From Acidimicrobiia bacterium (GTDB taxonomy: Bacteria; Actinomycetota; Acidimicrobiia; Spongiisociales; ZC4RG35), in assembly GCA_041751055.1 (NCBI GenBank), contig JBGSYD010000015.1, positions 122,018 through 186,017 on the forward strand: a DNA stretch of 64,000 nucleotides. The letters run 5' to 3'. The notes beneath the pieces are model-generated. The model did not search any database. It saw only the letters and a list, made by a program, of their open reading frames with translations, and had not been told where the DNA came from. Shown here in pieces: positions 1 to 64,000 of this stretch; position 1 is the first letter of the stretch; the number at the start of each line of letters is the position of its first letter. The position numbers were made by a program, and so were the translations under genes.

Positions 1-221
1 ATGATGATCCCGAGAGTCGAACCGAGCAGTGACGCTGCGATCAAAGGTAAGCCAATCGAACGGACGGCCGCCGAAACCGGGCTGTGGTCAGCTGAGAGGT
101 CTGTACTCACTGACGCAACAGACTAAACGAAACAACTCGCGATTACAGCTAGATACAACTCTGTCAGGTATTCGACAAAGTTAAGCGGTAGGGGAATCCG
201 GATGATGCAATACGGTTGTAG

Positions 222-1562
222 ATGATGATGTGGAAGAAATACCTCGGCGCCGGCTTCGTCATCGCTTTGGCGGCTACCGCATGTGGCGGCAACGAGGTGG
301 CTGAAACCACGAACGGGTCGAATCCCGTTGCAACCACAGCACCCGTCGATCCTGCTCCCACAACGCCGTCGACCGGTTTCGACAACCAGGAGATACCGTC
401 CCAGCTCGAAAGTGTGACTGCGGCATGGGAAACCGACTTTTCCAAGGCTGTTGTCGACCTCGATGAGCTGCTGGTCGGTATTCCGATAGCCGACCCTCGT
501 GATGCCATCCCACCAATTGACTCGCCGGCATTCAAGAGTGTTGGCGAGAGCGAATGGATCAGCGATCGTGAACCGGGTGTGCTGATCGAGATCGAGGGGG
601 ACGCTCGCTTCTATCCCCTGTCGATAATGACCCGCCACGAAATCGTCAATGATGAAGTTGGCGGGATCCCGGTCGCCGTCACATATTGCCCGTTGTGCAA
701 TACCGCAGTGGCATTCGATCGCAGATTCAACGGGGCCGTGTTGCGACTTGGCGTATCGGGGTTGTTGCGGAATTCAGACCTGGTCATGTGGGACGGCGAC
801 ACCCAATCTCTCTGGCAGCAGGTGACCGGCGAAGCGATCGTCGGAACCCAGGCTGGCCAAAGGCTCACACCGATTCCTACGGCGATAGTCAGCTGGGGAG
901 ACTTTGCGGCTAATCACGGCGACGGCAGCGCTCTGTCAGACGACCAGGGTTTCGGGATTCCTTACGGACGGAACCCCTACGAGTTCTACTCATCCCGCAG
1001 CTCACCTTTCGCATTCTTCGACGGTGAGATCGACCCCAGATTTCCTGCGCTAGAGCGCGTCGTGGGGCTGACGATCGGCGAAACTTCCAAGGCCTACGGT
1101 TTCCCGGACCTCCAGGAAGCGCGGGTCGTGAACGACGTCGTGGACGGTGAGCCCATAGTGGTCTTGTGGGGCTCACCTGACACTGCCGACGGCCTGGACG
1201 CCTCAACAATTGCCGAAGCGAGGCCCGTGGGCACGGGCATTGCGTACTCCAGCGTCGTGGACGGCGCCACACTCACGTTCGAACCGGATGGGAATGACCA
1301 ATTCCGCGACACCGAAACCGGGACCACATGGAACATTCTCGGCGTGGCCATCGCGGGCGACCTTGCCGGTCAACGCCTCGATCTAGTCACACACCGCAAT
1401 GAATTCTGGTTTGCCTGGCATGCATTCTTTCCCGAGGCCGAAGTTTGGGAATCCTCGGCACAGGGACCAAGCGCGGCATCGGTGCCGGACCCAGCTGCGT
1501 TGACCGTCGAGATATCCGCCAAAGCGGCCGGCGCAATCTCAACAAAGCCTCTCAAGCGCTGA
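222..1562 (+). CDS. DUF3179-family lipoprotein (signal peptide with lipobox LAATAC, conserved YCPLCNT motif)
   Basis: 446-aa ORF; N-terminal MMMWKKYLGAGFVIALAATACGG is a lipoprotein signal; CPLC-containing core resembles DUF3179 proteins. Confidence 0.55.
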   Translation: MMMWKKYLGAGFVIALAATACGGNEVAETTNGSNPVATTAPVDPAPTTPSTGFDNQEIPSQLESVTAAWETDFSKAVVDLDELLVGIPIADPRDAIPPIDSPAFKSVGESEWISDREPGVLIEIEGDARFYPLSIMTRHEIVNDEVGGIPVAVTYCPLCNTAVAFDRRFNGAVLRLGVSGLLRNSDLVMWDGDTQSLWQQVTGEAIVGTQAGQRLTPIPTAIVSWGDFAANHGDGSALSDDQGFGIPYGRNPYEFYSSRSSPFAFFDGEIDPRFPALERVVGLTIGETSKAYGFPDLQEARVVNDVVDGEPIVVLWGSPDTADGLDASTIAEARPVGTGIAYSSVVDGATLTFEPDGNDQFRDTETGTTWNILGVAIAGDLAGQRLDLVTHRNEFWFAWHAFFPEAEVWESSAQGPSAASVPDPAALTVEISAKAAGAISTKPLKR

Positions 1563-1566
1563 GTCT

Positions 1567-2430
1567 TCAGAAAGTGTCACAGCTTCCTGGGTCACCGGTG
1601 TCAAAGCCGCGCTTCAGCCACTCGTAGCGTTGTTCGGAGCTTCCGTGTGTCCAGGATTCAGGATTGACCTGACCCGTCGTTTGCTGCTGGATGGCGTCGT
1701 CGCCAACCGCCGAAGCGGCCGTCAGAGCTTCCTGGAGGTCATTGTCCTGAAGGATCGCTGCCGACGTCCCATCGCGGAGCGTGGACAACCAGACGCCGGC
1801 GAAGCAGTCGGCTTGCAGCTCGAGGGCAATGCTGACATCCTTGGCGCGACCGGGATCGTTGGTACGGATTCGATCGACCTCCGCCATCACCCCGATTTGG
1901 TTCTGAACATGATGAGCAACTTCGTGGGCGAGGATGTATGCCTGGGCCGTGTCACCAGCGGCTCCGAACTGAGCCTGTAGTTGCTGCAGGAAGTCCAGGT
2001 CCATGTAGACCTGTTCGTCGGCCGGGCAGTAGTGGGGACCAGACTGAGCCTGGGCACCCCCACACCCCGATTGGGTTACCCCATTGAAAATCACGAGATC
2101 TGTCTCTCGATACGTCAGGTCGCTGTCGTTGAAGATCCCAACCCACATGCCCTGGCTATCCGCAAGCACGTCCCCGAGAAAATCAACCAGGTCTGCATCG
2201 GGGTCGTTGGCCGGATCGATCGGGCTTGCGCCCTGGTTTCTCGCAGCTGGAGCCAGGGAATCGACCAGACCTCCGAGGTCCCCGCCGCCACCCAGCAGAG
2301 TGATGATCAGAAAGGCGATGAGAGCAATGCCACCTCCGCCGGCGCCCATCTTCAACAGACCACCGGACCCACCCCCACGACGATCGATGACGTCGCCCGG
2401 ACCGGTTGGACTTCTTTTGAACCTGACCAT
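1567..2430 (-). CDS. YpfJ-family neutral zinc metallopeptidase (Zn_peptidase_2)
   Basis: 287 aa; Gly-rich N-terminal TM segment followed by HEVAHHVQ (HExxH) zinc-binding motif typical of the YpfJ/KPN_02809 family. Confidence 0.7.
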   Translation of the reverse strand: MVRFKRSPTGPGDVIDRRGGGSGGLLKMGAGGGGIALIAFLIITLLGGGGDLGGLVDSLAPAARNQGASPIDPANDPDADLVDFLGDVLADSQGMWVGIFNDSDLTYRETDLVIFNGVTQSGCGGAQAQSGPHYCPADEQVYMDLDFLQQLQAQFGAAGDTAQAYILAHEVAHHVQNQIGVMAEVDRIRTNDPGRAKDVSIALELQADCFAGVWLSTLRDGTSAAILQDNDLQEALTAASAVGDDAIQQQTTGQVNPESWTHGSSEQRYEWLKRGFDTGDPGSCDTF

Positions 2431-2494
2431 GGATCTCCCTTTGCCCGCAATTACGAGAGCGCAAACCTACCGCTGGTGGCGGCGCTGGCAAGAA

Positions 2495-2749
2495 TCACGC
2501 CAGTATCAGGGTTCCTACAGTCCACAATGTGAATAGCCCGATCGAATACAAAAGGACCGGCCCGGTCCGCCTCCAGTTGAGAAGGGTCCAAAACGCTGCC
2601 ACCAACAAAATCGATGCGGTGACAATCGTCCACCAGATGGGAACTAATCCCGCAGCTGCGGCACCGACGATGAGGACGCCGACAATCACCAGAAAACCAC
2701 CGGCCACCAGGGCATAGAGCACCTGGCGCGGCGTCGTTTCCTCGCTCAC
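2495..2749 (-). CDS. small integral membrane protein, two TM helices
   Basis: ORF track gives 2495..2848; that start would overlap mug by about 100 nt. An in-frame GTG at 2749-2747 forms a GTGA overlap with the mug stop and sits just before the hydrophobic segments, so it is the more plausible start. Confidence 0.35.
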   Translation of the reverse strand: MSEETTPRQVLYALVAGGFLVIVGVLIVGAAAAGLVPIWWTIVTASILLVAAFWTLLNWRRTGPVLLYSIGLFTLWTVGTLILA

Positions 2750-3306
2750 AACACTCCCGCTTCCCGGGCCACGAGAGAAAACCAGTCGGCCAGCCCGTCG
2801 ATCGTTACGTGGGCGTTGAGACCACTGGGGTTGGGCAGAACCCACCATCCCGCATTTGGACCCGACTTCTGTTCGCCGATCTGCGCTTTTGGTGCACTGA
2901 ACGCGGTCCGATAAGCGGTTACTCCGGCCACGGCAACCACCCGGGGTGAGAGGTCGTCTACGAACCGTCTCAACCGCGTACCGCCGTCGATCAGCTCCTC
3001 ACGAGACAACTCACTCGCCCGAACCGTGGCGCGTTGCACGAGGTTCGAGATCCCCATACCGCGACTTGTGAAAAGGGTTCTTTGCTCAGCGGTCATGCCG
3101 AGATCGGTGTCGACCTTGAAGTCGATGAGCCCGGAGGCGCGAAGCGCCGGGTAGAAACGGTTGGAGGGATGACAGAAATGAGTCTGGGTGGCGGCCGTCC
3201 ACAAGCCCGGGTTGATTCCTACAAACAGCAGGCTGCATCCAGGCCCGATCAAATCGGGAACGGTGACCAGGAGGAACGCCTCGAGTTGAGCTTTGGTGTA
3301 CCCCAC
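2746..3306 (-). CDS. mug: G/U mismatch-specific uracil-DNA glycosylase (Mug/TDG, UDG family 2)
   Basis: 186 aa; LLFVGINPGLWTAA...HF..NRFYPAL matches the Mug active-site region. Confidence 0.7.
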   Translation of the reverse strand: MGYTKAQLEAFLLVTVPDLIGPGCSLLFVGINPGLWTAATQTHFCHPSNRFYPALRASGLIDFKVDTDLGMTAEQRTLFTSRGMGISNLVQRATVRASELSREELIDGGTRLRRFVDDLSPRVVAVAGVTAYRTAFSAPKAQIGEQKSGPNAGWWVLPNPSGLNAHVTIDGLADWFSLVAREAGVL

Positions 3307-3344
3307 CAGGCCAGGCTAGGCAATCCTGGCCTGCTCAGAAACTG

Positions 3345-3848
3345 TCACCCAACCCCGTAGATGAGAGTGACACTCACTCCTTCGGGAGTCTCGGAAACGA
3401 CCAATGACACTCCGGCGTCTCCTGACTGGAGAATCCAAGTTGTCGAAGGTGGCGCCCCTGACTCGATCTTCTGGGTCTCATCGAATCCACCCGAAGCGAT
3501 CTCACTTTCGAAAAAGGAGACCACGGATGCGTAATCGTCATTGGAGTACAGCAGACTGACTTGACTTCCAGCCCCCTCCATCGAGACAACTGCAAGCACC
3601 TCTCCGCCTGTCGGAAGATCCATGGGCAAATCATCCGGCAGGTCCCCGCCGCCGAACGTCATTGAGCCGGTCTCACCGTCTTCACCCTCAAAGTCGAGAG
3701 ACACAGTCCCACCATTTTCGGAGATGTCCACATCGTCCAACCCGTCCTGGCCTTCGAGGATGTTCTCGGCAATGCCACCGCCGGAACATGCTCCCATCAG
3801 AAGAGCAAGAACAAGTACAACGGCAAATCGGCACCGTTTCATACCCAC
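3345..3848 (-). CDS. hypothetical lipoprotein
   Basis: 167 aa; signal peptide with lipobox LMGAC; acidic Gly/Asp-rich mature part; no recognisable domain. Confidence 0.4.
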   Translation of the reverse strand: MGMKRCRFAVVLVLALLMGACSGGGIAENILEGQDGLDDVDISENGGTVSLDFEGEDGETGSMTFGGGDLPDDLPMDLPTGGEVLAVVSMEGAGSQVSLLYSNDDYASVVSFFESEIASGGFDETQKIESGAPPSTTWILQSGDAGVSLVVSETPEGVSVTLIYGVG

Positions 3849-3909
3849 CCCTATTCACTAGTTGGCCTGAATCTAGATTCGGCCATATGCGACGTGCCGC
3901 TGTTTCTAG

Positions 3910-4530
3910 CTACTTCTTTTGGCTCTGGTAATAGGGGTCGTCACCCGATGCGTGGTCGGTGACGTCGACCACCTGAGAGAGGTCGGGGATGGCTTCCAAC
4001 ATGATGCGCTCGATGCCCTGTTTCAAGGTGACCTGGGCCAAACCGCAACCCTGACATCCGCCGAAGAGCCGCAAATAGGCGATGGTCCCATCAACCGAGA
4101 CCAACTCGGCCCCACCTCCATGGGAGGCAATCGCCGGATTGACCTGCTGTTCGATGACCTGTTGGATCCGTTCGACTAGCGGCCCTTCGAGATTCCCGGC
4201 CGGAGCCGACATTGCGGGGGGCGCCGGTGAGTTCGGGTTATTCATGACCAATCCCTGGTCTGTCATCTCGAGCGCCGCGCCTTCCAGTTTTTCAATGTCT
4301 TCCTTCGGGAAGATGACGGCGAGATCGTCATGGCGCTCCTCGACCCAGCCTTCTTTCATGTCGGCGAGTGCGACAAAGGCCAGCTCATAGGAGAACTGTG
4401 GCCCGCGGAACCCCGTCACCTCGACGGACAGTGCAAACTCACCGTCGCCGGGTTCTTGGTCCCGTAGTTGGCGAATCATGTCCAGGGCGTCGGACGCGAT
4501 GATCAGGACTTTGGAATCAGACATCAACAC
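3910..4530 (-). CDS. nfuA: NfuA-like Fe-S cluster carrier (A-type-like N domain plus Nfu C domain)
   Basis: 206 aa; C-terminal GGCQGCG (CxxC) Nfu motif and overall layout alignable to E. coli NfuA. Confidence 0.65.
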   Translation of the reverse strand: MLMSDSKVLIIASDALDMIRQLRDQEPGDGEFALSVEVTGFRGPQFSYELAFVALADMKEGWVEERHDDLAVIFPKEDIEKLEGAALEMTDQGLVMNNPNSPAPPAMSAPAGNLEGPLVERIQQVIEQQVNPAIASHGGGAELVSVDGTIAYLRLFGGCQGCGLAQVTLKQGIERIMLEAIPDLSQVVDVTDHASGDDPYYQSQKK

Positions 4531-4560
4531 AGATTGTAGTGGCTCTTAAAGTCAAGACCG

Positions 4561-5772
4561 ATGCCCACCGTCGTCGTGATCCTTCCAACCCAAACCTATC
4601 GGGCCACAGACTTCGTCCGCGCCGCAGAGGCCCTGGGGGTAGACCTCATTGTGGCGTCCGAGGCACCGCCTCCGATCGACATGGGAGATCGATACCTCCA
4701 GATCGACTGTACCGACCCATATCTGGCAGCCTCCAAGGTGGTCGAACTTGGCGATCGAGTCGCGATCGACGGGGTCGTGGCAGCCGACGATGCCGGTGTG
4801 ATCGTTGCTGCGATTGCCGGTGAGAAACTCGGTCTTCTGGCCAATTCACCTGAGGCAGCCATGGCTACCAGAGACAAACTGGTGCAACGCTCCCGTCTGC
4901 TGGCCAGCGAGGTCCCCCAGCCCGATTTTGCACCAATACTCATCGACGAGGATCCCGACAACACGGCCGCTGCCATCGGCTTTCCGTTGGTCATCAAGCC
5001 TTTGAACCGCTCGGCGAGCCAGGGCGTTATCCGCGTCGACAGCGCCGAAGAACTCTCAGGGGCTGTGGCGCGAGTGCGCGAAATCGTGTCCCGCGTCGAC
5101 GCCGGTGTCGACACTCTCCTGATCGAGACCTTCATCCCGGGCGAGGAAGTGGCGGTCGAGGGAATCATCGGAAAAGGCGGTCTGACCCCGCTGGCAATCT
5201 TCGACAAGCCGGCACCCGTCGACGGGCCGGGCTTTCAGGAGACAATTCTCGTAACCCCGTCGCGCCACAGCACCGAGATCCAGGATGAATGCCACAGGGT
5301 GGCATCAGCCGCAGTCGATGCCCTGGGCCTCCGCCACGGAGCTGTCCACATCGAACTGATGATCAGGGGTGATCAGGTGCACGTCATCGAGGTTGCCGCC
5401 CGCTCCATCGGCGGACTGTGCTCCCGAAGCCTCAGCTTCGGATTGATGGACACCACCCTGGAATCGCTCATCCTCCGAAACGCCCTCGGTCTTGACAAAC
5501 CAGAGCTCCGACGGGACCACTCTGCCAGTGGAGTCCTCATGATCCCGATCCCGGCGGCGGGCAAGCTGATAGCAGTCGAGAACATCCCCGATGTTCGGAA
5601 GTTGCCAGGGGTTACCGGCGTCGACATCACTATCAAGCCCGGCGAGGTGATCGCCCCACCACCTGAAGGCGCTCGCTATCTGGGATTCGTCTTCGCCAGA
5701 GGGGCCACGCCGGTCGAGGTCGAGAGTACGCTGAGATCGGCAATGGCCACGATCCACGTGTCAATCGCTTGA
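4561..5772 (+). CDS. ATP-grasp domain protein (carboxylate-amine ligase-like)
   Basis: 403 aa; central ATP-grasp fold signature (Gly-rich loop, EEVAVEG region, HVIEV motif); substrate unknown. Confidence 0.5.
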   Translation: MPTVVVILPTQTYRATDFVRAAEALGVDLIVASEAPPPIDMGDRYLQIDCTDPYLAASKVVELGDRVAIDGVVAADDAGVIVAAIAGEKLGLLANSPEAAMATRDKLVQRSRLLASEVPQPDFAPILIDEDPDNTAAAIGFPLVIKPLNRSASQGVIRVDSAEELSGAVARVREIVSRVDAGVDTLLIETFIPGEEVAVEGIIGKGGLTPLAIFDKPAPVDGPGFQETILVTPSRHSTEIQDECHRVASAAVDALGLRHGAVHIELMIRGDQVHVIEVAARSIGGLCSRSLSFGLMDTTLESLILRNALGLDKPELRRDHSASGVLMIPIPAAGKLIAVENIPDVRKLPGVTGVDITIKPGEVIAPPPEGARYLGFVFARGATPVEVESTLRSAMATIHVSIA

Positions 5773-5894
5773 GACTTATCCACAGCTCCGAACTCCAGAA
5801 CAGGCCTGCTTTGCCTGGGTTTTCCACCCTAAAGCTCAAGTTGAAGGTTAATTCTTACCCGCGTGATTGCGCGTAAGACGATTTTGTCATTCAC

Positions 5895-6518
5895 ATGACC
5901 ACAGTGATCATCTTTGCCGGCGGCGACGAAGTGCCACCGCGTCTCCTCGACGAGTTGCCCGACCCGGACTATCTGATAGCCGCGGACAGCGGATTGCTCA
6001 GCGCTCTTGACCTTGGATTTCACGCCGACGTGTTGGTCGGCGACCTCGATTCACTCCCCCACGAGCTGATTCCGCAAGGTCTCGAGGTGATACGCCACCC
6101 CGAGGACAAAGACGCCACCGACCTCGAGCTGGCTTTCGAATTGGCGCTACGGCGTGACCCGCAACGAATCGTTCTCGTCGGAGCCGAAGGCGGGAGGCTC
6201 GATCATGAGCTGGGAGCGGTCGCAGTGGTCTGTTCCGACCGGTGGTCAAGCGTTCCGGAAATCGACTGGGTGCGGGTAGATGCGACGTGTTCGGTTGTTC
6301 GCAGCATGCGGCGGTTACAAGGTGACCGGGGCTCTTTGGTCAGCCTGCTTGCTGTGGGCGGCGACGCACTGGGCGTAACCACGGGCGGCCTGAAATGGCC
6401 GTTGGTCGGAGAAACGCTGTACTACGGCTCCAGTCGTGGAATGAGCAACCGCATTGTCAAGCCGGAATTCACCGTCAGTGTGGAGGCCGGAACCCTGTTG
6501 GCGATTCTCGCCTACTGA
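5895..6518 (+). CDS. thiN: thiamine pyrophosphokinase (TPK, eukaryote/Bacillus ThiN type)
   Basis: 207 aa; alignable with B. subtilis YloS/ThiN: IFAGG...ADSG...GDLDS...DKDATDLELA...GAEGGRLDH. Confidence 0.6.
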   Translation: MTTVIIFAGGDEVPPRLLDELPDPDYLIAADSGLLSALDLGFHADVLVGDLDSLPHELIPQGLEVIRHPEDKDATDLELAFELALRRDPQRIVLVGAEGGRLDHELGAVAVVCSDRWSSVPEIDWVRVDATCSVVRSMRRLQGDRGSLVSLLAVGGDALGVTTGGLKWPLVGETLYYGSSRGMSNRIVKPEFTVSVEAGTLLAILAY

Positions 6519-8101
6519 ACAAGACCGGCCGCAACCGAGCCATCCATTGCCGGATAACCGGCGAGGTAGGCGGCGCGCTCACTCTGCAGACGTTCGACGG
6601 TTCTTTTGTAGTCTGCAAACCGATTGAGACGCTCATAAAGTCGTCTCGGCTGCAACAACTCGATGTCTTGGACACCCGGAACCGATGCGGCGATCTGATA
6701 CCCGAAGTCCAGATCTTTGGCCCATGTGATAGTCCCTTCGACGATCCCCTGGACAATTGCGGATGAATCCTGGATCCGAACCTTTTTGGACCGATCTCCA
6801 TCGCCACCGACACGCCCGGTGTTCAAGACGTACGCCTCCAGGTCGGGCATGGTTTCGATCAATGCGAGGAGGCGATTCCCTTGCATGGAGTCATCGTTGA
6901 AGAAAAACGGGTTCGTTCCAGGCACCCGAAGGCTTTTTCCCGCTTCGGCTGCGCCACCGGCTGACGTGCCTTTGGTCTCTCCCAACATGAAATACGCAGC
7001 TATCTGGGACCTCTCCAGCTTCGCGACCGCAGGGATGATGTGATCGGAGCGGTTGAGGATCAGCAGATAGCTCGCCTTGGGGACCGCCATCGGGTCGCGA
7101 TGGCGAATGTTGGCCATCGGGAACGTCGAACGCCCGTTGGCGGTATACGAGGTGTCGAAGAAATCTACTTTCCCGGTATCGTCAACCGCCACATTCTCCA
7201 ACCAGGCATCGGGGCGTGTGGTCCCTCCATACACGGTGGGCTCATCCTCGGGATCAAGACCGAAAGTCTTGGCAAAACAGCCTGCTTCGCTGGTTCGCAC
7301 CGCACCTCCGGGCATCAAAGCAACGAAGTCGTCCTGCACCGGCAGTGAGTCGGCTTGTTGGCGAAATGTCGTGGTTGTCTTACCTGTACCCGACAAGCCA
7401 ATAATCAGCATTGACTCCTCGTTTCCGCTTCTCGTCGACGAACCCGGGAACGTCTTGAGTCCCGCATGAAGTGCCAGGCCGCCGCGGTCATAGACGAGCT
7501 TGTTCCACATTCGAAGGCCACCCATCTTGGACTCTCCGAAGTAGTCCGATCCGAACACTCGGGTCGTCCACGTCTCGAGATCGACGATTATGAGCCGGTC
7601 ATCCGGTTTGCCCGCAGCTGGCAGTCCCGGGGTGTAGATGACGGTGAACTCGGCTTCCCAATCCGCATCTTTGGGGAAATACAAATGCGACTGCATGCCG
7701 GCGATGTTCGGTTGATTGGCCTCGATGAACATCTGACATCCCGTTCGAAAGTCGGGATCGGGCCCGATGTAACCCTCGATGACAATCAAGTCCTTGTCGG
7801 ATAGGTATTCGTCCTGGATCCGACTCCAATGCTCGGCCTCAGACCGGGAGATGGCGTTCTGCTTGATGTCCTCGTCTGATACGAAGAAGGTGGAGTTCTT
7901 GAGACGAGCCGTGACCTGGGCCTTGTAGTTGAGATTTCCGAATTCGGTAACGGTGACCCGGGGCATGACTTCTTGGGCGAGCTCACGGAGTCGCTCATGA
8001 CCTGGGGATTGTTCGATAGATCGCGCCGAAGGAGTCTGTGACATCGATTTGGTCTCCGTACCTGTGACTTGAAGATTTGAGAGTAACCGTGCCGCGATCA
8101 C
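6512..8101 (-). CDS. pckA: phosphoenolpyruvate carboxykinase (ATP)
   Basis: 529 aa; kinase-1a P-loop LIIGLSGTGKTTTT and overall ATP-PEPCK architecture. Confidence 0.85.
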   Translation of the reverse strand: MIAARLLSNLQVTGTETKSMSQTPSARSIEQSPGHERLRELAQEVMPRVTVTEFGNLNYKAQVTARLKNSTFFVSDEDIKQNAISRSEAEHWSRIQDEYLSDKDLIVIEGYIGPDPDFRTGCQMFIEANQPNIAGMQSHLYFPKDADWEAEFTVIYTPGLPAAGKPDDRLIIVDLETWTTRVFGSDYFGESKMGGLRMWNKLVYDRGGLALHAGLKTFPGSSTRSGNEESMLIIGLSGTGKTTTTFRQQADSLPVQDDFVALMPGGAVRTSEAGCFAKTFGLDPEDEPTVYGGTTRPDAWLENVAVDDTGKVDFFDTSYTANGRSTFPMANIRHRDPMAVPKASYLLILNRSDHIIPAVAKLERSQIAAYFMLGETKGTSAGGAAEAGKSLRVPGTNPFFFNDDSMQGNRLLALIETMPDLEAYVLNTGRVGGDGDRSKKVRIQDSSAIVQGIVEGTITWAKDLDFGYQIAASVPGVQDIELLQPRRLYERLNRFADYKRTVERLQSERAAYLAGYPAMDGSVAAGLVQ

Positions 8102-8111
8102 TAGCGAGTGG

Positions 8112-8942
8112 ATGAATTGTTTACCTCAATGGCCACTGAGTCAGGGTCGATATCATCTGATAATGGATCAGCTGCTGCGCGTCATCACTATTGCGGTCCT
8201 CGTCGGCGCGTGTGGCCAGGCAGCAGCGGTGCCGGACACAGTGCCACCGGTTCCAACCAGCACAGAAACCGGTGCTCCACCGGCGGCACCGCAAACCGTT
8301 CCAATGGTATTTCGAGGATTGCAGGCCGATGTCCTACCCGAAGGCATGACGCTGGTGGCCCTGGTCAAGGGTGAGACCACTGTCTATTCGGAACCGGATG
8401 GAACGGAGGTAATAGCCACGATTCCGGCCCAAACGATCGTCGGTACCGACAGTGTCCTGACCATCCTCGAGGGTCCCGTCGACGGTTGGTTGCGGGTGAT
8501 GTTGCCGATTCGACCCAACGGATCCGAAGGCTGGATCCGTGCCGAGACAGCTGACCTCTTCGTCGTGGAGTCGAGGATCGTCGTCGACCTGTCTGACCGG
8601 GAGCTGACCATCTATCGCGGAGACAAAGTGGTCTTGACGTCACCGGTCGCCATCGGCACCTCACGCAACCCGACTCCGACTGGCCACTTTTTCGTGACGG
8701 ACAGTGTGACGCTCACCGACACGTCGAGCGCATGGGGGCCCAATGCACTCGGTCTTTCAGCGCGGAGCGACACCATCACTGAATACAGGGGAGGCGATGG
8801 AATCGTCGGCATCCACGGCACCAACCGCCCCGGGTCGATAGGTCAGGCAGCATCGCTGGGATGCGTCCGCCTGCCCAATGATGTCATCACCGAGGTTCAC
8901 AGACTCATCCCGATCGGAACACCGGTGACCATCCAGCCCTGA
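8112..8942 (+). CDS. L,D-transpeptidase (YkuD domain) lipoprotein
   Basis: 276 aa; lipobox LVGAC; C-terminal HGTN...SLGCVRL catalytic motif of YkuD L,D-transpeptidases. Confidence 0.7.
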   Translation: MNCLPQWPLSQGRYHLIMDQLLRVITIAVLVGACGQAAAVPDTVPPVPTSTETGAPPAAPQTVPMVFRGLQADVLPEGMTLVALVKGETTVYSEPDGTEVIATIPAQTIVGTDSVLTILEGPVDGWLRVMLPIRPNGSEGWIRAETADLFVVESRIVVDLSDRELTIYRGDKVVLTSPVAIGTSRNPTPTGHFFVTDSVTLTDTSSAWGPNALGLSARSDTITEYRGGDGIVGIHGTNRPGSIGQAASLGCVRLPNDVITEVHRLIPIGTPVTIQP

Positions 8943-8957
8943 CGTGGCGAATGGTGA

Positions 8958-9815
8958 TCAGGACGACTCGACCCACCCGTTGGAAAGCACCGAATCGCCT
9001 CGGTCCGACGTGGTGGCCTCGAGCGCCAGTCCGCCGTCGGCCTTCCAGATCCGGGTAATCACAGTCTCTCCGGGGTAGACCACTCCCGAAAACCTGGCGT
9101 CGTACCTGGTGACCAACTCAGGCTGGTGGTCGAGGGCGGCATCGACCGTCGCCTTGAGGGCAATGCCATAGGTGCAAAGACCATGGAGGATGGGCCGTTC
9201 GAATCCGGCAAACATCGCAAAACCCGGATCGGCGTGGAGCGGGTTCAGGTCGCCGGACGACATCCTGTAGAGAAGTGCCTGCTGCGGCAAAGTCGGCGAC
9301 TCCACCACGAAGTCCGGTTCGCTATCGGGAATCCTGCTCACTGTCGGTGGGCCTCCTTCCCCGCCAAATCCCCCTTCACCTCGAACAAAAATGGAGGATC
9401 TGTTTGTGAACAGCGGCTGATCTGTCTTCTGGTCTACCGAGACGATCTCCATAACGATCAACGCCCCCTTACCTTTGTCATAGATCCCGGTCACCGAGCC
9501 CGACTGAGTAACAGAACCTGCCGTTGGAATCGGTCGATGGATCTCCACCATCTGCTCGCCGTGGAGTATCTGGCCGAGGTTCACATCGAGACCCTCGATC
9601 ATGCCCAAGCTCATCATCGTCTCAAAAGGCGGGATGGTCGCGAAACTCCCCAGGACATGCAGATCGCCTTCGTAGGCGTAACGGAGCTCATGTTCATCGG
9701 TGGGTGGAACTCCGGCGCCGATTCCGAGGTGGTAGAGAATGATGTCGCGGTCCGTCCACGTGTAAGACTTCTCAGGAAGTGCGGCCCCCAGGGCTTTGTC
9801 GATATCGATCGGCAT
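8958..9815 (-). CDS. MaoC-like (R)-specific enoyl-CoA hydratase, double hot-dog (hydratase-2 type)
   Basis: 285 aa; two hot-dog halves; 4 nt downstream of and co-oriented with the SDR gene, mirroring the domain order of MFE-2. Confidence 0.7.
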   Translation of the reverse strand: MPIDIDKALGAALPEKSYTWTDRDIILYHLGIGAGVPPTDEHELRYAYEGDLHVLGSFATIPPFETMMSLGMIEGLDVNLGQILHGEQMVEIHRPIPTAGSVTQSGSVTGIYDKGKGALIVMEIVSVDQKTDQPLFTNRSSIFVRGEGGFGGEGGPPTVSRIPDSEPDFVVESPTLPQQALLYRMSSGDLNPLHADPGFAMFAGFERPILHGLCTYGIALKATVDAALDHQPELVTRYDARFSGVVYPGETVITRIWKADGGLALEATTSDRGDSVLSNGWVESS

Positions 9816-9818
9816 GAA

Positions 9819-10763
9819 TCAGCTATTGATGATCTGAGCGAGCATCATGAGCTCGTCGTTGTTGTTCATCGGGATCTCGTATTGGGTGATGTCACGTATG
9901 GAGGCGAGGTTCTCGGCAATTGCTTCAGCCTCCGGCACGACCCCCTGACCTGCGAACCAGCCGTTGTTGGTCCCGATGAAGATCCGGGCATAGCGACCCC
10001 CACCCACGGAGAAGATTTGGTGTGTGAGCTCATTCGTCTCCGAGCACAGGTAGACGACCATTGGTGTGACCTGATCCGGATCGAACATCTCGGCGAACGG
10101 CCCGAGGATGTCCTTGGTCATCCTCGTGCGCGCCGTAGGTGCCACGACATTCGACTTGATCCCGTATTTCTCCCCTTCGATGGCGAGAACGTTGGAAAGG
10201 CCCATGAGGCCGGCTTTGGCGGCACCGTAATTGGCCTGGCCAAAGTTCCCGAAAAGCCCTGAGGCCGAGCTGGTGTGCACGAAACGGCCGTAATTCTTCT
10301 CCTTCATGACCTTGAAAGCGGGGTGGGCCACATAGAAGCCGCCTTTGAGGTGGACGTCGAGCACCGCGTCGATCTCGTCGAGGGTCATGTTCGCAAACGA
10401 CTTGTCTCTCAGGATGCCGGCGTTGTTGATGACAATGTCAACGGTCCCGAATGTATTGAGAGCTGTTTGGATGATTGCCTCACCACCCTCACGCGATGAG
10501 ACCGAGTCGTAATTGGCGACCGCTTCTCCTCCTGCAGCCACTATCTCGTCCACCACCACATCGGCCGCTGCTTTTGACGCACCACTGCCGTCAACTTCCC
10601 CTCCGAGATCGTTGACCACCACGCGCGCACCGCGACGGGCCAACTCTCGTGCGTAGCCACGCCCCAGACCTCCCCCCGCGCCCGTAATGACTGCAACGCG
10701 ACCGTCAAAAGTTATTGGTTCACTCATGGGGCCAGTTTGACCCTCAACGATCAACTGACGCAA
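9819..10763 (-). CDS. short-chain dehydrogenase/reductase, MFE-2 (HSD17B4) dehydrogenase-domain-like (3-hydroxyacyl-CoA dehydrogenase)
   Basis: 314 aa; VAVITGAGGGLGRGYA Rossmann motif, SDR catalytic YxxxK region. Confidence 0.75.
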   Translation of the reverse strand: MRQLIVEGQTGPMSEPITFDGRVAVITGAGGGLGRGYARELARRGARVVVNDLGGEVDGSGASKAAADVVVDEIVAAGGEAVANYDSVSSREGGEAIIQTALNTFGTVDIVINNAGILRDKSFANMTLDEIDAVLDVHLKGGFYVAHPAFKVMKEKNYGRFVHTSSASGLFGNFGQANYGAAKAGLMGLSNVLAIEGEKYGIKSNVVAPTARTRMTKDILGPFAEMFDPDQVTPMVVYLCSETNELTHQIFSVGGGRYARIFIGTNNGWFAGQGVVPEAEAIAENLASIRDITQYEIPMNNNDELMMLAQIINS

Positions 10764-10832
10764 ACCCGCTCACAAGCCAACGATGCATACCAAATGTCGG
10801 GGGGACGCAAGAAGCGTGATGCCCAGGGCAGA

Positions 10833-11981
10833 TCACAACCCGAGCGAGCGTCCGATGATCTCCTTCATGATCTCGTTGGTGCCCCCGTAAATCTTCTGCA
10901 CACGGGCATCCCGGAAGGCGCGGGCGATTGGATACTCTTCCATGTATCCCCAACCGCCAAAGAATTGGAGACAACGGTCGATCACCCGATTTTCCAACTC
11001 AGTCACCCACCACTTGGCCTTGGCCGCTTCTTCCGCGCTCAGCTCACCGTTGTTGTGCTCCAGTATCTGGGCGTCGACGTAATTCCGGGCAATATCCAAC
11101 TCGGTCCGGATCTCGGCCATCGCGTGTTTCACCGTCTGAAAGCCACCAATTGGCTGCCCGAAAGCAGACCGCTCCTTGATGTATTCCAGAGTCCAGCCGA
11201 AAGCCGTCTCGGCATGGGCAATAGACCCAACGGAAAGCGAAAGGCGCTCCTGTGGAAGGTTCTCAACGAGGTGGACAAACCCACGACCCTCCTCACCGAG
11301 CAGGTTCGACACAGGCACCTCGACGTTATCGAAGAAAAGCTCAGAAGTGTCCTGGGCGTGGAGGCCTATCTTGTCCAGGTTCCTGCCCCGGGTGAAGCCC
11401 TGCATCCCGTCCTCGACGACGAGGAGACTCATACCGGAGTGACGCTCGCCGGGGTCGGTCTTGACGACCGTTATCACCAGGTCGGAGTTGATCCCGTTGG
11501 TTATGAAGGTCTTCGAACCGTTGACCACGTAATGATCGCCGTCACGGATCGCCGAAGTCGAGATCCCGGCGAGATCCGACCCTGCACCCGGCTCGGTCAT
11601 GGCAATCGCTGTCATTAGCTCGCCAGAGGCCATGCCCGGCAGCCAACGCTGCTTTTGGTCGTCATTGCCCAACCGCAGGAAATACGGGAGGCAGACATCG
11701 TTGTGGAGGGTGATGCACATCCCTGACGCAAAGGCGTCACCGCGCATCAACTCTTCGACTACCACCGCATTGAATCTGAAGTCGTCGACTCCGCCCCCGC
11801 CGAATTCGACGGGGATGGCCATTCCCAGAAGACCGGCCTGACCAGCTTTCCGAAACATCGATTTGTCGACCAGGCCGGAGGACTCCCATTTCGAAACGTT
11901 CGGAGCTACCTCACGCTCGACGAAATCCCGTACGGTCGCCCGAAAGAGATCGTGATCGTCGTCGTAGAGACGTCGCCTCAC
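10833..11981 (-). CDS. fadE: acyl-CoA dehydrogenase
   Basis: 382 aa; ACAD N, middle and C domains; C-terminal GGTNEIMKEIIGRSLGL typical ACAD ending. Confidence 0.85.
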   Translation of the reverse strand: MRRRLYDDDHDLFRATVRDFVEREVAPNVSKWESSGLVDKSMFRKAGQAGLLGMAIPVEFGGGGVDDFRFNAVVVEELMRGDAFASGMCITLHNDVCLPYFLRLGNDDQKQRWLPGMASGELMTAIAMTEPGAGSDLAGISTSAIRDGDHYVVNGSKTFITNGINSDLVITVVKTDPGERHSGMSLLVVEDGMQGFTRGRNLDKIGLHAQDTSELFFDNVEVPVSNLLGEEGRGFVHLVENLPQERLSLSVGSIAHAETAFGWTLEYIKERSAFGQPIGGFQTVKHAMAEIRTELDIARNYVDAQILEHNNGELSAEEAAKAKWWVTELENRVIDRCLQFFGGWGYMEEYPIARAFRDARVQKIYGGTNEIMKEIIGRSLGL

Positions 11982-11990
11982 CGCGGCGTG

Positions 11991-13832
11991 TCAAACACCG
12001 GTGTACATGCTTTCGATCTCCTGCCCATACTTCTCGAGCACGACCCTGCGCTTGAGCTTGAGGGAGGGAGTCACCTCGCCGGAATCCGGTGTCCATTCGT
12101 CAGGGACGATGTACCACTTCTTTATTTGCTCGACTCGCGCCACGTTCTCGTTTGCCTCATCTATCGCCCGCTTGATCTCTTCTTGGACTTCGGGTGATGT
12201 CGAGAAGCTGGCCAGGTCGCCGTAGGACATCCCACGCGCCTCCGCCCACGCCGGAGCCTCTTCGTGATCCAGGGCGATGAGCATCGTCAGGAACTTCCGT
12301 CCGTCTCCAACCATCGCAGCTTTCGAAACCAGCGGGTGATTGCCCAGAAGAGTCTCCAGCTTGGCAGGTGCGACGTTCTTGCCGGCCGCTGTGATGATGA
12401 TCTCTTTCTTCCGACCGACGATCCAAAGGTACCCTTCTTCATCGAGGCGACCGAGATCGCCCGAGCTGAGCCAGCCGTCGTCGAGGAAGGTTTCGGCACT
12501 GGCTTCGGGCAGCTTGTAGTAGCCGGCCGTGATCACGCCGCCACTCATCAGAACCTCGCCGTCATCTGCGATCTTCACGCCGACTCCGGGCAACGGGCGC
12601 CCCACAGAGCCGACTTTGGAAGCGCCTGGAACGTTGGAGGTAGCCGGCCCGGTCGTCTCCGACATCCCATACAACTCGTGTAATGGGATCCCGATGGTCA
12701 GGAAGAACTTGACCAGGTCCGGGTTGATCGGGGCGGCCGCCGTGATGGCGATCTCCACCTGGTCCATACCCAAACCTTCTCGAACCTTCGACAAGGCGAT
12801 CTTGTCAAGGATTCCGGCGAGGGCACCACCGGAGCCGCCAGCGGCCTCCGCTTCGACTCTCTTCCCGTTTGTCTCCAGAGCTTTCTTGAGAAGTGCGCCC
12901 TTGATCCCGGAGGCTTCTTCAAACCGTGCTGTCAGACGAGAATGGAACTTCTCGTACACCCTTGGGACACCCACGAAAAGTGTCGGCTTAGCCTCCTGAA
13001 TGTACTCGAGCACTCCAGCGAGGTTCGGACAGAACCACACCTCCCCAGCGAGGTAGGTGCCCAGGTAATGCGTGGCCAAACGCTCGGCGATGTGGGCGAG
13101 CGGCAGATAAGAGACCATTCGGGCGCCGAGTTTCAAGCTGGCACCACGGCGGAGACACTCAACCGTCCACACGACGTTGCGCTGGCTGATCATCACGCCT
13201 TTTGGCGTCCCGGTTGTGCCTGACGTGTAGATGAGAGTCGCCAGCGTGTCCGGAGTGATCTTCTCCATGAGCTTGTTGACGGTTTCAGGGTCGGTCTGCA
13301 AGCGCTGCTGGCCTCGGGTCAGGAGCTCGTCCCACGAAAGGACCCAGTCGGCGGTGTCATAGTTCTCGGCCCCGGACATGAGCACCACATATTTGAGGTT
13401 CGGGAGCTCGGAGCGGATCTCCTCCCAGCGCTTCATGAAGTCGAGGTCTTCGAGGATCGCCACGGTGGCCGAGCAGTTTTCTGCGATGTATTGGATCTGA
13501 CTGGCGGTGAGCGTCGAATAGATGGTCACCGGCGTGGCGCCGGAGTGGGCGACTGCCATGTCCGCAATTACGTGTTCTGGCCGGTTCCCGGCCATGATTG
13601 TCACAAATTGGCCATCGGCGACACCAAGCGAGGCCAGTCCCGCTGCGGCTTTGTGCACTTGGTCGCGGTATCCCGACCATGTGAGCTCTTGGAATTCGCC
13701 GTTTTCCTTCCAGTGGAGAGCTGGCTTGTTGCCGTGGCGATCAGCGTTGCGGTTGAAGTAGTCGACAATTGTCTTACCTTCAACCACTGCGTCGATTTCG
13801 GCGCGCTCAGCGAGCAGGGCTTCTTCGGTCAT
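11991..13832 (-). CDS. fadD: long-chain fatty-acid--CoA ligase (AMP-binding)
   Basis: 613 aa; AMP-binding motif YTSGTTGTPKGV and adenylate-forming C-terminal lysine region. Confidence 0.8.
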   Translation of the reverse strand: MTEEALLAERAEIDAVVEGKTIVDYFNRNADRHGNKPALHWKENGEFQELTWSGYRDQVHKAAAGLASLGVADGQFVTIMAGNRPEHVIADMAVAHSGATPVTIYSTLTASQIQYIAENCSATVAILEDLDFMKRWEEIRSELPNLKYVVLMSGAENYDTADWVLSWDELLTRGQQRLQTDPETVNKLMEKITPDTLATLIYTSGTTGTPKGVMISQRNVVWTVECLRRGASLKLGARMVSYLPLAHIAERLATHYLGTYLAGEVWFCPNLAGVLEYIQEAKPTLFVGVPRVYEKFHSRLTARFEEASGIKGALLKKALETNGKRVEAEAAGGSGGALAGILDKIALSKVREGLGMDQVEIAITAAAPINPDLVKFFLTIGIPLHELYGMSETTGPATSNVPGASKVGSVGRPLPGVGVKIADDGEVLMSGGVITAGYYKLPEASAETFLDDGWLSSGDLGRLDEEGYLWIVGRKKEIIITAAGKNVAPAKLETLLGNHPLVSKAAMVGDGRKFLTMLIALDHEEAPAWAEARGMSYGDLASFSTSPEVQEEIKRAIDEANENVARVEQIKKWYIVPDEWTPDSGEVTPSLKLKRRVVLEKYGQEIESMYTGV

Positions 13833-14986
13833 GACTCCTCCATCGGGTTCGTGGCAACAGCTCCTTGGGACACGAGCTTACTTATCTGCCTGGAGCTATA
13901 GCCAAGCTCTTCGAGGATGCTCATTGTGTTTTCTCCCAGCTTGGGTGGCACGGGCGGGATGTCGTTCGGTGTTGCTGAGAATCGAGGCGCCGATGCAGGC
14001 TGGGCAATCCCACCCACATCGACAAATGTGCCACGCTCTCGTAGGTGCGGATCATGCGGCGCTTCTCGCAGAGTTCGGACCGGAGCGACACAGCCGTCGG
14101 TGCCGGCGAATCGGTCTATCCAGAAATCCTGGTTCTGGCTTGCGAAACGATCGGCGAAGAGCTGACGCATCTCGTCCCACCGAATTACGTCCTGCTGGGC
14201 CGGGCATTCGACGATCTCGAGTCCAGCGAGCAATGCTGCAAAGAACCGGGGCTCGAGCGCCCCCACTGCCATATGACGCCCGTCTGCGGTGGGATAGACC
14301 GAATAGAAGGGTGCACCACCATCGAGAAGGTTTGACCGACGCTGCTCCGTCCAGAAACCTTGCGCGATGAAGCCATGAAGCGATGTCGACAACAAAGCCG
14401 AGCCGTCGACCATCGCCGCGTCGACGACCTGGCCAGTCCCCGTCGCCCGCGCCTTGATCAGGGCCGCCAGGACACCAACGGCCAGCAGCATCCCGCCTCC
14501 TCCGAAATCACCGATCAGATTGAGCGGCACTACAGGGCTGTCCAGGTCGCCGATGGCACCCAACACCCCTGAGATCGCTATGTAATCGATGTCATGCCCC
14601 GCTGAAGAGGCATAGGGCCCGTCCTGGCCCCACCCTGTCATCCGACCAAAGACCAAACCGCCATTGGCAGCCAGAGCCTCCGCCGGGCCGACACCGAGAC
14701 GTTCCACGACGCCGGGGCGGAATCCTTCGATGAGGGCGTCGGCGTCTTCCAACATCCTCAGTACCAGCTGCACACCTTGCTCATGTTTCAGGTCGATCGC
14801 GATCGACCGTTTTCCCCGACGATGCAGGTCATATTCGGCAGAGACAAACAACGAACCCGTCCCGAGATCGGCACGTTCGATGAGGATGACGTCGGCGCCC
14901 AGGTCGGCAAGGACCATCCCGCAAAAGGGTGCCGGGCCCAGCCCGCCAAGCTCGACAATCCTGACACCCTCAAGTGGCCCTGACAT
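13829..14986 (-). CDS. mcr: family III CoA-transferase, alpha-methylacyl-CoA racemase (Mcr/AMACR)-like
   Basis: 385 aa; N-terminus MSGPLEGVRIVELGGLGPAPFCGMVLADLGADVILIER closely matches the AMACR/CaiB-BaiF family start; 4-nt overlap with fadD. Confidence 0.75.
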   Translation of the reverse strand: MSGPLEGVRIVELGGLGPAPFCGMVLADLGADVILIERADLGTGSLFVSAEYDLHRRGKRSIAIDLKHEQGVQLVLRMLEDADALIEGFRPGVVERLGVGPAEALAANGGLVFGRMTGWGQDGPYASSAGHDIDYIAISGVLGAIGDLDSPVVPLNLIGDFGGGGMLLAVGVLAALIKARATGTGQVVDAAMVDGSALLSTSLHGFIAQGFWTEQRRSNLLDGGAPFYSVYPTADGRHMAVGALEPRFFAALLAGLEIVECPAQQDVIRWDEMRQLFADRFASQNQDFWIDRFAGTDGCVAPVRTLREAPHDPHLRERGTFVDVGGIAQPASAPRFSATPNDIPPVPPKLGENTMSILEELGYSSRQISKLVSQGAVATNPMEES

Positions 14987-15000
14987 GGGCGCAGGCTAAC

Positions 15001-15189
15001 TCAGCTCAATCTGATTCTTGGGTCGAGCCAGCCGTAGACGACGTCGGCAACGAGATTGAAGAAGATGATCGCCACGGCGGTGACCATCATCCACGCCATC
15101 AGCGTGTAGACCTCCCCGCGGTTCAAGGCATCTATGAAGAACTTGCCCATGCCCGGCCAGGCGAAAATCGTCTCCGTGTCCTCCAACAA
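15001..15189 (-). pseudogene. 3' remnant (last ~55 codons) of a dppB/oppB-type ABC permease gene
   Basis: Encoded peptide ...TETIFAWPGMGKFFIDALNRGEVYTLMAWMMVTAVAIIFFNLVADVVYGWLDPRIRLS is co-linear with the C-terminus of the intact permease at 18282-19247; DNA roughly 80% identical; no upstream coding continuation. Confidence 0.6.
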
Positions 15190-15263
15190 ACCAGCCGGCC
15201 AAAGGGTCTATGTCAGAACAGACGGCACCATTTCAGTCGTCCGCGATCTTTTTGAACGCCGGA

Positions 15264-16313
15264 TCAGGACGGTACGGCTCCGGCGAGGATCTCAACAGGA
15301 GCGGCGAAGTGGCATGCCGTCAGGTGCCCGAATTGCTCGACGAGTGGCGGAGTCTCCTCGGCACAGATGTCCTGGGCTTTCCAGCAGCGCGTCCTGAAAA
15401 CGCAACCCGACGGTGGGTTGGACGGATTGGGGACGTCCCCGGTCAGAACGATGCGTTCCCGGCTCTTGGACACTCTCGGGTCCGGGATCGGAACCGCCGA
15501 CAGCAGCGCCTGGGTGTAAGGGTGGGTAGGGTTCTGGAAGATCTCCTGGCGAGTCCCGATTTCCACGATGTGACCCAGATACATCACGCCGACTCGGTGG
15601 GAGATATGGCGCACGATGGAGAGGTCGTGGGCAATGAAGAGGTACGACAGCTCCAACTCGCCCTGGATCTCCTGGAGAAGGTTGATGACTTGCGCCTGGA
15701 TGGATACGTCGAGAGCCGACACCGGTTCGTCGAGCAGCAGCATTCGCGGGTTGAGGGCGAGGGCGCGGGCAATGCCGATTCGCTGCCGCTGACCACCGGA
15801 GAATTCGTGAGGGAACCGGTTGCCGTGCTCCGGTGAAAGCTGAACGAGTCGAAGCAACTCGGCAACTCTTTCAACTCCGCCATCTTCGTAGAGATTGTGG
15901 ATTCGCAGTGGCTCGGCGACGATCTCCCGCACCGTCATCCTTGGATTCAGCGATGCGTAGGGGTCCTGGAACACGATCTGCAAATCCCGTCGCACCGGAC
16001 GGAGGTCTTTGCGACTCATTCGGGTGATGTCGACACCCATGAAATCGATTTCGCCCGCCGTCGGCTCCAACAGTCGGATAATGGCACGTGCGGTTGTGGA
16101 CTTGCCACATCCGGACTCGCCGACGAGCCCAAGCGTTTCGGCGTGGCCGACATCGAATGAGACTCCGTCGACGGCATACACATGGCCAACCGTCTTGCGA
16201 CGCAAACCCTCTTTGATCGGGAAATGCATCTTGAGGTCCCTGACGCTCAAGACCGGTTGCCCCGTGGCGCCGGTGGCACCGTTGCCCGTGTAAGAGATGT
16301 TCTCGGCAGTCAT
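15264..16313 (-). CDS. dppF: peptide/nickel ABC transporter ATP-binding protein (DppF/OppF type)
   Basis: 349 aa; Walker [10 protein letters not shown], signature LSGGQRQR, C-terminal Cys-rich oligopeptide-transporter C domain. Confidence 0.85.
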
Positions 16314-17342
16314 CTACAACTCGATTCCTGTGACAGCCGAGTCACGTTGAATCTCGAGAACTACCTCGTCCGGGAAGTGACAGGCGCTCTCGTGTCCACC
16401 GGTGACCTGGACGACTTCAGGAACTTTGGTGCGACACAGTTCCCGGCCTTCCGACATTCGGCATCTCGGGTGAAATGCGCAGCCAGGTGGCAGGTTGATC
16501 ACCGACGGCGGGTTGCCCGGGATCGGCAGAAGTTTCTCGATCTCACCGGTGACACGGGGAAGGCTCATCATGAGCCCCAGTGTGTAGGGATGGCGAGGGC
16601 TGTGGAAGATCTGGTCGACTGTGCCCCGCTCGACGACCCGCCCGCCATACATCACGGCGACACGGTCCGCCATCTCGGCGACGACTCCAAGGTCGTGGGT
16701 GATCAACACTGTGGCCGCTCCCGTCTCCTCGGCTGCGATCCGCATGACGTCCAGGACCTGCGCCTGAATGGTGACATCGAGAGCGGTAGTCGGTTCGTCA
16801 GCGATCAGCACCGACGGCTTATTGGCCATCGCCATCGCAATCATGGCGCGTTGCCGCATCCCTCCCGAGTACTCATGGGGGTACTGGTCATAACGCCGCG
16901 ACGGGTTCGGAACACCGACCAATTCGAGGAGATCGATGGTCTGCTTCCGGGCGTCATCCTCACTCAGATCGTCGTTGTGGACGAGAAGCGCTTCGGCGAT
17001 TTGAAGGCCCACCTTGAAAACGGGGTTCATCGAGGTCATCGGATCCTGGAAGATCATCGCGATTTCCTTGTTGCGGATCTTGCGAAGCTCTTCGATCGGC
17101 AACCCGATTATGTTGCGACCCTTGTAGAGAACTTCTCCACGGACGATTCTTCCCGGGGGCATCTGGATGAGACCCAGGGCCGCCATCACCGTGACGCTTT
17201 TGCCTGAGCCGGACTCCCCTACGACGCCGAGGGTTTCTCCCGGGTAGACTTCGTAGCTGACTCCATCTACGGCATGTACCACGCCGTCGGGCGTGTCGAA
17301 CTCCACGACCAAGTCGCGGATTGATAGGACCGGTTCAGTCAC
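16314..17342 (-). CDS. dppD: peptide/nickel ABC transporter ATP-binding protein (DppD/OppD type)
   Basis: 342 aa; Walker A GESGSGKS, signature YSGGMRQR, C-terminal Cys motif. Confidence 0.85.
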
Positions 17343-18289
17343 TTGACTCTTTGCTTTGGGTCGAGGGCGTCGCGCAAACCGTCACCAACGAAGTTGATAC
17401 ACAGCGCGATCAGGACAATGGTCAACCCCGGGAACGTCGCCAACCACCATTGGGACGTCAACGAGTCCTGACCATCGGCTATCAACACTCCCAGCGCCGG
17501 GAATGGCGGCTGCACCCCGAATCCAAGGAAGCTCAAAGCCGCCTCGATCAGGATCGCCGATGCCACGGTCAATGTCGCGTTCACGATGATCGGCCCCATT
17601 GTGTTGGGGAGGATGTGCCGGAAGATGATCCGGCTGTCTGACGCGCCGAGGACTTTGGCAGCCTCGACAAATTCCTTCTCCCGCAAACTAAGGAACTCAC
17701 CCCGAACTATTCGCGCCAACCCGGTCCAGAACAACAACCCGAGAATGAGCGCCACCCGTACCGGGCTCCCCGCTCCAAGGAAAGCCGACAGGACCAGGAG
17801 GATCGCCAGGAACGGGACCGTGAGGAAAAGATCGGTCATCCTCATGAGGAGGTTGTCGACCTTGCCGCCGTAGTAACCGGCAACACCGCCGATGACGACA
17901 CCTATCGCCGTCGACAGGCCGGCAACGATGAAGGCCACGTACACGGAGGTCCTGGTCCCGAAGAGGGTACGGCTGAAGTAGTCCCGCCCGATCTTGTCAG
18001 TACCGAAATAATGCTGATCCTGGAACGTTGGAGCCATAGACCGGTTCGGCACGTCGACTTCGGCGAAGTCGTAGGGGGCGATGAAGTCGGCAAACAAGGC
18101 GGCACCAAAGACGAGCAGAAGAATGACCAGCGAAGTCATGGCGAGCTTGTGCTGGAAGAATTTCCGGCGCGCCAGTTGCCACTGTGTGAGCGACTGCACC
18201 TCCAACCCCTCGAGATGAACAGCCTCGACGGCCGCCGCGGTCTGCAGCTCCTCCAGCTTTTCGTCGTTGCGGGACTTCTGATCAGTCAT
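17339..18289 (-). CDS. dppC: peptide ABC transporter permease (DppC/OppC type)
   Basis: 316 aa; 6 TM helices; BPD_transp_1 EAA-like region; overlaps neighbours by 4 and 8 nt. Confidence 0.85.
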   Translation of the reverse strand: MTDQKSRNDEKLEELQTAAAVEAVHLEGLEVQSLTQWQLARRKFFQHKLAMTSLVILLLVFGAALFADFIAPYDFAEVDVPNRSMAPTFQDQHYFGTDKIGRDYFSRTLFGTRTSVYVAFIVAGLSTAIGVVIGGVAGYYGGKVDNLLMRMTDLFLTVPFLAILLVLSAFLGAGSPVRVALILGLLFWTGLARIVRGEFLSLREKEFVEAAKVLGASDSRIIFRHILPNTMGPIIVNATLTVASAILIEAALSFLGFGVQPPFPALGVLIADGQDSLTSQWWLATFPGLTIVLIALCINFVGDGLRDALDPKQRVK

Positions 18290-19247
18290 AGCGAATCCTC
18301 GGGTCGAGCCAGCCGTAGACGATGTCGGCGACCAGGTTGGCGATTATCACAGCAACGGCTGTGACCATGAGCCAGGCCATCAAGGTGTAAACCTCACCAC
18401 GGACGAGGGCATCAATGAAGAACTTGCCCATACCCGGCCAGGCAAAGATCGTCTCGGTGATGACCGCACCGCCGAGGACAGCGCCGAAGCTGAGCGCGGT
18501 GATGGTCACAACAGGAATCAGTGCATTACGCAGACCGTGTTTGAGCGTCACCACACGTTCTTTGACACCTTTGGCGCGCGCCGTCCTGATGTAGTCGGAA
18601 TGGAGCACCTCGAGCATCGACGCTCTCTGGTATCTGCTGTATGTCGCAATCGACACATATGAAAGGGCCACTACCGGCAACACCATGTGTTGGAGCCGAT
18701 CTATGAAGATATTGTCGGGATTGAACGACGAGATCCCGAACGTATAGAACAGCCTGACCCCAGTTTGCAGGAAGAAGGTCGTCGCCAGCGCCTGCAGGAT
18801 CAAGGCAAACCAGAAGATGGGAACCGAGAAACCGAAGAAACTGATCGTTGTCGTCGCGTAATCGAAGAAGCTGTATTGTTTCTTCGCCGAGAACACGCCG
18901 AGGATCACAGCCAGGACAACAGCGATCAGCTCGGAGACAAATACCAGTTGCATCGTGTTGCCAATCGCTCGTGACAGGTCCGGCCAAATCTTCTGGTTCC
19001 CAATGGCGGTAGTACCGAACTGCTCAAAAAATACGTCCCTGAGCCAGAACCCGTATTGGATAAACATCGGGTCGTCGAGGTGTTTCCTATCAACGATGTT
19101 CTGGATGGTTTGCTGGCTCACATTTGGTGTGAGCCTGATCTGGGAAATGGGATCGGTGACGAGCGACATCCCGAAGAAGACGAGGATCGTTGCTGCCAAA
19201 AGCACGGGAATGCTGTAGAGCAATCGCCTTGCGATGAATGTACCCAT
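18282..19247 (-). CDS. dppB: peptide ABC transporter permease (DppB/OppB type)
   Basis: 321 aa; conserved C-terminal FAWPGMGKFFIDAL...YGWLDPRIR. Confidence 0.85.
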   Translation of the reverse strand: MGTFIARRLLYSIPVLLAATILVFFGMSLVTDPISQIRLTPNVSQQTIQNIVDRKHLDDPMFIQYGFWLRDVFFEQFGTTAIGNQKIWPDLSRAIGNTMQLVFVSELIAVVLAVILGVFSAKKQYSFFDYATTTISFFGFSVPIFWFALILQALATTFFLQTGVRLFYTFGISSFNPDNIFIDRLQHMVLPVVALSYVSIATYSRYQRASMLEVLHSDYIRTARAKGVKERVVTLKHGLRNALIPVVTITALSFGAVLGGAVITETIFAWPGMGKFFIDALVRGEVYTLMAWLMVTAVAVIIANLVADIVYGWLDPRIRYD

Positions 19248-19339
19248 GTGTGCCTCTCCGTCCTGCTACGAAGCCTTCCGGTCACTCTAGCCCGACAGTC
19301 GCACCCGAGGGACGCCGTCGTGACATTCGTGTAGGTAGT

Positions 19340-19373
19340 GAAGAGGGGGCCGCCTTGCGGCCGCCCCCTCTTC
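19340..19373 (-). terminator. GC-rich intra-operon stem-loop between the binding-protein gene and dppB (attenuator/mRNA stabiliser candidate)
   Basis: aagagggggccgcc-ttgc-ggccgccccctctt: roughly 13-bp stem with one mismatch, 4-nt loop, no U tract; 25 nt after the binding-protein gene stop. Confidence 0.4.
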
Positions 19374-19397
19374 GTAATCAGCTAACGCTGGGCTGGA

Positions 19398-21137
19398 TCA
19401 ACCCCCGGCGGGGATGATCGGCTCGGCGCTTGTGATGAGCTGCTCCTTGTACGAGAAATCGGGAAGGATGGTGTAAGCACCCTCCAGAATGGCCGCACCA
19501 ATTAGACCGTTGGCAAACAGGTTGCCATCCGGCTCGAAGGAGTTCATCGACAAAGGCTGCTGGTCAGCACCAAACGTGATCAGGTCTTTACCTGCCCACG
19601 CACCGATGTTCCAGAAAGGCCCGATCTGCGTCGCGTTGTCCTTTGGACCCGAAATTTCGGCATTCCAAGCGAAGAACGTTGGCTTCTGGTACAGCGGGAT
19701 AGACGGAACGTCCTCCAGGTAGAGGGCGTCAGCCTGGTTGTACAGAGCGGCACGGGCGGCCGGGTCGACCTCCGTGTCAGTTGCACGTACAAGCTGCTCC
19801 ACCTCATCGTTGCAGTAACGAGTCACGTTGATGTCACCGAAACCACTCGGGGCTCCACCTTCACAGTAGTAAATGGTGTTTCCGCCGGCGGGGTCAGGTG
19901 AACCGACCCATGCGAAGTTGAAGATCTGCCAGACAGTCGAGTCACCAAAGATGAACTCGTCCGCGAAGACTTCTGATGCGGGACCGAAGGCCGCATTGAC
20001 CTCGATACCAATTTCCGCAAGGTTGGCCTGAGCAAGAGCGAACTGCAGCTCTCGACCTTCGTTACCGGCCGTAGTGGCCCAGTCGAAGGACACGCGCTGT
20101 CCGTCACACTCATACACTCCGTCAGAACCCTTGGTGCACCCGTTGTCGGTGAGGTAAGCCTCCGCCGCTACAGGGTCATATGAGTACTGGGCGAAGTGAT
20201 CTTCGTAGTTGCTGCTCGTGTTGAGCCAGATCGTGTTACCAAGTGGGACCGCATCTGGCACAATCGGACGAATGATGGCCTCGACGATCGCGTCCCGGTC
20301 GATACCGGTGGCGATGGCCTGACGGACGAACTTCTGCGAGAGCAGTGGGTCGTCAATATTCAGGTCGACATGTTCCCATACGGGACCGAGACCGGATTCC
20401 CACTCAACACCTTCTATGGCGTCGACTTCTTCAAGCAGCGTCACTTGAGGCTGCGGATAGAAGGCGTCGATCTCCTGTCCACGAAGCGCCTGGACCTGCG
20501 TCTGGGAATCTTCGATAAACACGATGTTGATGTCCTGAACATCACCGAGAGGTGCGCCGGAGGCGCGTTCTTCCGATGCCCAGTAGTTGGCGTTCCGCTC
20601 GAGAACGATGCGCTCGTCTTTCACCCATTCCACCATCGTGAATGGGCCGGAACCCAGAGTGATGATGTCGTCCCAAACCTCATTGAAGGGCTGGCCCTCC
20701 AACGCGTGCTTGGGAAGGACTTGACTGAACAGGGTCTGCCATGGGGCATACAACTCAGTGAACTGGGCAATGAAAGTCTTGGGATCAACGACTTCATAAC
20801 CCGACATCTTGTTGTAACCCTCACGGGTACCGATGTCCAGCTGGTCATTCATGATGGTTTCGAACGTAAACGCAAAGTCATCTGCGGTTACGGGCGTTCC
20901 ATCGGCCCAGGCTGCATCAGGGTGAATGTTGTATTTCACACAGAATGCATCCGGGCAGTCACCTTCGACGGGCGGCGGTGCCGTCGTCGAAGTGGTTGGC
21001 GCTGCGGTGGTTGTCGTACCCCCCTCAGTCGTAGTCGTGTCTCCGGGGTCGCTGTCACCACAGGCGGCAGCTACCAGAGCGAATACGGCGAGGAGCGACA
21101 TCCATCGAATGGCGCGCTTGGTGCGCAGGGCTCGCAC
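19398..21137 (-). CDS. dppA: ABC transporter substrate-binding lipoprotein, family 5 (peptide/nickel)
   Basis: 579 aa; lipobox LVAAACG, Thr/Pro-rich linker, SBP_bac_5 fold-length body; first gene of the five-gene operon. Confidence 0.85.
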   Translation of the reverse strand: MRALRTKRAIRWMSLLAVFALVAAACGDSDPGDTTTTEGGTTTTAAPTTSTTAPPPVEGDCPDAFCVKYNIHPDAAWADGTPVTADDFAFTFETIMNDQLDIGTREGYNKMSGYEVVDPKTFIAQFTELYAPWQTLFSQVLPKHALEGQPFNEVWDDIITLGSGPFTMVEWVKDERIVLERNANYWASEERASGAPLGDVQDINIVFIEDSQTQVQALRGQEIDAFYPQPQVTLLEEVDAIEGVEWESGLGPVWEHVDLNIDDPLLSQKFVRQAIATGIDRDAIVEAIIRPIVPDAVPLGNTIWLNTSSNYEDHFAQYSYDPVAAEAYLTDNGCTKGSDGVYECDGQRVSFDWATTAGNEGRELQFALAQANLAEIGIEVNAAFGPASEVFADEFIFGDSTVWQIFNFAWVGSPDPAGGNTIYYCEGGAPSGFGDINVTRYCNDEVEQLVRATDTEVDPAARAALYNQADALYLEDVPSIPLYQKPTFFAWNAEISGPKDNATQIGPFWNIGAWAGKDLITFGADQQPLSMNSFEPDGNLFANGLIGAAILEGAYTILPDFSYKEQLITSAEPIIPAGG

Positions 21138-21238
21138 TATTTTCTTCCTCCCTTTTGGCTTACTTTGAAGGATCCGAGCAGGAAGCTCTTCACCTCAGAC
21201 CTTCGTCCGACGATATCGAAAAAGTCGGAGAAGGGCCG

Positions 21239-21255
21239 CCGGGAATATATCCCGG
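21239..21255. promoter_or_regulatory. perfect inverted repeat CCGGGA-ATATA-TCCCGG upstream of the ABC transporter operon
   Basis: 6-bp arms around an AT centre, about 100 nt upstream of the binding-protein gene start codon in the 176-nt intergenic region; candidate operator or small hairpin. Confidence 0.25.
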
Positions 21256-21313
21256 TATCCGACAAAGGTAAAGCAGTGCGACGGCAAAACCAAACGCTGT
21301 GGTCGGGATTACG

Positions 21314-22423
21314 TCAATCTAACGCGACATTTCGGCTGGATTGGGCAACAACCTCATGCTTTTGGATACTCGTCGAGATCACGGCCTGGATGATCGCAGC
21401 GACAGGTAATGCCAGGATAATTCCGATGCCGCCGAGCACCGCACCCCCGATGATTATGGCCGCCACCGAGATTGCCGGATGTAATGACATGGTGCGTTTG
21501 GTGATACGCGGAGAAATCACAAAATTCTCGAGCTGTTGGTAAGCCACGAAGAAAGCGATTACCCATAGGGCAGTACCCCCGTCGACGGTGAGCGCCACGA
21601 TTGCGGGCAACGTCGCGGCCAGGTACGTGCCCACCACCGGGATGAACTGGCTGAGCACCCCAACCCAAATTCCGAGCGGGACGCTGAACGGGACTTTGAA
21701 GGCAGTCAATAGCAGCGCCGTGATCGTGCCGCTTATGACGGCGAGAATCAGTCGCGAATAGATATAGCCACCCATCTTTTCAACGGCGGTGTCCCAAATC
21801 GACATGGCGTCTCTCTGATGTTCTTCCTTGAGGATGGAGAGGACCGACCGCTGCAGTTGTGGGAGCTCGGCGACCATGTAGAAGGCGAAGAGGGCGACGG
21901 TGATGGCGAAAAAGATCAACCCAAAGATGGTCGACCCCAGACCGACCACGCCGCCGAGCACGCTTCCGGCATTGTTGTTCAGCCAGTCCTGGATTGCGGT
22001 CGCTTGATTTTCGATTCCACCCTGGGTGAACTCGAGACCGAACCAGTCGTTGAGGAGGTTGGCGATCGTCTCGAAGTATTCGGGTATCGAGTCGATGAGA
22101 TCGGCGAGCTGACTCACGAGAAGAGGAATCAAGGCGATGGCAAATACGGCGACGAGTATGAACGCGACAAGAAACACCAGCCCGGTTGCAGCGCCGCGTG
22201 ACCAACCCTTCTTGGCCAGGGTATGGACCGGCGGTTCGATGGCGATGGCGACGAAAACCGCCACAAAAACCATGAACAACAGATTCCTGATCCGATAGGC
22301 GAACCACAACGCCGCCGCCACACTGAGCAGGACAATGACGATCGAGAGAATCTTTCGCTTCAGATCGCGATCGACACCCGGAATGAGGGTATCGATGTCG
22401 GGGGTCTCCGGTGGTTTCGCCAT
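21314..22423 (-). CDS. AI-2E family transporter (PerM/UPF0118)
   Basis: 369 aa; 8 TM helices with the central large loop typical of AI-2E family. Confidence 0.75.
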   Translation of the reverse strand: MAKPPETPDIDTLIPGVDRDLKRKILSIVIVLLSVAAALWFAYRIRNLLFMVFVAVFVAIAIEPPVHTLAKKGWSRGAATGLVFLVAFILVAVFAIALIPLLVSQLADLIDSIPEYFETIANLLNDWFGLEFTQGGIENQATAIQDWLNNNAGSVLGGVVGLGSTIFGLIFFAITVALFAFYMVAELPQLQRSVLSILKEEHQRDAMSIWDTAVEKMGGYIYSRLILAVISGTITALLLTAFKVPFSVPLGIWVGVLSQFIPVVGTYLAATLPAIVALTVDGGTALWVIAFFVAYQQLENFVISPRITKRTMSLHPAISVAAIIIGGAVLGGIGIILALPVAAIIQAVISTSIQKHEVVAQSSRNVALD

Positions 22424-22570
22424 TGGCGGGTCAGACTAGATACGACGACGACTCTCGTAAGAGCTTCTACGCTGGCAATCTTCCGAAATGCGAAAGGTCA
22501 TAGTTTGAGTTTCGACATCGTGTGGTCCCCGAGCGCTGAGCGTGCTGCTGCTACCAACACCGCTCGCTTC

Positions 22571-24427
22571 ATGGATCTTCACGATATTGGCGAATACCGG
22601 GCTCTTCTCACCCGATCGGCCCAAGATCCTGAGTGGTTTTGGGAAGCCGTCGTCGAATTCCTTGGTCTCGAATTCGATCCGCCCTACAAGTTCGTCCGGG
22701 ATACATCCCGAGGACATGCCTGGGCAACCTGGTTCGTCGGGGGCGGGTTCAACATTAGTCTCGCTTGTGTCGATCGATGGCAGGATGAGCCCGATCGAAT
22801 CGCAGTGCGCTCTGAGAAGGAGTCAGGCGAAATCCGGGAGCTGACGTTCGGCGAGCTACACGACCTGGTTGGCAAAACGGCGGGGGCGCTTCTCTCCTTG
22901 GGCGTGGAGCCTGGCGATGCCGTCGCCGTATATCTGCCCATGGGTGAGGAGGCGGTTGTCTCCCTGTTGGCCGTTGCCCGGATCGGCGCCATGTTCATCC
23001 CGGTGTTCTCGGGTTACGGGGCCGAAGCGGTCGCCACCAGGCTCGAGGATCCGAAGCCACGGGTTTTAATTTGTGCCAACGGATTTCAGCGACGCGGGCA
23101 ACTAATTCCCATGAAGGAAGTTGCTGACTCGGCCATCGAACAGACCGGCGGCATCGACCATGTCCTGATAGTGGACTACACGGAACGGGCCGCCACTCCA
23201 GCTTTGCCGGGCCGCGATGTCTGGTGGCATGATGTCGTGCCCAACGCTGCTCCAGCGGGACCGGTCCCGACTTACTCCGAGGACCCCGTCCTCCTCGCCT
23301 ATACATCCGGCACCACGGGCAGACCAAAAGGGGCCGTTCACGTCCAGGCCGGGCTAACCGTCAAGATCGCCGAAGAAGGAGCCTTCCAGCTAGACGTCCA
23401 AAGAGATGATGTGCTGATGTGGGCCACGGACATGGGATGGATCATGGGACCCTGGATGGTGATTGCCGGCCTTGCCAACGGCGCGGCCATCGCAACCTAT
23501 GACGGTGCCCCTAACTATCCCGGGCCGGATCGTATCTGGGCGGTCGTGGAGGATCTGGGCATCACGGTTCTCGGCCTCTCCCCCACCCTCGTCCGTGCGC
23601 TGCAGCCTCATGGCGTCGGTGAGGCGAGAAAACACGACCTTTCAAAACTCAAGACCTTCGGCTCGACAGGTGAGCCCTGGAATCCCGAGCCGTGGCGATG
23701 GCTCTTCGAGGAAGTGGGCGAAGGCACCAGGCCGATTGTCAACATTTCCGGAGGGACCGAGGTCGGAGCGTGCATTCTCTCCGCCAACCTCCTTCAGGGG
23801 ATCAAGCCCACTGCCCTCGGTGCCCCGTCTCTAGGAGTCGACGCCGATGTCTATGACCCGGAGGGCAGGCCGATCCGCGGCGATGTTGGTGAATTGGTGA
23901 TCAGGGGATCGTGGCCGGGGATGACACGAGGATTCTGGAAAGAGCCGGAGCGCTACATCGAGACCTATTGGTCTCGTTTCGCCGACACCTGGGTGCATGG
24001 TGATTGGGCGTCGGTCGACGAGGACGGCTTTTGGTATCTGCATGGCCGTTCCGACGACACCCTGAACATTGCCGGGAAACGTATCGGCCCGGCCGAGATC
24101 GAGTCCGTAGCCGTGGCCGATCCCTCCGTGGTGATGGCGGCAGCCATCGGCCTGCCTGACGAGGTCAAGGGCGAGAGCATCGGCCTGTACCTGGTTCCCG
24201 CACCAGGGGTGGAACCCGACGATGACCTCACAGCCACCATTTCCGAAACAGTCGCCAAGACGTTGGGCAAAGCGTTCCGGCCTTCACGAATCCGGTGGGT
24301 TTCAGATCTACCCAAGACCAGGTCGGCAAAGATCATGCGGCGGGTCGTCAAAGCCATCGCACTGGGACAGGACCCCGGCGACCTGACCGGCCTGGAGAAT
24401 CCAGAGAGTCTGAAAGGTCTGAGCTAG
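22571..24427 (+). CDS. AMP-forming acyl-CoA synthetase of the acetyl/propionyl/acetoacetyl-CoA synthetase family
   Basis: ATG at 22571 chosen because the longer track ORF (from 22223) runs antisense through the AI-2E gene; YTSGTTGRPKG AMP motif; C-terminal GRSDDTLNIAGKRIGPAEIES matches Acs family. Confidence 0.7.
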   Translation: MDLHDIGEYRALLTRSAQDPEWFWEAVVEFLGLEFDPPYKFVRDTSRGHAWATWFVGGGFNISLACVDRWQDEPDRIAVRSEKESGEIRELTFGELHDLVGKTAGALLSLGVEPGDAVAVYLPMGEEAVVSLLAVARIGAMFIPVFSGYGAEAVATRLEDPKPRVLICANGFQRRGQLIPMKEVADSAIEQTGGIDHVLIVDYTERAATPALPGRDVWWHDVVPNAAPAGPVPTYSEDPVLLAYTSGTTGRPKGAVHVQAGLTVKIAEEGAFQLDVQRDDVLMWATDMGWIMGPWMVIAGLANGAAIATYDGAPNYPGPDRIWAVVEDLGITVLGLSPTLVRALQPHGVGEARKHDLSKLKTFGSTGEPWNPEPWRWLFEEVGEGTRPIVNISGGTEVGACILSANLLQGIKPTALGAPSLGVDADVYDPEGRPIRGDVGELVIRGSWPGMTRGFWKEPERYIETYWSRFADTWVHGDWASVDEDGFWYLHGRSDDTLNIAGKRIGPAEIESVAVADPSVVMAAAIGLPDEVKGESIGLYLVPAPGVEPDDDLTATISETVAKTLGKAFRPSRIRWVSDLPKTRSAKIMRRVVKAIALGQDPGDLTGLENPESLKGLS

Positions 24428-24460
24428 GTTCGTCGCACACACAGTTGTGATCGGAGAGAC

Positions 24461-24829
24461 ATGGCGCCAATGCGCTATATCGTCAATGATGTTCCTGAGT
24501 CGATCGAGTTTTTCGTCGACCAGCTTGGATTCAAACTCGAACAGCAATTCGGGCCGGCAATGGCAATTCTCAAGGGCGACGACATCAAACTCTGGCTTGC
24601 CGGACCTCCGGCGTCCGCTTCACAACCCATGCCGGACGGAACTTCACCTTCGCCCGGGGGGTGGAATCGATTAGTGGTGATCGTCGACGATATCGAAGAA
24701 ATGGTCACCAGGCTCAAGGCAGCCGGCACCACTTTCCGGAACGAGTCATTCCAGGGACCAGGAGGCACACAAGTTCTTTGCGAAGACCCGTCTGGAAACC
24801 CGGTCGAACTGTTTCAACCCGTGGCCTGA
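24461..24829 (+). CDS. VOC-family (glyoxalase/bleomycin-resistance fold) protein
   Basis: 122 aa; two beta-alpha-beta-beta-beta modules, C-terminal DPSGNPVELFQ typical of VOC proteins. Confidence 0.65.
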   Translation: MAPMRYIVNDVPESIEFFVDQLGFKLEQQFGPAMAILKGDDIKLWLAGPPASASQPMPDGTSPSPGGWNRLVVIVDDIEEMVTRLKAAGTTFRNESFQGPGGTQVLCEDPSGNPVELFQPVA

Positions 24830-24855
24830 ACCAACCCGATGTAACGCTCGGGCAG

Positions 24856-25440
24856 CTAGACAGGGGGCTCGGGGTCGTACTGGATCGCCTTCTTGACATC
24901 CCGGGCGCGCTCCTCGGAGTGAAGTCGTTTAACCAGGTGTAGCGCCATGTCGATTCCTGCTGAGACTCCCGAAGCCGTGATCACCTCTCCTGAGTCGACG
25001 AAACGGTCGTCTGGCCTGACCTCGATTGTCGGGTCCAATTCCTGAAGCACCTCGAGCTGGGACCAGTACGTTGTGGCAGGTCGGTTCGCCAGCAGACCGG
25101 CATCGGCGAGCACCAGCGACCCGGTGCAGACTGACGTGATCAGCGTGCCTTCGTCTTTGAGTCGGTTCAGCCATGCTCCCACGGTGGAGTCGCCGAGGTA
25201 GCGGCGGGTGCCAAAGCCCCCAGGAAAGACAATCACGTCGGCTTGCCCCATCTCTGCCACTGGCCGATCGGTGACGATCTGCATCCCTTTGGCACAGGTG
25301 ACCGTCGGTCCGTCGAGGCTAGCGCTAAACACATCGACGCCATCATCAGGCCATTGCAACTGCCACATGCGAAGGACCTCCCACGGACCGACCATGTCGA
25401 GTTCTTCCATGCCATCGAAGCAAATCAGTGCGATCTTCAT
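24856..25440 (-). CDS. DJ-1/PfpI family protein (class I glutamine amidotransferase-like)
   Basis: 194 aa; nucleophile-elbow Cys in SVCTGSLVLA motif. Confidence 0.7.
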   Translation of the reverse strand: MKIALICFDGMEELDMVGPWEVLRMWQLQWPDDGVDVFSASLDGPTVTCAKGMQIVTDRPVAEMGQADVIVFPGGFGTRRYLGDSTVGAWLNRLKDEGTLITSVCTGSLVLADAGLLANRPATTYWSQLEVLQELDPTIEVRPDDRFVDSGEVITASGVSAGIDMALHLVKRLHSEERARDVKKAIQYDPEPPV

Positions 25441-26213
25441 CTCGGTGGCATTCTCGCTCCGGCGTCGAGCCGGATGACTTCGCCGTTGAGCATCGGGTTC
25501 TCGACGATCGACTGCACGAGATGGGCGAAGTCGGCTGGTGTCCCCAGACGCTGCGGAAACACCGAAAGTTGCGCGAGTGCATCCTTCAACTCCTGGGGCG
25601 CTTGGGCCAGCAGCGGTGTGTCCATGATTCCCGGGGCAACAGTGACAACACGGATTCCAGCACCGGCGAGGTCGCGGGCGACGGGCAACGTCATTCCTAC
25701 CACTCCGCCTTTCGACGCCGAATACGCCGCTTGACCGACCTGGCCCTCAAATGCAGCGATGGACGCAACATTGACGATGACTCCCCTCTCCCCATCTTGT
25801 CCCGGCTCATTGCCGGCCATTGCCCCGGCGACCGTTCGGATCATGTCGAACATCCCGATCAGGTTGATCGATATGACTTTCTTGAAGAGATCCAGATCGA
25901 AGAGTGTGCCGTCGCGACCCAGCATTCGCTGAGCGGGTGCTATCCCGGCGGCATTCACCAACACATCGACGTGACCGAAGGCGGCCACGGCGCCCGCAAC
26001 TGCGGCCTTGACATCGCCGGCTACGGACACGTCACAGTGGAGGTATCGCGAATTCGCCCCAAGCTGTGTGACGGCCCGCGACCCGGCGTCGTCATTGATG
26101 TCCGCCAGGACCACGGAGCCACCCGCGCCCACGATCCTCATCGCTGCCCCCAGACCGAGGCCGGAAGCACCCCCGGTCACCAATGCGATTGACCCTTCCA
26201 GTTTCATTGCCAC
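25437..26213 (-). CDS. short-chain dehydrogenase/reductase (3-hydroxyacyl-CoA dehydrogenase type-2-like)
   Basis: 258 aa; VTGGASGLG Rossmann motif, YSASK catalytic motif. Confidence 0.75.
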   Translation of the reverse strand: MAMKLEGSIALVTGGASGLGLGAAMRIVGAGGSVVLADINDDAGSRAVTQLGANSRYLHCDVSVAGDVKAAVAGAVAAFGHVDVLVNAAGIAPAQRMLGRDGTLFDLDLFKKVISINLIGMFDMIRTVAGAMAGNEPGQDGERGVIVNVASIAAFEGQVGQAAYSASKGGVVGMTLPVARDLAGAGIRVVTVAPGIMDTPLLAQAPQELKDALAQLSVFPQRLGTPADFAHLVQSIVENPMLNGEVIRLDAGARMPPR

Positions 26214-26267
26214 CTCTCACAAGACAGGTGGCGACGGTACCAGTGGTAGCCATCCCATCCTGCTGAT

Positions 26268-27074
26268 ATGGGGTCAATGATCGGTGTCTTCGACTCGGGT
26301 ATCGGTGGTCTGAGCGTGCTCCGGGACATGATCCCGTATTTTGAAGACGACCAGATCGTATATGTCGCCGACCGCGCCAATGCCCCGTACGGGACCCGGT
26401 CGCTCCAGGATGTCCAGGACTTGAGCCATCACATCGCGAGTCGGCTGATCGGGCTGGGCGCGTCCACGGTCGTTGTGGCCTGTAACACTGCCTCCGCCGG
26501 CGCCCTGACGAGCCTAAGGACCGATTTTCCCTCGATCTCATTCGTGGGGATGGAACCTGCAGTCAAACCTGCGGCAGCCGCGACCAAAACAGGAATTATC
26601 GGCGTGCTCGCCACCGAAGTCACGTTCCAGGGAGAGCTTTTCGCCAGCCTCGTCGATCAGTACGCAGGCGATCTCGAGATTCTGATGAGAGTCGCTCCAG
26701 AGTGGGTTCAGATGGTGGAAAGAGGTGTCGTCGACAGCACGGAAACAGAGCTCCTGGTGTTGAAACACGTCGAACCGTTGATCGAAGGGGGCGCCGACAC
26801 GCTGGTCCTGGGGTGCACGCATTTCCCGTTCCTTGCTGCTTCGATTCAACGGATCGCTGGCGAAGACGTCACGATCATCGACCCGGCGCACGCGGTTGCG
26901 CGCCAGGCTGACCGGATCCACGACCAACGATCCGGTTCAAAAGGTCTGCAGGCCCTCGTCAGCGGTGACATGGCGGAATTTCAAATACTGAGTCGGGACC
27001 TGGCCGGCATAACATTCTCCGGAGGAGTCCTACCCTTGGATGGGATGAGTCTTTCCACCGCTAAAACCCGATGA
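26268..27074 (+). CDS. murI: glutamate racemase
   Basis: 268 aa; VFDSGIGGLSV and VVACNTAS, GCTHFP catalytic Cys motifs. Confidence 0.85.
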   Translation: MGSMIGVFDSGIGGLSVLRDMIPYFEDDQIVYVADRANAPYGTRSLQDVQDLSHHIASRLIGLGASTVVVACNTASAGALTSLRTDFPSISFVGMEPAVKPAAAATKTGIIGVLATEVTFQGELFASLVDQYAGDLEILMRVAPEWVQMVERGVVDSTETELLVLKHVEPLIEGGADTLVLGCTHFPFLAASIQRIAGEDVTIIDPAHAVARQADRIHDQRSGSKGLQALVSGDMAEFQILSRDLAGITFSGGVLPLDGMSLSTAKTR

Positions 27075-28108
27075 ACCCGATTACCGCGCTCTGGAGTCGA
27101 CCCGGCCTCCGGCTGGCAGGAATCGGAAATCATCAAACCCACGATCCGGGCGTGGGTCCGGATCGCTATGACCGCGCACTCGAGCTCCTTGCCGTGTCAA
27201 AGTGCAAGATGGCCTTTGCCTCATTCACCTTCGATATAGACGAGGCGGGTTCGGTAGTCGTGATTCCGGAAGGTATCGACACAGAAGGTCTGGTCGATCC
27301 CGATTCGGAGCTCCCGATCCCGGAAGGTGTGCTCCTCGACGACTCCCGTGAGACCTGGCGGAACACGGTGGAGAAGGCACTCGGGGCAATTGACGCCGGC
27401 GACATTCAAAAGGTCGTCCTCTCGCGCCGGATCCGGGCAGAGATGAGCCGGCCCGTCGACCCCTATGCCGTCGCCAGGAGACTCGAGAAACATCAGACTC
27501 GCAGCCATGTCTTCCTCGTCGAAGGGCTCGTCGGCGCCAGCCCGGAGCTTCTTCTGAGATTTGACCGCGGTCACGTCACTTCGATACCGCTAGCGGGGTC
27601 GGCGGATGGCGCCGGTCACCGGCTCGATACCCCAAAGGTCGCGGTGGAGCACAAGCTGGCGGCCGACTCTGTTGGCGAGGCCCTCGATCGGGCCGGTGTC
27701 ACATTCAGCCGGGGCCGACCCGAGATAATCGACTTTGAAGACTTGCGTCACCTTGCTACGAAGTTCTCCGGGACCGCACCCGGCGGAACCACCTTTTCCG
27801 AGGTCCTTCGTGAACTGCATCCGACCGCAGCGGTCGCCGGGACACCACGCGATCGCGCAATGGACTCGATCCGTGACCTCGAAGCGAGTCCCAGAGGTCG
27901 CTATTCCGGGCCGGTCGGCTGGTTCGACAATTCGGGCAATGGTGAGTTTGCCATCGCGCTCAGATGCGGAACGTTCGAGGGGCACACCGTGGAAATGAGG
28001 GCGGGCGCCGGGATCGTGGCCGGATCCGACCCCGATGCCGAGCTCGAGGAGACGAACTGGAAATTCGCACCGATGCTCGAGGCGCTGGATCTGTCAATCC
28101 AGGTCTGA
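27071..28108 (+). CDS. menF: isochorismate synthase (menaquinone-specific)
   Basis: 345 aa; chorismate-binding C domain GRYSGPVGW...ALRCG...AGAGIVAGSDPDAELEET; 4-nt overlap with murI. Confidence 0.75.
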   Translation: MNPITALWSRPGLRLAGIGNHQTHDPGVGPDRYDRALELLAVSKCKMAFASFTFDIDEAGSVVVIPEGIDTEGLVDPDSELPIPEGVLLDDSRETWRNTVEKALGAIDAGDIQKVVLSRRIRAEMSRPVDPYAVARRLEKHQTRSHVFLVEGLVGASPELLLRFDRGHVTSIPLAGSADGAGHRLDTPKVAVEHKLAADSVGEALDRAGVTFSRGRPEIIDFEDLRHLATKFSGTAPGGTTFSEVLRELHPTAAVAGTPRDRAMDSIRDLEASPRGRYSGPVGWFDNSGNGEFAIALRCGTFEGHTVEMRAGAGIVAGSDPDAELEETNWKFAPMLEALDLSIQV

Positions 28109-29779
28109 CAGGACACGACGAGCCACGTCATCGAGTCCGGCCCGGATCGCGATATCGTCCTCCCGCGAGACCGGGACGTGCACCAACGACGGTGCCCCGA
28201 CAGTCATCGCCGATTCGATCGCCCCTTTTAGCCCTTCGAGCGACCGTACCCGTTCGTAGTGAAGATCGTAGAAGGCCGCCAGGTCACCGAGGTCGCGATC
28301 GTGCGGTGTCACAAACAGCCTCTCGAACTCCGGAGCATGAACAGACTGCGGGAGGAGGTCGAACAATCCGCCACCATTGTTGTCGACCACCACAAAGACG
28401 ACGGGGTGAAGAACGTCCGACAAAAACCCATTTGCGTCGTGGAGGAACGAGAGGTCCCCAACCATCGCCACCGTGCCGATGTCGCCACGTGCCACACCAA
28501 GGGCGGTTGAGACAAAGCCGTCGATCCCCGATAGCCCGCGGTTCGCTCGGACCGGTCCAGGGCGGCGCAGAAACGCGTCCACATCACGCACCGGGAGAGA
28601 AGAGCCCACTACCAGCGAATCCCATGCGACATCATTGAGTGAATGTGCCACACCGGGCCCGGTTGGGACGTGCGACTCCAGAATCGGCCCCATTGCGGCA
28701 CCCATTGCGTCTTGATATGACTGCCAGGTGGCGACAAGCGATCCGTCGGAAATGCCGTTCCATTGCCTCAAAGCCTCAACCGGGTCGGCTCGCATGCCCT
28801 GAGACATGGTCCCGCTGGGATCGCTGTGCCGTCCCCACCGGTCAATATGGACGACCGGGACCCCGACCTCCTCCGCCAACGCATGGAGGCGGCTACTCGG
28901 GCCTGATTGACCCACAACCACGACCCCTGTGGGTTGCAGAGGCTCAGGGACCCCGGCAACCAATATGTGGTGATAGAGGTAGAAGCCTTGCGATTCCCTG
29001 CCCATCGACAACGCGGTCGCCAGGAGCGGAATTTCTCTGACCGCTGCGACCGCCTTCAAGCCAGCGACGTCGTAGCTGCCGCGGCCGGCGATGACGACAG
29101 GTCGAGTCCCCAGGTCTGTCGCCCAGGACGGATCAGGTGGTTCCGCAACCCAAGGAGCGACCCAGGGTTCGCCCCCACCACTGCCATCTGTGGCGTGGTC
29201 GTATTTTGCGCTACTGACTCGACCGTCCCCACTCACCGGAACAGTCGGTTCGCGAAATGCGACATTGAGGTGAACCGGCCCCGGGAGGTCATGCTCTCCG
29301 AGCGCCGAACCGACTGCCGCCGAAACTGAACGACGCCACAAACTGTTGGCGTCCGACCCATCGGGAGCTTCAAGAGCCACCGTCGCACGCACGAACTCGC
29401 CGAAAATCCCCGGTTGGACCATGGTCTGGTTGGCGCGTCGCGCCACCAAGTCGGCGGGACGGTCGGCGGTCATCATGATCAAAGGGACCGCCGAGGCGTC
29501 GGCTTCAACAACCGCCGGCATCAGGTTGGCCACGGCGCTGCCTGAGGTTGTTACGACCAGCGATGGTGATCCGGTCACCAGAGACCTCCCGAGCGCTCTG
29601 AATGCTGCCGATCTCTCATCGAGATGGACCACGAGCTCGATTTCGCCGTGTTCAACCAGGGCTATCACCAATGCAGACGAGCGCGAGCCCGGCGCCATCA
29701 CTGCAAAGCGAACGCCGTGGCGGGTGAGCTCGTCGACGATGACTCTTGCCATAGCCGTGCTCGGATTCGGGTGGCTCAT
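28094..29779 (-). CDS. menD: 2-succinyl-5-enolpyruvyl-6-hydroxy-3-cyclohexene-1-carboxylate synthase (ThDP enzyme)
   Basis: TPP-enzyme N, M and C domains. Start placed at the ATG (29779-29777) forming an ATGA overlap with the menC stop, rather than the longer ORF start at 29848. Confidence 0.8.
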   Translation of the reverse strand: MSHPNPSTAMARVIVDELTRHGVRFAVMAPGSRSSALVIALVEHGEIELVVHLDERSAAFRALGRSLVTGSPSLVVTTSGSAVANLMPAVVEADASAVPLIMMTADRPADLVARRANQTMVQPGIFGEFVRATVALEAPDGSDANSLWRRSVSAAVGSALGEHDLPGPVHLNVAFREPTVPVSGDGRVSSAKYDHATDGSGGGEPWVAPWVAEPPDPSWATDLGTRPVVIAGRGSYDVAGLKAVAAVREIPLLATALSMGRESQGFYLYHHILVAGVPEPLQPTGVVVVGQSGPSSRLHALAEEVGVPVVHIDRWGRHSDPSGTMSQGMRADPVEALRQWNGISDGSLVATWQSYQDAMGAAMGPILESHVPTGPGVAHSLNDVAWDSLVVGSSLPVRDVDAFLRRPGPVRANRGLSGIDGFVSTALGVARGDIGTVAMVGDLSFLHDANGFLSDVLHPVVFVVVDNNGGGLFDLLPQSVHAPEFERLFVTPHDRDLGDLAAFYDLHYERVRSLEGLKGAIESAMTVGAPSLVHVPVSREDDIAIRAGLDDVARRVLSDLD

Positions 29780-30735
29780 GTGAGGACTTCCGCAGCTGCG
29801 CGCAAGCGCCGCAACATATCCGATGCCCGATCGCGGTCCGGCCTCCACCTCTCCAGAAGCTGGGGGTCTGGTTCCGGTCTTCGCACCTCTAGGTACCCGT
29901 CAAATGCGACCAGCGGCGACAGTGTGGGATCACCCTGTAGAAGGGAGACTGTTCCCAGACCGCACGCGTATGGCAGGTCGTCGAGTAGCGATGCTGCGAG
30001 CAAACCGGGATAGATGCCTACTGACGTCTCCAGCGCCGACGAGAGGACAACAGGAAGGCCTGATCGCCTGGCGAGTTCAAGGACCCGTGAAACCCCACCC
30101 ATGGGCTGTACTTTGATCACCAAGACGTCAGCCGCGCCGGTCTCGGCAACTTTCAAAGGGTCGGGCTCGAGACGGACGAGCTCGTCGGCGGCAAGCGGGA
30201 TGGCTACACGACTACGCAATTCGACCATTTCCTCGATTGTGGCGACAGGTTGTTCGACGTATTCGAGGTCAAACCTCTCCAACCGATCCAAATGCTCCAC
30301 TGCCTCATCGACGGTCCATGTGGCATTTACATCGATCCTGATCCTGCCACCCGGCCCTAGTGCTTCCGCAACGGCATCGAGGCGCTCCTCATCCTGCTCG
30401 GGAAAGCTCCCCGGATCGCCGACCTTCACCTTGGCGGTGCTCGCCCCTGACTCATACACCAACGCCTTCGCCACCTCGGGGCTAACCACCGGGATGGTGA
30501 CATTGACGGGAATGCGATCTCGGGCTGGTTCCGGCAAGAAGGCACAGGCTGACTCGAGCGCCGCTGCCAACCACCTGCTCGCCACCAACGGCGAGTATTC
30601 GGGAAAGGGAGAGAACTCCCCCCAACCCGATGGGCCCCGAATCAAGACAGCTTCCCGATGATCAACCCGCCGAAATCGATATCGCATCGGTATGCGCACT
30701 GGATGCAGCTCCAACGACTCGAGCAGGGCGTTCAT
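29776..30735 (-). CDS. menC: o-succinylbenzoate synthase (enolase superfamily)
   Basis: 319 aa; N-terminal HPVRIPMRYRFRRV... and metal-ligand Asp/Glu spacing of the MR/MLE family; sits next to menD. Confidence 0.7.
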   Translation of the reverse strand: MNALLESLELHPVRIPMRYRFRRVDHREAVLIRGPSGWGEFSPFPEYSPLVASRWLAAALESACAFLPEPARDRIPVNVTIPVVSPEVAKALVYESGASTAKVKVGDPGSFPEQDEERLDAVAEALGPGGRIRIDVNATWTVDEAVEHLDRLERFDLEYVEQPVATIEEMVELRSRVAIPLAADELVRLEPDPLKVAETGAADVLVIKVQPMGGVSRVLELARRSGLPVVLSSALETSVGIYPGLLAASLLDDLPYACGLGTVSLLQGDPTLSPLVAFDGYLEVRRPEPDPQLLERWRPDRDRASDMLRRLRAAAEVLT

Positions 30736-31037
30736 TGGCCCTGTTCGATTCTGATGTATTCGATCAGCCTCTCGAGTTGGTCATCATTGAGGCTGGTGCT
30801 GAATGAGGGCATCCTCCCCCGCCCCGCAGTGATGGTCATTCGCAGAAATTCGTCTGATTGATCGGCGGCGTTTGAACCAGGACCCAGCGGTGGTCCAATT
30901 CCGCCCGAGAGATCCGTAGCGTGACAATTCGAACACAACTGCAGGAATATCTCTTCACCTGTGGCGTTCTCATCCGGTTTGCCCACGCAGGCCGAACTCA
31001 GCAATACGAGCGCCAGAAACGCCGCGACTCTGATCAC
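30732..31037 (-). CDS. class I c-type cytochrome lipoprotein
   Basis: 101 aa; lipobox LSSAC, heme-binding CSNCH, distal Met in RMPSF. Confidence 0.7.
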   Translation of the reverse strand: MIRVAAFLALVLLSSACVGKPDENATGEEIFLQLCSNCHATDLSGGIGPPLGPGSNAADQSDEFLRMTITAGRGRMPSFSTSLNDDQLERLIEYIRIEQGQ

Positions 31038-32080
31038 CCGGCCGATTCTCCCGAATCCCGATCTTTCAGTCGGTCGGCCAATTTCCGAAGCTCCTGTGAC
31101 CGATCCAACGTTGTGACGAGCACGCCATCTTCGGTCTCGACGACCGCGACATTATCCAAACCGATGACGATCACAGGTCGCGAAGAGGCATTTATGTATG
31201 AGCCATTTACGTCTCCTACGACAACCCGCCCCATGACCGCATTCCCAGCATCGTCTTTTTGCGATGCTGCCCAAACCGACTTCCACGAACCCACATCTGT
31301 CCAACCTGCATCAAGGGGAACTACGAAACCGTCTCGCGTCTTTTCCATCACCGCCTTGTCGAACGGTTGGGCGGGAACGTCGAGAAAATCGTCGGTGAGT
31401 CGCACCACGCTGCCGACGTCACGAGGGATCGCCGCTTCGACTCCCGCGACAATGTCGGGGCAATAGGCGCGGGCCTCAGCGAGGATTCTTCCGGCTGTCC
31501 CGATGAAGATCCCGGCATTCCACAGATATTCGCTGTCATTGGCCAGTTCAGCCGCAACGTCGCTCTCGGGCTTTTCCACGAAACGTTGAATGGCATACCC
31601 GCCGTTGCGTGGCTCACCCTTTTGGATATACCCGAAACCGGTCTCCGCATGGTCAGGAACGACGCCAAGAGTTCCGATCCCGCCTTTTCTTGCCAATGCA
31701 ATGGCCTCTGAAACTGCCGCCACAAAAGCATCTTGGTCAACCACCAGGTGGTCCGAAGGAGTCACCACCATCAAGTGTTCGGAAGGAATCAGTAGCGCAG
31801 CGGCAACGATCGCGGCCGCGGTATTCCGGCCCTGGGGCTCGAGAACGACATCCACCGCTAGATCGCCTGCACCGGCTTGAGTTTCGCTGAGATATCTTGC
31901 TCCGGTCACCGCAAGTGGACGCGTGCTACCCGGAATGGCCATGACCCTGGACAGGGTCTTCTCGTATAGCGTTCCTGAACCCAGCAGATCCAGGAACTGC
32001 TTTGGCTTGGATTCCAGTGACTTGGGCCACAGTCGGGTCCCGGAACCACCCGAAAGGATTACTGGTCGAACATCGTTCAC
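31034..32080 (-). CDS. manC: mannose-1-phosphate guanylyltransferase (GDP-mannose pyrophosphorylase)
   Basis: 348 aa; N-terminal VILSGGSGTRLWP nucleotidyltransferase motif. Confidence 0.8.
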   Translation of the reverse strand: MNDVRPVILSGGSGTRLWPKSLESKPKQFLDLLGSGTLYEKTLSRVMAIPGSTRPLAVTGARYLSETQAGAGDLAVDVVLEPQGRNTAAAIVAAALLIPSEHLMVVTPSDHLVVDQDAFVAAVSEAIALARKGGIGTLGVVPDHAETGFGYIQKGEPRNGGYAIQRFVEKPESDVAAELANDSEYLWNAGIFIGTAGRILAEARAYCPDIVAGVEAAIPRDVGSVVRLTDDFLDVPAQPFDKAVMEKTRDGFVVPLDAGWTDVGSWKSVWAASQKDDAGNAVMGRVVVGDVNGSYINASSRPVIVIGLDNVAVVETEDGVLVTTLDRSQELRKLADRLKDRDSGESAG

Positions 32081-32124
32081 CGGGTCACGGTACTAAGTCG
32101 CACCGCATGACCAGGCACGCATCG

Positions 32125-33417
32125 TCAGTCGATTGTGCCGATCGAAATGTGACCGCACTCTGTGCAAATGTGACGGATGATGCCAATTCCGCCCGCGGCA
32201 ACCACGTATTCGTGATCATGCTGCGGCCGCCCCCTCACAAAAGCAGCCCGCACGGCTCCCATGATCCCGCCCTTTTCTGAGGCGCCGGCCAGCACAGGCT
32301 CTGGAGAAGTGTCAGGCGAGCGAGAGTCAACGTCGTCGTCGCCGACATCTCCTTCGTCTTCGAAGGCCCCGAGGTCGACCACAAATCGCTTGCTGGGCTC
32401 TTCATTGACCGGTGAAATCGGCGGTGGAACGTCTGATTCGAAAGCCGCAGAAGCGTCGGCAACGTCGGCAAGGACGGCTGGAGTGTCCGCCGGCTCGAGG
32501 TGCTTGGGCTCAGCGGGCTCTTCTGGTTCGGGGGCAAATGTGGAATCCCGGAAAGTCGCAGCCTCCTCGGGCGAGGCAACATCTGCAGGCTCTTTAGGCT
32601 CCGATGAATCCGATGACCCGGGTGTGATCCAGGGAACCGTCTCTTTGAAGACGGATTCGACGGCAAGATCCTGGTCCAGGCCCTCTTCCGGGTAGTCAGC
32701 TGGCGGGGGCGGTGTTGATCTATCCGATGCAGGCGCGTCAACTTCATGTCCCTCGGCTGCCGGGGCTTCGACCCGACCGACGTCTGGAGAATGGGTGTCT
32801 GGCGGCGACGCGGCTACTTCGCCAGCAGCAATTGGCTCCTCGATCGCAGCAGGCTCTACCGGCACAGGCTCGACGACTTTCGGTGACGCAGGTGGTGCCG
32901 CGGGCACGGCGGCCCTTGCTGCACCTGCGACCGGCGCTTGTTCGAACGCGGATCCGCCTGAGGAACCGGACTCTAGATTCTGGACCATTGCCGACCTGAG
33001 CTCAGTGATTCTCGATGGCTTGGTCCCGGCACGGGAACGACGGTTGGCCACAATCCTGCGGGGGAGCGTCATAGTTCGATATCGAGCCCAGACGTTCGCC
33101 ATCTTCTCGACGCCCCGGTACGCAAAGTCGACCGGCTCATCGGCGATAAATGTCACTTCCTCGCTACCCAGCGCGAGCGAAAAGGCGTTGGCTATTAGCC
33201 GGTCGGCCCGGACATCCACCAACGACCATCGGCCGAGCGACTCGCCTTGGAGCAACAGTTCTGTCTGGTTGTTCTCGATGAGCACAACCGCCGGCACTCC
33301 GGGATGATCGAGATCCGGGATTTTGATCTGTCCAGTGAACTTCAACTTCGCTAATCCCTCCTGGGCGGGCTCTCCTCCCAGCGAGATCGCATCCATAACG
33401 ATCCCACCGATCAACAC
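32125..33417 (-). CDS. hypothetical protein: about 150-aa N-terminal globular domain, about 230-aa acidic Pro/Ala/Glu-rich low-complexity region, short C-terminal HICTECGH motif
   Basis: 430 aa; strong compositional bias (PEPEEPAEP, PPPADYPEEG); positioned between gcvP and manC on the same strand. Confidence 0.5.
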   Translation of the reverse strand: MLIGGIVMDAISLGGEPAQEGLAKLKFTGQIKIPDLDHPGVPAVVLIENNQTELLLQGESLGRWSLVDVRADRLIANAFSLALGSEEVTFIADEPVDFAYRGVEKMANVWARYRTMTLPRRIVANRRSRAGTKPSRITELRSAMVQNLESGSSGGSAFEQAPVAGAARAAVPAAPPASPKVVEPVPVEPAAIEEPIAAGEVAASPPDTHSPDVGRVEAPAAEGHEVDAPASDRSTPPPPADYPEEGLDQDLAVESVFKETVPWITPGSSDSSEPKEPADVASPEEAATFRDSTFAPEPEEPAEPKHLEPADTPAVLADVADASAAFESDVPPPISPVNEEPSKRFVVDLGAFEDEGDVGDDDVDSRSPDTSPEPVLAGASEKGGIMGAVRAAFVRGRPQHDHEYVVAAGGIGIIRHICTECGHISIGTID

Positions 33418-33432
33418 ATTGTCAAGTCGGAT

Positions 33433-36258
33433 TCAAACGTAATCCTCGAGAGGTGGGCAAGCGCAAATGAGGTTGCGGTCGCCGCCAACGCCGTCTACCC
33501 GACCGACTGGCGGCCAATACTTGTCGCGGCGCAATGAATCTAACGGGAACACCGCGAGATTTCTGCTGTACGGGTGTCCCCAGGTCTCAACAACGAGGTC
33601 CTCGGCAGTGTGAGGAGCGTTGATCAGCGGATTATCGTCCCTCGGCCACTCCCCCGCCGCGATTCTGTCTGCTTCGCCCTTGATCGACACCATTGCGTCG
33701 CAGAATCGGTCCAACTCTGCCAGGCCCTCTGATTCGGTCGGCTCGACCATCAATGTTCCGGCGACCGGGAACGAAAGAGTCGGGGCGTGAAAGCCGTAGT
33801 CCGCAAGACGTTTCGCCACGTCTTCGGCCGTAACCCCGGATTCCTTGGTCAGGGGTCGGAGATCGAGAATGCACTCGTGGGCGACGTGACCGTTTTCTCC
33901 CGTGTAGAGAACGGGGAAATGGGGGTCGAGCTTCTTGGCCAGATAGTTGGCCGACAGGATTGCGATCTTGGTTGCTCTTCTCAAACCATCCGGGCCCATC
34001 AGCCGGATATAGGAATACGGAATAGGGAGGATCCCCGCTGACCCGTAGGGCGCCCCCGAGATCGGACCCACGCCAGTTTCGGGACCTGCACCTTCGACGA
34101 GCGGATGATTGGGGAGGAATGGCGCCAGATGGCTTTTCACCCCAATGGGGCCAACTCCGGGGCCCCCGCCACCATGGGGAATCGTGAAGGTCTTGTGCAG
34201 GTTCAAATGGCTGACATCGGCGCCGAACTCTCCCGGCTTTGCCACTCCGACGAGGGCATTGAGATTGGCACCGTCCACATATACCTGACCACCGAAATCA
34301 TGGACGATTTGACAGAGCGTCGTTATTCCCTGCTCGAACACCCCGTGGGTGGATGGGTAGGTCACCATCGCACAGGCCAAACTTGCCGCGTGAGCCTCCG
34401 CCTTGGCACGCAGGTCATCGAGATCGACATTTCCCGAGTCATCGGTCTTGACGACTACGACTCGCATACCAGCCATGACTGCCGATGCGGCATTCGTCCC
34501 GTGTGCTGACGCCGGTATCAAACAGATATCGCGTTCTCCCTCCCCGTTTTCGCGGTGATACGCCCGGATGGCAAGCAGTCCTGCCAGCTCGCCTTGCGAT
34601 CCCGCGTTCGGCTGTATCGAAACCGATTCGTAGCCAGTGATCGCGGCAAGATATCCCTGAAGTTCTCCAATTAGCTTGTGGTAACCGCCGGCCTGTTCGA
34701 CGGGTGCGTAGGGATGAATCCCGGCGAACTCGGGCCAGGTGATCGGGATCATCTCCGAAGTGGCGTTCAGCTTCATCGTGCACGAACCCAGCGGGATCAT
34801 GGAGCGATCGAGGGCCAGGTCGCGATCGGCGAGGCGCCGCAGATAGCGAAGCATCTCGTGTTCGGATCGATAAAGGCGGAAGACAGGGTGCGTCATGAAG
34901 TCGGATTTGCGTAGTAACGGCTCACTCAACCCATTCAGATCGCCAGAGTCCTTCCTCTCAGCGGCAAACGCCTCCAGAAGGGTCTCGACCGTGCCCTCAT
35001 CCGATACCTCATCAAAGGCAATTCGAATCAGATCGGCGTCGACGACGCCGACATTGATCCCGGATCGGACCGCAGCGGTGGCCAGGTCTCTGGCCCTGCC
35101 GCCGGTCTTCACAGTGATCGTGTCGAACCAAGAATCGTTGAGCAACTCGAATCCCGACCCGGTCAGGGATTCGGCGGTGATGGTCGCCAGGCGATGGGTC
35201 TCGGTGGCTATGGCACGCAGCCCCTCGGCTCCGTGCCAGCACCCGTAAAAGCCAGACATAACGGCCAACAAGACCTGTGCGGTGCAGACATTGGAAGTGG
35301 CCTTCTCCCGTCGAATGTGTTGCTCACGTGTCTGCAGGGCCAGCCGGAACGCCGTTCTCCCCGATGAGTCATGTGAGACACCTACAAGCCGACCCGGAAG
35401 AGATCGAACATACTGGTCCCGTGTTGCGATGAATCCAGCATGGGGACCGCCGTAACCAAGCGGGACACCAAAGCGCTGTGCCGACCCGACTGCGATGTCA
35501 GCACCCCATTCCCCGGGTGGGACGAGAAGGGTCATCGCCAGAAGGTCGGTTGCGACCGCCACAACGGCTCCGGCAGTTTTGAACCTGGAGGCAAGCTCTG
35601 TGTAATCCGTGACCAGGCCAGTTGTTCCCGGATACTGGAAAAGAACCCCAAAGGCATCGCCCGGATCGGCGTCAGTGGCGAGCATGCGGACTTCCACCCC
35701 GATGGCATCGGCCCGCGTTCTGACTACGGCCAGTGTTGGCGCATGGCATTCTGGGTCGACATAAAACACGTTGCGATCGTGGTTCGAAAGGCGCCGGCAC
35801 ATGGCCATCGCTTCGGCTGCAGCGGTCGGCTCGTCCAGCAGCGAGGCGTTGGAAACATCGAGGCCCGTCAGGTCCGAAACCATTGTCTGAAAATTGAGAA
35901 GCGCTTCAAGGCGGCCCTGGGATATCTCCGGCTGATACGGCGTGTAGGAGGTGTACCAAGCGGGATTCTCGAGCACGTTTCTCTGGATGACCGGAGGCGT
36001 GACAGTGTCGTGATAACCGAGCCCGATGAGGGACGTGACCCGCCGGTTTTCTGACGCCAGAGCCTGAAGTCGGTTGACCACCTCGACTTCCGACAACGCA
36101 GGGGGCAGGTCGAGTTCCTCGTCGTGGATACTGGGCGGGACTGTTTGCTCGATCAGCTCATCGAGCGAGGCAACGCCCACAGTTGCCAGCATCTTTTCGA
36201 CTTCATCGGGACCGGGCCCGATGTGACGCTGCGAGAAGGTTTCGTTTGGATTGGGCAT
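33433..36258 (-). CDS. gcvP: glycine dehydrogenase (decarboxylating), single-chain P protein
   Basis: 941 aa; two PLP-dependent halves, full-length GcvP. Confidence 0.9.
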
Positions 36259-36315
36259 GGGATTCCTATGATCTACAGCCCTCCACTGTCGGCTTGACCT
36301 TCAGCGTCGCCTCCT

Positions 36316-36389
36316 CTGAACGGTCCGCAGGCCTGAGAGATTCGGAGGTAGTTGCCCCTTCGGCGTCCGTTGAGGACTCTCCCGTTCAG
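36316..36389 (-). promoter_or_regulatory. glycine riboswitch (single aptamer) in the gcvP 5' leader
   Basis: Minus-strand RNA GCUGAACGGGAGAGUCCUCAACGGACGCCGAAGGGGCAACUACCUCCGAAUCUCUCAGGCCUGCGGACCGUUCAG: 8-bp P1 stem CUGAACGG/CCGUUCAG, conserved GGGAGAG, CGCCGAAGGGGCAA and CUCUCAGGC...GGACCG cores; about 55 nt upstream of the gcvP ATG. Confidence 0.7.
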
Positions 36390-36450
36390 CGTCTATGGCT
36401 CAACCATCTTAGGTCGTCTTCGAGGTTGGCCACGGGCACCCTGGTTTGGG

Positions 36451-38655
36451 TCAGATGTTCGCGCTGCCCGGGGGCAGGCTGACCACCAGAACCGGCAATT
36501 GAGCGTGGTCCAGGATGTACGAAACTCTGTGACCGTAAAACGGTCTATTGGTCAGTGATCGGGCGGCAGTCCCGAGCACCAGAAGATCAAAAGCGCCGGA
36601 GTTGGCAAACCATACGATTTCCTCCTCAGCATTTGGTGCGACCCGCACCCCGGTCTCGACTGCAACTCCAAGACGCTCCCCGAAGGCAGCCGCGGTGCTC
36701 ACCATCTCCTGTCCAGCACGCAGCGAGTCCTCGATCGCGGACTTGTTGAGCATCACACCCTGGCCTTCGGGCCGGTTTACCACATGAAGTGCAAAGGTCT
36801 TGGCGCCAGAAGCTTTGGCCACCGAATACGCCAGTTCTTCGGCGGTTCGTGTCGACCTGGTGGCGGCAACCGGCACGAGGACGCGCTGGGGAAGGTCGGA
36901 TGTTTCATAACCTCTGGGAAAACGGACCACAACCGTTGGTATGTCGATGCGTCCGAGCACCCGGTCGATGATGGAGTTGAAAGTGGAGTCATGCGTCTCG
37001 GTGGCACCCATCACGACCAGGTCATACCCCAACGCGGCCTCACTCGTGATTGCAGAAGCCGGGTCCCGCGCCACCCGGCGAACGACACGAGCATCCGGCA
37101 GCTGATCCAGGACAGTGGTGGGATCGCCTGCCTCTCCTTCGATCCGTCGTAGGAGCTTCCAGATGAATCCACTCCTGGCTGCGTCGACGACCAGCACGGT
37201 GACCTCAGCATCCGGAAAAACCGCTTCTATCAACTTGGCTGCATAGGTGATGTTGGGACCGCCACGGGTCGGGACGAGAATCCGTTTCGAACCAAGGATC
37301 TCCGATGAGTCCCGGAGCTCTTCGGCCTCGAGCCGCTCAGCTTCCTCGGCGGGGATCTCCCAGCCACCCACCACGGCCCTCAACAACTGGGGCGACACCA
37401 CCGATGTCACGATCGCGGCCAACACCATGACCGTGTAACCGGTTTCCGAAACCACCTGCAGGTTGAGGCCAACTATGGCGACGACAATCCCCATTGCACC
37501 CAGCGCAGATAGCCCGGAGCCCAAGGCCAATGCCTCCCGGCCGCGGATGTGGCTGAACCAACCACCGATGAAGGTTCCCACGATTTTCGCCACGACGGCC
37601 AGGCCGATCAGGCCGGCAGTCCACCAGATCGCCTCAGATGTGTTCAGGAGCCCGATATCTACGCGGAGGCCCGAGAAGGCGAAGAAGATCGGAGCGAAAA
37701 AGGCTGCGGTCACGGTCTCGAGAACGTGTCTTACCTGGGGGACCTGGTGCCGGACTCCGGCGACCACGATGCCCATCAGAAATGCACCGAGGATCGCTTC
37801 GAGGCGGAGCGCCTGGGTCGTCAAGCCACCGAGCAGAGCTACGGCTAGCGTGATGGACAGTGCAGCGGTCACCGACGAGCCTTTGGCCATGACGAACCGG
37901 AATAGCCGGTCGAGGACCCACCGGATCAACGTGAACGCCAGAATCACAAAGATCGCCAACCCCAACAGGGAGCCCAGCAGTTGGCTGGGCTGAAATCCGT
38001 CGAGAGCGATCCCGGATAGGGCCGCAAGAATCAACCAGCCCAGCGAGTCCATCGTCATGCCTGCGGCCAGGGTCACCTGGCCGAAGTCTCGGCGCAGGAA
38101 CCCCAGGTCCTGCAATATCTTGGCGACAACCGGTAGCGCGCTGACGGAAAGCGCTAGGGCCAAGAAACTGGCGAACACCAACCTGTCGACGCCCCCGCCA
38201 TCCAGTCCCTGACCGACAAACGAATCCGGGGCAACGTGGCCGAGGGCGATGAATATCCCGAGAGGAACAAACAGGGCGCCGGCGGCCACAGAGAGGGCTG
38301 CTCCGCGGAATCTCGCGATGATGCCGAGGTCGGTCTCGAACCCGATGACGATCAAGAGCATGATCACCCCGAGCCAGGCAAGGCCGAACATCACCGATCG
38401 AACTGTCGGCTCGCCGAAAACCCAGTCGAAACTATCAGGCAGGACACGTCCGAATATCGTTGGGCCGAGCAGCACACCCGCGAGCAACTCACCGACGACC
38501 GCGGGCTGGCCCACACTTTTCATCAGCCAGCCGAGAATTCTCGCAACCGCTACCAGAAGGAAGAGCTGGACGAGGAAGACGAGTACCTCGTGTTCGCTCA
38601 GCGGCGCAGCAAAAGAACCACCGACTTCGGATGTGGAGAGCAGCACGGGATGCAA
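36451..38655 (-). CDS. cation/H+ antiporter (CPA family Na_H_Exchanger domain) fused to two C-terminal universal stress protein (UspA) domains
   Basis: 734 aa; about 420 aa with 11-13 TM helices, then two Usp-like alpha/beta modules (ILVPTRGGPN..., VLVPVAATRST...). Confidence 0.7.
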   Translation of the reverse strand: MHPVLLSTSEVGGSFAAPLSEHEVLVFLVQLFLLVAVARILGWLMKSVGQPAVVGELLAGVLLGPTIFGRVLPDSFDWVFGEPTVRSVMFGLAWLGVIMLLIVIGFETDLGIIARFRGAALSVAAGALFVPLGIFIALGHVAPDSFVGQGLDGGGVDRLVFASFLALALSVSALPVVAKILQDLGFLRRDFGQVTLAAGMTMDSLGWLILAALSGIALDGFQPSQLLGSLLGLAIFVILAFTLIRWVLDRLFRFVMAKGSSVTAALSITLAVALLGGLTTQALRLEAILGAFLMGIVVAGVRHQVPQVRHVLETVTAAFFAPIFFAFSGLRVDIGLLNTSEAIWWTAGLIGLAVVAKIVGTFIGGWFSHIRGREALALGSGLSALGAMGIVVAIVGLNLQVVSETGYTVMVLAAIVTSVVSPQLLRAVVGGWEIPAEEAERLEAEELRDSSEILGSKRILVPTRGGPNITYAAKLIEAVFPDAEVTVLVVDAARSGFIWKLLRRIEGEAGDPTTVLDQLPDARVVRRVARDPASAITSEAALGYDLVVMGATETHDSTFNSIIDRVLGRIDIPTVVVRFPRGYETSDLPQRVLVPVAATRSTRTAEELAYSVAKASGAKTFALHVVNRPEGQGVMLNKSAIEDSLRAGQEMVSTAAAFGERLGVAVETGVRVAPNAEEEIVWFANSGAFDLLVLGTAARSLTNRPFYGHRVSYILDHAQLPVLVVSLPPGSANI

Positions 38656-38667
38656 GTTAGCCGGTTC

Positions 38668-39750
38668 CTATACGTTGAACCGGAACTCAACGACATCATC
38701 GGGCCTCATGATGTAGGCCTTTCCCTCCGTTCGAACCTGGCCAACCGACCTGGCTGCGACCCAAGATCCGGCCTCCACGAGCTGGTCGTAATCGACCACC
38801 TCAGCAGCTATGAATCCCCTCTGAAAGTCAGTGTGGATCACTCCGGCTGCCTCCGGGGCGGTCGAGCCTTTCTCGATCGTCCAGGCCCGCACCTCCTTTT
38901 CCCCACCCGTCAGGTAACTCTGAAGGCCGAGGGTGTTGTAGGCAGCCTGAATCACGGCGTTCAGGCCGGGCACATCCTGACCTACAGATGCCAGGAGCTC
39001 ACGCCGCTCCGATTCGTCGAGCTCCGACAGCTCCGCCTCGACCTGTGCGTCCAGAAAGAGTGCGGTGGCCGGAGCAACCAGGGCTCGCAGGACCGATTTC
39101 CGATCTTCATCATTTAGCAGCGTTTCATCCACGTTGAACACATAGATGATTGGTTTCGCCGTGAGGAGATGGAGGTCGGCAAAGAGATCATGTTGTGCCA
39201 TCAAGTCGGCATGTGACGACACCATCTCGCCGGCGCCGACCACTTCGTGAACGCGCTTGAGGACAGCAATTTTCGTGGTAAGCGTTTTGTCCAGCTTGGC
39301 GTCCTTTTCGAGCCGGGGAAGGCGTTTCTCGATCGTCTGGAGATCGGCGATTGCCAGCTCGGTCTCTATCGTCGTGATGTCGCGTGCGGGGTCGCGCTCA
39401 CCGTCGACGTGTGCGACGTTTTCCGAGTCAAACGCTCGCACCACATGGCAAATCGCATTGACGTCGCGAATGTTGGCGAGAAACTTGTTTCCAAGTCCCT
39501 CCCCCTCGCTGGCACCCTTCACCAGACCGGCGATATCGACAAACGTGACGGCCGCCGGCACGACCTTTTTCGACTTGAACAATTCCGCGAGGACAGCCAA
39601 GCGGTGGTCCGGAATCGGCACGACACCGGTGTTGGGATCGATTGTTGCAAAGGGATAGTTGGCAGCCAGGATCCCGGCGTTTGTCAACGCATTGAACAAG
39701 GTCGACTTACCGACATTGGGGAGCCCGACAATGCCTATGGAGAGGCTCAT
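38668..39750 (-). CDS. ychF: redox-regulated ribosome-binding ATPase YchF (Obg-family GTPase)
   Basis: Start set at MSLSIGIVGLPNVGKSTLFNA (G1 motif); the 120-codon N-terminal extension in the track ORF is Arg-rich and runs antisense through gpsA; C-terminal TGS domain present. Confidence 0.85.
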   Translation of the reverse strand: MSLSIGIVGLPNVGKSTLFNALTNAGILAANYPFATIDPNTGVVPIPDHRLAVLAELFKSKKVVPAAVTFVDIAGLVKGASEGEGLGNKFLANIRDVNAICHVVRAFDSENVAHVDGERDPARDITTIETELAIADLQTIEKRLPRLEKDAKLDKTLTTKIAVLKRVHEVVGAGEMVSSHADLMAQHDLFADLHLLTAKPIIYVFNVDETLLNDEDRKSVLRALVAPATALFLDAQVEAELSELDESERRELLASVGQDVPGLNAVIQAAYNTLGLQSYLTGGEKEVRAWTIEKGSTAPEAAGVIHTDFQRGFIAAEVVDYDQLVEAGSWVAARSVGQVRTEGKAYIMRPDDVVEFRFNV

Positions 39751-39803
39751 CGTGTTCAGCAGGTTAGGGAGTCGGCGCCGATAGGGAGCACTACCGTGCA
39801 GGA

Positions 39804-40805
39804 ATGCACAAGATCGCAGTGATTGGCGCCGGGTCGTGGGGAACCACGGCGGCGTGGTTGGCATCGGCCAACACATCCGTGACGTTGTGGGCCAGACGAC
39901 CCGAGCTGGCAAAATCGATAAACGACCAGCATCAGAACAGCCGCTACCTCCCGGGAAAGGATCTCCCCGGTTCGTTGACCGCCAGCGACGACCTGGTTGG
40001 GAGCGTGAGCGACGCCGACATGGTGGTAATCGCAGTGCCGTCACACGGTTTCCGTGACGTTTTCGGAGAGATCGCCCCACACCTCGAGCCCAACATCCCG
40101 ATCCTGTCATTGACCAAAGGCATCGAGCAGCGGACTCTCTCGAGAATGACTCAGGTCATCGCACAAGTCGCCACCAACCATGACCTGACGAGGATCGGTG
40201 TGCTCACCGGCCCCAACCTTGCCTCAGAGATCGCGGCAGACCAACCGACGGCGGCCGTTGTGGCGATGACGGACCAGGAGACTGCTGCGGTAGTTCAGGG
40301 AGTGTTCATGAACCCACTCTTCAGGGTGTACACCAACGACGACGTTGTCGGATGCGAATTGGGCGGGGCGCTGAAGAACGTCATGGCGATCGCGGCCGGG
40401 ATGTCTGACGGATTGGGTTTTGGAGACAACACCCGGGCAACACTGATCACCAGGGCGCTGGCCGAACTGACCAGACTCGGGGTCCACCTCGGTGGCAGAC
40501 CTGAAACCTTCGCCGGCCTGGCCGGGATGGGAGACCTCATTGCGACCTGCGTTTCGAGTCGAAGCCGCAATCATCAAGTCGGGTACGGTTTGGCCAGGGG
40601 AAAGAGTCTCGACCAGATCATCGAAGAAATGGAAATGGTTGCAGAGGGAGTAAAGACAACGCAGGCGGTTGTCGATCTGGCGGCCGGCAACAACATCGAG
40701 ATGCCGATTGCGGCCCAGGTAGCCAAGGTGCTCTATGAGGACGTGAACCCAAGAGAGGCGATGCTGACACTCATGACCCGCCAGGCGAAACCGGAGTATC
40801 GATGA
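39804..40805 (+). CDS. gpsA: NAD(P)H-dependent glycerol-3-phosphate dehydrogenase
   Basis: 333 aa; IAVIGAGSWGT Rossmann motif, conserved GALKNV region. Confidence 0.85.
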   Translation: MHKIAVIGAGSWGTTAAWLASANTSVTLWARRPELAKSINDQHQNSRYLPGKDLPGSLTASDDLVGSVSDADMVVIAVPSHGFRDVFGEIAPHLEPNIPILSLTKGIEQRTLSRMTQVIAQVATNHDLTRIGVLTGPNLASEIAADQPTAAVVAMTDQETAAVVQGVFMNPLFRVYTNDDVVGCELGGALKNVMAIAAGMSDGLGFGDNTRATLITRALAELTRLGVHLGGRPETFAGLAGMGDLIATCVSSRSRNHQVGYGLARGKSLDQIIEEMEMVAEGVKTTQAVVDLAAGNNIEMPIAAQVAKVLYEDVNPREAMLTLMTRQAKPEYR

Positions 40806-41500
40806 CGCGGCCGAAGACATCCATCCGCCGACTCGCAGAACGGGGATCGGAGGAAATACGGGTAATCAACGCCATCCTCGACGAGGGTTTCCTCTGCCAT
40901 GTCGGATATCTACGTGATGAGCGTCCGGTCGTGATCCCAACCCTTTACGCACGGGACGAGGATCGAATCATCCTCCACGGCTCCACCGGGTCCGGCATAA
41001 CCAGAGCGGTCCGCGCCGGATCGCCGTTGTCCATCGCCGTGACTCTGATCGACGGGCTGGTGGTGGCACGAAGCGCCTTTCACTCGTCAGCCAACTATCG
41101 ATCCGTCGTCGTACACGGGCACGGGACAATCCTCGAAGGTGCCGAGCACGAACGCGCGCTCGATATCACGCTCGAATCCCTGATACCGGGCCGGTCCCTC
41201 GATGTCAGGAAGTCGACCGAAGTGGAACTACGTCAGACCGCCAGCATCGCTGTCCCGCTCACCGAAGTCTCTGCAAAAGTGCGCACCGGCCCACCAGGAG
41301 ACGACCCGGCCGATCTCGAGGATCTGTCGGTCTGGGGTGGAGTTGTTCCACTTGTTCTGAGCGCGGGGAAACCCGTGGCGGACGACCACGTACCAGAAGA
41401 AGCAAAGATCCCGGACTATCTGAATCCATACATGCGTTCTCAACGGGATGGATCAGACACTGACGGCGACTACCAAATCGGGAATTCCCGCAACGTCTGA
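40802..41500 (+). CDS. pyridoxamine 5'-phosphate oxidase family (FMN-binding split-barrel) protein
   Basis: 232 aa; PPOX-like split barrel with C-terminal extension; 4-nt overlap with gpsA. Confidence 0.6.
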   Translation: MTRPKTSIRRLAERGSEEIRVINAILDEGFLCHVGYLRDERPVVIPTLYARDEDRIILHGSTGSGITRAVRAGSPLSIAVTLIDGLVVARSAFHSSANYRSVVVHGHGTILEGAEHERALDITLESLIPGRSLDVRKSTEVELRQTASIAVPLTEVSAKVRTGPPGDDPADLEDLSVWGGVVPLVLSAGKPVADDHVPEEAKIPDYLNPYMRSQRDGSDTDGDYQIGNSRNV

Positions 41501-41518
41501 CAACCGGCCGGTGTTCTG

Positions 41519-42427
41519 ATGGGTATGAACACCCGACTCATCACGACCGCGCATGGCACCAACCGGGCGGCATTCTCAATTTCTGACTGGGGAATCTTCA
41601 TTGGGCTCAGTCTCATCTGGGGATCGTCCTTCCTCTTCATGGCCATCGGCCTGGACTCTTTCCACCCGGGACTGGTTACGTTCCTCCGCGTTGGATTCGG
41701 TGCCTTGTTCATGATGACCCTGAGTAAGGCCTATCGGGTGAAGATCGCACGTGAAGATTGGTCATCGATCTTGTTGCTCTCGGTCATCTGGGTCGGGATC
41801 CCATTCACGCTGTTCCCGATAGCACAGCAGTGGATCAGCTCAGGAGTGGCCGGGATGCTCAACGGAGCCACTCCGATATTCACGGCCGTCGTCGCTTCGG
41901 TATTGCTGAGACAACTCCCCCGGAAACTCCAGATGCTTGGATTGATCATCGGGTTTGGGGGAATAGTTGCCATTGCCCTGCCGTCAGCAGGCAAGGGGCA
42001 AACGGCCGCAGTCGGAGTCCTGTTGGTCGTGACTGCAACGGTCGGCTACGCCTTCTCGACGAACACCGTCGCCCCGTTGCAGCAGAAATACGGATCGCTC
42101 CCGGTGATGTCGAGGGTCCTTTGGGTGGCCGCGGTCCTCGTGGCGCCGTTCGGGTTTTATGGCGCGAGCCAATCCGACTTCGCTTGGGATTCCCTGATCG
42201 CGGTGCTGGCGGTTGGAGTTCTCGGTACCGGGCTTGCATTTGTGTTGATGGCGTCCTTGGTAGGCAGTGTCGGCCCGACCAGGGCTACGTTCATCACTTA
42301 CCTGATGCCGGTGATTGCCCTGGTTCTCGGGATCGTCTTCCGGGACGAGTCTGTCGCACCGCTTGCGGTGGTCGGCATCGGGTTCGTCATCTTGGGTGCG
42401 GTCCTCGCATCCCGCTCCGAGGTCTAA
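41519..42427 (+). CDS. EamA/DMT family transporter
   Basis: 302 aa; 10 TM helices, two EamA repeats. Confidence 0.7.
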   Translation: MGMNTRLITTAHGTNRAAFSISDWGIFIGLSLIWGSSFLFMAIGLDSFHPGLVTFLRVGFGALFMMTLSKAYRVKIAREDWSSILLLSVIWVGIPFTLFPIAQQWISSGVAGMLNGATPIFTAVVASVLLRQLPRKLQMLGLIIGFGGIVAIALPSAGKGQTAAVGVLLVVTATVGYAFSTNTVAPLQQKYGSLPVMSRVLWVAAVLVAPFGFYGASQSDFAWDSLIAVLAVGVLGTGLAFVLMASLVGSVGPTRATFITYLMPVIALVLGIVFRDESVAPLAVVGIGFVILGAVLASRSEV

Positions 42428-42476
42428 TCTCCGCCACCGGGCCTGTATCGGTGCAAATAGACCAAGGGGACACTCA

Positions 42477-42872
42477 GTGCGAATCAAGGAATCAACGATC
42501 AGGGTCGCCCTCGCCCTCACCGCTCCCCCCTTGCTTGCAGGTTTGGCCCTCCTCACCTGGATCGTCGACTCTCCCACCACCGTGCCGGTTGTCTTCGGAA
42601 TCCTTGCGGCCCTGCTCACGGTCGTCGTGATATATGACTATCCACTTGCGATCGAACTGACGCCTGACAACCTGCAGCGCCTTTGCCTATTCCGCCGCCA
42701 CGTTCTTCCCTGGGAAGAAGTCGCTGCGATCATCAAACCCCGACGACGAGGGCTGATAGTTGTCACGAGAGCGCGTAAGAAGCACGTGCTGATCGATCGG
42801 ATCCTCAACGAGCCGGAGCGGGTCGAGCTAATGCGGCAGGGTGAGCGACACGGTGTCCGGGTAGACCTCTAA
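42477..42872 (+). CDS. small membrane protein with bacterial PH-like domain
   Basis: GTG start at 42477, 6 nt after an AAGGGGA Shine-Dalgarno-like sequence; two TM helices then a roughly 80-aa PH-like C-terminus; the longer track ORF overlaps the upstream transporter gene. Confidence 0.45.
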   Translation: MRIKESTIRVALALTAPPLLAGLALLTWIVDSPTTVPVVFGILAALLTVVVIYDYPLAIELTPDNLQRLCLFRRHVLPWEEVAAIIKPRRRGLIVVTRARKKHVLIDRILNEPERVELMRQGERHGVRVDL

Positions 42873-42988
42873 AGGATTCGTCCCAACCACCAGGCGAATC
42901 TTTCCAAGACGGTCCACAGCGCGATTAATTGTCGGGTTGGCGGCTCAAAAACTGACATGGTTAGTCGTCCTGCTGGCATAATGGATGT

Positions 42989-43588
42989 GTGGTGGACCGT
43001 CCCGACGCGGAATTACTCGTCGCATCGTCAGCCGGATCAGCGGAGGCTTACTCCGTATTTTTCCGGCGTCACGCTGATGCGATCACTCGCTACGCCGTTC
43101 GCCGATGTTCCAGTCCCGACGATGTCGCAGACCTCGTCGGCGAGTGTTTTCTCGTAGCTCTTCAGGCCGCACATAGATATGTTCCAGAAACAGACACCGC
43201 ACTTCCCTGGCTTTTCGGTATTGCACGCCGACTTCTTGCTAAGCAACGCCGCAAATACGCTGGCAATAGGCGGCTCGAGATCAAGGTATCGAACGCCTTC
43301 CCGGCGTTCACAACCTGTGAAGATGACGCCATCGCCTCTGCAATCGATGCAGCGATGCAAGCTCCTGCTCTCGAGGAAGCCCTGGCCCGGCTCACCCGAT
43401 CCGAGCGCGAAGTTCTCGAGTTGGTCGCATACGACGGCCTCAGCCCGACGGAGGCGGCCAACGCTCTGGAGATCACACCTAACGCTGCCCGACTCAGGCT
43501 CTCCCGGGCACGCCGTGCAGTCCGGACCTACCTCGACACCACGACTGTGGTGGGAGCGGTTCCAGAGGAGGCCGGGTATGCCCTCTGA
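42989..43588 (+). CDS. ECF-type RNA polymerase sigma-70 factor
   Basis: 199 aa; sigma-2 and sigma-4 regions (LVAYDGLSPTEAANALEITPNAARLRLSRARR helix-turn-helix). Confidence 0.8.
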   Translation: MVDRPDAELLVASSAGSAEAYSVFFRRHADAITRYAVRRCSSPDDVADLVGECFLVALQAAHRYVPETDTALPWLFGIARRLLAKQRRKYAGNRRLEIKVSNAFPAFTTCEDDAIASAIDAAMQAPALEEALARLTRSEREVLELVAYDGLSPTEAANALEITPNAARLRLSRARRAVRTYLDTTTVVGAVPEEAGYAL

Positions 43589-43973
43589 AATGCGCCGTCC
43601 CGAAATGCCGGACCTGGATCATTTCATCAACGCGTTGGACCGGCGTCTGCGTACTGAGGTAGTTGCTGCCAGAAGGGCGGTTCCACCCCGGGGCCTGTAC
43701 GCTCTGCTCAACACACTGCGCAAGCTGGCGAAACCGCTCGCACAATCAGGCGCCATGGCGCTTACCGGCCTTGCGGTCATCGTCGCCATCGGAGCGACCC
43801 CGGCAGCCCGAACCAGTGATCTGGTCCATCCCATAAGCGCGCCGCTCGCCTCCCCTAACGACCAGGCACTCATCGAGAGCGACATGGCTTTTGTCTATTA
43901 TTTGCCAGAAGACGACATTCTGGCCGTACAGGAAGCCGACAATCCCGACACACCGACTCTTGTGACGGAATAA
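43578..43973 (+). CDS. putative anti-sigma factor (single-pass membrane protein)
   Basis: ATG at 43578 preceded by GAGGAGG at 5-nt spacing; overlaps the sigma-factor gene by 11 nt; one TM helix (MALTGLAVIVAIGA); no detectable homology, so assignment is by context only. Confidence 0.5.
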   Translation: MPSEMRRPEMPDLDHFINALDRRLRTEVVAARRAVPPRGLYALLNTLRKLAKPLAQSGAMALTGLAVIVAIGATPAARTSDLVHPISAPLASPNDQALIESDMAFVYYLPEDDILAVQEADNPDTPTLVTE

Positions 43974-44015
43974 CCAAACGACGCATTCCTCCCTGAATGC
44001 TCAGCCGTCGTTTGG
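43974..44015 (+). terminator. stem-loop immediately after the anti-sigma stop codon
   Basis: CCAAACGACG...CGTCGTTTGG 10-bp outer stem enclosing an inner GCATTC/GAATGC hairpin; no U tract. Confidence 0.35.
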
Positions 44016-44089
44016 TGCGCAGGGCGCCGTGACGGTGGTCGGTTCGCCGACCAGACCGCAACGGAAAAACATTGCGGTCCTCCACAATG

Positions 44090-44118
44090 CAATGGGAGCG
44101 GCTCTGCCGCTCCCATTG
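44090..44118 (-). terminator. perfect 12-bp hairpin 3 nt after the nurA-like gene stop (convergent-gene terminator candidate)
   Basis: CAATGGGAGCGG-CTCTG-CCGCTCCCATTG; lies between the converging anti-sigma and nurA genes. Confidence 0.4.
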
Positions 44119-44120
44119 TG

Positions 44121-45035
44121 TTATGCGGCCACACTTGCCGACGCTCGGCGCAAAGCTCGTACGGCAAGTTCGCGATCACCGAGCCGGTGTTTGAGATCGC
44201 GCTCCAATCCCCCGATCGGGTAGAGATTCTGCGGCGCGCGGGGATCTTTGTGCCGTTCTGAGGCATACCTGGGCAATGTGGCGGTAACCCGGTCTGAGAT
44301 CCGGGCTGCTTCGGCCACGGTCATGTCGGCCTCGATCTCGCATCGCACCAGACCTCCAGCGGGCCCGGCATGATTTGCGAGGCGGATGTACCACGAATAT
44401 CGGCTCCAGGAAGTCGTGGTAAGGAACATCGGTGTTCGATATCCGGAGGGCAGGCCGGTGAGAACAGAGCGCAATTCGAGTGGCAGATATTGCACTTTCT
44501 GCGTCTTGATGTAACCGACAGCCCGGGGAAGGTCGCGTCGGTGCGATAGCGGGCCATCCACCACGATCATCTCAGCGTCGCCGGCCTCGCGCGCCACTTT
44601 GCCTTCGAGGTCTCCCATCCTCTGTTGGATGCCGAGCCAGAGCTCCTCTGAAGTTGTCCCCTTGGTGGCCTTGACCTTGTATGTGCCGACCGATGTCTCG
44701 ACATCGTCTGCGCCCGAGGACGTGAACAGCCCCCGCCCCACCTCGGATACCTCCAGGATCGCTTTGCCGTTGCAGCGAACGGCACCCGCGGCATATGTTG
44801 CTGCAAGGGCAAAACCAGGGAAGTCCGGCGGCTGGTCGATCCACAAGCTGGCATCAACACGTCGTACCCCGTCGACAAAGAGGATGTCGGTCCCGGGGTC
44901 GATGTCGGGTGCGATCGGTTTCCAGTCGTCGATTTTCACTTCGATGTCGGCCGCGACATTTTGACTCGCGTCGTCCATCTCCGCGTCCGTTGGCGCCCCA
45001 TAGTCCGCGTCCCAAGTTTCGACCGTGAAGTTCAT
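44121..45035 (-). CDS. nurA: NurA-like nuclease (assignment mainly by operon context)
   Basis: 304 aa; ATGA overlap with the rad50/sbcC stop; Asp-Gly-containing motifs (FVDGV, EMIVVDGPLS) and GYIKTQ motif compatible with NurA 5'-3' nuclease fold; last gene of herA-mre11-rad50-nurA order. Confidence 0.5.
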   Translation of the reverse strand: MNFTVETWDADYGAPTDAEMDDASQNVAADIEVKIDDWKPIAPDIDPGTDILFVDGVRRVDASLWIDQPPDFPGFALAATYAAGAVRCNGKAILEVSEVGRGLFTSSGADDVETSVGTYKVKATKGTTSEELWLGIQQRMGDLEGKVAREAGDAEMIVVDGPLSHRRDLPRAVGYIKTQKVQYLPLELRSVLTGLPSGYRTPMFLTTTSWSRYSWYIRLANHAGPAGGLVRCEIEADMTVAEAARISDRVTATLPRYASERHKDPRAPQNLYPIGGLERDLKHRLGDRELAVRALRRASASVAA

Positions 45036-47398
45036 GCGACAACCAACTCGACCTTGGACCCGTCCGGCTCTTTGCTGACACGGAACCGAACCGAGGCCAG
45101 GGCGGCCAACTCTTTGACGTGAGTGATGATGCCCACCATCAGCCCGCGGCCAGCCAGATCTTCGAGCACCGACGCCACGACCTCGAGAAGCTCATCATCG
45201 AGAGTCCCGAAGCCCTCGTCGAGGATGATGGCGTCGAGACCGGTTCCCCCGGAACCGGAGAGAGTCTCAGCCAGCGATAGGGCCAGGGCCAATGAGACAA
45301 GGAAGGTCTCCCCTCCTGACAACGTGGAAATCGGACGAGATTCATTGGCATTTCGATGATCGATCACATCAAACGACCCGTTGGCGTCGGCCGCCAGTGA
45401 GTAACCCTCATCGGACAGCTGGGCCAATAGAGCATTGGCACCTTCGACAAGGTTCGATATCGCCCCCACCATCAGCCATCTTTCGAATCCGTCCGCCTTG
45501 AGATGTTGGCTCAGAGCGCCCGCCACCTTGCCAACATGATTCGCCTGGTCCACTCGCTTCGCAAGGTCCTCTGACTCTTCTTCGAGTGTCTTGTGGCGCT
45601 CAACCAGATTGAGTGCCTGCTCCTGGGCACGGACCACCGCAACCGTGTACTGACCGTCTGAAGGAATCTCCAGGCGTTGGAGTTTCGCCGTGATGCTGCT
45701 CCGGGCTTTCTCCAGATCGTCGACGAGGCTGGCCAGCTCAATCCTGAGTGTCTCAGTAAGGCTGTCGACCTCTGTGACCTTTCGATCGCGCCAACCGAGA
45801 AGTTCCTTCCATTGGACAATCGGATCTTCGCTCTCGGACGGCGTGGGCTCGAGATCGGCCAAGGCCTCGCGGCGACTCATCAGTCGGTTGCCGAGCGACC
45901 GTTGCTCCTCGGCCAGATCCTCGAACTCTCTGCGTTTCGCCTTGATCGGTGTCTCGATCTCGTGAAGGCTGGTTGTCACCGAGTCCAACTTCTCCAACAT
46001 CTGCTCGACTGACTTTCGGGTGGCGTCCAGCGAGCCCAATTCTTCGATGTCGCCGCCCAGGTCGGTGAGCAGCTCGGCCCGCTTTTCCTCGAGAGCCTTT
46101 TGCTCGGTTTTTGCGCCCCCCAGCCGGTTGCTGAGCTCGGACACCCTTTTGCGAGACGCCTGGAGCTCAGCTTCGCCGACCTCGAGCGATTTCCGCGCTT
46201 CGTCGAGTGTGGAAACGTCTGGCTTTTCGAAATCCGGCCCGACGATGTGGTTGCAGACCGGGCAGGTGTCGCCAACCGAAAGACCTGAGGCAAGGTCATG
46301 GGCCGCATGAGCTACCCGGGCTTCTTCGAGAACGTGACGCAACCTATCAACCGAGGAGCCGTGACGCGCCACTTCAGCTTCGGCGGATTCGAGTTCGGAT
46401 TCCAGACCGTCGCTACCTCCAGCTCTCAGTTTTGCCTCGACATCGTCGAGTCGGTCCTTGGTCGTTTGAAGACGGATCAACTTCTCCAGGCTGGGAAGCT
46501 CGGCGAGCAACTCCTCGTACTCCAGGCGTTGTTTCTTAAGTAGCTCGCGACGATCTTCAAGAGCATCCAGCTCCTGTCGCACTTCGTAGATGTGCTCTCC
46601 TAGAGTCTCGAGCTTGGGAGGCGCCGCAAGGTCCAACAACCGCTGTTTCGCCGTCTCGAGGTGCTCGAGCTGGCCCCGATAGCTGGTCGCCTCGGCCGTG
46701 ATCCGGGCGAGGGCCTCCTCCTCGTCGGGTATCGAACCGGCGAGCTCATCGATCTCCTTCGAACGTTTGAGCGCGACCAGACGCCCCTCCTCGTCCGGGA
46801 GGTCGAGGGCGTCGAGCCTGCTGCGAGCGTCCTGGGCCTGGCTGTGCGCCACGGACTCCTTGCTTCGCGCCAGGGCCCGCACAGTTCCGTAGACATCGAG
46901 TCCGAGCAACCCTCGCAGCAACTGCTGGCGTTCGCCCGGGGGGGCCGTGAGAAATCGGGCGAACTCGCCTTGCGGCAACACAACAGTGCGGGTGAAATCC
47001 TCGAAGCTCAGACGGAGCAGTTCGGACACCGCTTCGGTGACATCACCTGCCCCGGAAGCAACGACTTGATCACCATGTTCCAGGCGGGCCTCGGTTGTGT
47101 TGGCACCGCCCGACTTCGTGCGCTGCACCAGGCGGGCCACCGTGTAGCACTCTTCGCCAACGGCGAAATCGAGGGACACCCTGGCCTGCTCTGATGCTGT
47201 TGAGATGATGGGGGCGACCGTGCCGCCACCCAACCGGGGGACTCGACCGTACAGAGCGAAGACCATCGCGTCGATGAGACTGGACTTTCCAGAGCCGGTC
47301 GGCCCGCTCAGGGAAAAGTATTCAACACCTTCGAGGTCGACTTCGACTTTCTTGCGATAGGCCGAGAAGCCTTCGAGGGTGATTTTCAATGGCCTCAT
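45032..47398 (-). CDS. sbcC: SbcC/Rad50-type SMC-like ATPase with central zinc hook
   Basis: 788 aa; N-terminal Walker A SGPTGSGKSS; CPVC hook at residues 379-382 within the coiled coil; C-terminal signature LSGGETFLVSLALALSL and Walker B/D-loop ILDEGFGTLD. Confidence 0.8.
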   Translation of the reverse strand: MRPLKITLEGFSAYRKKVEVDLEGVEYFSLSGPTGSGKSSLIDAMVFALYGRVPRLGGGTVAPIISTASEQARVSLDFAVGEECYTVARLVQRTKSGGANTTEARLEHGDQVVASGAGDVTEAVSELLRLSFEDFTRTVVLPQGEFARFLTAPPGERQQLLRGLLGLDVYGTVRALARSKESVAHSQAQDARSRLDALDLPDEEGRLVALKRSKEIDELAGSIPDEEEALARITAEATSYRGQLEHLETAKQRLLDLAAPPKLETLGEHIYEVRQELDALEDRRELLKKQRLEYEELLAELPSLEKLIRLQTTKDRLDDVEAKLRAGGSDGLESELESAEAEVARHGSSVDRLRHVLEEARVAHAAHDLASGLSVGDTCPVCNHIVGPDFEKPDVSTLDEARKSLEVGEAELQASRKRVSELSNRLGGAKTEQKALEEKRAELLTDLGGDIEELGSLDATRKSVEQMLEKLDSVTTSLHEIETPIKAKRREFEDLAEEQRSLGNRLMSRREALADLEPTPSESEDPIVQWKELLGWRDRKVTEVDSLTETLRIELASLVDDLEKARSSITAKLQRLEIPSDGQYTVAVVRAQEQALNLVERHKTLEEESEDLAKRVDQANHVGKVAGALSQHLKADGFERWLMVGAISNLVEGANALLAQLSDEGYSLAADANGSFDVIDHRNANESRPISTLSGGETFLVSLALALSLAETLSGSGGTGLDAIILDEGFGTLDDELLEVVASVLEDLAGRGLMVGIITHVKELAALASVRFRVSKEPDGSKVELVVA

Positions 47399-48534
47399 GA
47401 GTTGGCCTCGTCGAGGAGCTCGGCAAACAATGCCTCCACTTCCTCATCTACCACGTCGTTGTCTGCGAGGTACTGGTGGAAGGCTTCGGGCCCGGACACA
47501 GTCGTGCGCCCTTCAGAATTCGACGGCCGCTTCATGTCGTTCTCGCGCAACACCACGTCGACAGCGTTGGGAATGGCCCGCCGCACTTCGTCGGCCAGAC
47601 CGACCCGTGCAGATTCGACCAACTCCACGCGTACATACGCATCTTGCAGATCTTCTTTGACGGCCATTACCTGTTCGAGGGTTCCCGTGATCGACACCAA
47701 TTTGCGACCGGCACTCAACGGGACCGTTGTCACCTTCGAAGGATGACCCGGGCCTGCCTCGACGACCAGGACGCCCTTCTGATCGTCGACTTCGCCAAAG
47801 TCCAACTGCAGGGGTGAACCGGAATACCAGACGGCGCCCCCGTGAGGCATTTTTTGCTGGCGATGCAGATGACCAAGAGCGACGTACGACAGGTGCCCTG
47901 GAAACGAAGATGTCGGGATTGCATATCCAAAGATATGGGCAGTGCGCTCTCCCCCACCGGCGAGGGCGCCATAGACAGTGAGATGACTCACCAATAGGTT
48001 CACGGTGTCGGGCGTCATCTCCTCGGACAGGTTGTGAATTATCCGCTGCATGCGGTCGGCATATGCTCCGGCGTGTTGATCGGCGTCATCATCCATGAGC
48101 TGTTGGGCTCTGACGATTCCGCGCTGGGAAACAAACGGGAGCAATGCCACTTTGGTGCCGATCTCGGGGAACTCGATGACTCCTCCATCGCCGGACGATT
48201 TGGGAGTGGCACCCACCGAAATCCGACCCATCTCCAATAAGGGTGACACGGCCTCGAGGCGAGCCGGGTTGTCGTGGTTGCCGGAAATCACGACGACCGG
48301 CGAGACGTTGGCCAGATCGAGCAACGCGCTCCAGACCACAGACTCCGCCGTGGGGGACGGCGACGATGTGTCGAAGAGGTCGCCTGCCACGAGGGTCAGA
48401 TCGACTTCGTTGCTCGCTGCGATGTCACCGATCTCGGCGAGGACCGCTCGATGCTCATCGGTTCGGTCGCGACCTCTGATGCGTCGACCAACGTGCCAAT
48501 CGGATGTGTGTAAAACTTTTATCGTCACGATCAA
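47395..48534 (-). CDS. sbcD: SbcD/Mre11-type calcineurin-like phosphoesterase nuclease
   Basis: 379 aa; phosphoesterase motifs HTSDWHVG, GDLFD, GNHD; ATGA overlap with sbcC. Confidence 0.8.
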   Translation of the reverse strand: MIVTIKVLHTSDWHVGRRIRGRDRTDEHRAVLAEIGDIAASNEVDLTLVAGDLFDTSSPSPTAESVVWSALLDLANVSPVVVISGNHDNPARLEAVSPLLEMGRISVGATPKSSGDGGVIEFPEIGTKVALLPFVSQRGIVRAQQLMDDDADQHAGAYADRMQRIIHNLSEEMTPDTVNLLVSHLTVYGALAGGGERTAHIFGYAIPTSSFPGHLSYVALGHLHRQQKMPHGGAVWYSGSPLQLDFGEVDDQKGVLVVEAGPGHPSKVTTVPLSAGRKLVSITGTLEQVMAVKEDLQDAYVRVELVESARVGLADEVRRAIPNAVDVVLRENDMKRPSNSEGRTTVSGPEAFHQYLADNDVVDEEVEALFAELLDEANS

Positions 48535-48593
48535 GAGCGTAAAGGGAGGGTGTGACAGATCCTGGATTAACGGACACCGGCGGTGTCGGTTAC

Positions 48594-50264
48594 CTACAAG
48601 CCCTCGAACGGGTCTCCAGGACCAGAGGAGCCCACGGGGACAACTGCTTCTGAGGCACGAGTCGCCCAGGCCGGGAATGGAAACTGGAGAACCAGGGGCA
48701 CCGGGAGTTGTGGCTGGCTCAGAATCATGGTGCCCGGTTTGACAATGGTTGCCCTCTGCCGGTGAACGGACGGGAGAAACCCGTATTCCTCACGGGATGC
48801 CTCTGCCGAATCCAACCTTCCCACGACCCGGATCGAGGAGTTCGCAATGATTCGTCGCTCAACCTCGGAGGCAGTCTGTTGGGCGCCGATCAGAATCACC
48901 CCGAGGGATCGGCCGCGCTCGGCAATGTCCAACAGGACCTCCTTGATGGGGCTGGTCCCCTCACGAGGGGCATACTTATTGAGCTCGTCGAGCACCACCA
49001 TCAGCAATTCCTCGCTCTGCCCCGCTCGCTCCTTATCCTCGAACGCCCTTCTCAGGGTGACGCCAACGACGAACCGCTTCGCCCGGTCGTTGAGATTGTG
49101 CAGATCCACAACGGTCACCTGGTTCTCGTCGAGCCGAATGCGGTGTTTCTCCGAATTGGCGACATCGGATCGAATCAACCGCTCGACATGTCTCCGCGAT
49201 GCCTGGAGACGTCTAACAAATGCATTGATAGTTCCGGTCCCCATCGCCGGGCCGGCCCACGCATATCGAAAGTCCTCAGACTGCACGCGTTCGGTCACCA
49301 GGTCGACTAACTCACTGAAGGTCCGGATCTTGACACCGTCGATAACGGCCGCTCCCTCACCGGTCGATTCGGCTTTGCGCAGTTGAGCCATCACGTTGTA
49401 CACAACGGTCGTGTACTGGGCCCGGTCGTCTTCAGCATCCGCAAACAGAAATGGCAGGAGGTCCTGGGAACAGAACTCGTAGATACTCCAGAAGAACGAG
49501 GTGACGTCGTTGCGCGATGCCACATCGGCCGTTGCTCGGTCGTCGTTGACACGGGGAGGAGCGAACAATCCCACCGAATCGAACGGAGTCGACGGGAGAC
49601 CCAGAGCGTTGTATTTGAGGCGCATCTCGTCGTCGAGACGGCTGTTCACCCGATCGAGGTGAAGGAGGTCTTCACCTTTGACATTGAAGATCAGCGCCTT
49701 GGTGTTGACGGTCGCTTTCCCGAGCACCCCACTCGTGAAAAGTGAGTGCAAAAGAAAAGTGGCGTAGCTGGTCTTCGTTGCCACGCCTGAGATTCCAGAG
49801 ATGTTGACATGTGCGCCCCGATCTCCGTTCAGGAACTCGAAGTTGACCCACAGCGGCTCACCGTTACGGGCCAGGCCAACAGGGAACCGCTTCTCCATTT
49901 GATCGAAGAAGAGAGCGCGGTCTCTCTCCTCGCCAACTGCGATGCGCACCGGCTGGCCCGGGCTGGGCGGCACAAATACCTCGGGCTCGAACCTGGTGGA
50001 AGTGACCTGCGCCGCTTCGGAGACCTGCGCCGGCAAGATTCCGTCCTCGATGAGGAAGACGTCAGAGTCGAATCTGGCTCCTTCGTGGCGGGCGATGACC
50101 TGACCCACCATCCCATACATCTTGACCACCTCGCCAGTGGGCAACACCCTCTCGAGGGCGACGACGTCGTCGAGTTGCATGTACTCGCCATCAGCGACGG
50201 CCACCCAGAATTCGAGTGGTGTCGCGTCGCGGGTTCCGATGACTCGGCCAACCATTTCTTCCAT
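48594..50264 (-). CDS. herA: HerA-type FtsK/HerA-superfamily ATPase (N-terminal HAS-barrel plus DUF87-like ATPase core)
   Basis: 556 aa; N-terminal beta-barrel-like region (MVGRVIG...GEVVKMYGMVGQV); P-loop-like NISGISGVATKTS; Walker B MVVLDELNKY; first gene of the four-gene operon. Confidence 0.7.
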   Translation of the reverse strand: MEEMVGRVIGTRDATPLEFWVAVADGEYMQLDDVVALERVLPTGEVVKMYGMVGQVIARHEGARFDSDVFLIEDGILPAQVSEAAQVTSTRFEPEVFVPPSPGQPVRIAVGEERDRALFFDQMEKRFPVGLARNGEPLWVNFEFLNGDRGAHVNISGISGVATKTSYATFLLHSLFTSGVLGKATVNTKALIFNVKGEDLLHLDRVNSRLDDEMRLKYNALGLPSTPFDSVGLFAPPRVNDDRATADVASRNDVTSFFWSIYEFCSQDLLPFLFADAEDDRAQYTTVVYNVMAQLRKAESTGEGAAVIDGVKIRTFSELVDLVTERVQSEDFRYAWAGPAMGTGTINAFVRRLQASRRHVERLIRSDVANSEKHRIRLDENQVTVVDLHNLNDRAKRFVVGVTLRRAFEDKERAGQSEELLMVVLDELNKYAPREGTSPIKEVLLDIAERGRSLGVILIGAQQTASEVERRIIANSSIRVVGRLDSAEASREEYGFLPSVHRQRATIVKPGTMILSQPQLPVPLVLQFPFPAWATRASEAVVPVGSSGPGDPFEGL

Positions 50265-50337
50265 CGAGTTCGAGAGTAGACGTCACCCCGGACAGAATCA
50301 TGCTCCGGAACCACCCGCGACATTTAGGGTTCGCAGT

Positions 50338-51468
50338 GTGAGCGTCGTCGCAATCCCATTCAAAGATGAGGACACGTCGACGGTCCTGTCCAATCTCGAG
50401 ATAGCTGCCGGTCACGATCGAGTCGATGAAGTCTGGGCCGTCGGCACCGACAAAACGGTGAGCGCCGGTGTGCCCGGAATAGCGGCGGCGTCGGGCAAGC
50501 GGATCGTCACATTCCCGGATCGCAGAGTTGGCCGGTTTCGGCCCGGCAAAGGGGACGCCATGAACACGGCACTCCTACACGCAGCGGATAGGTCGGTCGA
50601 CCGGCTCCACTTCTACGATGCCGACATCACCAATTTCGGGCTCGATTGGATCGAGGGCGCCGAAAAAGCCGCGGACCAGGGATTTGACGTGGTTCGACAC
50701 ACGTTTCCGCGAGCGTCTACTGATGCGATGATCACCTGGTTGGTCACGAAACCGCTCCTTGCCATGAAGTTTCCGGGAACGACGTTGCCCCAGATCGGGC
50801 AGCCTCTGGGTGGCGAACTTCTGCTCAGCAGCTCGGCATTACAGGCATTCGCCAATGATCCGGCGGTCGTGCAGAGGTCAGATTGGGGCGTCGACACGAT
50901 GTACACCTACGCCACCGTGGAACACGGGTTCGACCTCTATGAACATCATGTCGCCGATGGCAAACGACACGCCCTATACGGAGATCTGTCCGACCTCAAA
51001 ACGATGCTGATCGAATGTTTCGATGTTGCGGCCCTCCTCCGGCCGCACCCGGTCGCCCATGCCCGCCACGCCGCCGACCCGCCTGCATCCATCCCTTCGG
51101 ATCTCCAGGGCCAGTCGGGATACGACATCGATGCCACCCTCCCACTCCTCACCGCCGACCCGGGCCTCGAGGAGGCCGGCATAATTGCGAACCTGCCGGA
51201 TGGATTGATGACCACGGCCCGACAACTCGTCGATTCAGGGGACTTCCAGGCACTGGACGCAGGGCGTTGGGGAGAAGTCCTCCGAATCGCGGTCGAGGCG
51301 TTCCGGCTTGGAGACAAGGGTTGGGAAGACCTCCTCTTCAGATTGTGGTCGGGCCGGGTGGTCAACTACACGGTCAATCACGCGACAAAGGGGTACCACC
51401 ACGCCATGGACTACCTGGCGTCGACCATCGATCTGTACGAACAGAATTCCCCGAATCGCACCGGTTAG
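50338..51468 (+). CDS. gpgS: glucosyl-3-phosphoglycerate synthase / mannosyl-3-phosphoglycerate synthase-family glycosyltransferase (GT81/GT55-like)
   Basis: RPGKGDAMNTALLHA...HFYDADIT and QPLGGELL motifs align with the GpgS/MpgS conserved blocks GKGxAM...FxDAD and QPLGGE. Start is uncertain: GTG at 50338, or ATG at 50239 which would overlap the herA 5' end. Confidence 0.6.
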   Translation: MSVVAIPFKDEDTSTVLSNLEIAAGHDRVDEVWAVGTDKTVSAGVPGIAAASGKRIVTFPDRRVGRFRPGKGDAMNTALLHAADRSVDRLHFYDADITNFGLDWIEGAEKAADQGFDVVRHTFPRASTDAMITWLVTKPLLAMKFPGTTLPQIGQPLGGELLLSSSALQAFANDPAVVQRSDWGVDTMYTYATVEHGFDLYEHHVADGKRHALYGDLSDLKTMLIECFDVAALLRPHPVAHARHAADPPASIPSDLQGQSGYDIDATLPLLTADPGLEEAGIIANLPDGLMTTARQLVDSGDFQALDAGRWGEVLRIAVEAFRLGDKGWEDLLFRLWSGRVVNYTVNHATKGYHHAMDYLASTIDLYEQNSPNRTG

Positions 51469-51479
51469 ATTCACTCCGC

Positions 51480-51914
51480 ATGGGAACAGCAATAGTCGTC
51501 TTGATCGGGATCGTTGGCGGCATCGCAGCCGGATTTCAATCGCAGTTCGTAGGGATAATGGAAGAAAACGTCGGCGCGCTCGGATCCACGCTCATCACCT
51601 ATGGGGGCGGCGGTCTGCTGGTTGGTGCCTTCTTCTTGATCAGTCGGCAAGGCGACCTCGGTGAAATCCGTCAGATCCCCTGGTGGGCCCTACTGGCCGG
51701 CGTCATGGGGATCATCATCATCGCCAGCCTCTCGACGACTGTCTCGAATCTCGGCGTAGGCCGGGCCCTGACCCTTTTCACAGCGACATCGATCATCACG
51801 GCCGCTGTCATCGACCAGTTCGGCATCTTCGGAGCATCCGTCAAGGTCGTAGACGTCTCGAGGGGCCTCGGCATCGGACTGCTGATGGTGGGAACCTGGC
51901 TGGTCGTCCGCTGA
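51480..51914 (+). CDS. DUF606-family small membrane protein (DMT superfamily half-transporter)
   Basis: ATG at 51480; 144 aa with 4 TM helices; the longer track ORF is an Arg/Pro-rich read-through. Confidence 0.5.
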   Translation: MGTAIVVLIGIVGGIAAGFQSQFVGIMEENVGALGSTLITYGGGGLLVGAFFLISRQGDLGEIRQIPWWALLAGVMGIIIIASLSTTVSNLGVGRALTLFTATSIITAAVIDQFGIFGASVKVVDVSRGLGIGLLMVGTWLVVR

Positions 51915-51915
51915 T

Positions 51916-52746
51916 TCAGCCCAAGGCGATCAGGGCCAAGGCCATGAGGGTGAGGCCAATGCCGAATATCTGCCGGGTTCGCAGGTGCTCGCCGTTCACC
52001 AGCTTTGCCAGGATCACCGTCACCGCGGGATAGAACGACGCAGCCACGGCTGCCAATGCAAACTCGCCGGCGCGAAGGGCGATCAACAACGTAACGTTGG
52101 CCGAGACATCGAGCACGCCGTTGCTGACGATGATGCTGCGCGGGGACTCCGATAGCCTGCGGATCTTCCATAAACCCAAGACGGCGATCATCAAGACGAC
52201 GATGATCGTCGATGCCCGCGACGCAATAAGGGGCAGGAGATTCGAATCCGGATTGGTGAAACCGATGATTGCGGCGAATCCGCCGAAACCGAGGCCGGCG
52301 ACGGTCCCATAGATCAGACCCTGCATGAGAGAGCCCTGGTCGTCATCGGTCCACGCCGAAAGGGCTATGGCAGGTATGGCGACGACAACGCCGATCCATG
52401 CGACCAGCGATGGCCGGTCTCCAGTAATCACCGCGACGGCCACGGGGACCATCGCGCCAAGGGCAGCCGAGGCGGGGGCGACGGCGGCAGCCCTTCCCCG
52501 TGCCAGCCCAGCGAACAGCATCGTCAACCCGAGTGAGCCAGATGCGCCCGCCGCGAGCCCAATGGCATAGTCGGAAACCGACGAATCGCCACCAACGAGG
52601 ACAGCCACCACCAGGAGCAGCGGAAACGAGAACAGACCTGACCAAACGACGACCGTCGCTGCGGATACTTTCTTCGTGCCTTCTCCACCAAGGAAGTCGG
52701 CTACCCCATAGAAGAGCGAGCTGAGCCCGCCAAGCAGAACCTCCAC
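51916..52746 (-). CDS. EamA/DMT family transporter
   Basis: 276 aa; 10 TM helices; two EamA repeats. Confidence 0.65.
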   Translation of the reverse strand: MEVLLGGLSSLFYGVADFLGGEGTKKVSAATVVVWSGLFSFPLLLVVAVLVGGDSSVSDYAIGLAAGASGSLGLTMLFAGLARGRAAAVAPASAALGAMVPVAVAVITGDRPSLVAWIGVVVAIPAIALSAWTDDDQGSLMQGLIYGTVAGLGFGGFAAIIGFTNPDSNLLPLIASRASTIIVVLMIAVLGLWKIRRLSESPRSIIVSNGVLDVSANVTLLIALRAGEFALAAVAASFYPAVTVILAKLVNGEHLRTRQIFGIGLTLMALALIALG

Positions 52747-53168
52747 TAAGAGGAAACTCCGGAAGTTCCGTCGGCGGTGAGAACGTGGCGAATTTTCGCC
52801 GCGGCGGCCTCGAGATCCTCACGCCCGACAGAGCTGTCGGCGTTGGCGAAGTCGAGGTCGTGAACACCGTCTATGGGCACGACATGGAGATGGGTATGAG
52901 GGACCTCCAACCCGGCAATTAACAGTCCGACGCGGGTGGGCTCGAACGCCTCCTGAATCGCCCGGCCGATCTGGGTCGCTACCCCCATCAAATGGTCCCG
53001 AAGATCGTCGGCGAGATCGATCCAGTGATCTACCTCTTCGATTGGTACTACCAACGTGTGCCCGGGTCGAAGCGGCGCAATTGTCATCACTCCCACGCAG
53101 CGTTCGTCTCTCCAGACGAATGTTCCAGGGATTTCGCCGTTGATGATCCGGCTGAAGATCGATGACAT
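52746..53168 (-). CDS. HIT-family (histidine triad) nucleotide hydrolase
   Basis: 140 aa; histidine triad HTHLHVVP. Confidence 0.75.
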   Translation of the reverse strand: MSSIFSRIINGEIPGTFVWRDERCVGVMTIAPLRPGHTLVVPIEEVDHWIDLADDLRDHLMGVATQIGRAIQEAFEPTRVGLLIAGLEVPHTHLHVVPIDGVHDLDFANADSSVGREDLEAAAAKIRHVLTADGTSGVSS

Positions 53169-53205
53169 GGCCCGAGATTAACCAACCATCCGGTTTCGGC
53201 AGCCC

Positions 53206-54375
53206 CTATCGCACCGCCACCACTTTCAGGACATCAGTCCCCGTGGTGACATACATCTCGCCGGCACCGTCCTGACCAAAGCCCGTAACGCTGCCCGGGA
53301 TGGGTACCCCGAATTCGGAGTTCCAATCAGTTATTGATTGGACTTCGCCATCTTCGAAACGGAGGCTGCGCAGGTAACCGCCGCAGTAGTCGCTGTAGAA
53401 ATACTCTCCGGAGATTTCGGGTATGAGAGATCCGTAATAGACGATGCCGCCGGTGATCGAGCATGTCCCGGCATCGTTGTGGTTGACCTCGATCAGGGGC
53501 AACGTGAGCCCAGCGGTGTCACACCCGCTGGCCTGGAAGCAATGGAGGCCCTCGGTGATCGGCCAGCCGAAATTGAGGCCCTCCTGGAGTTCGACGATGG
53601 AGATTTCTTCGTAAGTGCCCTGACCCACATCAGCGATATAGATGATCTCCCCGTCGATCCAGAATCGCCAGGGGTTCCTGAGCCCGTAGTCGAACAGGCT
53701 CGATTCGGCGGAGTCGACATCGATCCGGACGAGGCCACCGAGCAGAGTCGACGTGTCCTGACCGTTGCCAAAAGTGTCATTGGCGCCGCCACCGTCACCC
53801 AGGCCCAAGATGAGGGACCCGTCCGGGTCGAATTGGATCATCCCGCCGTTGTGGTTGGCTGCCGGTTGGCTCACCTCGAGGAGCACCCTTTCCGACGCGG
53901 GATCGGCTTTCGTCGCAGAATCGAATGCAAACTCGGATACCACGGTCCTCCCATCGTCACCCGAATAGTGGAGGAAGAAACGAGTCTGATCAACAGGATG
54001 GATTGCCATTGCCAGGAGACCTTGCTCGCCGCTGTTCTTTACCCGGTCACTGATGTCGAGCACCGGGGTCTCCATGATCTTATCGTTTATCAATGCCCAG
54101 ATCCGGCCGTTCTTCGTGATCACGTAGGCAGTCTCGCTCCCCGGGCTGGCCGTCACCTGGACCGGAAACGACATCTTCGACCCAATCTCTCGATACCCGA
54201 GGCCCTGAAATGGCGCCAGCGTGGTTGTTGTAGTCGAGGGCACCGAATCAGTTGATGACGAGGTGGTTTGTTGTGTAGTGGTTGTGGCATCGGTGGCGGA
54301 CGTCGTGGTCGACCCCGGCTCTTGTGCCACGGAGCACGCAGCCAACACGACGAACAGCAGTGACAGACGTTTCAT
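53206..54375 (-). CDS. PQQ-dependent soluble sugar (glucose/sorbosone) dehydrogenase-like beta-propeller lipoprotein
   Basis: 389 aa; lipobox LAACS, Thr/Ser-rich linker, SGDH/YliI-type six-bladed propeller motifs. Confidence 0.7.
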   Translation of the reverse strand: MKRLSLLFVVLAACSVAQEPGSTTTSATDATTTTQQTTSSSTDSVPSTTTTTLAPFQGLGYREIGSKMSFPVQVTASPGSETAYVITKNGRIWALINDKIMETPVLDISDRVKNSGEQGLLAMAIHPVDQTRFFLHYSGDDGRTVVSEFAFDSATKADPASERVLLEVSQPAANHNGGMIQFDPDGSLILGLGDGGGANDTFGNGQDTSTLLGGLVRIDVDSAESSLFDYGLRNPWRFWIDGEIIYIADVGQGTYEEISIVELQEGLNFGWPITEGLHCFQASGCDTAGLTLPLIEVNHNDAGTCSITGGIVYYGSLIPEISGEYFYSDYCGGYLRSLRFEDGEVQSITDWNSEFGVPIPGSVTGFGQDGAGEMYVTTGTDVLKVVAVR

Positions 54376-54457
54376 GCCCGGCTGAGCCTACGGTCGAATT
54401 GCATCTATCTATCCCAGCATTGACAGGGCGATATGCTGCTTTTATGACCGATGATCG

Positions 54458-55315
54458 TTGGTGCGGACGGGCCGAGGGCTGAGAAGGGGACTCACCGTCG
54501 TATTGGCTATGGCTGTCCTGGGTGCCTGCGGCTTTGATCTTTCCAGACCGGTTCCAAACGGCGGCGATCCCCAACCCCCGCTACCGACAGGTTTGGCGAT
54601 CGGCGAAGTCACCTGGATCGGTGATGGCGACTCGATAGAGGTAGACGTCGATGAGGCAACGCTCGAGGTTCGCCTGATCGGTATCAACGCACCGGAATCG
54701 GGCGAGTGCTACGGCGATGTGCCCCAGGATTACCTGATCGACACCATCAAACTCGCCGAAGTCGCCATAGATCCATATGAGACCGACCAGTTCGGGAGGA
54801 CCCTCGCCGACGTCTGGTTCAACGGCGAACTGCTAAACCTAAGGCTTGTGACGATGGGCATGGCGACAGCGATCACACCTGATCAGGGGTACCCGCACGG
54901 CGAAACCCTGCTGGCAGCCGAAACGGCAGCATTCCAAGCCCGGGTAGGCATGTGGGGGCTCGATGTCTGTGGCTCTTCAGGGATCCTCCCGGCAATCGAG
55001 TTCGACATGGCCGAGTCGCAGACAGATCCCGCCGGACCCGACGACGAGGTGCTCGACAGCGAATACATCGCGATCGTCAACCGTGGCGACCTCCCTGTCG
55101 ACATGGGGCACTGGGTGCTCCGCGACGAGTCGTCGCGGAATCGGCTCCGGTTTCCGCAGGGGACAGTTATCGCACCAGGGGAGCGAATGACGATCTCTTC
55201 AGGGTGTTCGACGGCCGTCTCTTGGTGTGGGTCGACGTCGATCTGGAACAACGGCGGCGACCTCGCATTGCTTCTCGATTCTGACGGGCGGGTTGTGGCC
55301 CGGGTCCGCTACTGA
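54458..55315 (+). CDS. secreted thermonuclease (SNase) family protein with C-terminal lamin-tail domain
   Basis: 285 aa; lipobox LGACG; SNase core LIGINAPES...; C-terminal EYIAIVNRGD...WNNGGD lamin-tail-domain motifs. Confidence 0.65.
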   Translation: MVRTGRGLRRGLTVVLAMAVLGACGFDLSRPVPNGGDPQPPLPTGLAIGEVTWIGDGDSIEVDVDEATLEVRLIGINAPESGECYGDVPQDYLIDTIKLAEVAIDPYETDQFGRTLADVWFNGELLNLRLVTMGMATAITPDQGYPHGETLLAAETAAFQARVGMWGLDVCGSSGILPAIEFDMAESQTDPAGPDDEVLDSEYIAIVNRGDLPVDMGHWVLRDESSRNRLRFPQGTVIAPGERMTISSGCSTAVSWCGSTSIWNNGGDLALLLDSDGRVVARVRY

Positions 55316-55316
55316 C

Positions 55317-56531
55317 TTATGGCGCTTCCAGTTCCAGTCGCCAGATTTCACCTTCGAGATTGGCCACATAGAGCTCACCGTGCCGGTCCGATCCCATCGT
55401 TGTCACGGTCCCGAGTCGGTCGGTGCGAGCTCGTGTCCAGTCTTTGACCATCAGGGTTCCCGTGGTGTCGACCACAACGCTGCGAATCCAGCCCAAGCAG
55501 AAGTCGGCCATGAAGAAGTGCCCTTGTAACCGCGGCATCAGCTCACCCCGATAAACCCTTCCACCGATCATCGCACAGCCGTTTCCGTTGTGCGCGTAGC
55601 TGTACACCGGCATCGTCTGCCCGAAGAGGTCGCATTGATCCGCCGCGTAGCAGCCCGTGCCTTCTGAGATCGACCAACCGAAGTTATGCCCGCCCTCGGT
55701 CAGAGGAATGACGTTGAGTTCCTCGAAACCCTCCTGGCCCACGTCAGGGATGTAGATCAACCCGGTCTCCTCATCAAACGTGATCCGCCACGGGTTCCTC
55801 AATCCATACGCCCAAACCTCGGGTGCGCCCGCTCCGGATTCCACGAATGGGTTGTCGGATGGGACCGAGTAAGGGTGTCCGCGGTCCACGTCGATCCTGA
55901 TGATCGTGGCATTGAGGTCGTACGGGTTTTGCCCGTTCTTGTTCGGGTCTCCGATGCCCCCTCCATCACCAAGTGACAACCACAGGTACCCATCGGGACC
56001 GAAGAACATCGAACCCGACTGGTGGTACTGGCCGAATTGGGGGACGCTGAGGATCGGCCGCAATGATCTGATGTCAGCCACGTTCGGATCGTTTTCGCTC
56101 GTGTGGATCTCGACGAGGTGCGAGGTGCCGGCCACGTCGGTGAAGAAGAGAAACACTCGCCCGTTTTCGGTGTATTCCGGATGGAACAGGAGGCTCAGCA
56201 TCCCCTGTTCGTTGCCGACGCTCCCCACCCAACGAGAGATATCGAGGTAGGGGGCTTCGACCAATTCGCCGTCGTCGATAATGCGGACCCTTCCTGATTT
56301 CTCCACCACGAACAACCGGTCATCTGCTGGCGCGCCGACTATATCCGTCGGGTTCACCAAACCCTCGATCAGGAGCTTTGGTTCCAGCGCGAGATCGGTC
56401 ACGTCCCCTGGTGCTTCAACCGGTACAGCCGGTGGGAAGGGATCGCCGACCGCCTCGACCACAGGCGGTCCGGCAAGCATCAACTCGGTTGCCAGGACGA
56501 TAAGAGCAACCGGCAGGAGAAACTTGTTCAC
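55317..56531 (-). CDS. PQQ-dependent soluble sugar dehydrogenase-like beta-propeller protein (paralog of 53206-54375)
   Basis: 404 aa; signal peptide; same SGDH motif set as the paralog. Confidence 0.7.
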   Translation of the reverse strand: MNKFLLPVALIVLATELMLAGPPVVEAVGDPFPPAVPVEAPGDVTDLALEPKLLIEGLVNPTDIVGAPADDRLFVVEKSGRVRIIDDGELVEAPYLDISRWVGSVGNEQGMLSLLFHPEYTENGRVFLFFTDVAGTSHLVEIHTSENDPNVADIRSLRPILSVPQFGQYHQSGSMFFGPDGYLWLSLGDGGGIGDPNKNGQNPYDLNATIIRIDVDRGHPYSVPSDNPFVESGAGAPEVWAYGLRNPWRITFDEETGLIYIPDVGQEGFEELNVIPLTEGGHNFGWSISEGTGCYAADQCDLFGQTMPVYSYAHNGNGCAMIGGRVYRGELMPRLQGHFFMADFCLGWIRSVVVDTTGTLMVKDWTRARTDRLGTVTTMGSDRHGELYVANLEGEIWRLELEAP

Positions 56532-56601
56532 GGCCAGACGTTATTGGTGCGGCAGGGTTATTCAAGCCCTACGATGAGCCCACAACCCGAAGGGACAAAT
56601 A

Positions 56602-56928
56602 ATGGGATTCATGGACAACGTCAAGAAGTGGTTCGGTGCCGCCAAAGAAGGCGCAGCTGACCTTGCCGAAAAAGCCGAGCCAATGCTCGAAAAAACCAAG
56701 GACTTCGCATCCGACGCCATGGCCAAAGCCGAGCCGATGCTAGAGAAGACGAAAGAAGCCGCCACCAAGGCGGCCAACACCGTGGGCGAAAAGGTCGCGG
56801 AGATGACCAGCCAGAAAGACGACGCTGGTGGCGGAGGGGCCGTTGAAAACGCTGCGGACTCGGCGACCGAAGCTGTTGACAAGGTGGTCGAAGCTGCCGA
56901 AGAGGCTGTCGACGGCGCTGACGGCTGA
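56602..56928 (+). CDS. small acidic protein with internal tandem repeat (KAEPMLEKTK x2)
   Basis: 108 aa; GAAGGGA Shine-Dalgarno-like sequence 7 nt upstream; repeat 56656-56760; helical, Ala/Glu/Lys-rich. Confidence 0.45.
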   Translation: MGFMDNVKKWFGAAKEGAADLAEKAEPMLEKTKDFASDAMAKAEPMLEKTKEAATKAANTVGEKVAEMTSQKDDAGGGGAVENAADSATEAVDKVVEAAEEAVDGADG

Positions 56929-56949
56929 ATTCACGTCGAAAGCTGAATC

Positions 56950-58128
56950 TTGAGCGGACGCGTCTCACAACGCCTCGGTGCCCTGCCGGGCTCGGCGACG
57001 ATGGCGATAAGCGCCCGGGCCCGCGAGCTCGCAATCCTCGGCGAGGACGTCATAGCCTTTGCCGCCGGCGAGCCGGACTTTCCGACGCCTGAGCACATCA
57101 CAGCTGCCGCGGCGCGCGCCTGCTACGACCCGGCGAACCATCACTACACAGCCAACGCCGGGCTCATCGAGCTGCGGGAGGCCATTGCTGGCTATACGAA
57201 GGAGTTCTCCGGGGTCGACGTCGACAGTTCCGAAGTTGTGGTGACCAACGGCGCCAAGCAGGCAGTTTTCCAGACTTTTGCCGCGCTCATCGATCCCGGT
57301 GATGAAGTCCTCATGCCGGTTCCCCACTGGGTCACCTATCCCGCAGGGGTGGAGCTGTCGGGGGGCGTTCCCGTTTCCGTGCCGACCTCGATCGAGGCCG
57401 GATTCAAGGTGACCGTCTCCGACCTGGAGAAGCACCGAACGGACCGAACCAAAATGCTCGTGTTCGTCTCCCCCTCCAACCCTAGCGGTGCGGTCTATAG
57501 CGCCGATGAGGCCCGGGCGATCGGCGAATGGGCGCGGGAAAACGACATATGGGTGCTTGCCGACGAGATCTACCAGCGTCTCGTCTACTTGACAGACCTC
57601 GCCCCCTCCATCGCACATGAGACACCCCGGTTCGAGAAGTGGATTCTGGTCAACGGAGTGGCCAAATCTTATGCGATGACAGGATGGCGGGTGGGCTGGA
57701 TGGTCGGCCCAACAGATGTAATGGACGCAGCCGCCCGGCACCAATCTCATGCGACTTCCAATGTGGCGAATGTCGCCCAGCAGGCAGCGCTGGCGGCCTT
57801 GACCGGGGCCCAGGACACCGTCGAGGAGATGAGGGTTGCATTCGACCGCCGTCGCAAGCTGATGTTTTCGTTGCTCTCGGAGATTGCCGGCATCTCATGC
57901 CTCGAGCCCGAGGGGGCGTTCTATATGTTTCCCGATGTTTCGGCAATCCTCGGGGATCGCTTCCCCACCTCTTTGGACCTCGCTGAGGCAATCATCGAGA
58001 AAGCACACGTCGCCCTGGTCCCCGGTGAGTCCTTTGGAGCACCCGGGTTTCTCCGGTTGTCTTACACGACGGGCGATGCCGAGATCGAGAAGGGAATCGA
58101 GAGAATCGCCTCGCTGCTAGCAGGCTGA
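56950..58128 (+). CDS. aspC: class I/II PLP-dependent aminotransferase (aspartate/aromatic aminotransferase type)
   Basis: 392 aa; PLP-lysine region SKSYAMTGWRVGW. Confidence 0.8.
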   Translation: MSGRVSQRLGALPGSATMAISARARELAILGEDVIAFAAGEPDFPTPEHITAAAARACYDPANHHYTANAGLIELREAIAGYTKEFSGVDVDSSEVVVTNGAKQAVFQTFAALIDPGDEVLMPVPHWVTYPAGVELSGGVPVSVPTSIEAGFKVTVSDLEKHRTDRTKMLVFVSPSNPSGAVYSADEARAIGEWARENDIWVLADEIYQRLVYLTDLAPSIAHETPRFEKWILVNGVAKSYAMTGWRVGWMVGPTDVMDAAARHQSHATSNVANVAQQAALAALTGAQDTVEEMRVAFDRRRKLMFSLLSEIAGISCLEPEGAFYMFPDVSAILGDRFPTSLDLAEAIIEKAHVALVPGESFGAPGFLRLSYTTGDAEIEKGIERIASLLAG

Positions 58129-58166
58129 ATTTTGGCACTCCCAACCTGGTTTACAATCGCCAGTGG

Positions 58167-59243
58167 ATGAAACCCGGTACGGAAGCACGAGCGATGATGC
58201 TCGTCGAGCCAAAACACTTCTCCATGACCACACTTCCGACAGGGGAAGTGGAGAGTGGTGGTTGGCTGGCGGTCGAAGCGACATCCATTTCCGGCGCCGA
58301 CGTCCAGGTCTGGAGTGGGGAGGCAACGAAGGTGGTCTATCCCCTGATTCCCGGTCACGAAGTGGTAGGCCGCATCGCCACTGAGGGCCCGAGCATCCCC
58401 TACCCGATCGGAACGCGCGTCGCCGTCGAACCGCGAATCCACTGCGGCGAGTGTCTCCGCTGTCGTCAGAACCTCGCAACCTGTATCCGGAGGAGCCCCT
58501 CGAACTCATACGGCTTCATATCGTCGACCGAGCCCCCCGGCCTGTGGGGCGGGTTGGCCGAGCTGCTGTATCTCGATCCCTTTTCACGTGTGCACGAGAT
58601 CACCGACGACGTCCCTGCCGAGGTCGCCACATTCGTGCATGCCCTTGCCGCCGGCCACACATGGGCCGTCGAGCTCCCTCAGCTCCAACCTGGCGAAGAT
58701 GTGATGATCCTGGGTCCTGGCCCGCGTGGGCTTGCCTGCCTTATCGCCGCCAAGGCTGCCGGTGCCCGGTGGGTCGGCGTTGCCGGGCTGGGTCACGACC
58801 GTGACCGTCTCGAGTTGGCAGGAATTCTCGGAGCCGACATCGCGGTCGACGTCGAATCGGTCGACCTCGCAACCGCAATCGCCGAAGCCAGCGGTCGTCG
58901 GCCCGATGTTGTTGTCGACGTCACTTCGAATGATCCAGAAGCTGTGTTCACCGCGCTCGACATGGTGCGCAGCGGAGGAAGGGTCATCCTTGCCTCAACC
59001 AAAGGAAACCGGGCTTTTCACTTCCTGTCCGATGTAATAGTCGCAAAGCAGATCACAATCAGAGGAGCCATGGCTGCCAGCACCATCGGTTATCAATGGG
59101 CGGCGCGCCAGTTGGAGACCGATCCCAGGATCGACGACCTGGTCTCGCATCAGTTTCCGCTTTCAGAGGCTCCCCGAGCCCTTCAGGCAGCCGCCGGCCT
59201 CCTGGGCCGCGAAGAGCTGATTTCGGTCGCTGTCACCTTCTGA
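58167..59243 (+). CDS. zinc-dependent medium-chain alcohol/polyol dehydrogenase
   Basis: 358 aa; GHE catalytic zinc motif, structural zinc CGECLRC, NAD GxGxxG (ILGPGPRG). Confidence 0.75.
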   Translation: MKPGTEARAMMLVEPKHFSMTTLPTGEVESGGWLAVEATSISGADVQVWSGEATKVVYPLIPGHEVVGRIATEGPSIPYPIGTRVAVEPRIHCGECLRCRQNLATCIRRSPSNSYGFISSTEPPGLWGGLAELLYLDPFSRVHEITDDVPAEVATFVHALAAGHTWAVELPQLQPGEDVMILGPGPRGLACLIAAKAAGARWVGVAGLGHDRDRLELAGILGADIAVDVESVDLATAIAEASGRRPDVVVDVTSNDPEAVFTALDMVRSGGRVILASTKGNRAFHFLSDVIVAKQITIRGAMAASTIGYQWAARQLETDPRIDDLVSHQFPLSEAPRALQAAAGLLGREELISVAVTF

Positions 59244-59244
59244 G

Positions 59245-60519
59245 ATGGCGGATCCGGCGGCAGCTGATCGCCGGTCGGTCCGGTCGTGGATTGTCTACGA
59301 CCTGGCAAACACCGTTTTCGCCTTGGGCGTCATCGGCCTGTACTTCCCTGATTGGCTGACGAGCCTCGATCAGCCCGACAGCCTTCTGGCGATAATCGAG
59401 GCATCTGCAGGGTTCGTGGTCATCTTCCTGGCGCCATGGGCCGGCGCACGCAGTGATGCGCAGGGCACGCGGATCCCTACGTTGACGACCACCACGCTTA
59501 TCGCCGTTGGTGCCACGGCCCTTTTGGGAATCAACGTCGCGACCTCGATAGTCGCCCTGGGCATTGCGTTGATCGCGTTCAACGTTGGTGCAGTGGTCTA
59601 CGACGCGTTGTTGGTGGACGTCACGACGGAATCCAACCGTGGCCGGATCTCGGGGCTCGGAATCGGGATCGGCTACCTCGGCTCCTACCTCGGGCTGATC
59701 GTCGGCATCATCACCCTCGATTTACTCGACTGGAGCTATGCCGCAACGTTTCGGGGTCTGGCAATCGTCTTCCTGGTGTTCGCCATCCCGGCTTTCCTCT
59801 TCATAAAGGAACGCCCCGGGTCAGCCGGGGCCGCCGTTCCCGGGTTCCTCGAAATCCCGCGCCGCTTGGGCAGGTCATGGAAAGCGGCAAGCCGCTATCC
59901 GGGAGTTGTTCGGTTTTTGATCAGCCGCTTTCTGTACACCGACGCCATCAACACACTCATTGGGGGCTTTCTGACGATTTTCGTGATCCAGGAGCTGGGG
60001 CTGGACCGCAATTTCGTGCAAGGGTTGCTCGGTGTCGCCATCACCACCGCAATTGCGGGCGGGATCGGCACCGGTCGCCTGGTCGAGCGTTTCGGTCCAT
60101 CTAGAGTGCTGCGGTGGGTGCTCGTGCTGTGGATGCTGGCGATCTCATTCGGGATCCTTGCCGCGGTCACCGGGGAGACGTGGTTGGCATGGACCATCGG
60201 ACCCCTGGGCGGTTTTGCCCTTGGTGCCACCTGGGCCGCGGACCGCGTGCTCATGACGCGCATCTCGCCACCCAGGTTTCTCGGCGAGTTTTACGGGCTC
60301 TACGCAACCGTTGGCCGATTCGCGACCATTCTGGGACCGCTCGTGTGGGCCATTATCGTCGACGTTCTGGACCTGGGTCGACTTGTGGCGATGGGTGCGC
60401 TGGTCGGGTTCGTGGCGATTGGCTGGTGGCTGCTGCGACGTGTGGACGACAGCCCGCGTGAATGGGATACGTCCGATCTACCGGTCGTCGGCCTCGGCCT
60501 CGGTGCCAGAGATGCCTGA
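59245..60519 (+). CDS. MFS transporter (UMF1 family)
   Basis: 424 aa; 12 TM helices; N-terminal SWIVYDLANTVF characteristic of UMF1. Confidence 0.75.
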   Translation: MADPAAADRRSVRSWIVYDLANTVFALGVIGLYFPDWLTSLDQPDSLLAIIEASAGFVVIFLAPWAGARSDAQGTRIPTLTTTTLIAVGATALLGINVATSIVALGIALIAFNVGAVVYDALLVDVTTESNRGRISGLGIGIGYLGSYLGLIVGIITLDLLDWSYAATFRGLAIVFLVFAIPAFLFIKERPGSAGAAVPGFLEIPRRLGRSWKAASRYPGVVRFLISRFLYTDAINTLIGGFLTIFVIQELGLDRNFVQGLLGVAITTAIAGGIGTGRLVERFGPSRVLRWVLVLWMLAISFGILAAVTGETWLAWTIGPLGGFALGATWAADRVLMTRISPPRFLGEFYGLYATVGRFATILGPLVWAIIVDVLDLGRLVAMGALVGFVAIGWWLLRRVDDSPREWDTSDLPVVGLGLGARDA

Positions 60520-61455
60520 AATGAGATGCTGCTCGACAGCGTAGGGAATTGGCAGATCGATGATCTCGTGGGGTCCCCTAACCAGCCGACGCCCAATCTC
60601 GGCGAACCAGGTGTCGTTGGCGAACGCCCAGGGCCAGGCTCGGATGCCCAGTCGGGCTCCGATCATTGCTCCGATCGCCGCTCCCCCGTTGCTACCGCCG
60701 ATTCTTGCCGCCTCTGCCACCGGTTCGTGGGCCTTCTCCGCAGCGGGGGCGCCAACCAAAAGGGCCGCTAGGGCAATATCCACGGGCCCGGGTGTGGCCG
60801 AGTCGGTCACCCATCGCAAGGCTTCGTCTGCTGCCTTTATGCCGTAACCGTCGATCAACTTCTGCACCCTTCGATCCGCATCGCCAACCCGGCCTGTTTC
60901 TGACAATCCCGATGATGGGTCGCCCAACTCTTCAACCGCCGGGCCTACAGCTTCGGCCACTCCCTTGATGAGGTCTCGACCTGCCTGCCCGAAACACGAC
61001 GCGGCCACTGCTGAGCTAAGGATCACACCAGCAAGAATCGACTCGGCATCGGTGTGGAACAAGGTGTTGAGATCTATTACCTCGCGGTACAACTTCTCGG
61101 GCTGACGTCGATACGAGACGCCGAGTATCGCCGACCTGCCCAGCGGATCGAGTGACGGCCGCTTGTCGGGCCTGCTGCCATGCCCGATTGAATCAAGCCA
61201 AGCCCGGAATTCGGGTGACTCTGCCCGAAACACCGGCTGTTCGTCTTTGGATCCGTCCATCTCCATGAACACATCGATGACCCGTTGACGATCGAGCTGG
61301 CCGTTTGCGATCAATTCGTAAGCAAGGACAGTCGCCTGTTCAGTCACGGCCGAGTATCCCAATTCCCAAGCTCCGCCCGCAGCATCACCTGCAGCTATGC
61401 CCAGCATCGCCCCGTCACCCTCTCCGGAAACCAACGAAAACAGTGGCTCAGACAT
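60478..61455 (-). CDS. ADP-ribosylglycohydrolase family protein
   Basis: 325 aa; N-terminal GAMLGIAAGDAAGG metal-binding motif of the ADPRH/DraG fold. Confidence 0.7.
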   Translation of the reverse strand: MSEPLFSLVSGEGDGAMLGIAAGDAAGGAWELGYSAVTEQATVLAYELIANGQLDRQRVIDVFMEMDGSKDEQPVFRAESPEFRAWLDSIGHGSRPDKRPSLDPLGRSAILGVSYRRQPEKLYREVIDLNTLFHTDAESILAGVILSSAVAASCFGQAGRDLIKGVAEAVGPAVEELGDPSSGLSETGRVGDADRRVQKLIDGYGIKAADEALRWVTDSATPGPVDIALAALLVGAPAAEKAHEPVAEAARIGGSNGGAAIGAMIGARLGIRAWPWAFANDTWFAEIGRRLVRGPHEIIDLPIPYAVEQHLISGISGTEAEADDR

Positions 61456-61489
61456 GTCAGGCCAGCGTACCCGTTACCCTAGCCATCAC

Positions 61490-62410
61490 ATGGAAAAAGC
61501 AGTCGTCGTTGCCAACCCCGTCGCATCGCAGTTCACCGGTGGAGATCACCGCGACGTCATGGCATTGCTCGACCGGACTTTTGCAGTGAGCGCCCTCTGG
61601 CCTGGCTCGGCAGCAGAGGCAGCAGAGGACACTCGTGCCGCCATTGAAGATGGAGCAACGATCGTCGTTGCAATGGGTGGTGACGGGATGGTCCACCATG
61701 TCGCGCAGGGCGTGATCGACACACCGGCAACGCTGGCGGTCATCCCGGTCGGCACCACCAATGTCATAGCTCGACTGTTCGATGTCCCATCGAATCCGGT
61801 AAAGGCCGCCAAGCTCATAGTCAGTCAGCCTGCAGCCCGGACCGTCGGCACAGTCAAGATGGACCTGACGCGGGGAACTGCGGTGACTACCCACTTCGCC
61901 CTTTTCGCGTGTGGTCTCGGGCTTGACGCAGACGTCGTCATCGAGGCCGACAAAGAGCCATACAAGAAGTACCGGTTCGGCTCATTGCACTACGCCACAA
62001 CCACCGTTGGCGTGGCCCTCAAGTCGTTTCCGAAGAAGCGCCCTCACATCGACGTCAGGAGCGGTGACAAATCTGCGGAAGCCGCCGCCGTCCTTCTTCA
62101 ATTTCGAGACGTCTACACGTATTTCGGGCGAATTCCCATAACTCTGAGCAACGAGGATCCTGATCCGCTCAACGTTCTGCTCCTCGAGCGTCTTCGGCGC
62201 CGTCGGGTCCCAGCGATCGCAGCCAAGGTCTTCATGCGCCGAGACCTCGATGAGCTGAAGGACATCGATGTCTGGACCGGCGTCGAGAGTCTGGAGGCGT
62301 CGGCCAAGCCGCCCGTCGCGGCCCAGGCCGACGGTGAGTCACTCGGCGTGGTCGACAGGGCCGAGATGATCTGGCATCCGGACTCGCTGAGAGTGATAGC
62401 TGCGCCGTGA
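61490..62410 (+). CDS. DAGK_cat-domain lipid kinase (YegS/BmrU type)
   Basis: Start at ATG 61490 (MEKAVVVANP); an earlier ATG at 61454 would overlap the divergent ADPRH start codon; GGDGM motif present. Confidence 0.7.
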   Translation: MEKAVVVANPVASQFTGGDHRDVMALLDRTFAVSALWPGSAAEAAEDTRAAIEDGATIVVAMGGDGMVHHVAQGVIDTPATLAVIPVGTTNVIARLFDVPSNPVKAAKLIVSQPAARTVGTVKMDLTRGTAVTTHFALFACGLGLDADVVIEADKEPYKKYRFGSLHYATTTVGVALKSFPKKRPHIDVRSGDKSAEAAAVLLQFRDVYTYFGRIPITLSNEDPDPLNVLLLERLRRRRVPAIAAKVFMRRDLDELKDIDVWTGVESLEASAKPPVAAQADGESLGVVDRAEMIWHPDSLRVIAAP

Positions 62411-62426
62411 ACAGGTCTCCGGGGAC

Positions 62427-63251
62427 TCAATTCTCCACTTGATAGACGGTTCGGTGCGGGAATGGGATTTCTATTCCTTCGCGATCGAACCGGATCTTTA
62501 TCCTCCGACGCGCTTCCCTCAGGGCGACCCATCGGTAGTCGGCTAAAACGGTGATCCTCGCCCGGAGGATCACAGCACTTTCCGCCAGCTCCTGCACTCC
62601 GAGGACCTCCGGTTCCTCCTGCATTCGCGGGCTCCACTCCGAATCCTGGGCCATCTGCTGCAGCTCGTCTCTCATGATCGTCATGACTTTGTCGACGTCT
62701 TGGCTGTATCCCACTCCCACGTCGAGGACTGGTCGCGCGTATACGGCTGTGAAGTTGCTGCTCACCGCAATCAATCCGTTGGGCACAAAGTGCTTGTTGC
62801 CCTCGGCGTCGCGGAGAACGGTGACCCGAAACTGGATGTTCTCGACCGTTCCCTCGGTGTCGGCGATCATCACCACATCGCCGATGTGGAACTGGTCCTC
62901 TGCCAGGATGAAGAACCCAGCGATCAAATCTTTGACCAGGCCCTGTGCCCCGAATCCGATGGCGGCCCCGAAGACGGCGCCCACCGCAACGAAGGGGCCC
63001 AGATCGACGCCCCAGATCTTCGCCACGATCACCCCTCCCAATGCCACCAGGGTGAACTGCGTCAGTCTCAGGCCGACTCTGCTCAGCGTTTCCACTCTGC
63101 GCTCGGCCTCATCAGACCTGCTCAGCATTCGGGTGAGGAGCCTGCGTCCCACGCGACGAACCAGCCAATAGACAACGAACAGGATTGCGGCGATCACCAA
63201 CGACTGGATCAGGTTGGATTGACTCTCGACCCCGATCAGATCAACAAGCAT
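62427..63251 (-). CDS. mscS: small-conductance mechanosensitive channel (MscS family)
   Basis: 274 aa; 3 TM helices followed by conserved MscS beta-domain (FHIGDVVMIADTEGTVENIQFRVTVLR). Confidence 0.8.
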   Translation of the reverse strand: MLVDLIGVESQSNLIQSLVIAAILFVVYWLVRRVGRRLLTRMLSRSDEAERRVETLSRVGLRLTQFTLVALGGVIVAKIWGVDLGPFVAVGAVFGAAIGFGAQGLVKDLIAGFFILAEDQFHIGDVVMIADTEGTVENIQFRVTVLRDAEGNKHFVPNGLIAVSSNFTAVYARPVLDVGVGYSQDVDKVMTIMRDELQQMAQDSEWSPRMQEEPEVLGVQELAESAVILRARITVLADYRWVALREARRRIKIRFDREGIEIPFPHRTVYQVEN

Positions 63252-63262
63252 GAGTTCGGAGG

Positions 63263-64000
63263 TTAACGGTCACCGGCACCACGCGTCTCAGCGATCGCCA
63301 CAGCCAGCGAAGCGAGGTTCGCCACCACGGCGGCGCGATCCTTGAGCCCGGGTCGCAGGTCAGCGTTGACCAGACCATCCAGGTACTCGACAACTTCGGC
63401 CTCTGTGACCAGCGGCCCGGTGCCAGGTGTGCCTGCCCCGGACACCTTTCGGAACCACTTCGACTTCGTGGTCACAGTAATTGCTTGCGTTTCCACGTGA
63501 CGCAGGAAGGATCTGAGGTCCTCGCCGACATGTGCTGACAGAGCCATCGCAGCTTCGGCGACGGGACCCCACAGTTGTCCCGACAGGTCGGCGAAGAAGT
63601 CCGAGAGGTGGCGGCTGGCTCCGATGAGGTCACTCTCGAGTGCTTCGTGGGCGGCTCGGTCCCGAACTCCGCCCCAGCGACGCTCAAAGTCGAGACCCGA
63701 GGCTCCACCTGCATCACCCAGGGCCACAATGGATTGCTCGAGGTCGACCAGCATCTTGTCGAGAACCGACCCCACACCAAGGTTTTTGAGACTCGTCCGC
63801 AGTTCGTCGATGCCGCCTGGCGGTGTCAGCGGAGGATTCGCTGCCACGGCCAGCACTTGTGGGTCGCTTATCCCATCGTCCTCGAGGGCCTTGACGAAGT
63901 CAGCAACGATGTCTCCGATCTCCGCCTTCGGGACCCGGTCGACCTGATTCAGAGCGAAGAGAAACTGCGACTGGTAAGCCCGAAGCGGCCTGATGAACCC
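63263..64000 (-). CDS. hypothetical protein, 5'-partial (reading frame open to window edge)
   Basis: Track lists a GTG start at 63856, but the same frame has no stop in the remaining 48 codons up to position 64000, so the gene most likely begins outside the window. Confidence 0.45.
   Translation of the reverse strand, partial: GFIRPLRAYQSQFLFALNQVDRVPKAEIGDIVADFVKALEDDGISDPQVLAVAANPPLTPPGGIDELRTSLKNLGVGSVLDKMLVDLEQSIVALGDAGGASGLDFERRWGGVRDRAAHEALESDLIGASRHLSDFFADLSGQLWGPVAEAAMALSAHVGEDLRSFLRHVETQAITVTTKSKWFRKVSGAGTPGTGPLVTEAEVVEYLDGLVNADLRPGLKDRAAVVANLASLAVAIAETRGAGDR

Follow-up and report, generated by a model that had tools for sequence, protein, structure and literature searches.

A probable type-1 singlet glycine riboswitch with a ghost aptamer and a P5 pseudoknot in the gcvP leader of an Acidimicrobiia-like genome

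Results

The gcvP locus and its relatives

In the 64,000-nucleotide stretch of DNA analysed here (the window), the gene gcvP, encoding the decarboxylating glycine dehydrogenase (941 aa), occupies positions 33433-36258 of the minus strand. Its product matches the Pfam families GDC-P (3.1e-178) and GcvP2_C (8.3e-58), and the gene name proposed in an earlier sequence-only reading of this DNA thus stands. The gcvP leader is the intergenic gap of 192 nt at 36259-36450 (-), between an antiporter-Usp gene and the GcvP open reading frame (ORF). This upstream gene (36451-38655, -) encodes a CPA2-type cation/proton antiporter fused to Usp domains and is itself preceded by ychF (38668-40110, -).

To collect relatives of the locus, genome and metagenome collections were searched with the first 200 GcvP residues, and the upstream regions retrieved (designated here by L numbers) were scanned with Rfam and inspected. 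The best GcvP matches displayed 70-76% identity and all came from uncultured Acidimicrobiia or Acidimicrobiaceae. The antiporter gene is variably present at the ychF/gcvP junction: ychF is the gene immediately preceding the gcvP leader in L002, L005, L007, L081 and L082, and the antiporter-Usp gene lies between ychF and the leader in L001, L003, L004, L006, L085, L086, L087 and L098. On the other side of gcvP, 15 nt beyond its stop codon, an ORF of 430 aa begins (32125-33417, -), which probably shares a transcript with gcvP. Searches of Pfam, NCBIfam and PDB gave no match for it. Over its N-terminal ~160 aa it shows 60-75% identity to post-gcvP ORFs in L001-L005 and L007, riboswitch-less loci included; the middle is of low complexity and rich in Pro, Glu and Ala, and the C-terminus carries an HICTECGH motif.

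A single glycine aptamer in the gcvP leader

Scanning the window with 4227 Rfam families returned one match above gathering threshold in the entire 64 kb, namely the glycine riboswitch RF00504 at 36311-36394 (-). The score of 59.2 bits (threshold 32; E 1e-09) is nearly twice that required, and the match covers positions 1-94 of the 94 in the model. The gcvP ORF begins 52 nt downstream. The aptamer is a three-way junction of P1, P2 and P3 (all on the minus strand): P1 consists of 8 bp between CUGAACGG (36389-36382) and CCGUUCAG (36323-36316), P2 spans 36377-36365 and P3 spans 36364-36331. The sequence-only reading had placed glycine-aptamer elements at 36316-36389, positions that are the outer ends of P1, and had proposed an Rfam scan as the check; the RF00504 match bears this placement out. 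According to the Rfam alignment the aptamer core is complete, with GGAGAG, CGCCGAAGG, CUCUCAGG and GGAC all present. In addition to the CUCUCAGG core, P3 holds the conserved A-rich bulges GCAA and GAAU, which flank the P3b loop and are aligned to the conserved cAA and gAAu positions of the model; judged by sequence, they would be available for the predicted A-minor contacts with the ghost stem described below. Folding of the whole leader to minimum energy was uninformative (z = -0.59), the aptamer not being captured by thermodynamic folding. We regard the assignment of the leader element to the glycine riboswitch family as almost certain.

A permissive RF00504 re-scan (E<=10) of positions 36150-36600 revealed no second glycine aptamer, in agreement with the earlier claim of a lone aptamer. 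A tandem glycine riboswitch was rejected on this ground, the window leader containing one consensus aptamer only. The identical Rfam search yielded two RF00504 matches for each of nine relatives with a tandem arrangement (L024, L045, L057, L074, L078, L091, L092, L094 and L103). In all of six tandem relatives compared, the window aptamer was nearer to aptamer 1 than to aptamer 2 (alignment scores of 20-33 vs 4.5-13.5). The single aptamer had earlier been presented as a departure from the usual tandem pair; this point does not hold, singlet glycine riboswitches being a known architecture (PMC5066625).

Conservation, decay and loss among relatives

Conservation was evaluated on a set of 14 singlets, all located upstream of gcvP homologues, comprising the window and 13 relatives from Acidimicrobiia or other Actinomycetota (L002, L003, L004, L007, L031, L051, L081, L082, L083, L085, L095, L142 and L151). 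A MAFFT alignment misplaced the deletion of aptamer 2 and misaligned L051, L082 and L151 in places; sequence anchors were accordingly used to construct the element tables. The 8 bp of P1 pair in 14/14 singlets, with compensatory changes at 5/8 pairs. RNAalifold run on the same 14 sequences recovered P1, P2 and P3a, with double-sided changes in 9/25 pairs, so that the P1/P3 pairings, whose failure under covariation analysis would have counted against the sequence-only reading, are supported. Across the set, P1, P2 and the P1 of the ghost aptamer are kept with compensatory changes.

The riboswitch was absent upstream of gcvP in seven close relatives with 70-76% GcvP identity (L001, L005, L006, L084, L086, L087 and L098). 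In six of these seven (not in L005), a CTTATGATC / CTTATCATC motif lies ~15-20 nt upstream of the ATG, a position that suggests a very short leader. Another relative, L081 (element at 1362-1500; 74% GcvP identity), has the core CUCUCAGG changed to CUCUGAGG and the kink-turn GA changed to CC; its P5 complementarity is nearly gone (-3.7 kcal/mol) and its Rfam score is down to 47.9 bits. Judged by sequence, L081 appears to carry this type of singlet in a state of decay. Tandem, singlet, decayed and absent states of the gcvP leader thus coexist among the Acidimicrobiia and other Actinomycetota relatives.

The window element could itself be read as a decaying, non-functional relic of a tandem riboswitch. 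Both the outright loss of the riboswitch in the seven close relatives and the degenerate appearance of L081 in its core, kink-turn, P5 and score are in keeping with such a reading. In the window copy, however, and in clear contrast to L081, all conserved core nucleotides are retained, P1 is a perfect 8-bp helix, the kink-turn is canonical and both the ghost stem and P5 are present; we consider a relic very improbable.

A candidate promoter and the P0 kink-turn

Sequence inspection of the leader upstream of the aptamer revealed a candidate -10 hexamer of the TAnnnT type, TAAGAT, at 36406-36411 (-). A -10-like hexamer is found 4-7 nt upstream of the P0 helix in 9/9 sequences of the gcvP family of the window, the window included; eight of the nine conform to TAnnnT (TAAGAT, TATGAT, TAAACT, TACTAT), and L083 reads CATGAT. 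A two-hexamer scan with the sigma-70 consensus found no promoter. Transcription probably starts at ~36400-36398, right at P0, as suggested by the conserved -10-like hexamer taken by itself.

The leader strand of P0 and the kink-turn (36390-36399, -) consists of GCC (36399-36397), an AUA bulge (36396-36394), the G-A of the tandem sheared pairs (36393-36392) and CG (36391-36390), which leads into P1. On the other side of the aptamer, the linker (36307-36315, -) reads AG (36315-36314), the sheared G-A (36313-36312), GGC (36311-36309) and GA (36308-36307). The GGC is the 3' strand of P0, and GCC/GGC form the C-stem of the kink-turn. Judged by sequence pattern, the layout is that of a standard kink-turn, with a C-stem, a 3-nt bulge and tandem sheared G-A pairs. 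Close relatives share it, with (U)GCC, 3 nt and GA on the leader and GA followed by GGC(A) on the linker. P0 and a kink-turn have been described for singlet glycine riboswitches (PMC5066625). In the minimum-energy fold, a hairpin GGCCAACC...GGUUGAGCC at 36397-36433 (-) spans the candidate -10 hexamer and the 5' strand of P0. As modelled, this hairpin could sequester P0, which would be relevant only for transcripts reading through from the antiporter gene.

A ghost aptamer follows the aptamer

Downstream of the linker lies a ghost aptamer of 23 nt (36284-36306, -), composed of a 5-bp stem formed by CGCUG (36306-36302) and CAGUG (36288-36284), with the 13 nt AAGGUCAAGCCGA between the two strands. 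Above the stem come purine-purine mispairs (AA / GA) and then a short distal hairpin, GGU-CAA-GCC. Purine-purine mispairs have been reported atop ghost stems (PMC6239177), and the loop in the window begins with AA and ends with GA. The ghost stem pairs in 14/14 singlets, with the variants CGCUG/CAGCG, CUCUG/CAGAG and CUCAG/CUGAG and with loops of 10-31 nt.

Both strands of the ghost stem correspond to those of the aptamer-2 P1 in the tandem relatives L074, L078, L045 and L057. At the positions of the ghost, tandem relatives read GAGGC-NN-CGCUG-GAGAG where aptamer 2 starts and GACAGCG followed by a G-rich sequence where it ends. Given this alignment with the P1 strands of aptamer 2, we interpret the ghost as the P1 of a lost second aptamer; a leftover P1 of a lost aptamer is the definition of a "ghost aptamer" (PMC5066625). 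With the body of aptamer 2 missing, the element is predicted to bind one glycine instead of two.

A 9-nt direct repeat, GACGCUGAA, occurs at 36385-36393 and 36300-36308 (-), covering the 5' strands of both the aptamer P1 and the ghost stem. Only the window has this repeat in its exact form, and it accounts for an alternative pairing that the sequence-only reading had put forward as a possible expression platform: without glycine, CCGUUCAG (36323-36316) would pair with CUGAA-GG (36304-36298), breaking P1 and the ghost stem, and the resulting hairpin would act as the platform. The pairing itself was confirmed as formable. In the window the hairpin reaches -5.8 kcal/mol (duplex -5.3 kcal/mol), an equivalent of -4 to -5.8 kcal/mol is possible in most relatives, and the repeat covers both P1-type 5' strands. 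The duplex is, however, about half as stable as P1 (-5.3 vs -11.3 kcal/mol), and the pairing is weak or absent in L081 and L151. CUGAAGG (36304-36298) is moreover the 5' strand of the ghost plus its first loop bases; in tandems the homologous sequence is CUGGAGAG, with which aptamer 2 begins. The pairing arises from the resemblance between the 5' strands of the aptamer P1 and the ghost. Since the hairpin leaves the Shine-Dalgarno sequence and the AUG untouched, it gives no read-out, and the published model for type-1 singlets has the long aptamer P1 pre-formed, leaving the ghost stem and the G tract, rather than P1, to do the switching (PMC5066625). A role of this hairpin as expression platform is accordingly improbable, and we retain the reading of CUGAAGG as part of the ghost aptamer. 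The minimum-energy fold of the platform also contains a pairing of the ghost 5' strand CGCUGAAGGU with ACCUUCUCGCAGCG at +22 to +35 of the gcvP coding sequence (~36220-36240, -); this complementarity is not conserved in relatives and is probably due to chance.

Complementarity of the P3b loop to a G tract in a predicted P5 pseudoknot

In the clade of the window, P3b is an unstructured C/U-rich loop devoid of a hairpin, and a G-rich sequence follows the last P1. The P3b loop of the window, CUACCUCC (36351-36344), contains the 5' strand of P5, CCUCC (36344-36348, -). The G tract UGGAGGGC (36278-36285, -) contains GGAGG (36284-36280), the 3' strand of P5. The CCUCC/GGAGG duplex of 5 bp amounts to -8.6 kcal/mol, the weakest among the intact relatives.

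Loop and tail co-vary, reading CACCCCCG / CGGGGGUG in L045, ACUCCCC / GGGGAGU in L031, UGCCCG / CGGGCA in L057 and CGACCUUCCCG / CGGGGAAGGGUCG in L007. For 20 unique loop/tail pairs from singlets and tandems, duplexes of each loop with its own tail averaged -12.3 kcal/mol and cross pairs averaged -10.0 kcal/mol; 0/20000 permutations reached the own-pair mean, a figure that is no strict probability given that the sequences are related. The covariation between P3b loop and G tract was considered as a candidate for a new pseudoknot and rejected as such, as it is the published P5 (PMC6239177, PMC7161355). P5 was found in 85% of type-1 singlets, with support from mutagenesis in Clostridium tetani (PMC6239177), and among tandem ON riboswitches preceding glycine dehydrogenase genes, >99% of those sampled carried a polyC/polyG P5 (PMC7161355).

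The expression platform and the start of gcvP

No intrinsic terminator was predicted on the minus strand; the single predicted one lies on the plus strand, inside gcvP. Without a terminator in the window leader, the platform is presumably translational, and translational platforms are favoured in Actinomycetota (PMC12452182). We consider a translational platform the most likely one for this element as modelled. A likely Shine-Dalgarno sequence, AGGA, was identified by sequence inspection at 36264-36267 (-), 5 nt upstream of the ATG, and relatives carry AAGGA, GAGGAG or GGAG at equal spacing from the start.

Folding was carried out, for the window and its relatives, on segments that begin at the ghost stem and end at +21 or +33 of the coding sequence. 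In the window and seven relatives, the minimum-energy fold contains a helix between the G tract and the start-codon region. In the window, the region concerned comprises the start codon (36258-36256) and codons 2-4 (CCC AAU CCA; together 36247-36258, -): UGGAGGGC is predicted to pair with the G of AUG and codons 2-4, the 3' strand of this start-sequestering helix being GCCC-AA-UCCA (36256-36247), with a duplex energy of -12.1 kcal/mol. In relatives the helix is built from GGGCA / UGCCC plus GGGG / CCCC. When the G tract was blocked, the predicted unpaired probability of positions +4..+12 rose from ~0.25 to 0.5-0.9; the predicted accessibility of the Shine-Dalgarno sequence was unchanged between folding with and without the G tract blocked. 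As the G tract is shared, P5 and the start-codon helix are mutually exclusive, which agrees with the overlap between P5 and the alternative platform helix described in the literature.

No adaptation of the G tracts to their own start regions was detected: duplexes with start regions taken from the seven riboswitch-less relatives averaged -15.5 kcal/mol, those with their own -15.1 kcal/mol. The second codon is CCC in 9/9 riboswitch-bearing and 3/7 riboswitch-less relatives. Since riboswitch-less start regions pair equally well, the complementarity may just reflect conserved coding of Met-Pro-Asn-Pro. On the basis of the folding we tentatively take the G-tract/start-codon helix (36256-36247) as the switching helix; it is the best available mechanism, at odds slightly below even.

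A different use of the P3b loop would be as an anti-Shine-Dalgarno sequence in the absence of glycine, P5 formation then diverting the loop to the G tract as a decoy. In several relatives the loop is complementary to the Shine-Dalgarno sequence over 5-6 nt (CUCCUC/GAGGAG in L004 and L085; AUCCU/AGGAU in L002 and L003), and duplexes of loops with their own Shine-Dalgarno sequence average -6.8 kcal/mol against -6.0 kcal/mol for cross pairs, with 572/20000 permutations reaching the own mean. This statistical signal is weak and comes from related sequences, however, and any CCUCC-like loop is trivially complementary to any Shine-Dalgarno sequence. In the window, the best duplex between loop and leader amounts to only -3.4 kcal/mol and does not involve the Shine-Dalgarno sequence. 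Such a role of the loop is plausible in some relatives; for the window we consider it improbable, and continue to favour sequestration of the start codon by the G tract.

Regulation might also involve, beyond occlusion of the start site, termination by Rho or degradation of the mRNA early in the coding sequence, either directly or following translational repression. That no intrinsic terminator was predicted on the minus strand fits such a reading, as does the rut-like composition of the first ~40 nt of the coding sequence, which by manual count are C-rich and G-poor (~15 C vs 5 G). Such control would be compatible with start-site occlusion and need not replace it; as a separate explanation we judge it unlikely, if somewhat less so than the hairpin and loop models considered above.

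Discussion

We propose that the gcvP leader of the window contains a type-1 singlet glycine riboswitch that turns gcvP on; for identity, architecture and ON polarity taken jointly, we estimate a probability of roughly 85%. The subtype follows from the 8-bp P1, the 5-bp ghost stem and the location of the ghost 3' of the aptamer. At sequence level the element displays every feature that defines type-1 singlets, including a P1 (8 bp; 8-9 bp in the class) longer than the ghost stem (5 bp; 5-6 bp in the class).

According to the proposed mechanism, the RNA would start at ~36399 and fold into P0 and the kink-turn, an aptamer of the aptamer-1 type, the 23-nt ghost and the G tract. Without glycine, the G tract (36285-36278) would pair with the G of AUG and codons 2-4, hindering ribosome loading. 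With glycine, the ghost stem and P5 would capture the G tract, the start site would be freed and gcvP would be ON. In type-1 singlets generally, glycine binding is described as stabilising A-minor docking of the P3 bulges onto the ghost stem, and P5 as being mutually exclusive with part of the OFF-state platform helix. Literature and folding together make it likely that gcvP is switched on when glycine is abundant. The G tract alone may constitute a complete minimal translational platform for type-1 singlets, for which the P3b loop and the first four codons compete; we consider this generalisation possible but hold it with less confidence than the switching helix of the window. We know of no experimental characterisation of a G tract swapping between a P3b loop and early codons.

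The value of the finding lies mainly in annotation. Glycine very probably induces gcvP in this genome by way of a standard riboswitch, and the proper label for the leader is type-1 singlet with ghost aptamer and P5 rather than incomplete tandem. For riboswitch biology as such, nothing new is gained. Of modest value is the use of the element as a compact, terminator-free example for testing how P5 is coupled to translation initiation. In the gcvP clade, moreover, tandem, singlet, decaying singlet (L081) and riboswitch-less leaders occur among fairly close relatives, a natural series in which the degradation of tandem riboswitches could be studied. The P5 pseudoknot itself was reportedly first suggested by Kladwang et al. 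in 2012.

The type-1 singlet design is already well described, and the window element is of this standard, documented kind. Singlet glycine riboswitches and ghost aptamers were defined in 2016 (Ruff et al., PMC5066625); of the type-1 singlets, 93% are located upstream of glycine-catabolism genes, with ON switching predicted for them (Torgerson et al. 2018, PMC6239177). Singletons of type 1 group with the first aptamers of tandems, and they have been read as decayed tandems, Actinobacteria included (PMC6944388). In common with published type-1 singlets (PMC5066625, PMC6239177), the window element has a long P1, one aptamer-1-like aptamer, a 3' ghost with a 5-bp stem and purine mispairs, P0 and a kink-turn, A-rich P3 bulges, P5 and a glycine-cleavage gene downstream. 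The studied representatives are those of Listeria monocytogenes and C. tetani, the former studied for glycine binding only and the latter by in vitro transcription-termination assays, whereas the window copy belongs to a high-GC Acidimicrobiia-like genome and has no terminator. Its P3b also differs from those of the studied type-1 singlets in being an 8-nt loop without a stem.

Type-2 singlets resemble the window element in combining one glycine aptamer with a ghost stem, but have a 5' ghost, a short P1 and no P5, and 99% of them are associated with transporters (OFF), whereas the window has a 3' ghost, an 8-bp P1, P5 and gcvP. Assignment to type 2 was rejected by the 8-bp P1 and the presence of P5; the -10-like hexamer 4-7 nt upstream of P0 also argues against it, as it leaves no room for a 5' ghost. 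The 'ON-GD' tandems (Torgerson et al. 2020, PMC7161355), which include that of Streptomyces griseus gcvP, share with the window element the regulated gene, aptamer 1 and a polyC/polyG P5 after the last P1. The S. griseus gcvP riboswitch activates expression, according to Tezuka & Ohnishi 2014 as cited in PMC5666159. Among our relatives, the tandems L045, L057, L074, L078, L091, L092 and L094 can be aligned to the window across the linker and the strands of the aptamer-2 P1. Compared with these tandems, the ~70-nt body of aptamer 2 (GGAGAG...CUCUCAGG) is gone in the window, where its 5-bp P1 and 13 loop nucleotides are left.

Follow-up and report, generated by a model that had tools for sequence, protein, structure and literature searches.

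HerA-NurA is usually presented as an archaeal machine for DNA end resection, and to our knowledge work on the bacterial proteins has been limited to Deinococcus and Thermus. The HerA-NurA pair of Deinococcus radiodurans reportedly feeds the duplex into the nuclease and degrades the 5' strand, as shown both biochemically and structurally. In Sulfolobus, the genes of the "mre11 operon" are listed as herA, mre11, rad50, and nurA, and the genes of the archaeal operon are essential in Sulfolobus islandicus (PMC4351679); previous work has also found that the archaeal herA-mre11-rad50-nurA genes are co-transcribed (PMC2288612). In Deinococcus and Thermus, HerA-NurA is unlinked from sbcCD (PMC8708640; PMC5448004), and the D. 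radiodurans genes form a two-gene nurA-herA operon apart from sbcCD (PDB 7F6D, PMC9960219). In Oceanithermus profundus, the genes are arranged as nurA-hepA(herA)-sbcD-sbcC, which the authors read as archaeal-like double-strand-break repair (Blesa et al. 2017, PMC5448004).

The stretch analysed here (64 kb, hereafter the window) carries exactly four co-oriented ORFs on the minus strand between 44121 and 50264, and all features given below lie on that strand. In the order of transcription, they are herA (48594..50264, 556 aa), predicted to encode a bacterial-type HerA hexameric dsDNA translocase/ATPase; sbcD (ORF 47395-48534, 379 aa; probable gene 47395..48528), for a putative Mre11-family nuclease; sbcC (45032..47398, 788 aa), for an ABC ATPase of the Rad50 family whose coiled coils are short; and nurA (44121..45035, 304 aa), for a predicted bacterial-type NurA, an RNase-H-like 5'-3' nuclease. 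Between herA and sbcD lie about 59 nt, and the last three genes are joined by start/stop overlaps that can be read directly, ctcATGAggc at 47395-47398 (sbcD/sbcC) and cgcATGAact at 45032-45035 (sbcC/nurA). A previous reading made from the sequence only (hereafter the sequence-only reading) had proposed these four genes, the ATGA overlaps, and an archaeal-like herA-sbcD(mre11)-sbcC(rad50)-nurA order; all four identities, the order, and both overlaps proved correct.

The locus shares with the archaeal operon of Sulfolobus, Pyrococcus, and Thermococcus the four functions, their common orientation, and their order, and its genes are very probably co-expressed, as the archaeal ones are. Unlike the archaeal operon, it encodes a bacterial SbcCD and a HerA that archaeal HerA models hardly recognise; the components are homologous to the archaeal proteins at the level of family or fold, not as orthologues. 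The arrangement also differs from that of Deinococcus, since nurA is split from herA and placed after sbcC, and PafBC-type promoter motifs are present. In Oceanithermus sbcD and sbcC lie downstream of hepA, whereas the actinobacterial block ends with nurA. The locus is probably a chromosomal, vertically maintained operon for DNA-end processing in an Acidimicrobiia bacterium, composed of bacterial SbcCD and a bacterial-type HerA-NurA.

HerA matched the D. radiodurans HerA (drHerA) chain 7f6d_B in a sequence search of the PDB (E=8e-148, 496 bits, residues 3-540). The alignment consists of two stretches, query residues 3-307 and 307-540, and thus covers the HAS-barrel, RecA-like, and helix-bundle regions, indicating homology over the full length. 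The motif NISGISGVATKTSYA is identical in both proteins. The catalytic residues of drHerA are K175/T176, D487/E488, and D220 (PMC9960219), with which K164/T165 in a deviant Walker A (GISGVATKT, 49767-49796), D426/E427 in Walker B (VVLDELN, 48972-48998), and the catalytic acidic residue within FNVKGEDLL (E198/D199, 49662-49688) are aligned. Across 26 diverse homologues, G160, A162, K164, T165, D426, and E427 never vary, and E198/D199 and the other ATPase residues are invariant or nearly so. However, the protein scored below the cut-off of Pfam DUF87/PF01935 (15.6 versus 23.2 bits) and failed the NCBIfam HerA equivalogs, which are archaeal (12-15 bits versus cut-offs of at least 800). Given the match to drHerA, these generic models appear to miss the protein because they do not cover this bacterial clade; by its sequence, HerA is an orthologue of drHerA. 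The earlier assignment of the 556-aa protein to HerA therefore stands on this orthology, though not on the generic HMMs. HerA is 83-93% identical among its 120 closest database homologues, many of which bear the label Acidimicrobiia; identity to Micromonospora is about 63%.

SbcD exceeded the cut-off of TIGR00619 by far (174.3 versus 77.65 bits) and matched Pfam Metallophos (51 bits) and SbcD_C (25.0 bits, cut-off 24.4); its phosphoesterase motifs HTSDWH, GDLF, GNHD, and GHLH (DxH, GD, GNHD, GHxH) are intact. SbcC passed the Pfam thresholds of AAA_23, SMC_N, and SbcC_Walker_B. It has the architecture of a split ABC ATPase head with a coiled coil between the two halves and a CxxC zinc hook, and its motifs were read in the sequence: Walker A GPTGSGKSS (47279-47305), zinc hook CPVC (46253-46264, residues 379-382 of 788), signature LSGGE (45308-45322), and Walker B ILDEGFG (45206-45226), together with the Q-loop LPQGEF and the H-loop ITH. 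At 788 aa, SbcC falls about 250-340 residues short of the full-length profiles (1043-1130 positions), and it stayed below the full-length NCBIfam cut-offs of TIGR00618 (256 versus 478.5 bits) and sbcc_Bac (211 versus 1420 bits). The subfamily and Pfam models and the intact motifs uphold the earlier assignment of both proteins. Like SbcCD of E. coli, B. subtilis, and D. radiodurans, the pair has every motif of the nuclease and of the ABC ATPase as well as a CxxC zinc hook; unlike these, its SbcC is short, and the two genes are in an operon with herA and nurA.

NurA, which the sequence-only reading had regarded as its weakest link, passed PF09376 (24.1 bits, cut-off 21) over residues 51-271, while no NCBIfam match was found. 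A structure model (AF2, with an alignment of 42-89% identical homologues from a profile search) predicts an RNase-H-like NurA fold, which confirms the assignment. According to their positions in the modelled fold (D in beta1, E in alpha1, D in beta4), D55 within FVDGVRR (44859-44879), E144 (44598-44615), and D160 (44547-44564) are candidate catalytic residues; none of the three varies across 17 sequences whose identity falls as low as 23%, or across 64 homologues. The C-terminal motif APQNLYPIGGLE (44202-44237) is also conserved. Directly after the nurA stop codon, two stable hairpins are predicted (44055..44125), the former with a 13-pair stem and five outer pairs (44083-44125) and the latter with a 9-pair stem (44055-44078); the region has an MFE of -42.1 kcal/mol (z = -7.7), and none of 200 shuffles was equally stable. 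An inverted repeat (I7) was also called in this region, and at 44069-44090 a separate pattern scan found a terminator-like hairpin with a TTTTCCGTTG tail after it. These hairpins probably mark the 3' boundary of the transcription unit.

The mycobacterial PafBC (RecA-NDp) promoter consensus is tGTCgg(N10)tA(N3)T (PMC8635444), a 22-nt motif located from -28 to -7, and sbcD belongs to the PafBC regulon in M. smegmatis (PMC11348249). With the strict motif taken from that consensus, TGTC-N12-TAnnnT (7 fixed bases), only two matches were found in the window, one before herA and the other before sbcD. The promoter-like element P1, TGTCCGGGGTGACGTCTACTCT (50273..50294), consists of a -26 TGTC, N12, and a -10 TAnnnT, the end of which is 8 nt from the ATG of herA, and this spacing predicts a leaderless mRNA. 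P2, TGTCACACCCTCCCTTTACGCT (48536..48557), lies in the herA-sbcD gap with the same architecture, and its -10 element ends 7 nt before GTG 48528; from this promoter analysis, GTG 48528 is more likely the start of sbcD than TTG 48534. Among related loci, the motif occurs 5' of herA in 46 of 81 (0.81 expected, about 57-fold) and 5' of sbcD in 14 of 78 (0.78 expected, about 18-fold), and it is not enriched 5' of sbcC (0/68 loci) or nurA (1/65). Its distance to the first in-frame start codon of sbcD is 6-8 nt in 9 of 15 loci, which fits leaderless transcripts. The motif was present in 47 of the 74 loci not labelled as non-actinobacterial, versus none of the eight labelled as other phyla (p=0.0007). 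P1 and P2 resemble PafBC promoters in the invariant GTC, in the 22-nt spacing of the TAnnnT -10 element, and in the lack of a -35 element; unlike the consensus (gg), TGTC is mostly followed by RCACCCC at these loci. A promoter scan found no sigma-70-type -35/-10 pair on the minus strand, which encodes the operon, and a scan of ten ORFs in the window, each about 330 aa long, revealed no pafBC. P1 and P2 suggest two transcription starts, and their likeness to PafBC promoters indicates that the operon is probably damage-inducible.

Relatives were sampled as the best 80 of at least 590 GTDB species matches, and synteny was counted at those species-level loci where the sequence runs on for at least 6.5 kb after herA. 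The herA-sbcD-sbcC-nurA order on one strand was kept at 58 of 60 such loci (Acidimicrobiia, Micromonospora, and others), so the block is conserved in relatives, and it is ordinary rather than rare in Actinomycetota. The projected sbcD-sbcC junction has a median of -4 nt in relatives, and the sbcC-nurA junction is projected at -4 nt in 21 of 64 loci; several relatives carry 1-4 kb of unrelated genes between herA and sbcD. The four genes are also linked at four plasmid loci from three phyla, and plasmids of Cyanobacteria and Chloroflexota show another order, nurA-herA-sbcD-sbcC; altogether, the same four genes are clustered in two orders in at least four phyla. The premise of the sequence-only reading that bacterial HerA-NurA is usually unlinked from sbcCD does not hold in this sample, in which linkage is the rule (58/60 and the four plasmid loci). 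Loci labelled as other phyla that carry the block suggest horizontal spread. No NurA was detected after sbcC in three loci (L037, L050, and L053). In L050 its position is taken by an ORF of 546 aa and in L053 by one of at least 396 aa (contig end), both without a Pfam match, and the only downstream ORF tested in L037 (268 aa) has no Pfam match either.

The flanks of the locus are housekeeping genes shared with relatives (a mannosylglycerate-synthase-like GT, HIT, gpsA, and ychF). The GC content of the operon (about 0.60) equals that of the rest of the window, and neither a tRNA nor a boundary repeat was found; on these three grounds, a mobile island was rejected. On mobile DNA, the family was represented by two distant phage matches and by six plasmid matches in 72,556 plasmid records.

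The order of the genes, which matches the Sulfolobus "mre11 operon" (PMC4351679), could also be explained by recent acquisition of the whole operon from archaea. However, SbcD scored 174 bits on the bacterial TIGR00619 and at most 56 on archaeal Mre11 models, SbcC scored 256 bits on the sbcc model and at most 130 on Rad50 models, and HerA reached only 12-15 bits on archaeal HerA equivalogs; the PDB sequence search with HerA returned no archaeal HerA structure at E<=10, while drHerA was found at 8e-148, and the operon has the GC content of the genomic background. Archaeal transfer was rejected on model scores and fold distances and is highly improbable, and any implication of archaeal origin in the earlier account falls with it, as bacterial models are far better for SbcD and SbcC and HerA is only marginally like the archaeal models. 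Instead, the archaeal-like order probably reflects functional coupling. That coupling would be absent if two independent systems merely shared an operon, with SbcCD acting on hairpins or replication-termination intermediates and HerA-NurA serving elsewhere, in chromosome segregation or RecJ-linked processing. The unlinked pairs of Deinococcus and Thermus (PMC8708640; PMC5448004), the reported interaction of drHerA with RecJ (PMC4663267), the 1-4 kb insertions tolerated between herA and sbcD in several relatives, and the separate promoter motifs of herA and sbcD-sbcC-nurA are consistent with such independence. Nevertheless, one and the same regulatory motif stands in both promoters, archaeal Mre11 interacts with HerA (PMC2288612), and at least four phyla have the four genes together, in one of two orders. 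Moreover, nurA lies apart from herA and yet is ATGA-coupled to sbcC (-4 nt in 21/64 loci), and a NurA made independently of SbcCD is hard to reconcile with this coupling; we consider two independent systems unlikely.

The sequence-only reading had also raised a defence module. Such a block would destroy the foreign linear DNA of phages or plasmids, by analogy with SIR2-HerA, DUF4297-HerA, TdpAB, Lamassu, and Wadjet. Such a role would agree with the partial PADLOC matches of HerA (mad8, 40.6 bits; "HerA type III coevolved", 34.5 bits) and SbcC (LmuB, 103 bits; mad3), with the TIGR02680/TIGR02678/DUF2397 (Wadjet-like) genes adjoining a Streptomyces plasmid copy, and with the apparent spread of the block between phyla. 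These matches in PADLOC-DB v2 are confined to the ATPase cores, however, with none for NurA and only marginal ones for SbcD. Unlike in SIR2-HerA, DUF4297-HerA, and TdpAB, to which the similarity is partial and weak, the locus lacks an effector or modification partner, as no SIR2, DUF4297, tdpC, or other such gene was found in the flanks. The conservation of HerA (83-93%, and about 63% to Micromonospora) is atypical of fast-evolving defence genes, mobile-element boundaries were not found, and the promoter motif matches that of a DNA-damage regulon. Because the flanks are housekeeping genes conserved across relatives, GC is flat, no tRNA is present, the PADLOC matches are partial, and phages and plasmids hardly ever carry the family, a defence role is quite improbable here. 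The resection of double-strand breaks, also put forward in the sequence-only reading, is the best supported of these readings.

A resection operon of this kind may work as follows. DNA damage would give rise to single-stranded DNA and so activate a PafBC-type WYL regulator, which would adapt the housekeeping RNA polymerase to P1 and P2, both of them hybrid promoters of the -26/-10 type; the products would be a leaderless herA mRNA and a leaderless sbcD-sbcC-nurA mRNA. The ATGA overlaps couple the translation of sbcD, sbcC, and nurA, which would give matched stoichiometry. As expected from family knowledge, SbcCD would recognise and open blocked, hairpin, or protein-bound ends; then, a HerA hexamer (K164/T165, D426/E427) would use ATP to push the duplex into a NurA dimer (D55/E144/D160). 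By orthology with D. radiodurans, NurA would degrade the 5' strand and leave a 3' tail for RecA.

Bacterial end resection is otherwise carried out by RecBCD, AddAB, and AdnAB. We tentatively propose that Actinomycetota might possess a further route, a single damage-induced "SbcCD-HerA-NurA" resectosome wired to PafBC (RecA-independent) via leaderless -26/-10 promoters, as a four-gene module moving between phyla. If so, the cooperation of archaeal Mre11-Rad50 and HerA-NurA would become genetically testable in culturable Micromonospora or Streptomyces. The locus leaves the kinds of systems known unchanged; the stable actinobacterial operon, the nurA-sbcC coupling, and the PafBC signature together provide a testable argument for joint action of bacterial HerA-NurA and SbcCD in break repair, for which Micromonospora and Phytohabitans offer culturable hosts.

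Homologues of NurA and HerA have been recruited to defence elsewhere, in TdpAB. Plasmid copies of the block adjoin Wadjet-like and ImmA/IrrE genes.

The block comprises four ORFs on the minus strand, herA (48594-50264, 556 aa), sbcD (47395-48534, 379 aa), sbcC (45032-47398, 788 aa), and nurA (44121-45035, 304 aa). The ATGA start/stop overlaps claimed from the sequence-only reading are real, because ctcATGAggc and cgcATGAact were read at the sbcD/sbcC and sbcC/nurA junctions, respectively; the gap between herA and sbcD is about 59 nt. The GC content of the block (0.59-0.61) is equal to that of the remaining window. The nurA stop codon is followed by two very stable hairpins (-42 kcal/mol, z = -7.7), which are a probable terminator. 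Directly after the herA stop, an inverted repeat GACACCG-C-CGGTGTC (48560-48593) is located upstream of a promoter-like element (P2), and could reduce the transcription that continues from herA into sbcD.

The 556-aa protein did not pass the generic HerA models, scoring 15.6 bits with Pfam DUF87 (cut-off 23.2) and only 12-15 bits with the NCBIfam HerA equivalogs; its proposed identity nevertheless stood, by a match of residues 3-540 to the solved Deinococcus radiodurans HerA (drHerA, PDB chain 7f6d_B; E=8e-148). Both proteins have exactly the same unusual Walker A segment, NISGISGVATKTSYA, and K164/T165, D426/E427, and D199, invariant or nearly so in 26 diverse homologues, correspond to drHerA K175/T176, D487/E488, and D220 (PMC9960219). 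The NurA assignment, regarded earlier as the weakest link, was upheld: the 304-aa protein passes Pfam NurA (24.1 bits, cut-off 21), a profile of its close homologues matches D. radiodurans NurA (E=1e-21) and Thermotoga TM1739 (2e-8), and D55, E144, and D160 stay unchanged even in sequences of only 23% identity. Its AF2 model built with 64 homologues (42-87% identity) is confident (pLDDT 89.7, pTM 0.87) and supersedes one from a shallow alignment (pLDDT 41.8). SbcD passes TIGR00619 (174 bits, cut-off 77.65) and contains the phosphoesterase motifs HTSDWH, GDLF, GNHD, and GHLH. SbcC, a short protein of 788 aa, is below the full-length NCBIfam cut-offs; it passes Pfam domain models and contains Walker A (GPTGSGKSS), the Q-loop, the LSGGE signature, Walker B, the H-loop, and a central CPVC zinc hook (residues 379-382). 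All four identities are established by these models, motifs, and matches, the catalytic motifs appear intact in every protein, and the HerA-NurA pair is orthologous to a HerA-NurA resection complex whose structure and biochemistry have been characterised.

When one genome per GTDB species was scanned with a pattern, at least 590 species proved to have a relative of this HerA, and the best 80 loci were retrieved and searched by tblastn with the four window proteins. Of the 60 loci with 6.5 kb or more of sequence downstream of herA, 58 kept herA-sbcD-sbcC-nurA on one strand in this order; the carriers are, among others, Acidimicrobiia, many Micromonospora species, Phytohabitans, Plantactinospora, and Egicoccus. 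Projected coordinates put the sbcD-sbcC junction at a median of -4 nt and the sbcC-nurA junction at -4 nt in 21 of 64 loci, so both linkage and translational coupling are conserved. In Deinococcus and Thermus, the bacteria in which the pair has been studied, herA-nurA is not linked to sbcCD, unlike the block here, and bacterial HerA-NurA had been presumed usually unlinked. This premise does not hold: given the 58 of 60 loci, the plasmid copies, and the report of sbcD and sbcC downstream of a HerA homologue in Oceanithermus (PMC5448004), linkage is common in bacteria. The operon is widespread and partly annotated; public records list its products as 'ATP-binding protein', 'exonuclease SbcCD subunit D', 'SMC family ATPase', and 'hypothetical protein' or 'NurA'.

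Two promoter-like elements, missed by the sequence-only reading, lie on the gene strand of the block: P1 (50273-50294, TGTCCGGGGTGACGTCTACTCT), 30 nt upstream of the herA ATG, and P2 (48536-48557, TGTCACACCCTCCCTTTACGCT), in the herA-sbcD gap. Promoters activated by PafBC, the mycobacterial DNA-damage regulator, share a 22-nt consensus tGTCgg(N10)tA(N3)T, with a -26 element in place of the -35 element (PMC8635444). P1 fits this consensus, which is a mycobacterial one. The pattern TGTC-N12-TAnnnT has only these two matches on both strands of the 64-kb window (1.89 expected anywhere), and we calculated from the background rate a chance of about 1e-6 that both would fall in the two short gaps. 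With a relaxed -10 element (YAnnnT), the motif was found within 120 nt upstream of herA in 46/81 loci (0.81 expected) and of sbcD in 14/78 (0.78 expected), the latter mostly where a gap or inserted genes part sbcD from herA; sbcC (0/68, 0.68 expected) and nurA (1/65, 0.65 expected) had almost none. The form TGTCGTACTCCTCGGGCAGGAT is common to Micromonospora species. The motif was present in none of 8 loci labelled non-actinobacterial vs. 47 of 74 others (Fisher p=0.0007). A promoter motif of damage-regulon type is conserved in relatives.

In 33 of 47 herA cases, 5-9 nt separate the -10 element from the first in-frame start codon, and in 9 of 15 sbcD cases the distance is 6-8 nt, a spacing such as leaderless mRNAs would require. 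Therefore, sbcD would be predicted to start at GTG 48528 rather than at TTG 48534. Salinispora tropica (Micromonosporaceae) is in the species key of the cross-actinobacterial alignment in the PafBC sigma-adaptation paper (PMC8635444), and sbcD is a reported PafBC-regulon gene in M. smegmatis (PMC11348249). No pafBC turned up among the scanned ORFs of the window, so a PafBC-type regulator of the block is inferred. Such a regulator, activated by DNA damage, would drive leaderless transcripts of herA and of sbcD-sbcC-nurA; SbcCD would open or clean DNA ends, and HerA6-NurA2 would then move along the duplex, degrading the 5' strand and leaving a 3' tail for RecA.

That SbcCD and HerA-NurA are independent systems sharing an operon is unlikely, as it would poorly explain why nurA is coupled to sbcC and why the four genes recur together, in two orders, in different phyla. 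The suggestion that the block is a defence module fared somewhat worse still. TdpAB shows that NurA/HerA homologues are able to serve in defence, and a Streptomyces plasmid copy adjoins Wadjet-like genes; however, PADLOC returned only partial ATPase-core matches and none for NurA, no effector or modification gene is near the block, and its proteins, set among housekeeping genes, are strongly conserved. The family is also almost absent from phages (two distant matches) and plasmids (6/72,556 records), leaving this role improbable. Recent transfer of the operon from archaea was rejected on model scores and fold distances, and we give it hardly any credence. Neither the components nor the type of system encoded is new; in the literature searched, which lacked three key older papers, the generality of the bacterial four-gene linkage and the PafBC-type promoters seem under-described, and the block is a useful lead for the specialist and no surprise.

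Several loci depart from the common layout. Some relatives carry 1-4 kb of unrelated genes, e.g., an oxidoreductase, between herA and sbcD. In L015, a short contig without sbcD, an AlkZ-like DNA glycosylase gene of an interstrand-crosslink repair family (6025-7245; PF06224, 212 bits) takes sbcD's usual place directly after herA, a further DNA-repair association of herA. In a few Acidimicrobiia MAGs (L050, L053, and the related L052), the gene after sbcC is not a detectable nurA; the ORFs in its place in L050 (14528-16165, 546 aa) and L053 (6189-7376, at least 396 aa, cut by the contig end) have no Pfam match, and the nuclease partner may have been replaced. In two long-read MAGs, nurA is broken by a frameshift or abnormal overlap (L019, 14171-15195) and sbcC/nurA are frameshifted or overlap abnormally (L022, 11215-14061), which are probably assembly errors rather than pseudogenes. 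A few block-carrying loci bear other-phylum labels (Dehalococcoidia, Longimicrobiales, Saprospiraceae, Gammaproteobacteria, Acidobacteriota); HerA in these (L022, L023, L027, L029, L032, L035, L037, L048) shares 65-71% identity with the window HerA, and the four-gene order is kept where there is enough sequence, reflecting either horizontal spread between phyla or mislabelled MAGs.

Among plasmids, the Streptomyces linear plasmid has the same order as the window; in this copy (Streptomyces sp. BB1-1-1, NZ_CP134205.1; L084, 1-6319), the block adjoins TIGR02680/TIGR02678/DUF2397 genes, a Wadjet-like set, and a divergent ImmA/IrrE metallopeptidase gene. The Sphaerospermopsis plasmid has nurA-herA-sbcD-sbcC, its first gene being NurA by iterated profile; in the Chlorohelix and Aulosira plasmids, a hypothetical gene, putative nurA by its size, precedes herA, sbcD, and sbcC. 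A conserved gene trio precedes the latter clusters (L086, Chlorohelix, 3577-5568; L087, Aulosira, 3651-5766), annotated in Chlorohelix as a sigma-70-family factor, a hypothetical protein, and an ImmA/IrrE peptidase, and may provide PprI/IrrE-type damage-responsive control in non-actinobacterial carriers. In Marinitoga camini virus 1 (KP836355.1; L088, 3639-6347), a temperate virus of a Thermotogota host, a gene for a NurA-like exonuclease precedes herA, whose product shares 27% identity with the window HerA; a gene for a LexA-like repressor is close by, and sbcCD is absent.

The closest HerA homologues are MAG proteins (83-93% identical), mostly labelled Acidimicrobiia where the source is named. 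No tRNA or boundary repeat was found at the block in the window, and the genes on either side are ordinary chromosomal genes that recur in relatives: a divergent mannosylglycerate-synthase-like glycosyltransferase, an EamA transporter, a HIT protein, and a glucose/sorbosone dehydrogenase on one side; an ECF sigma factor, an EamA transporter, a pyridoxamine-oxidase-like protein, gpsA, and ychF on the other. The ECF-type sigma factor gene (42989-43588, plus strand), convergent to nurA and flanked by small ORFs, has no evident link to the operon; it and the small ORFs also flank the block in the close relative L001. The glycosyltransferase gene (50341-51468, plus strand; PF21969, 290 bits) and herA diverge from a common 76-bp intergenic region (50265-50340), an arrangement kept in L001 and in another close relative, L002.
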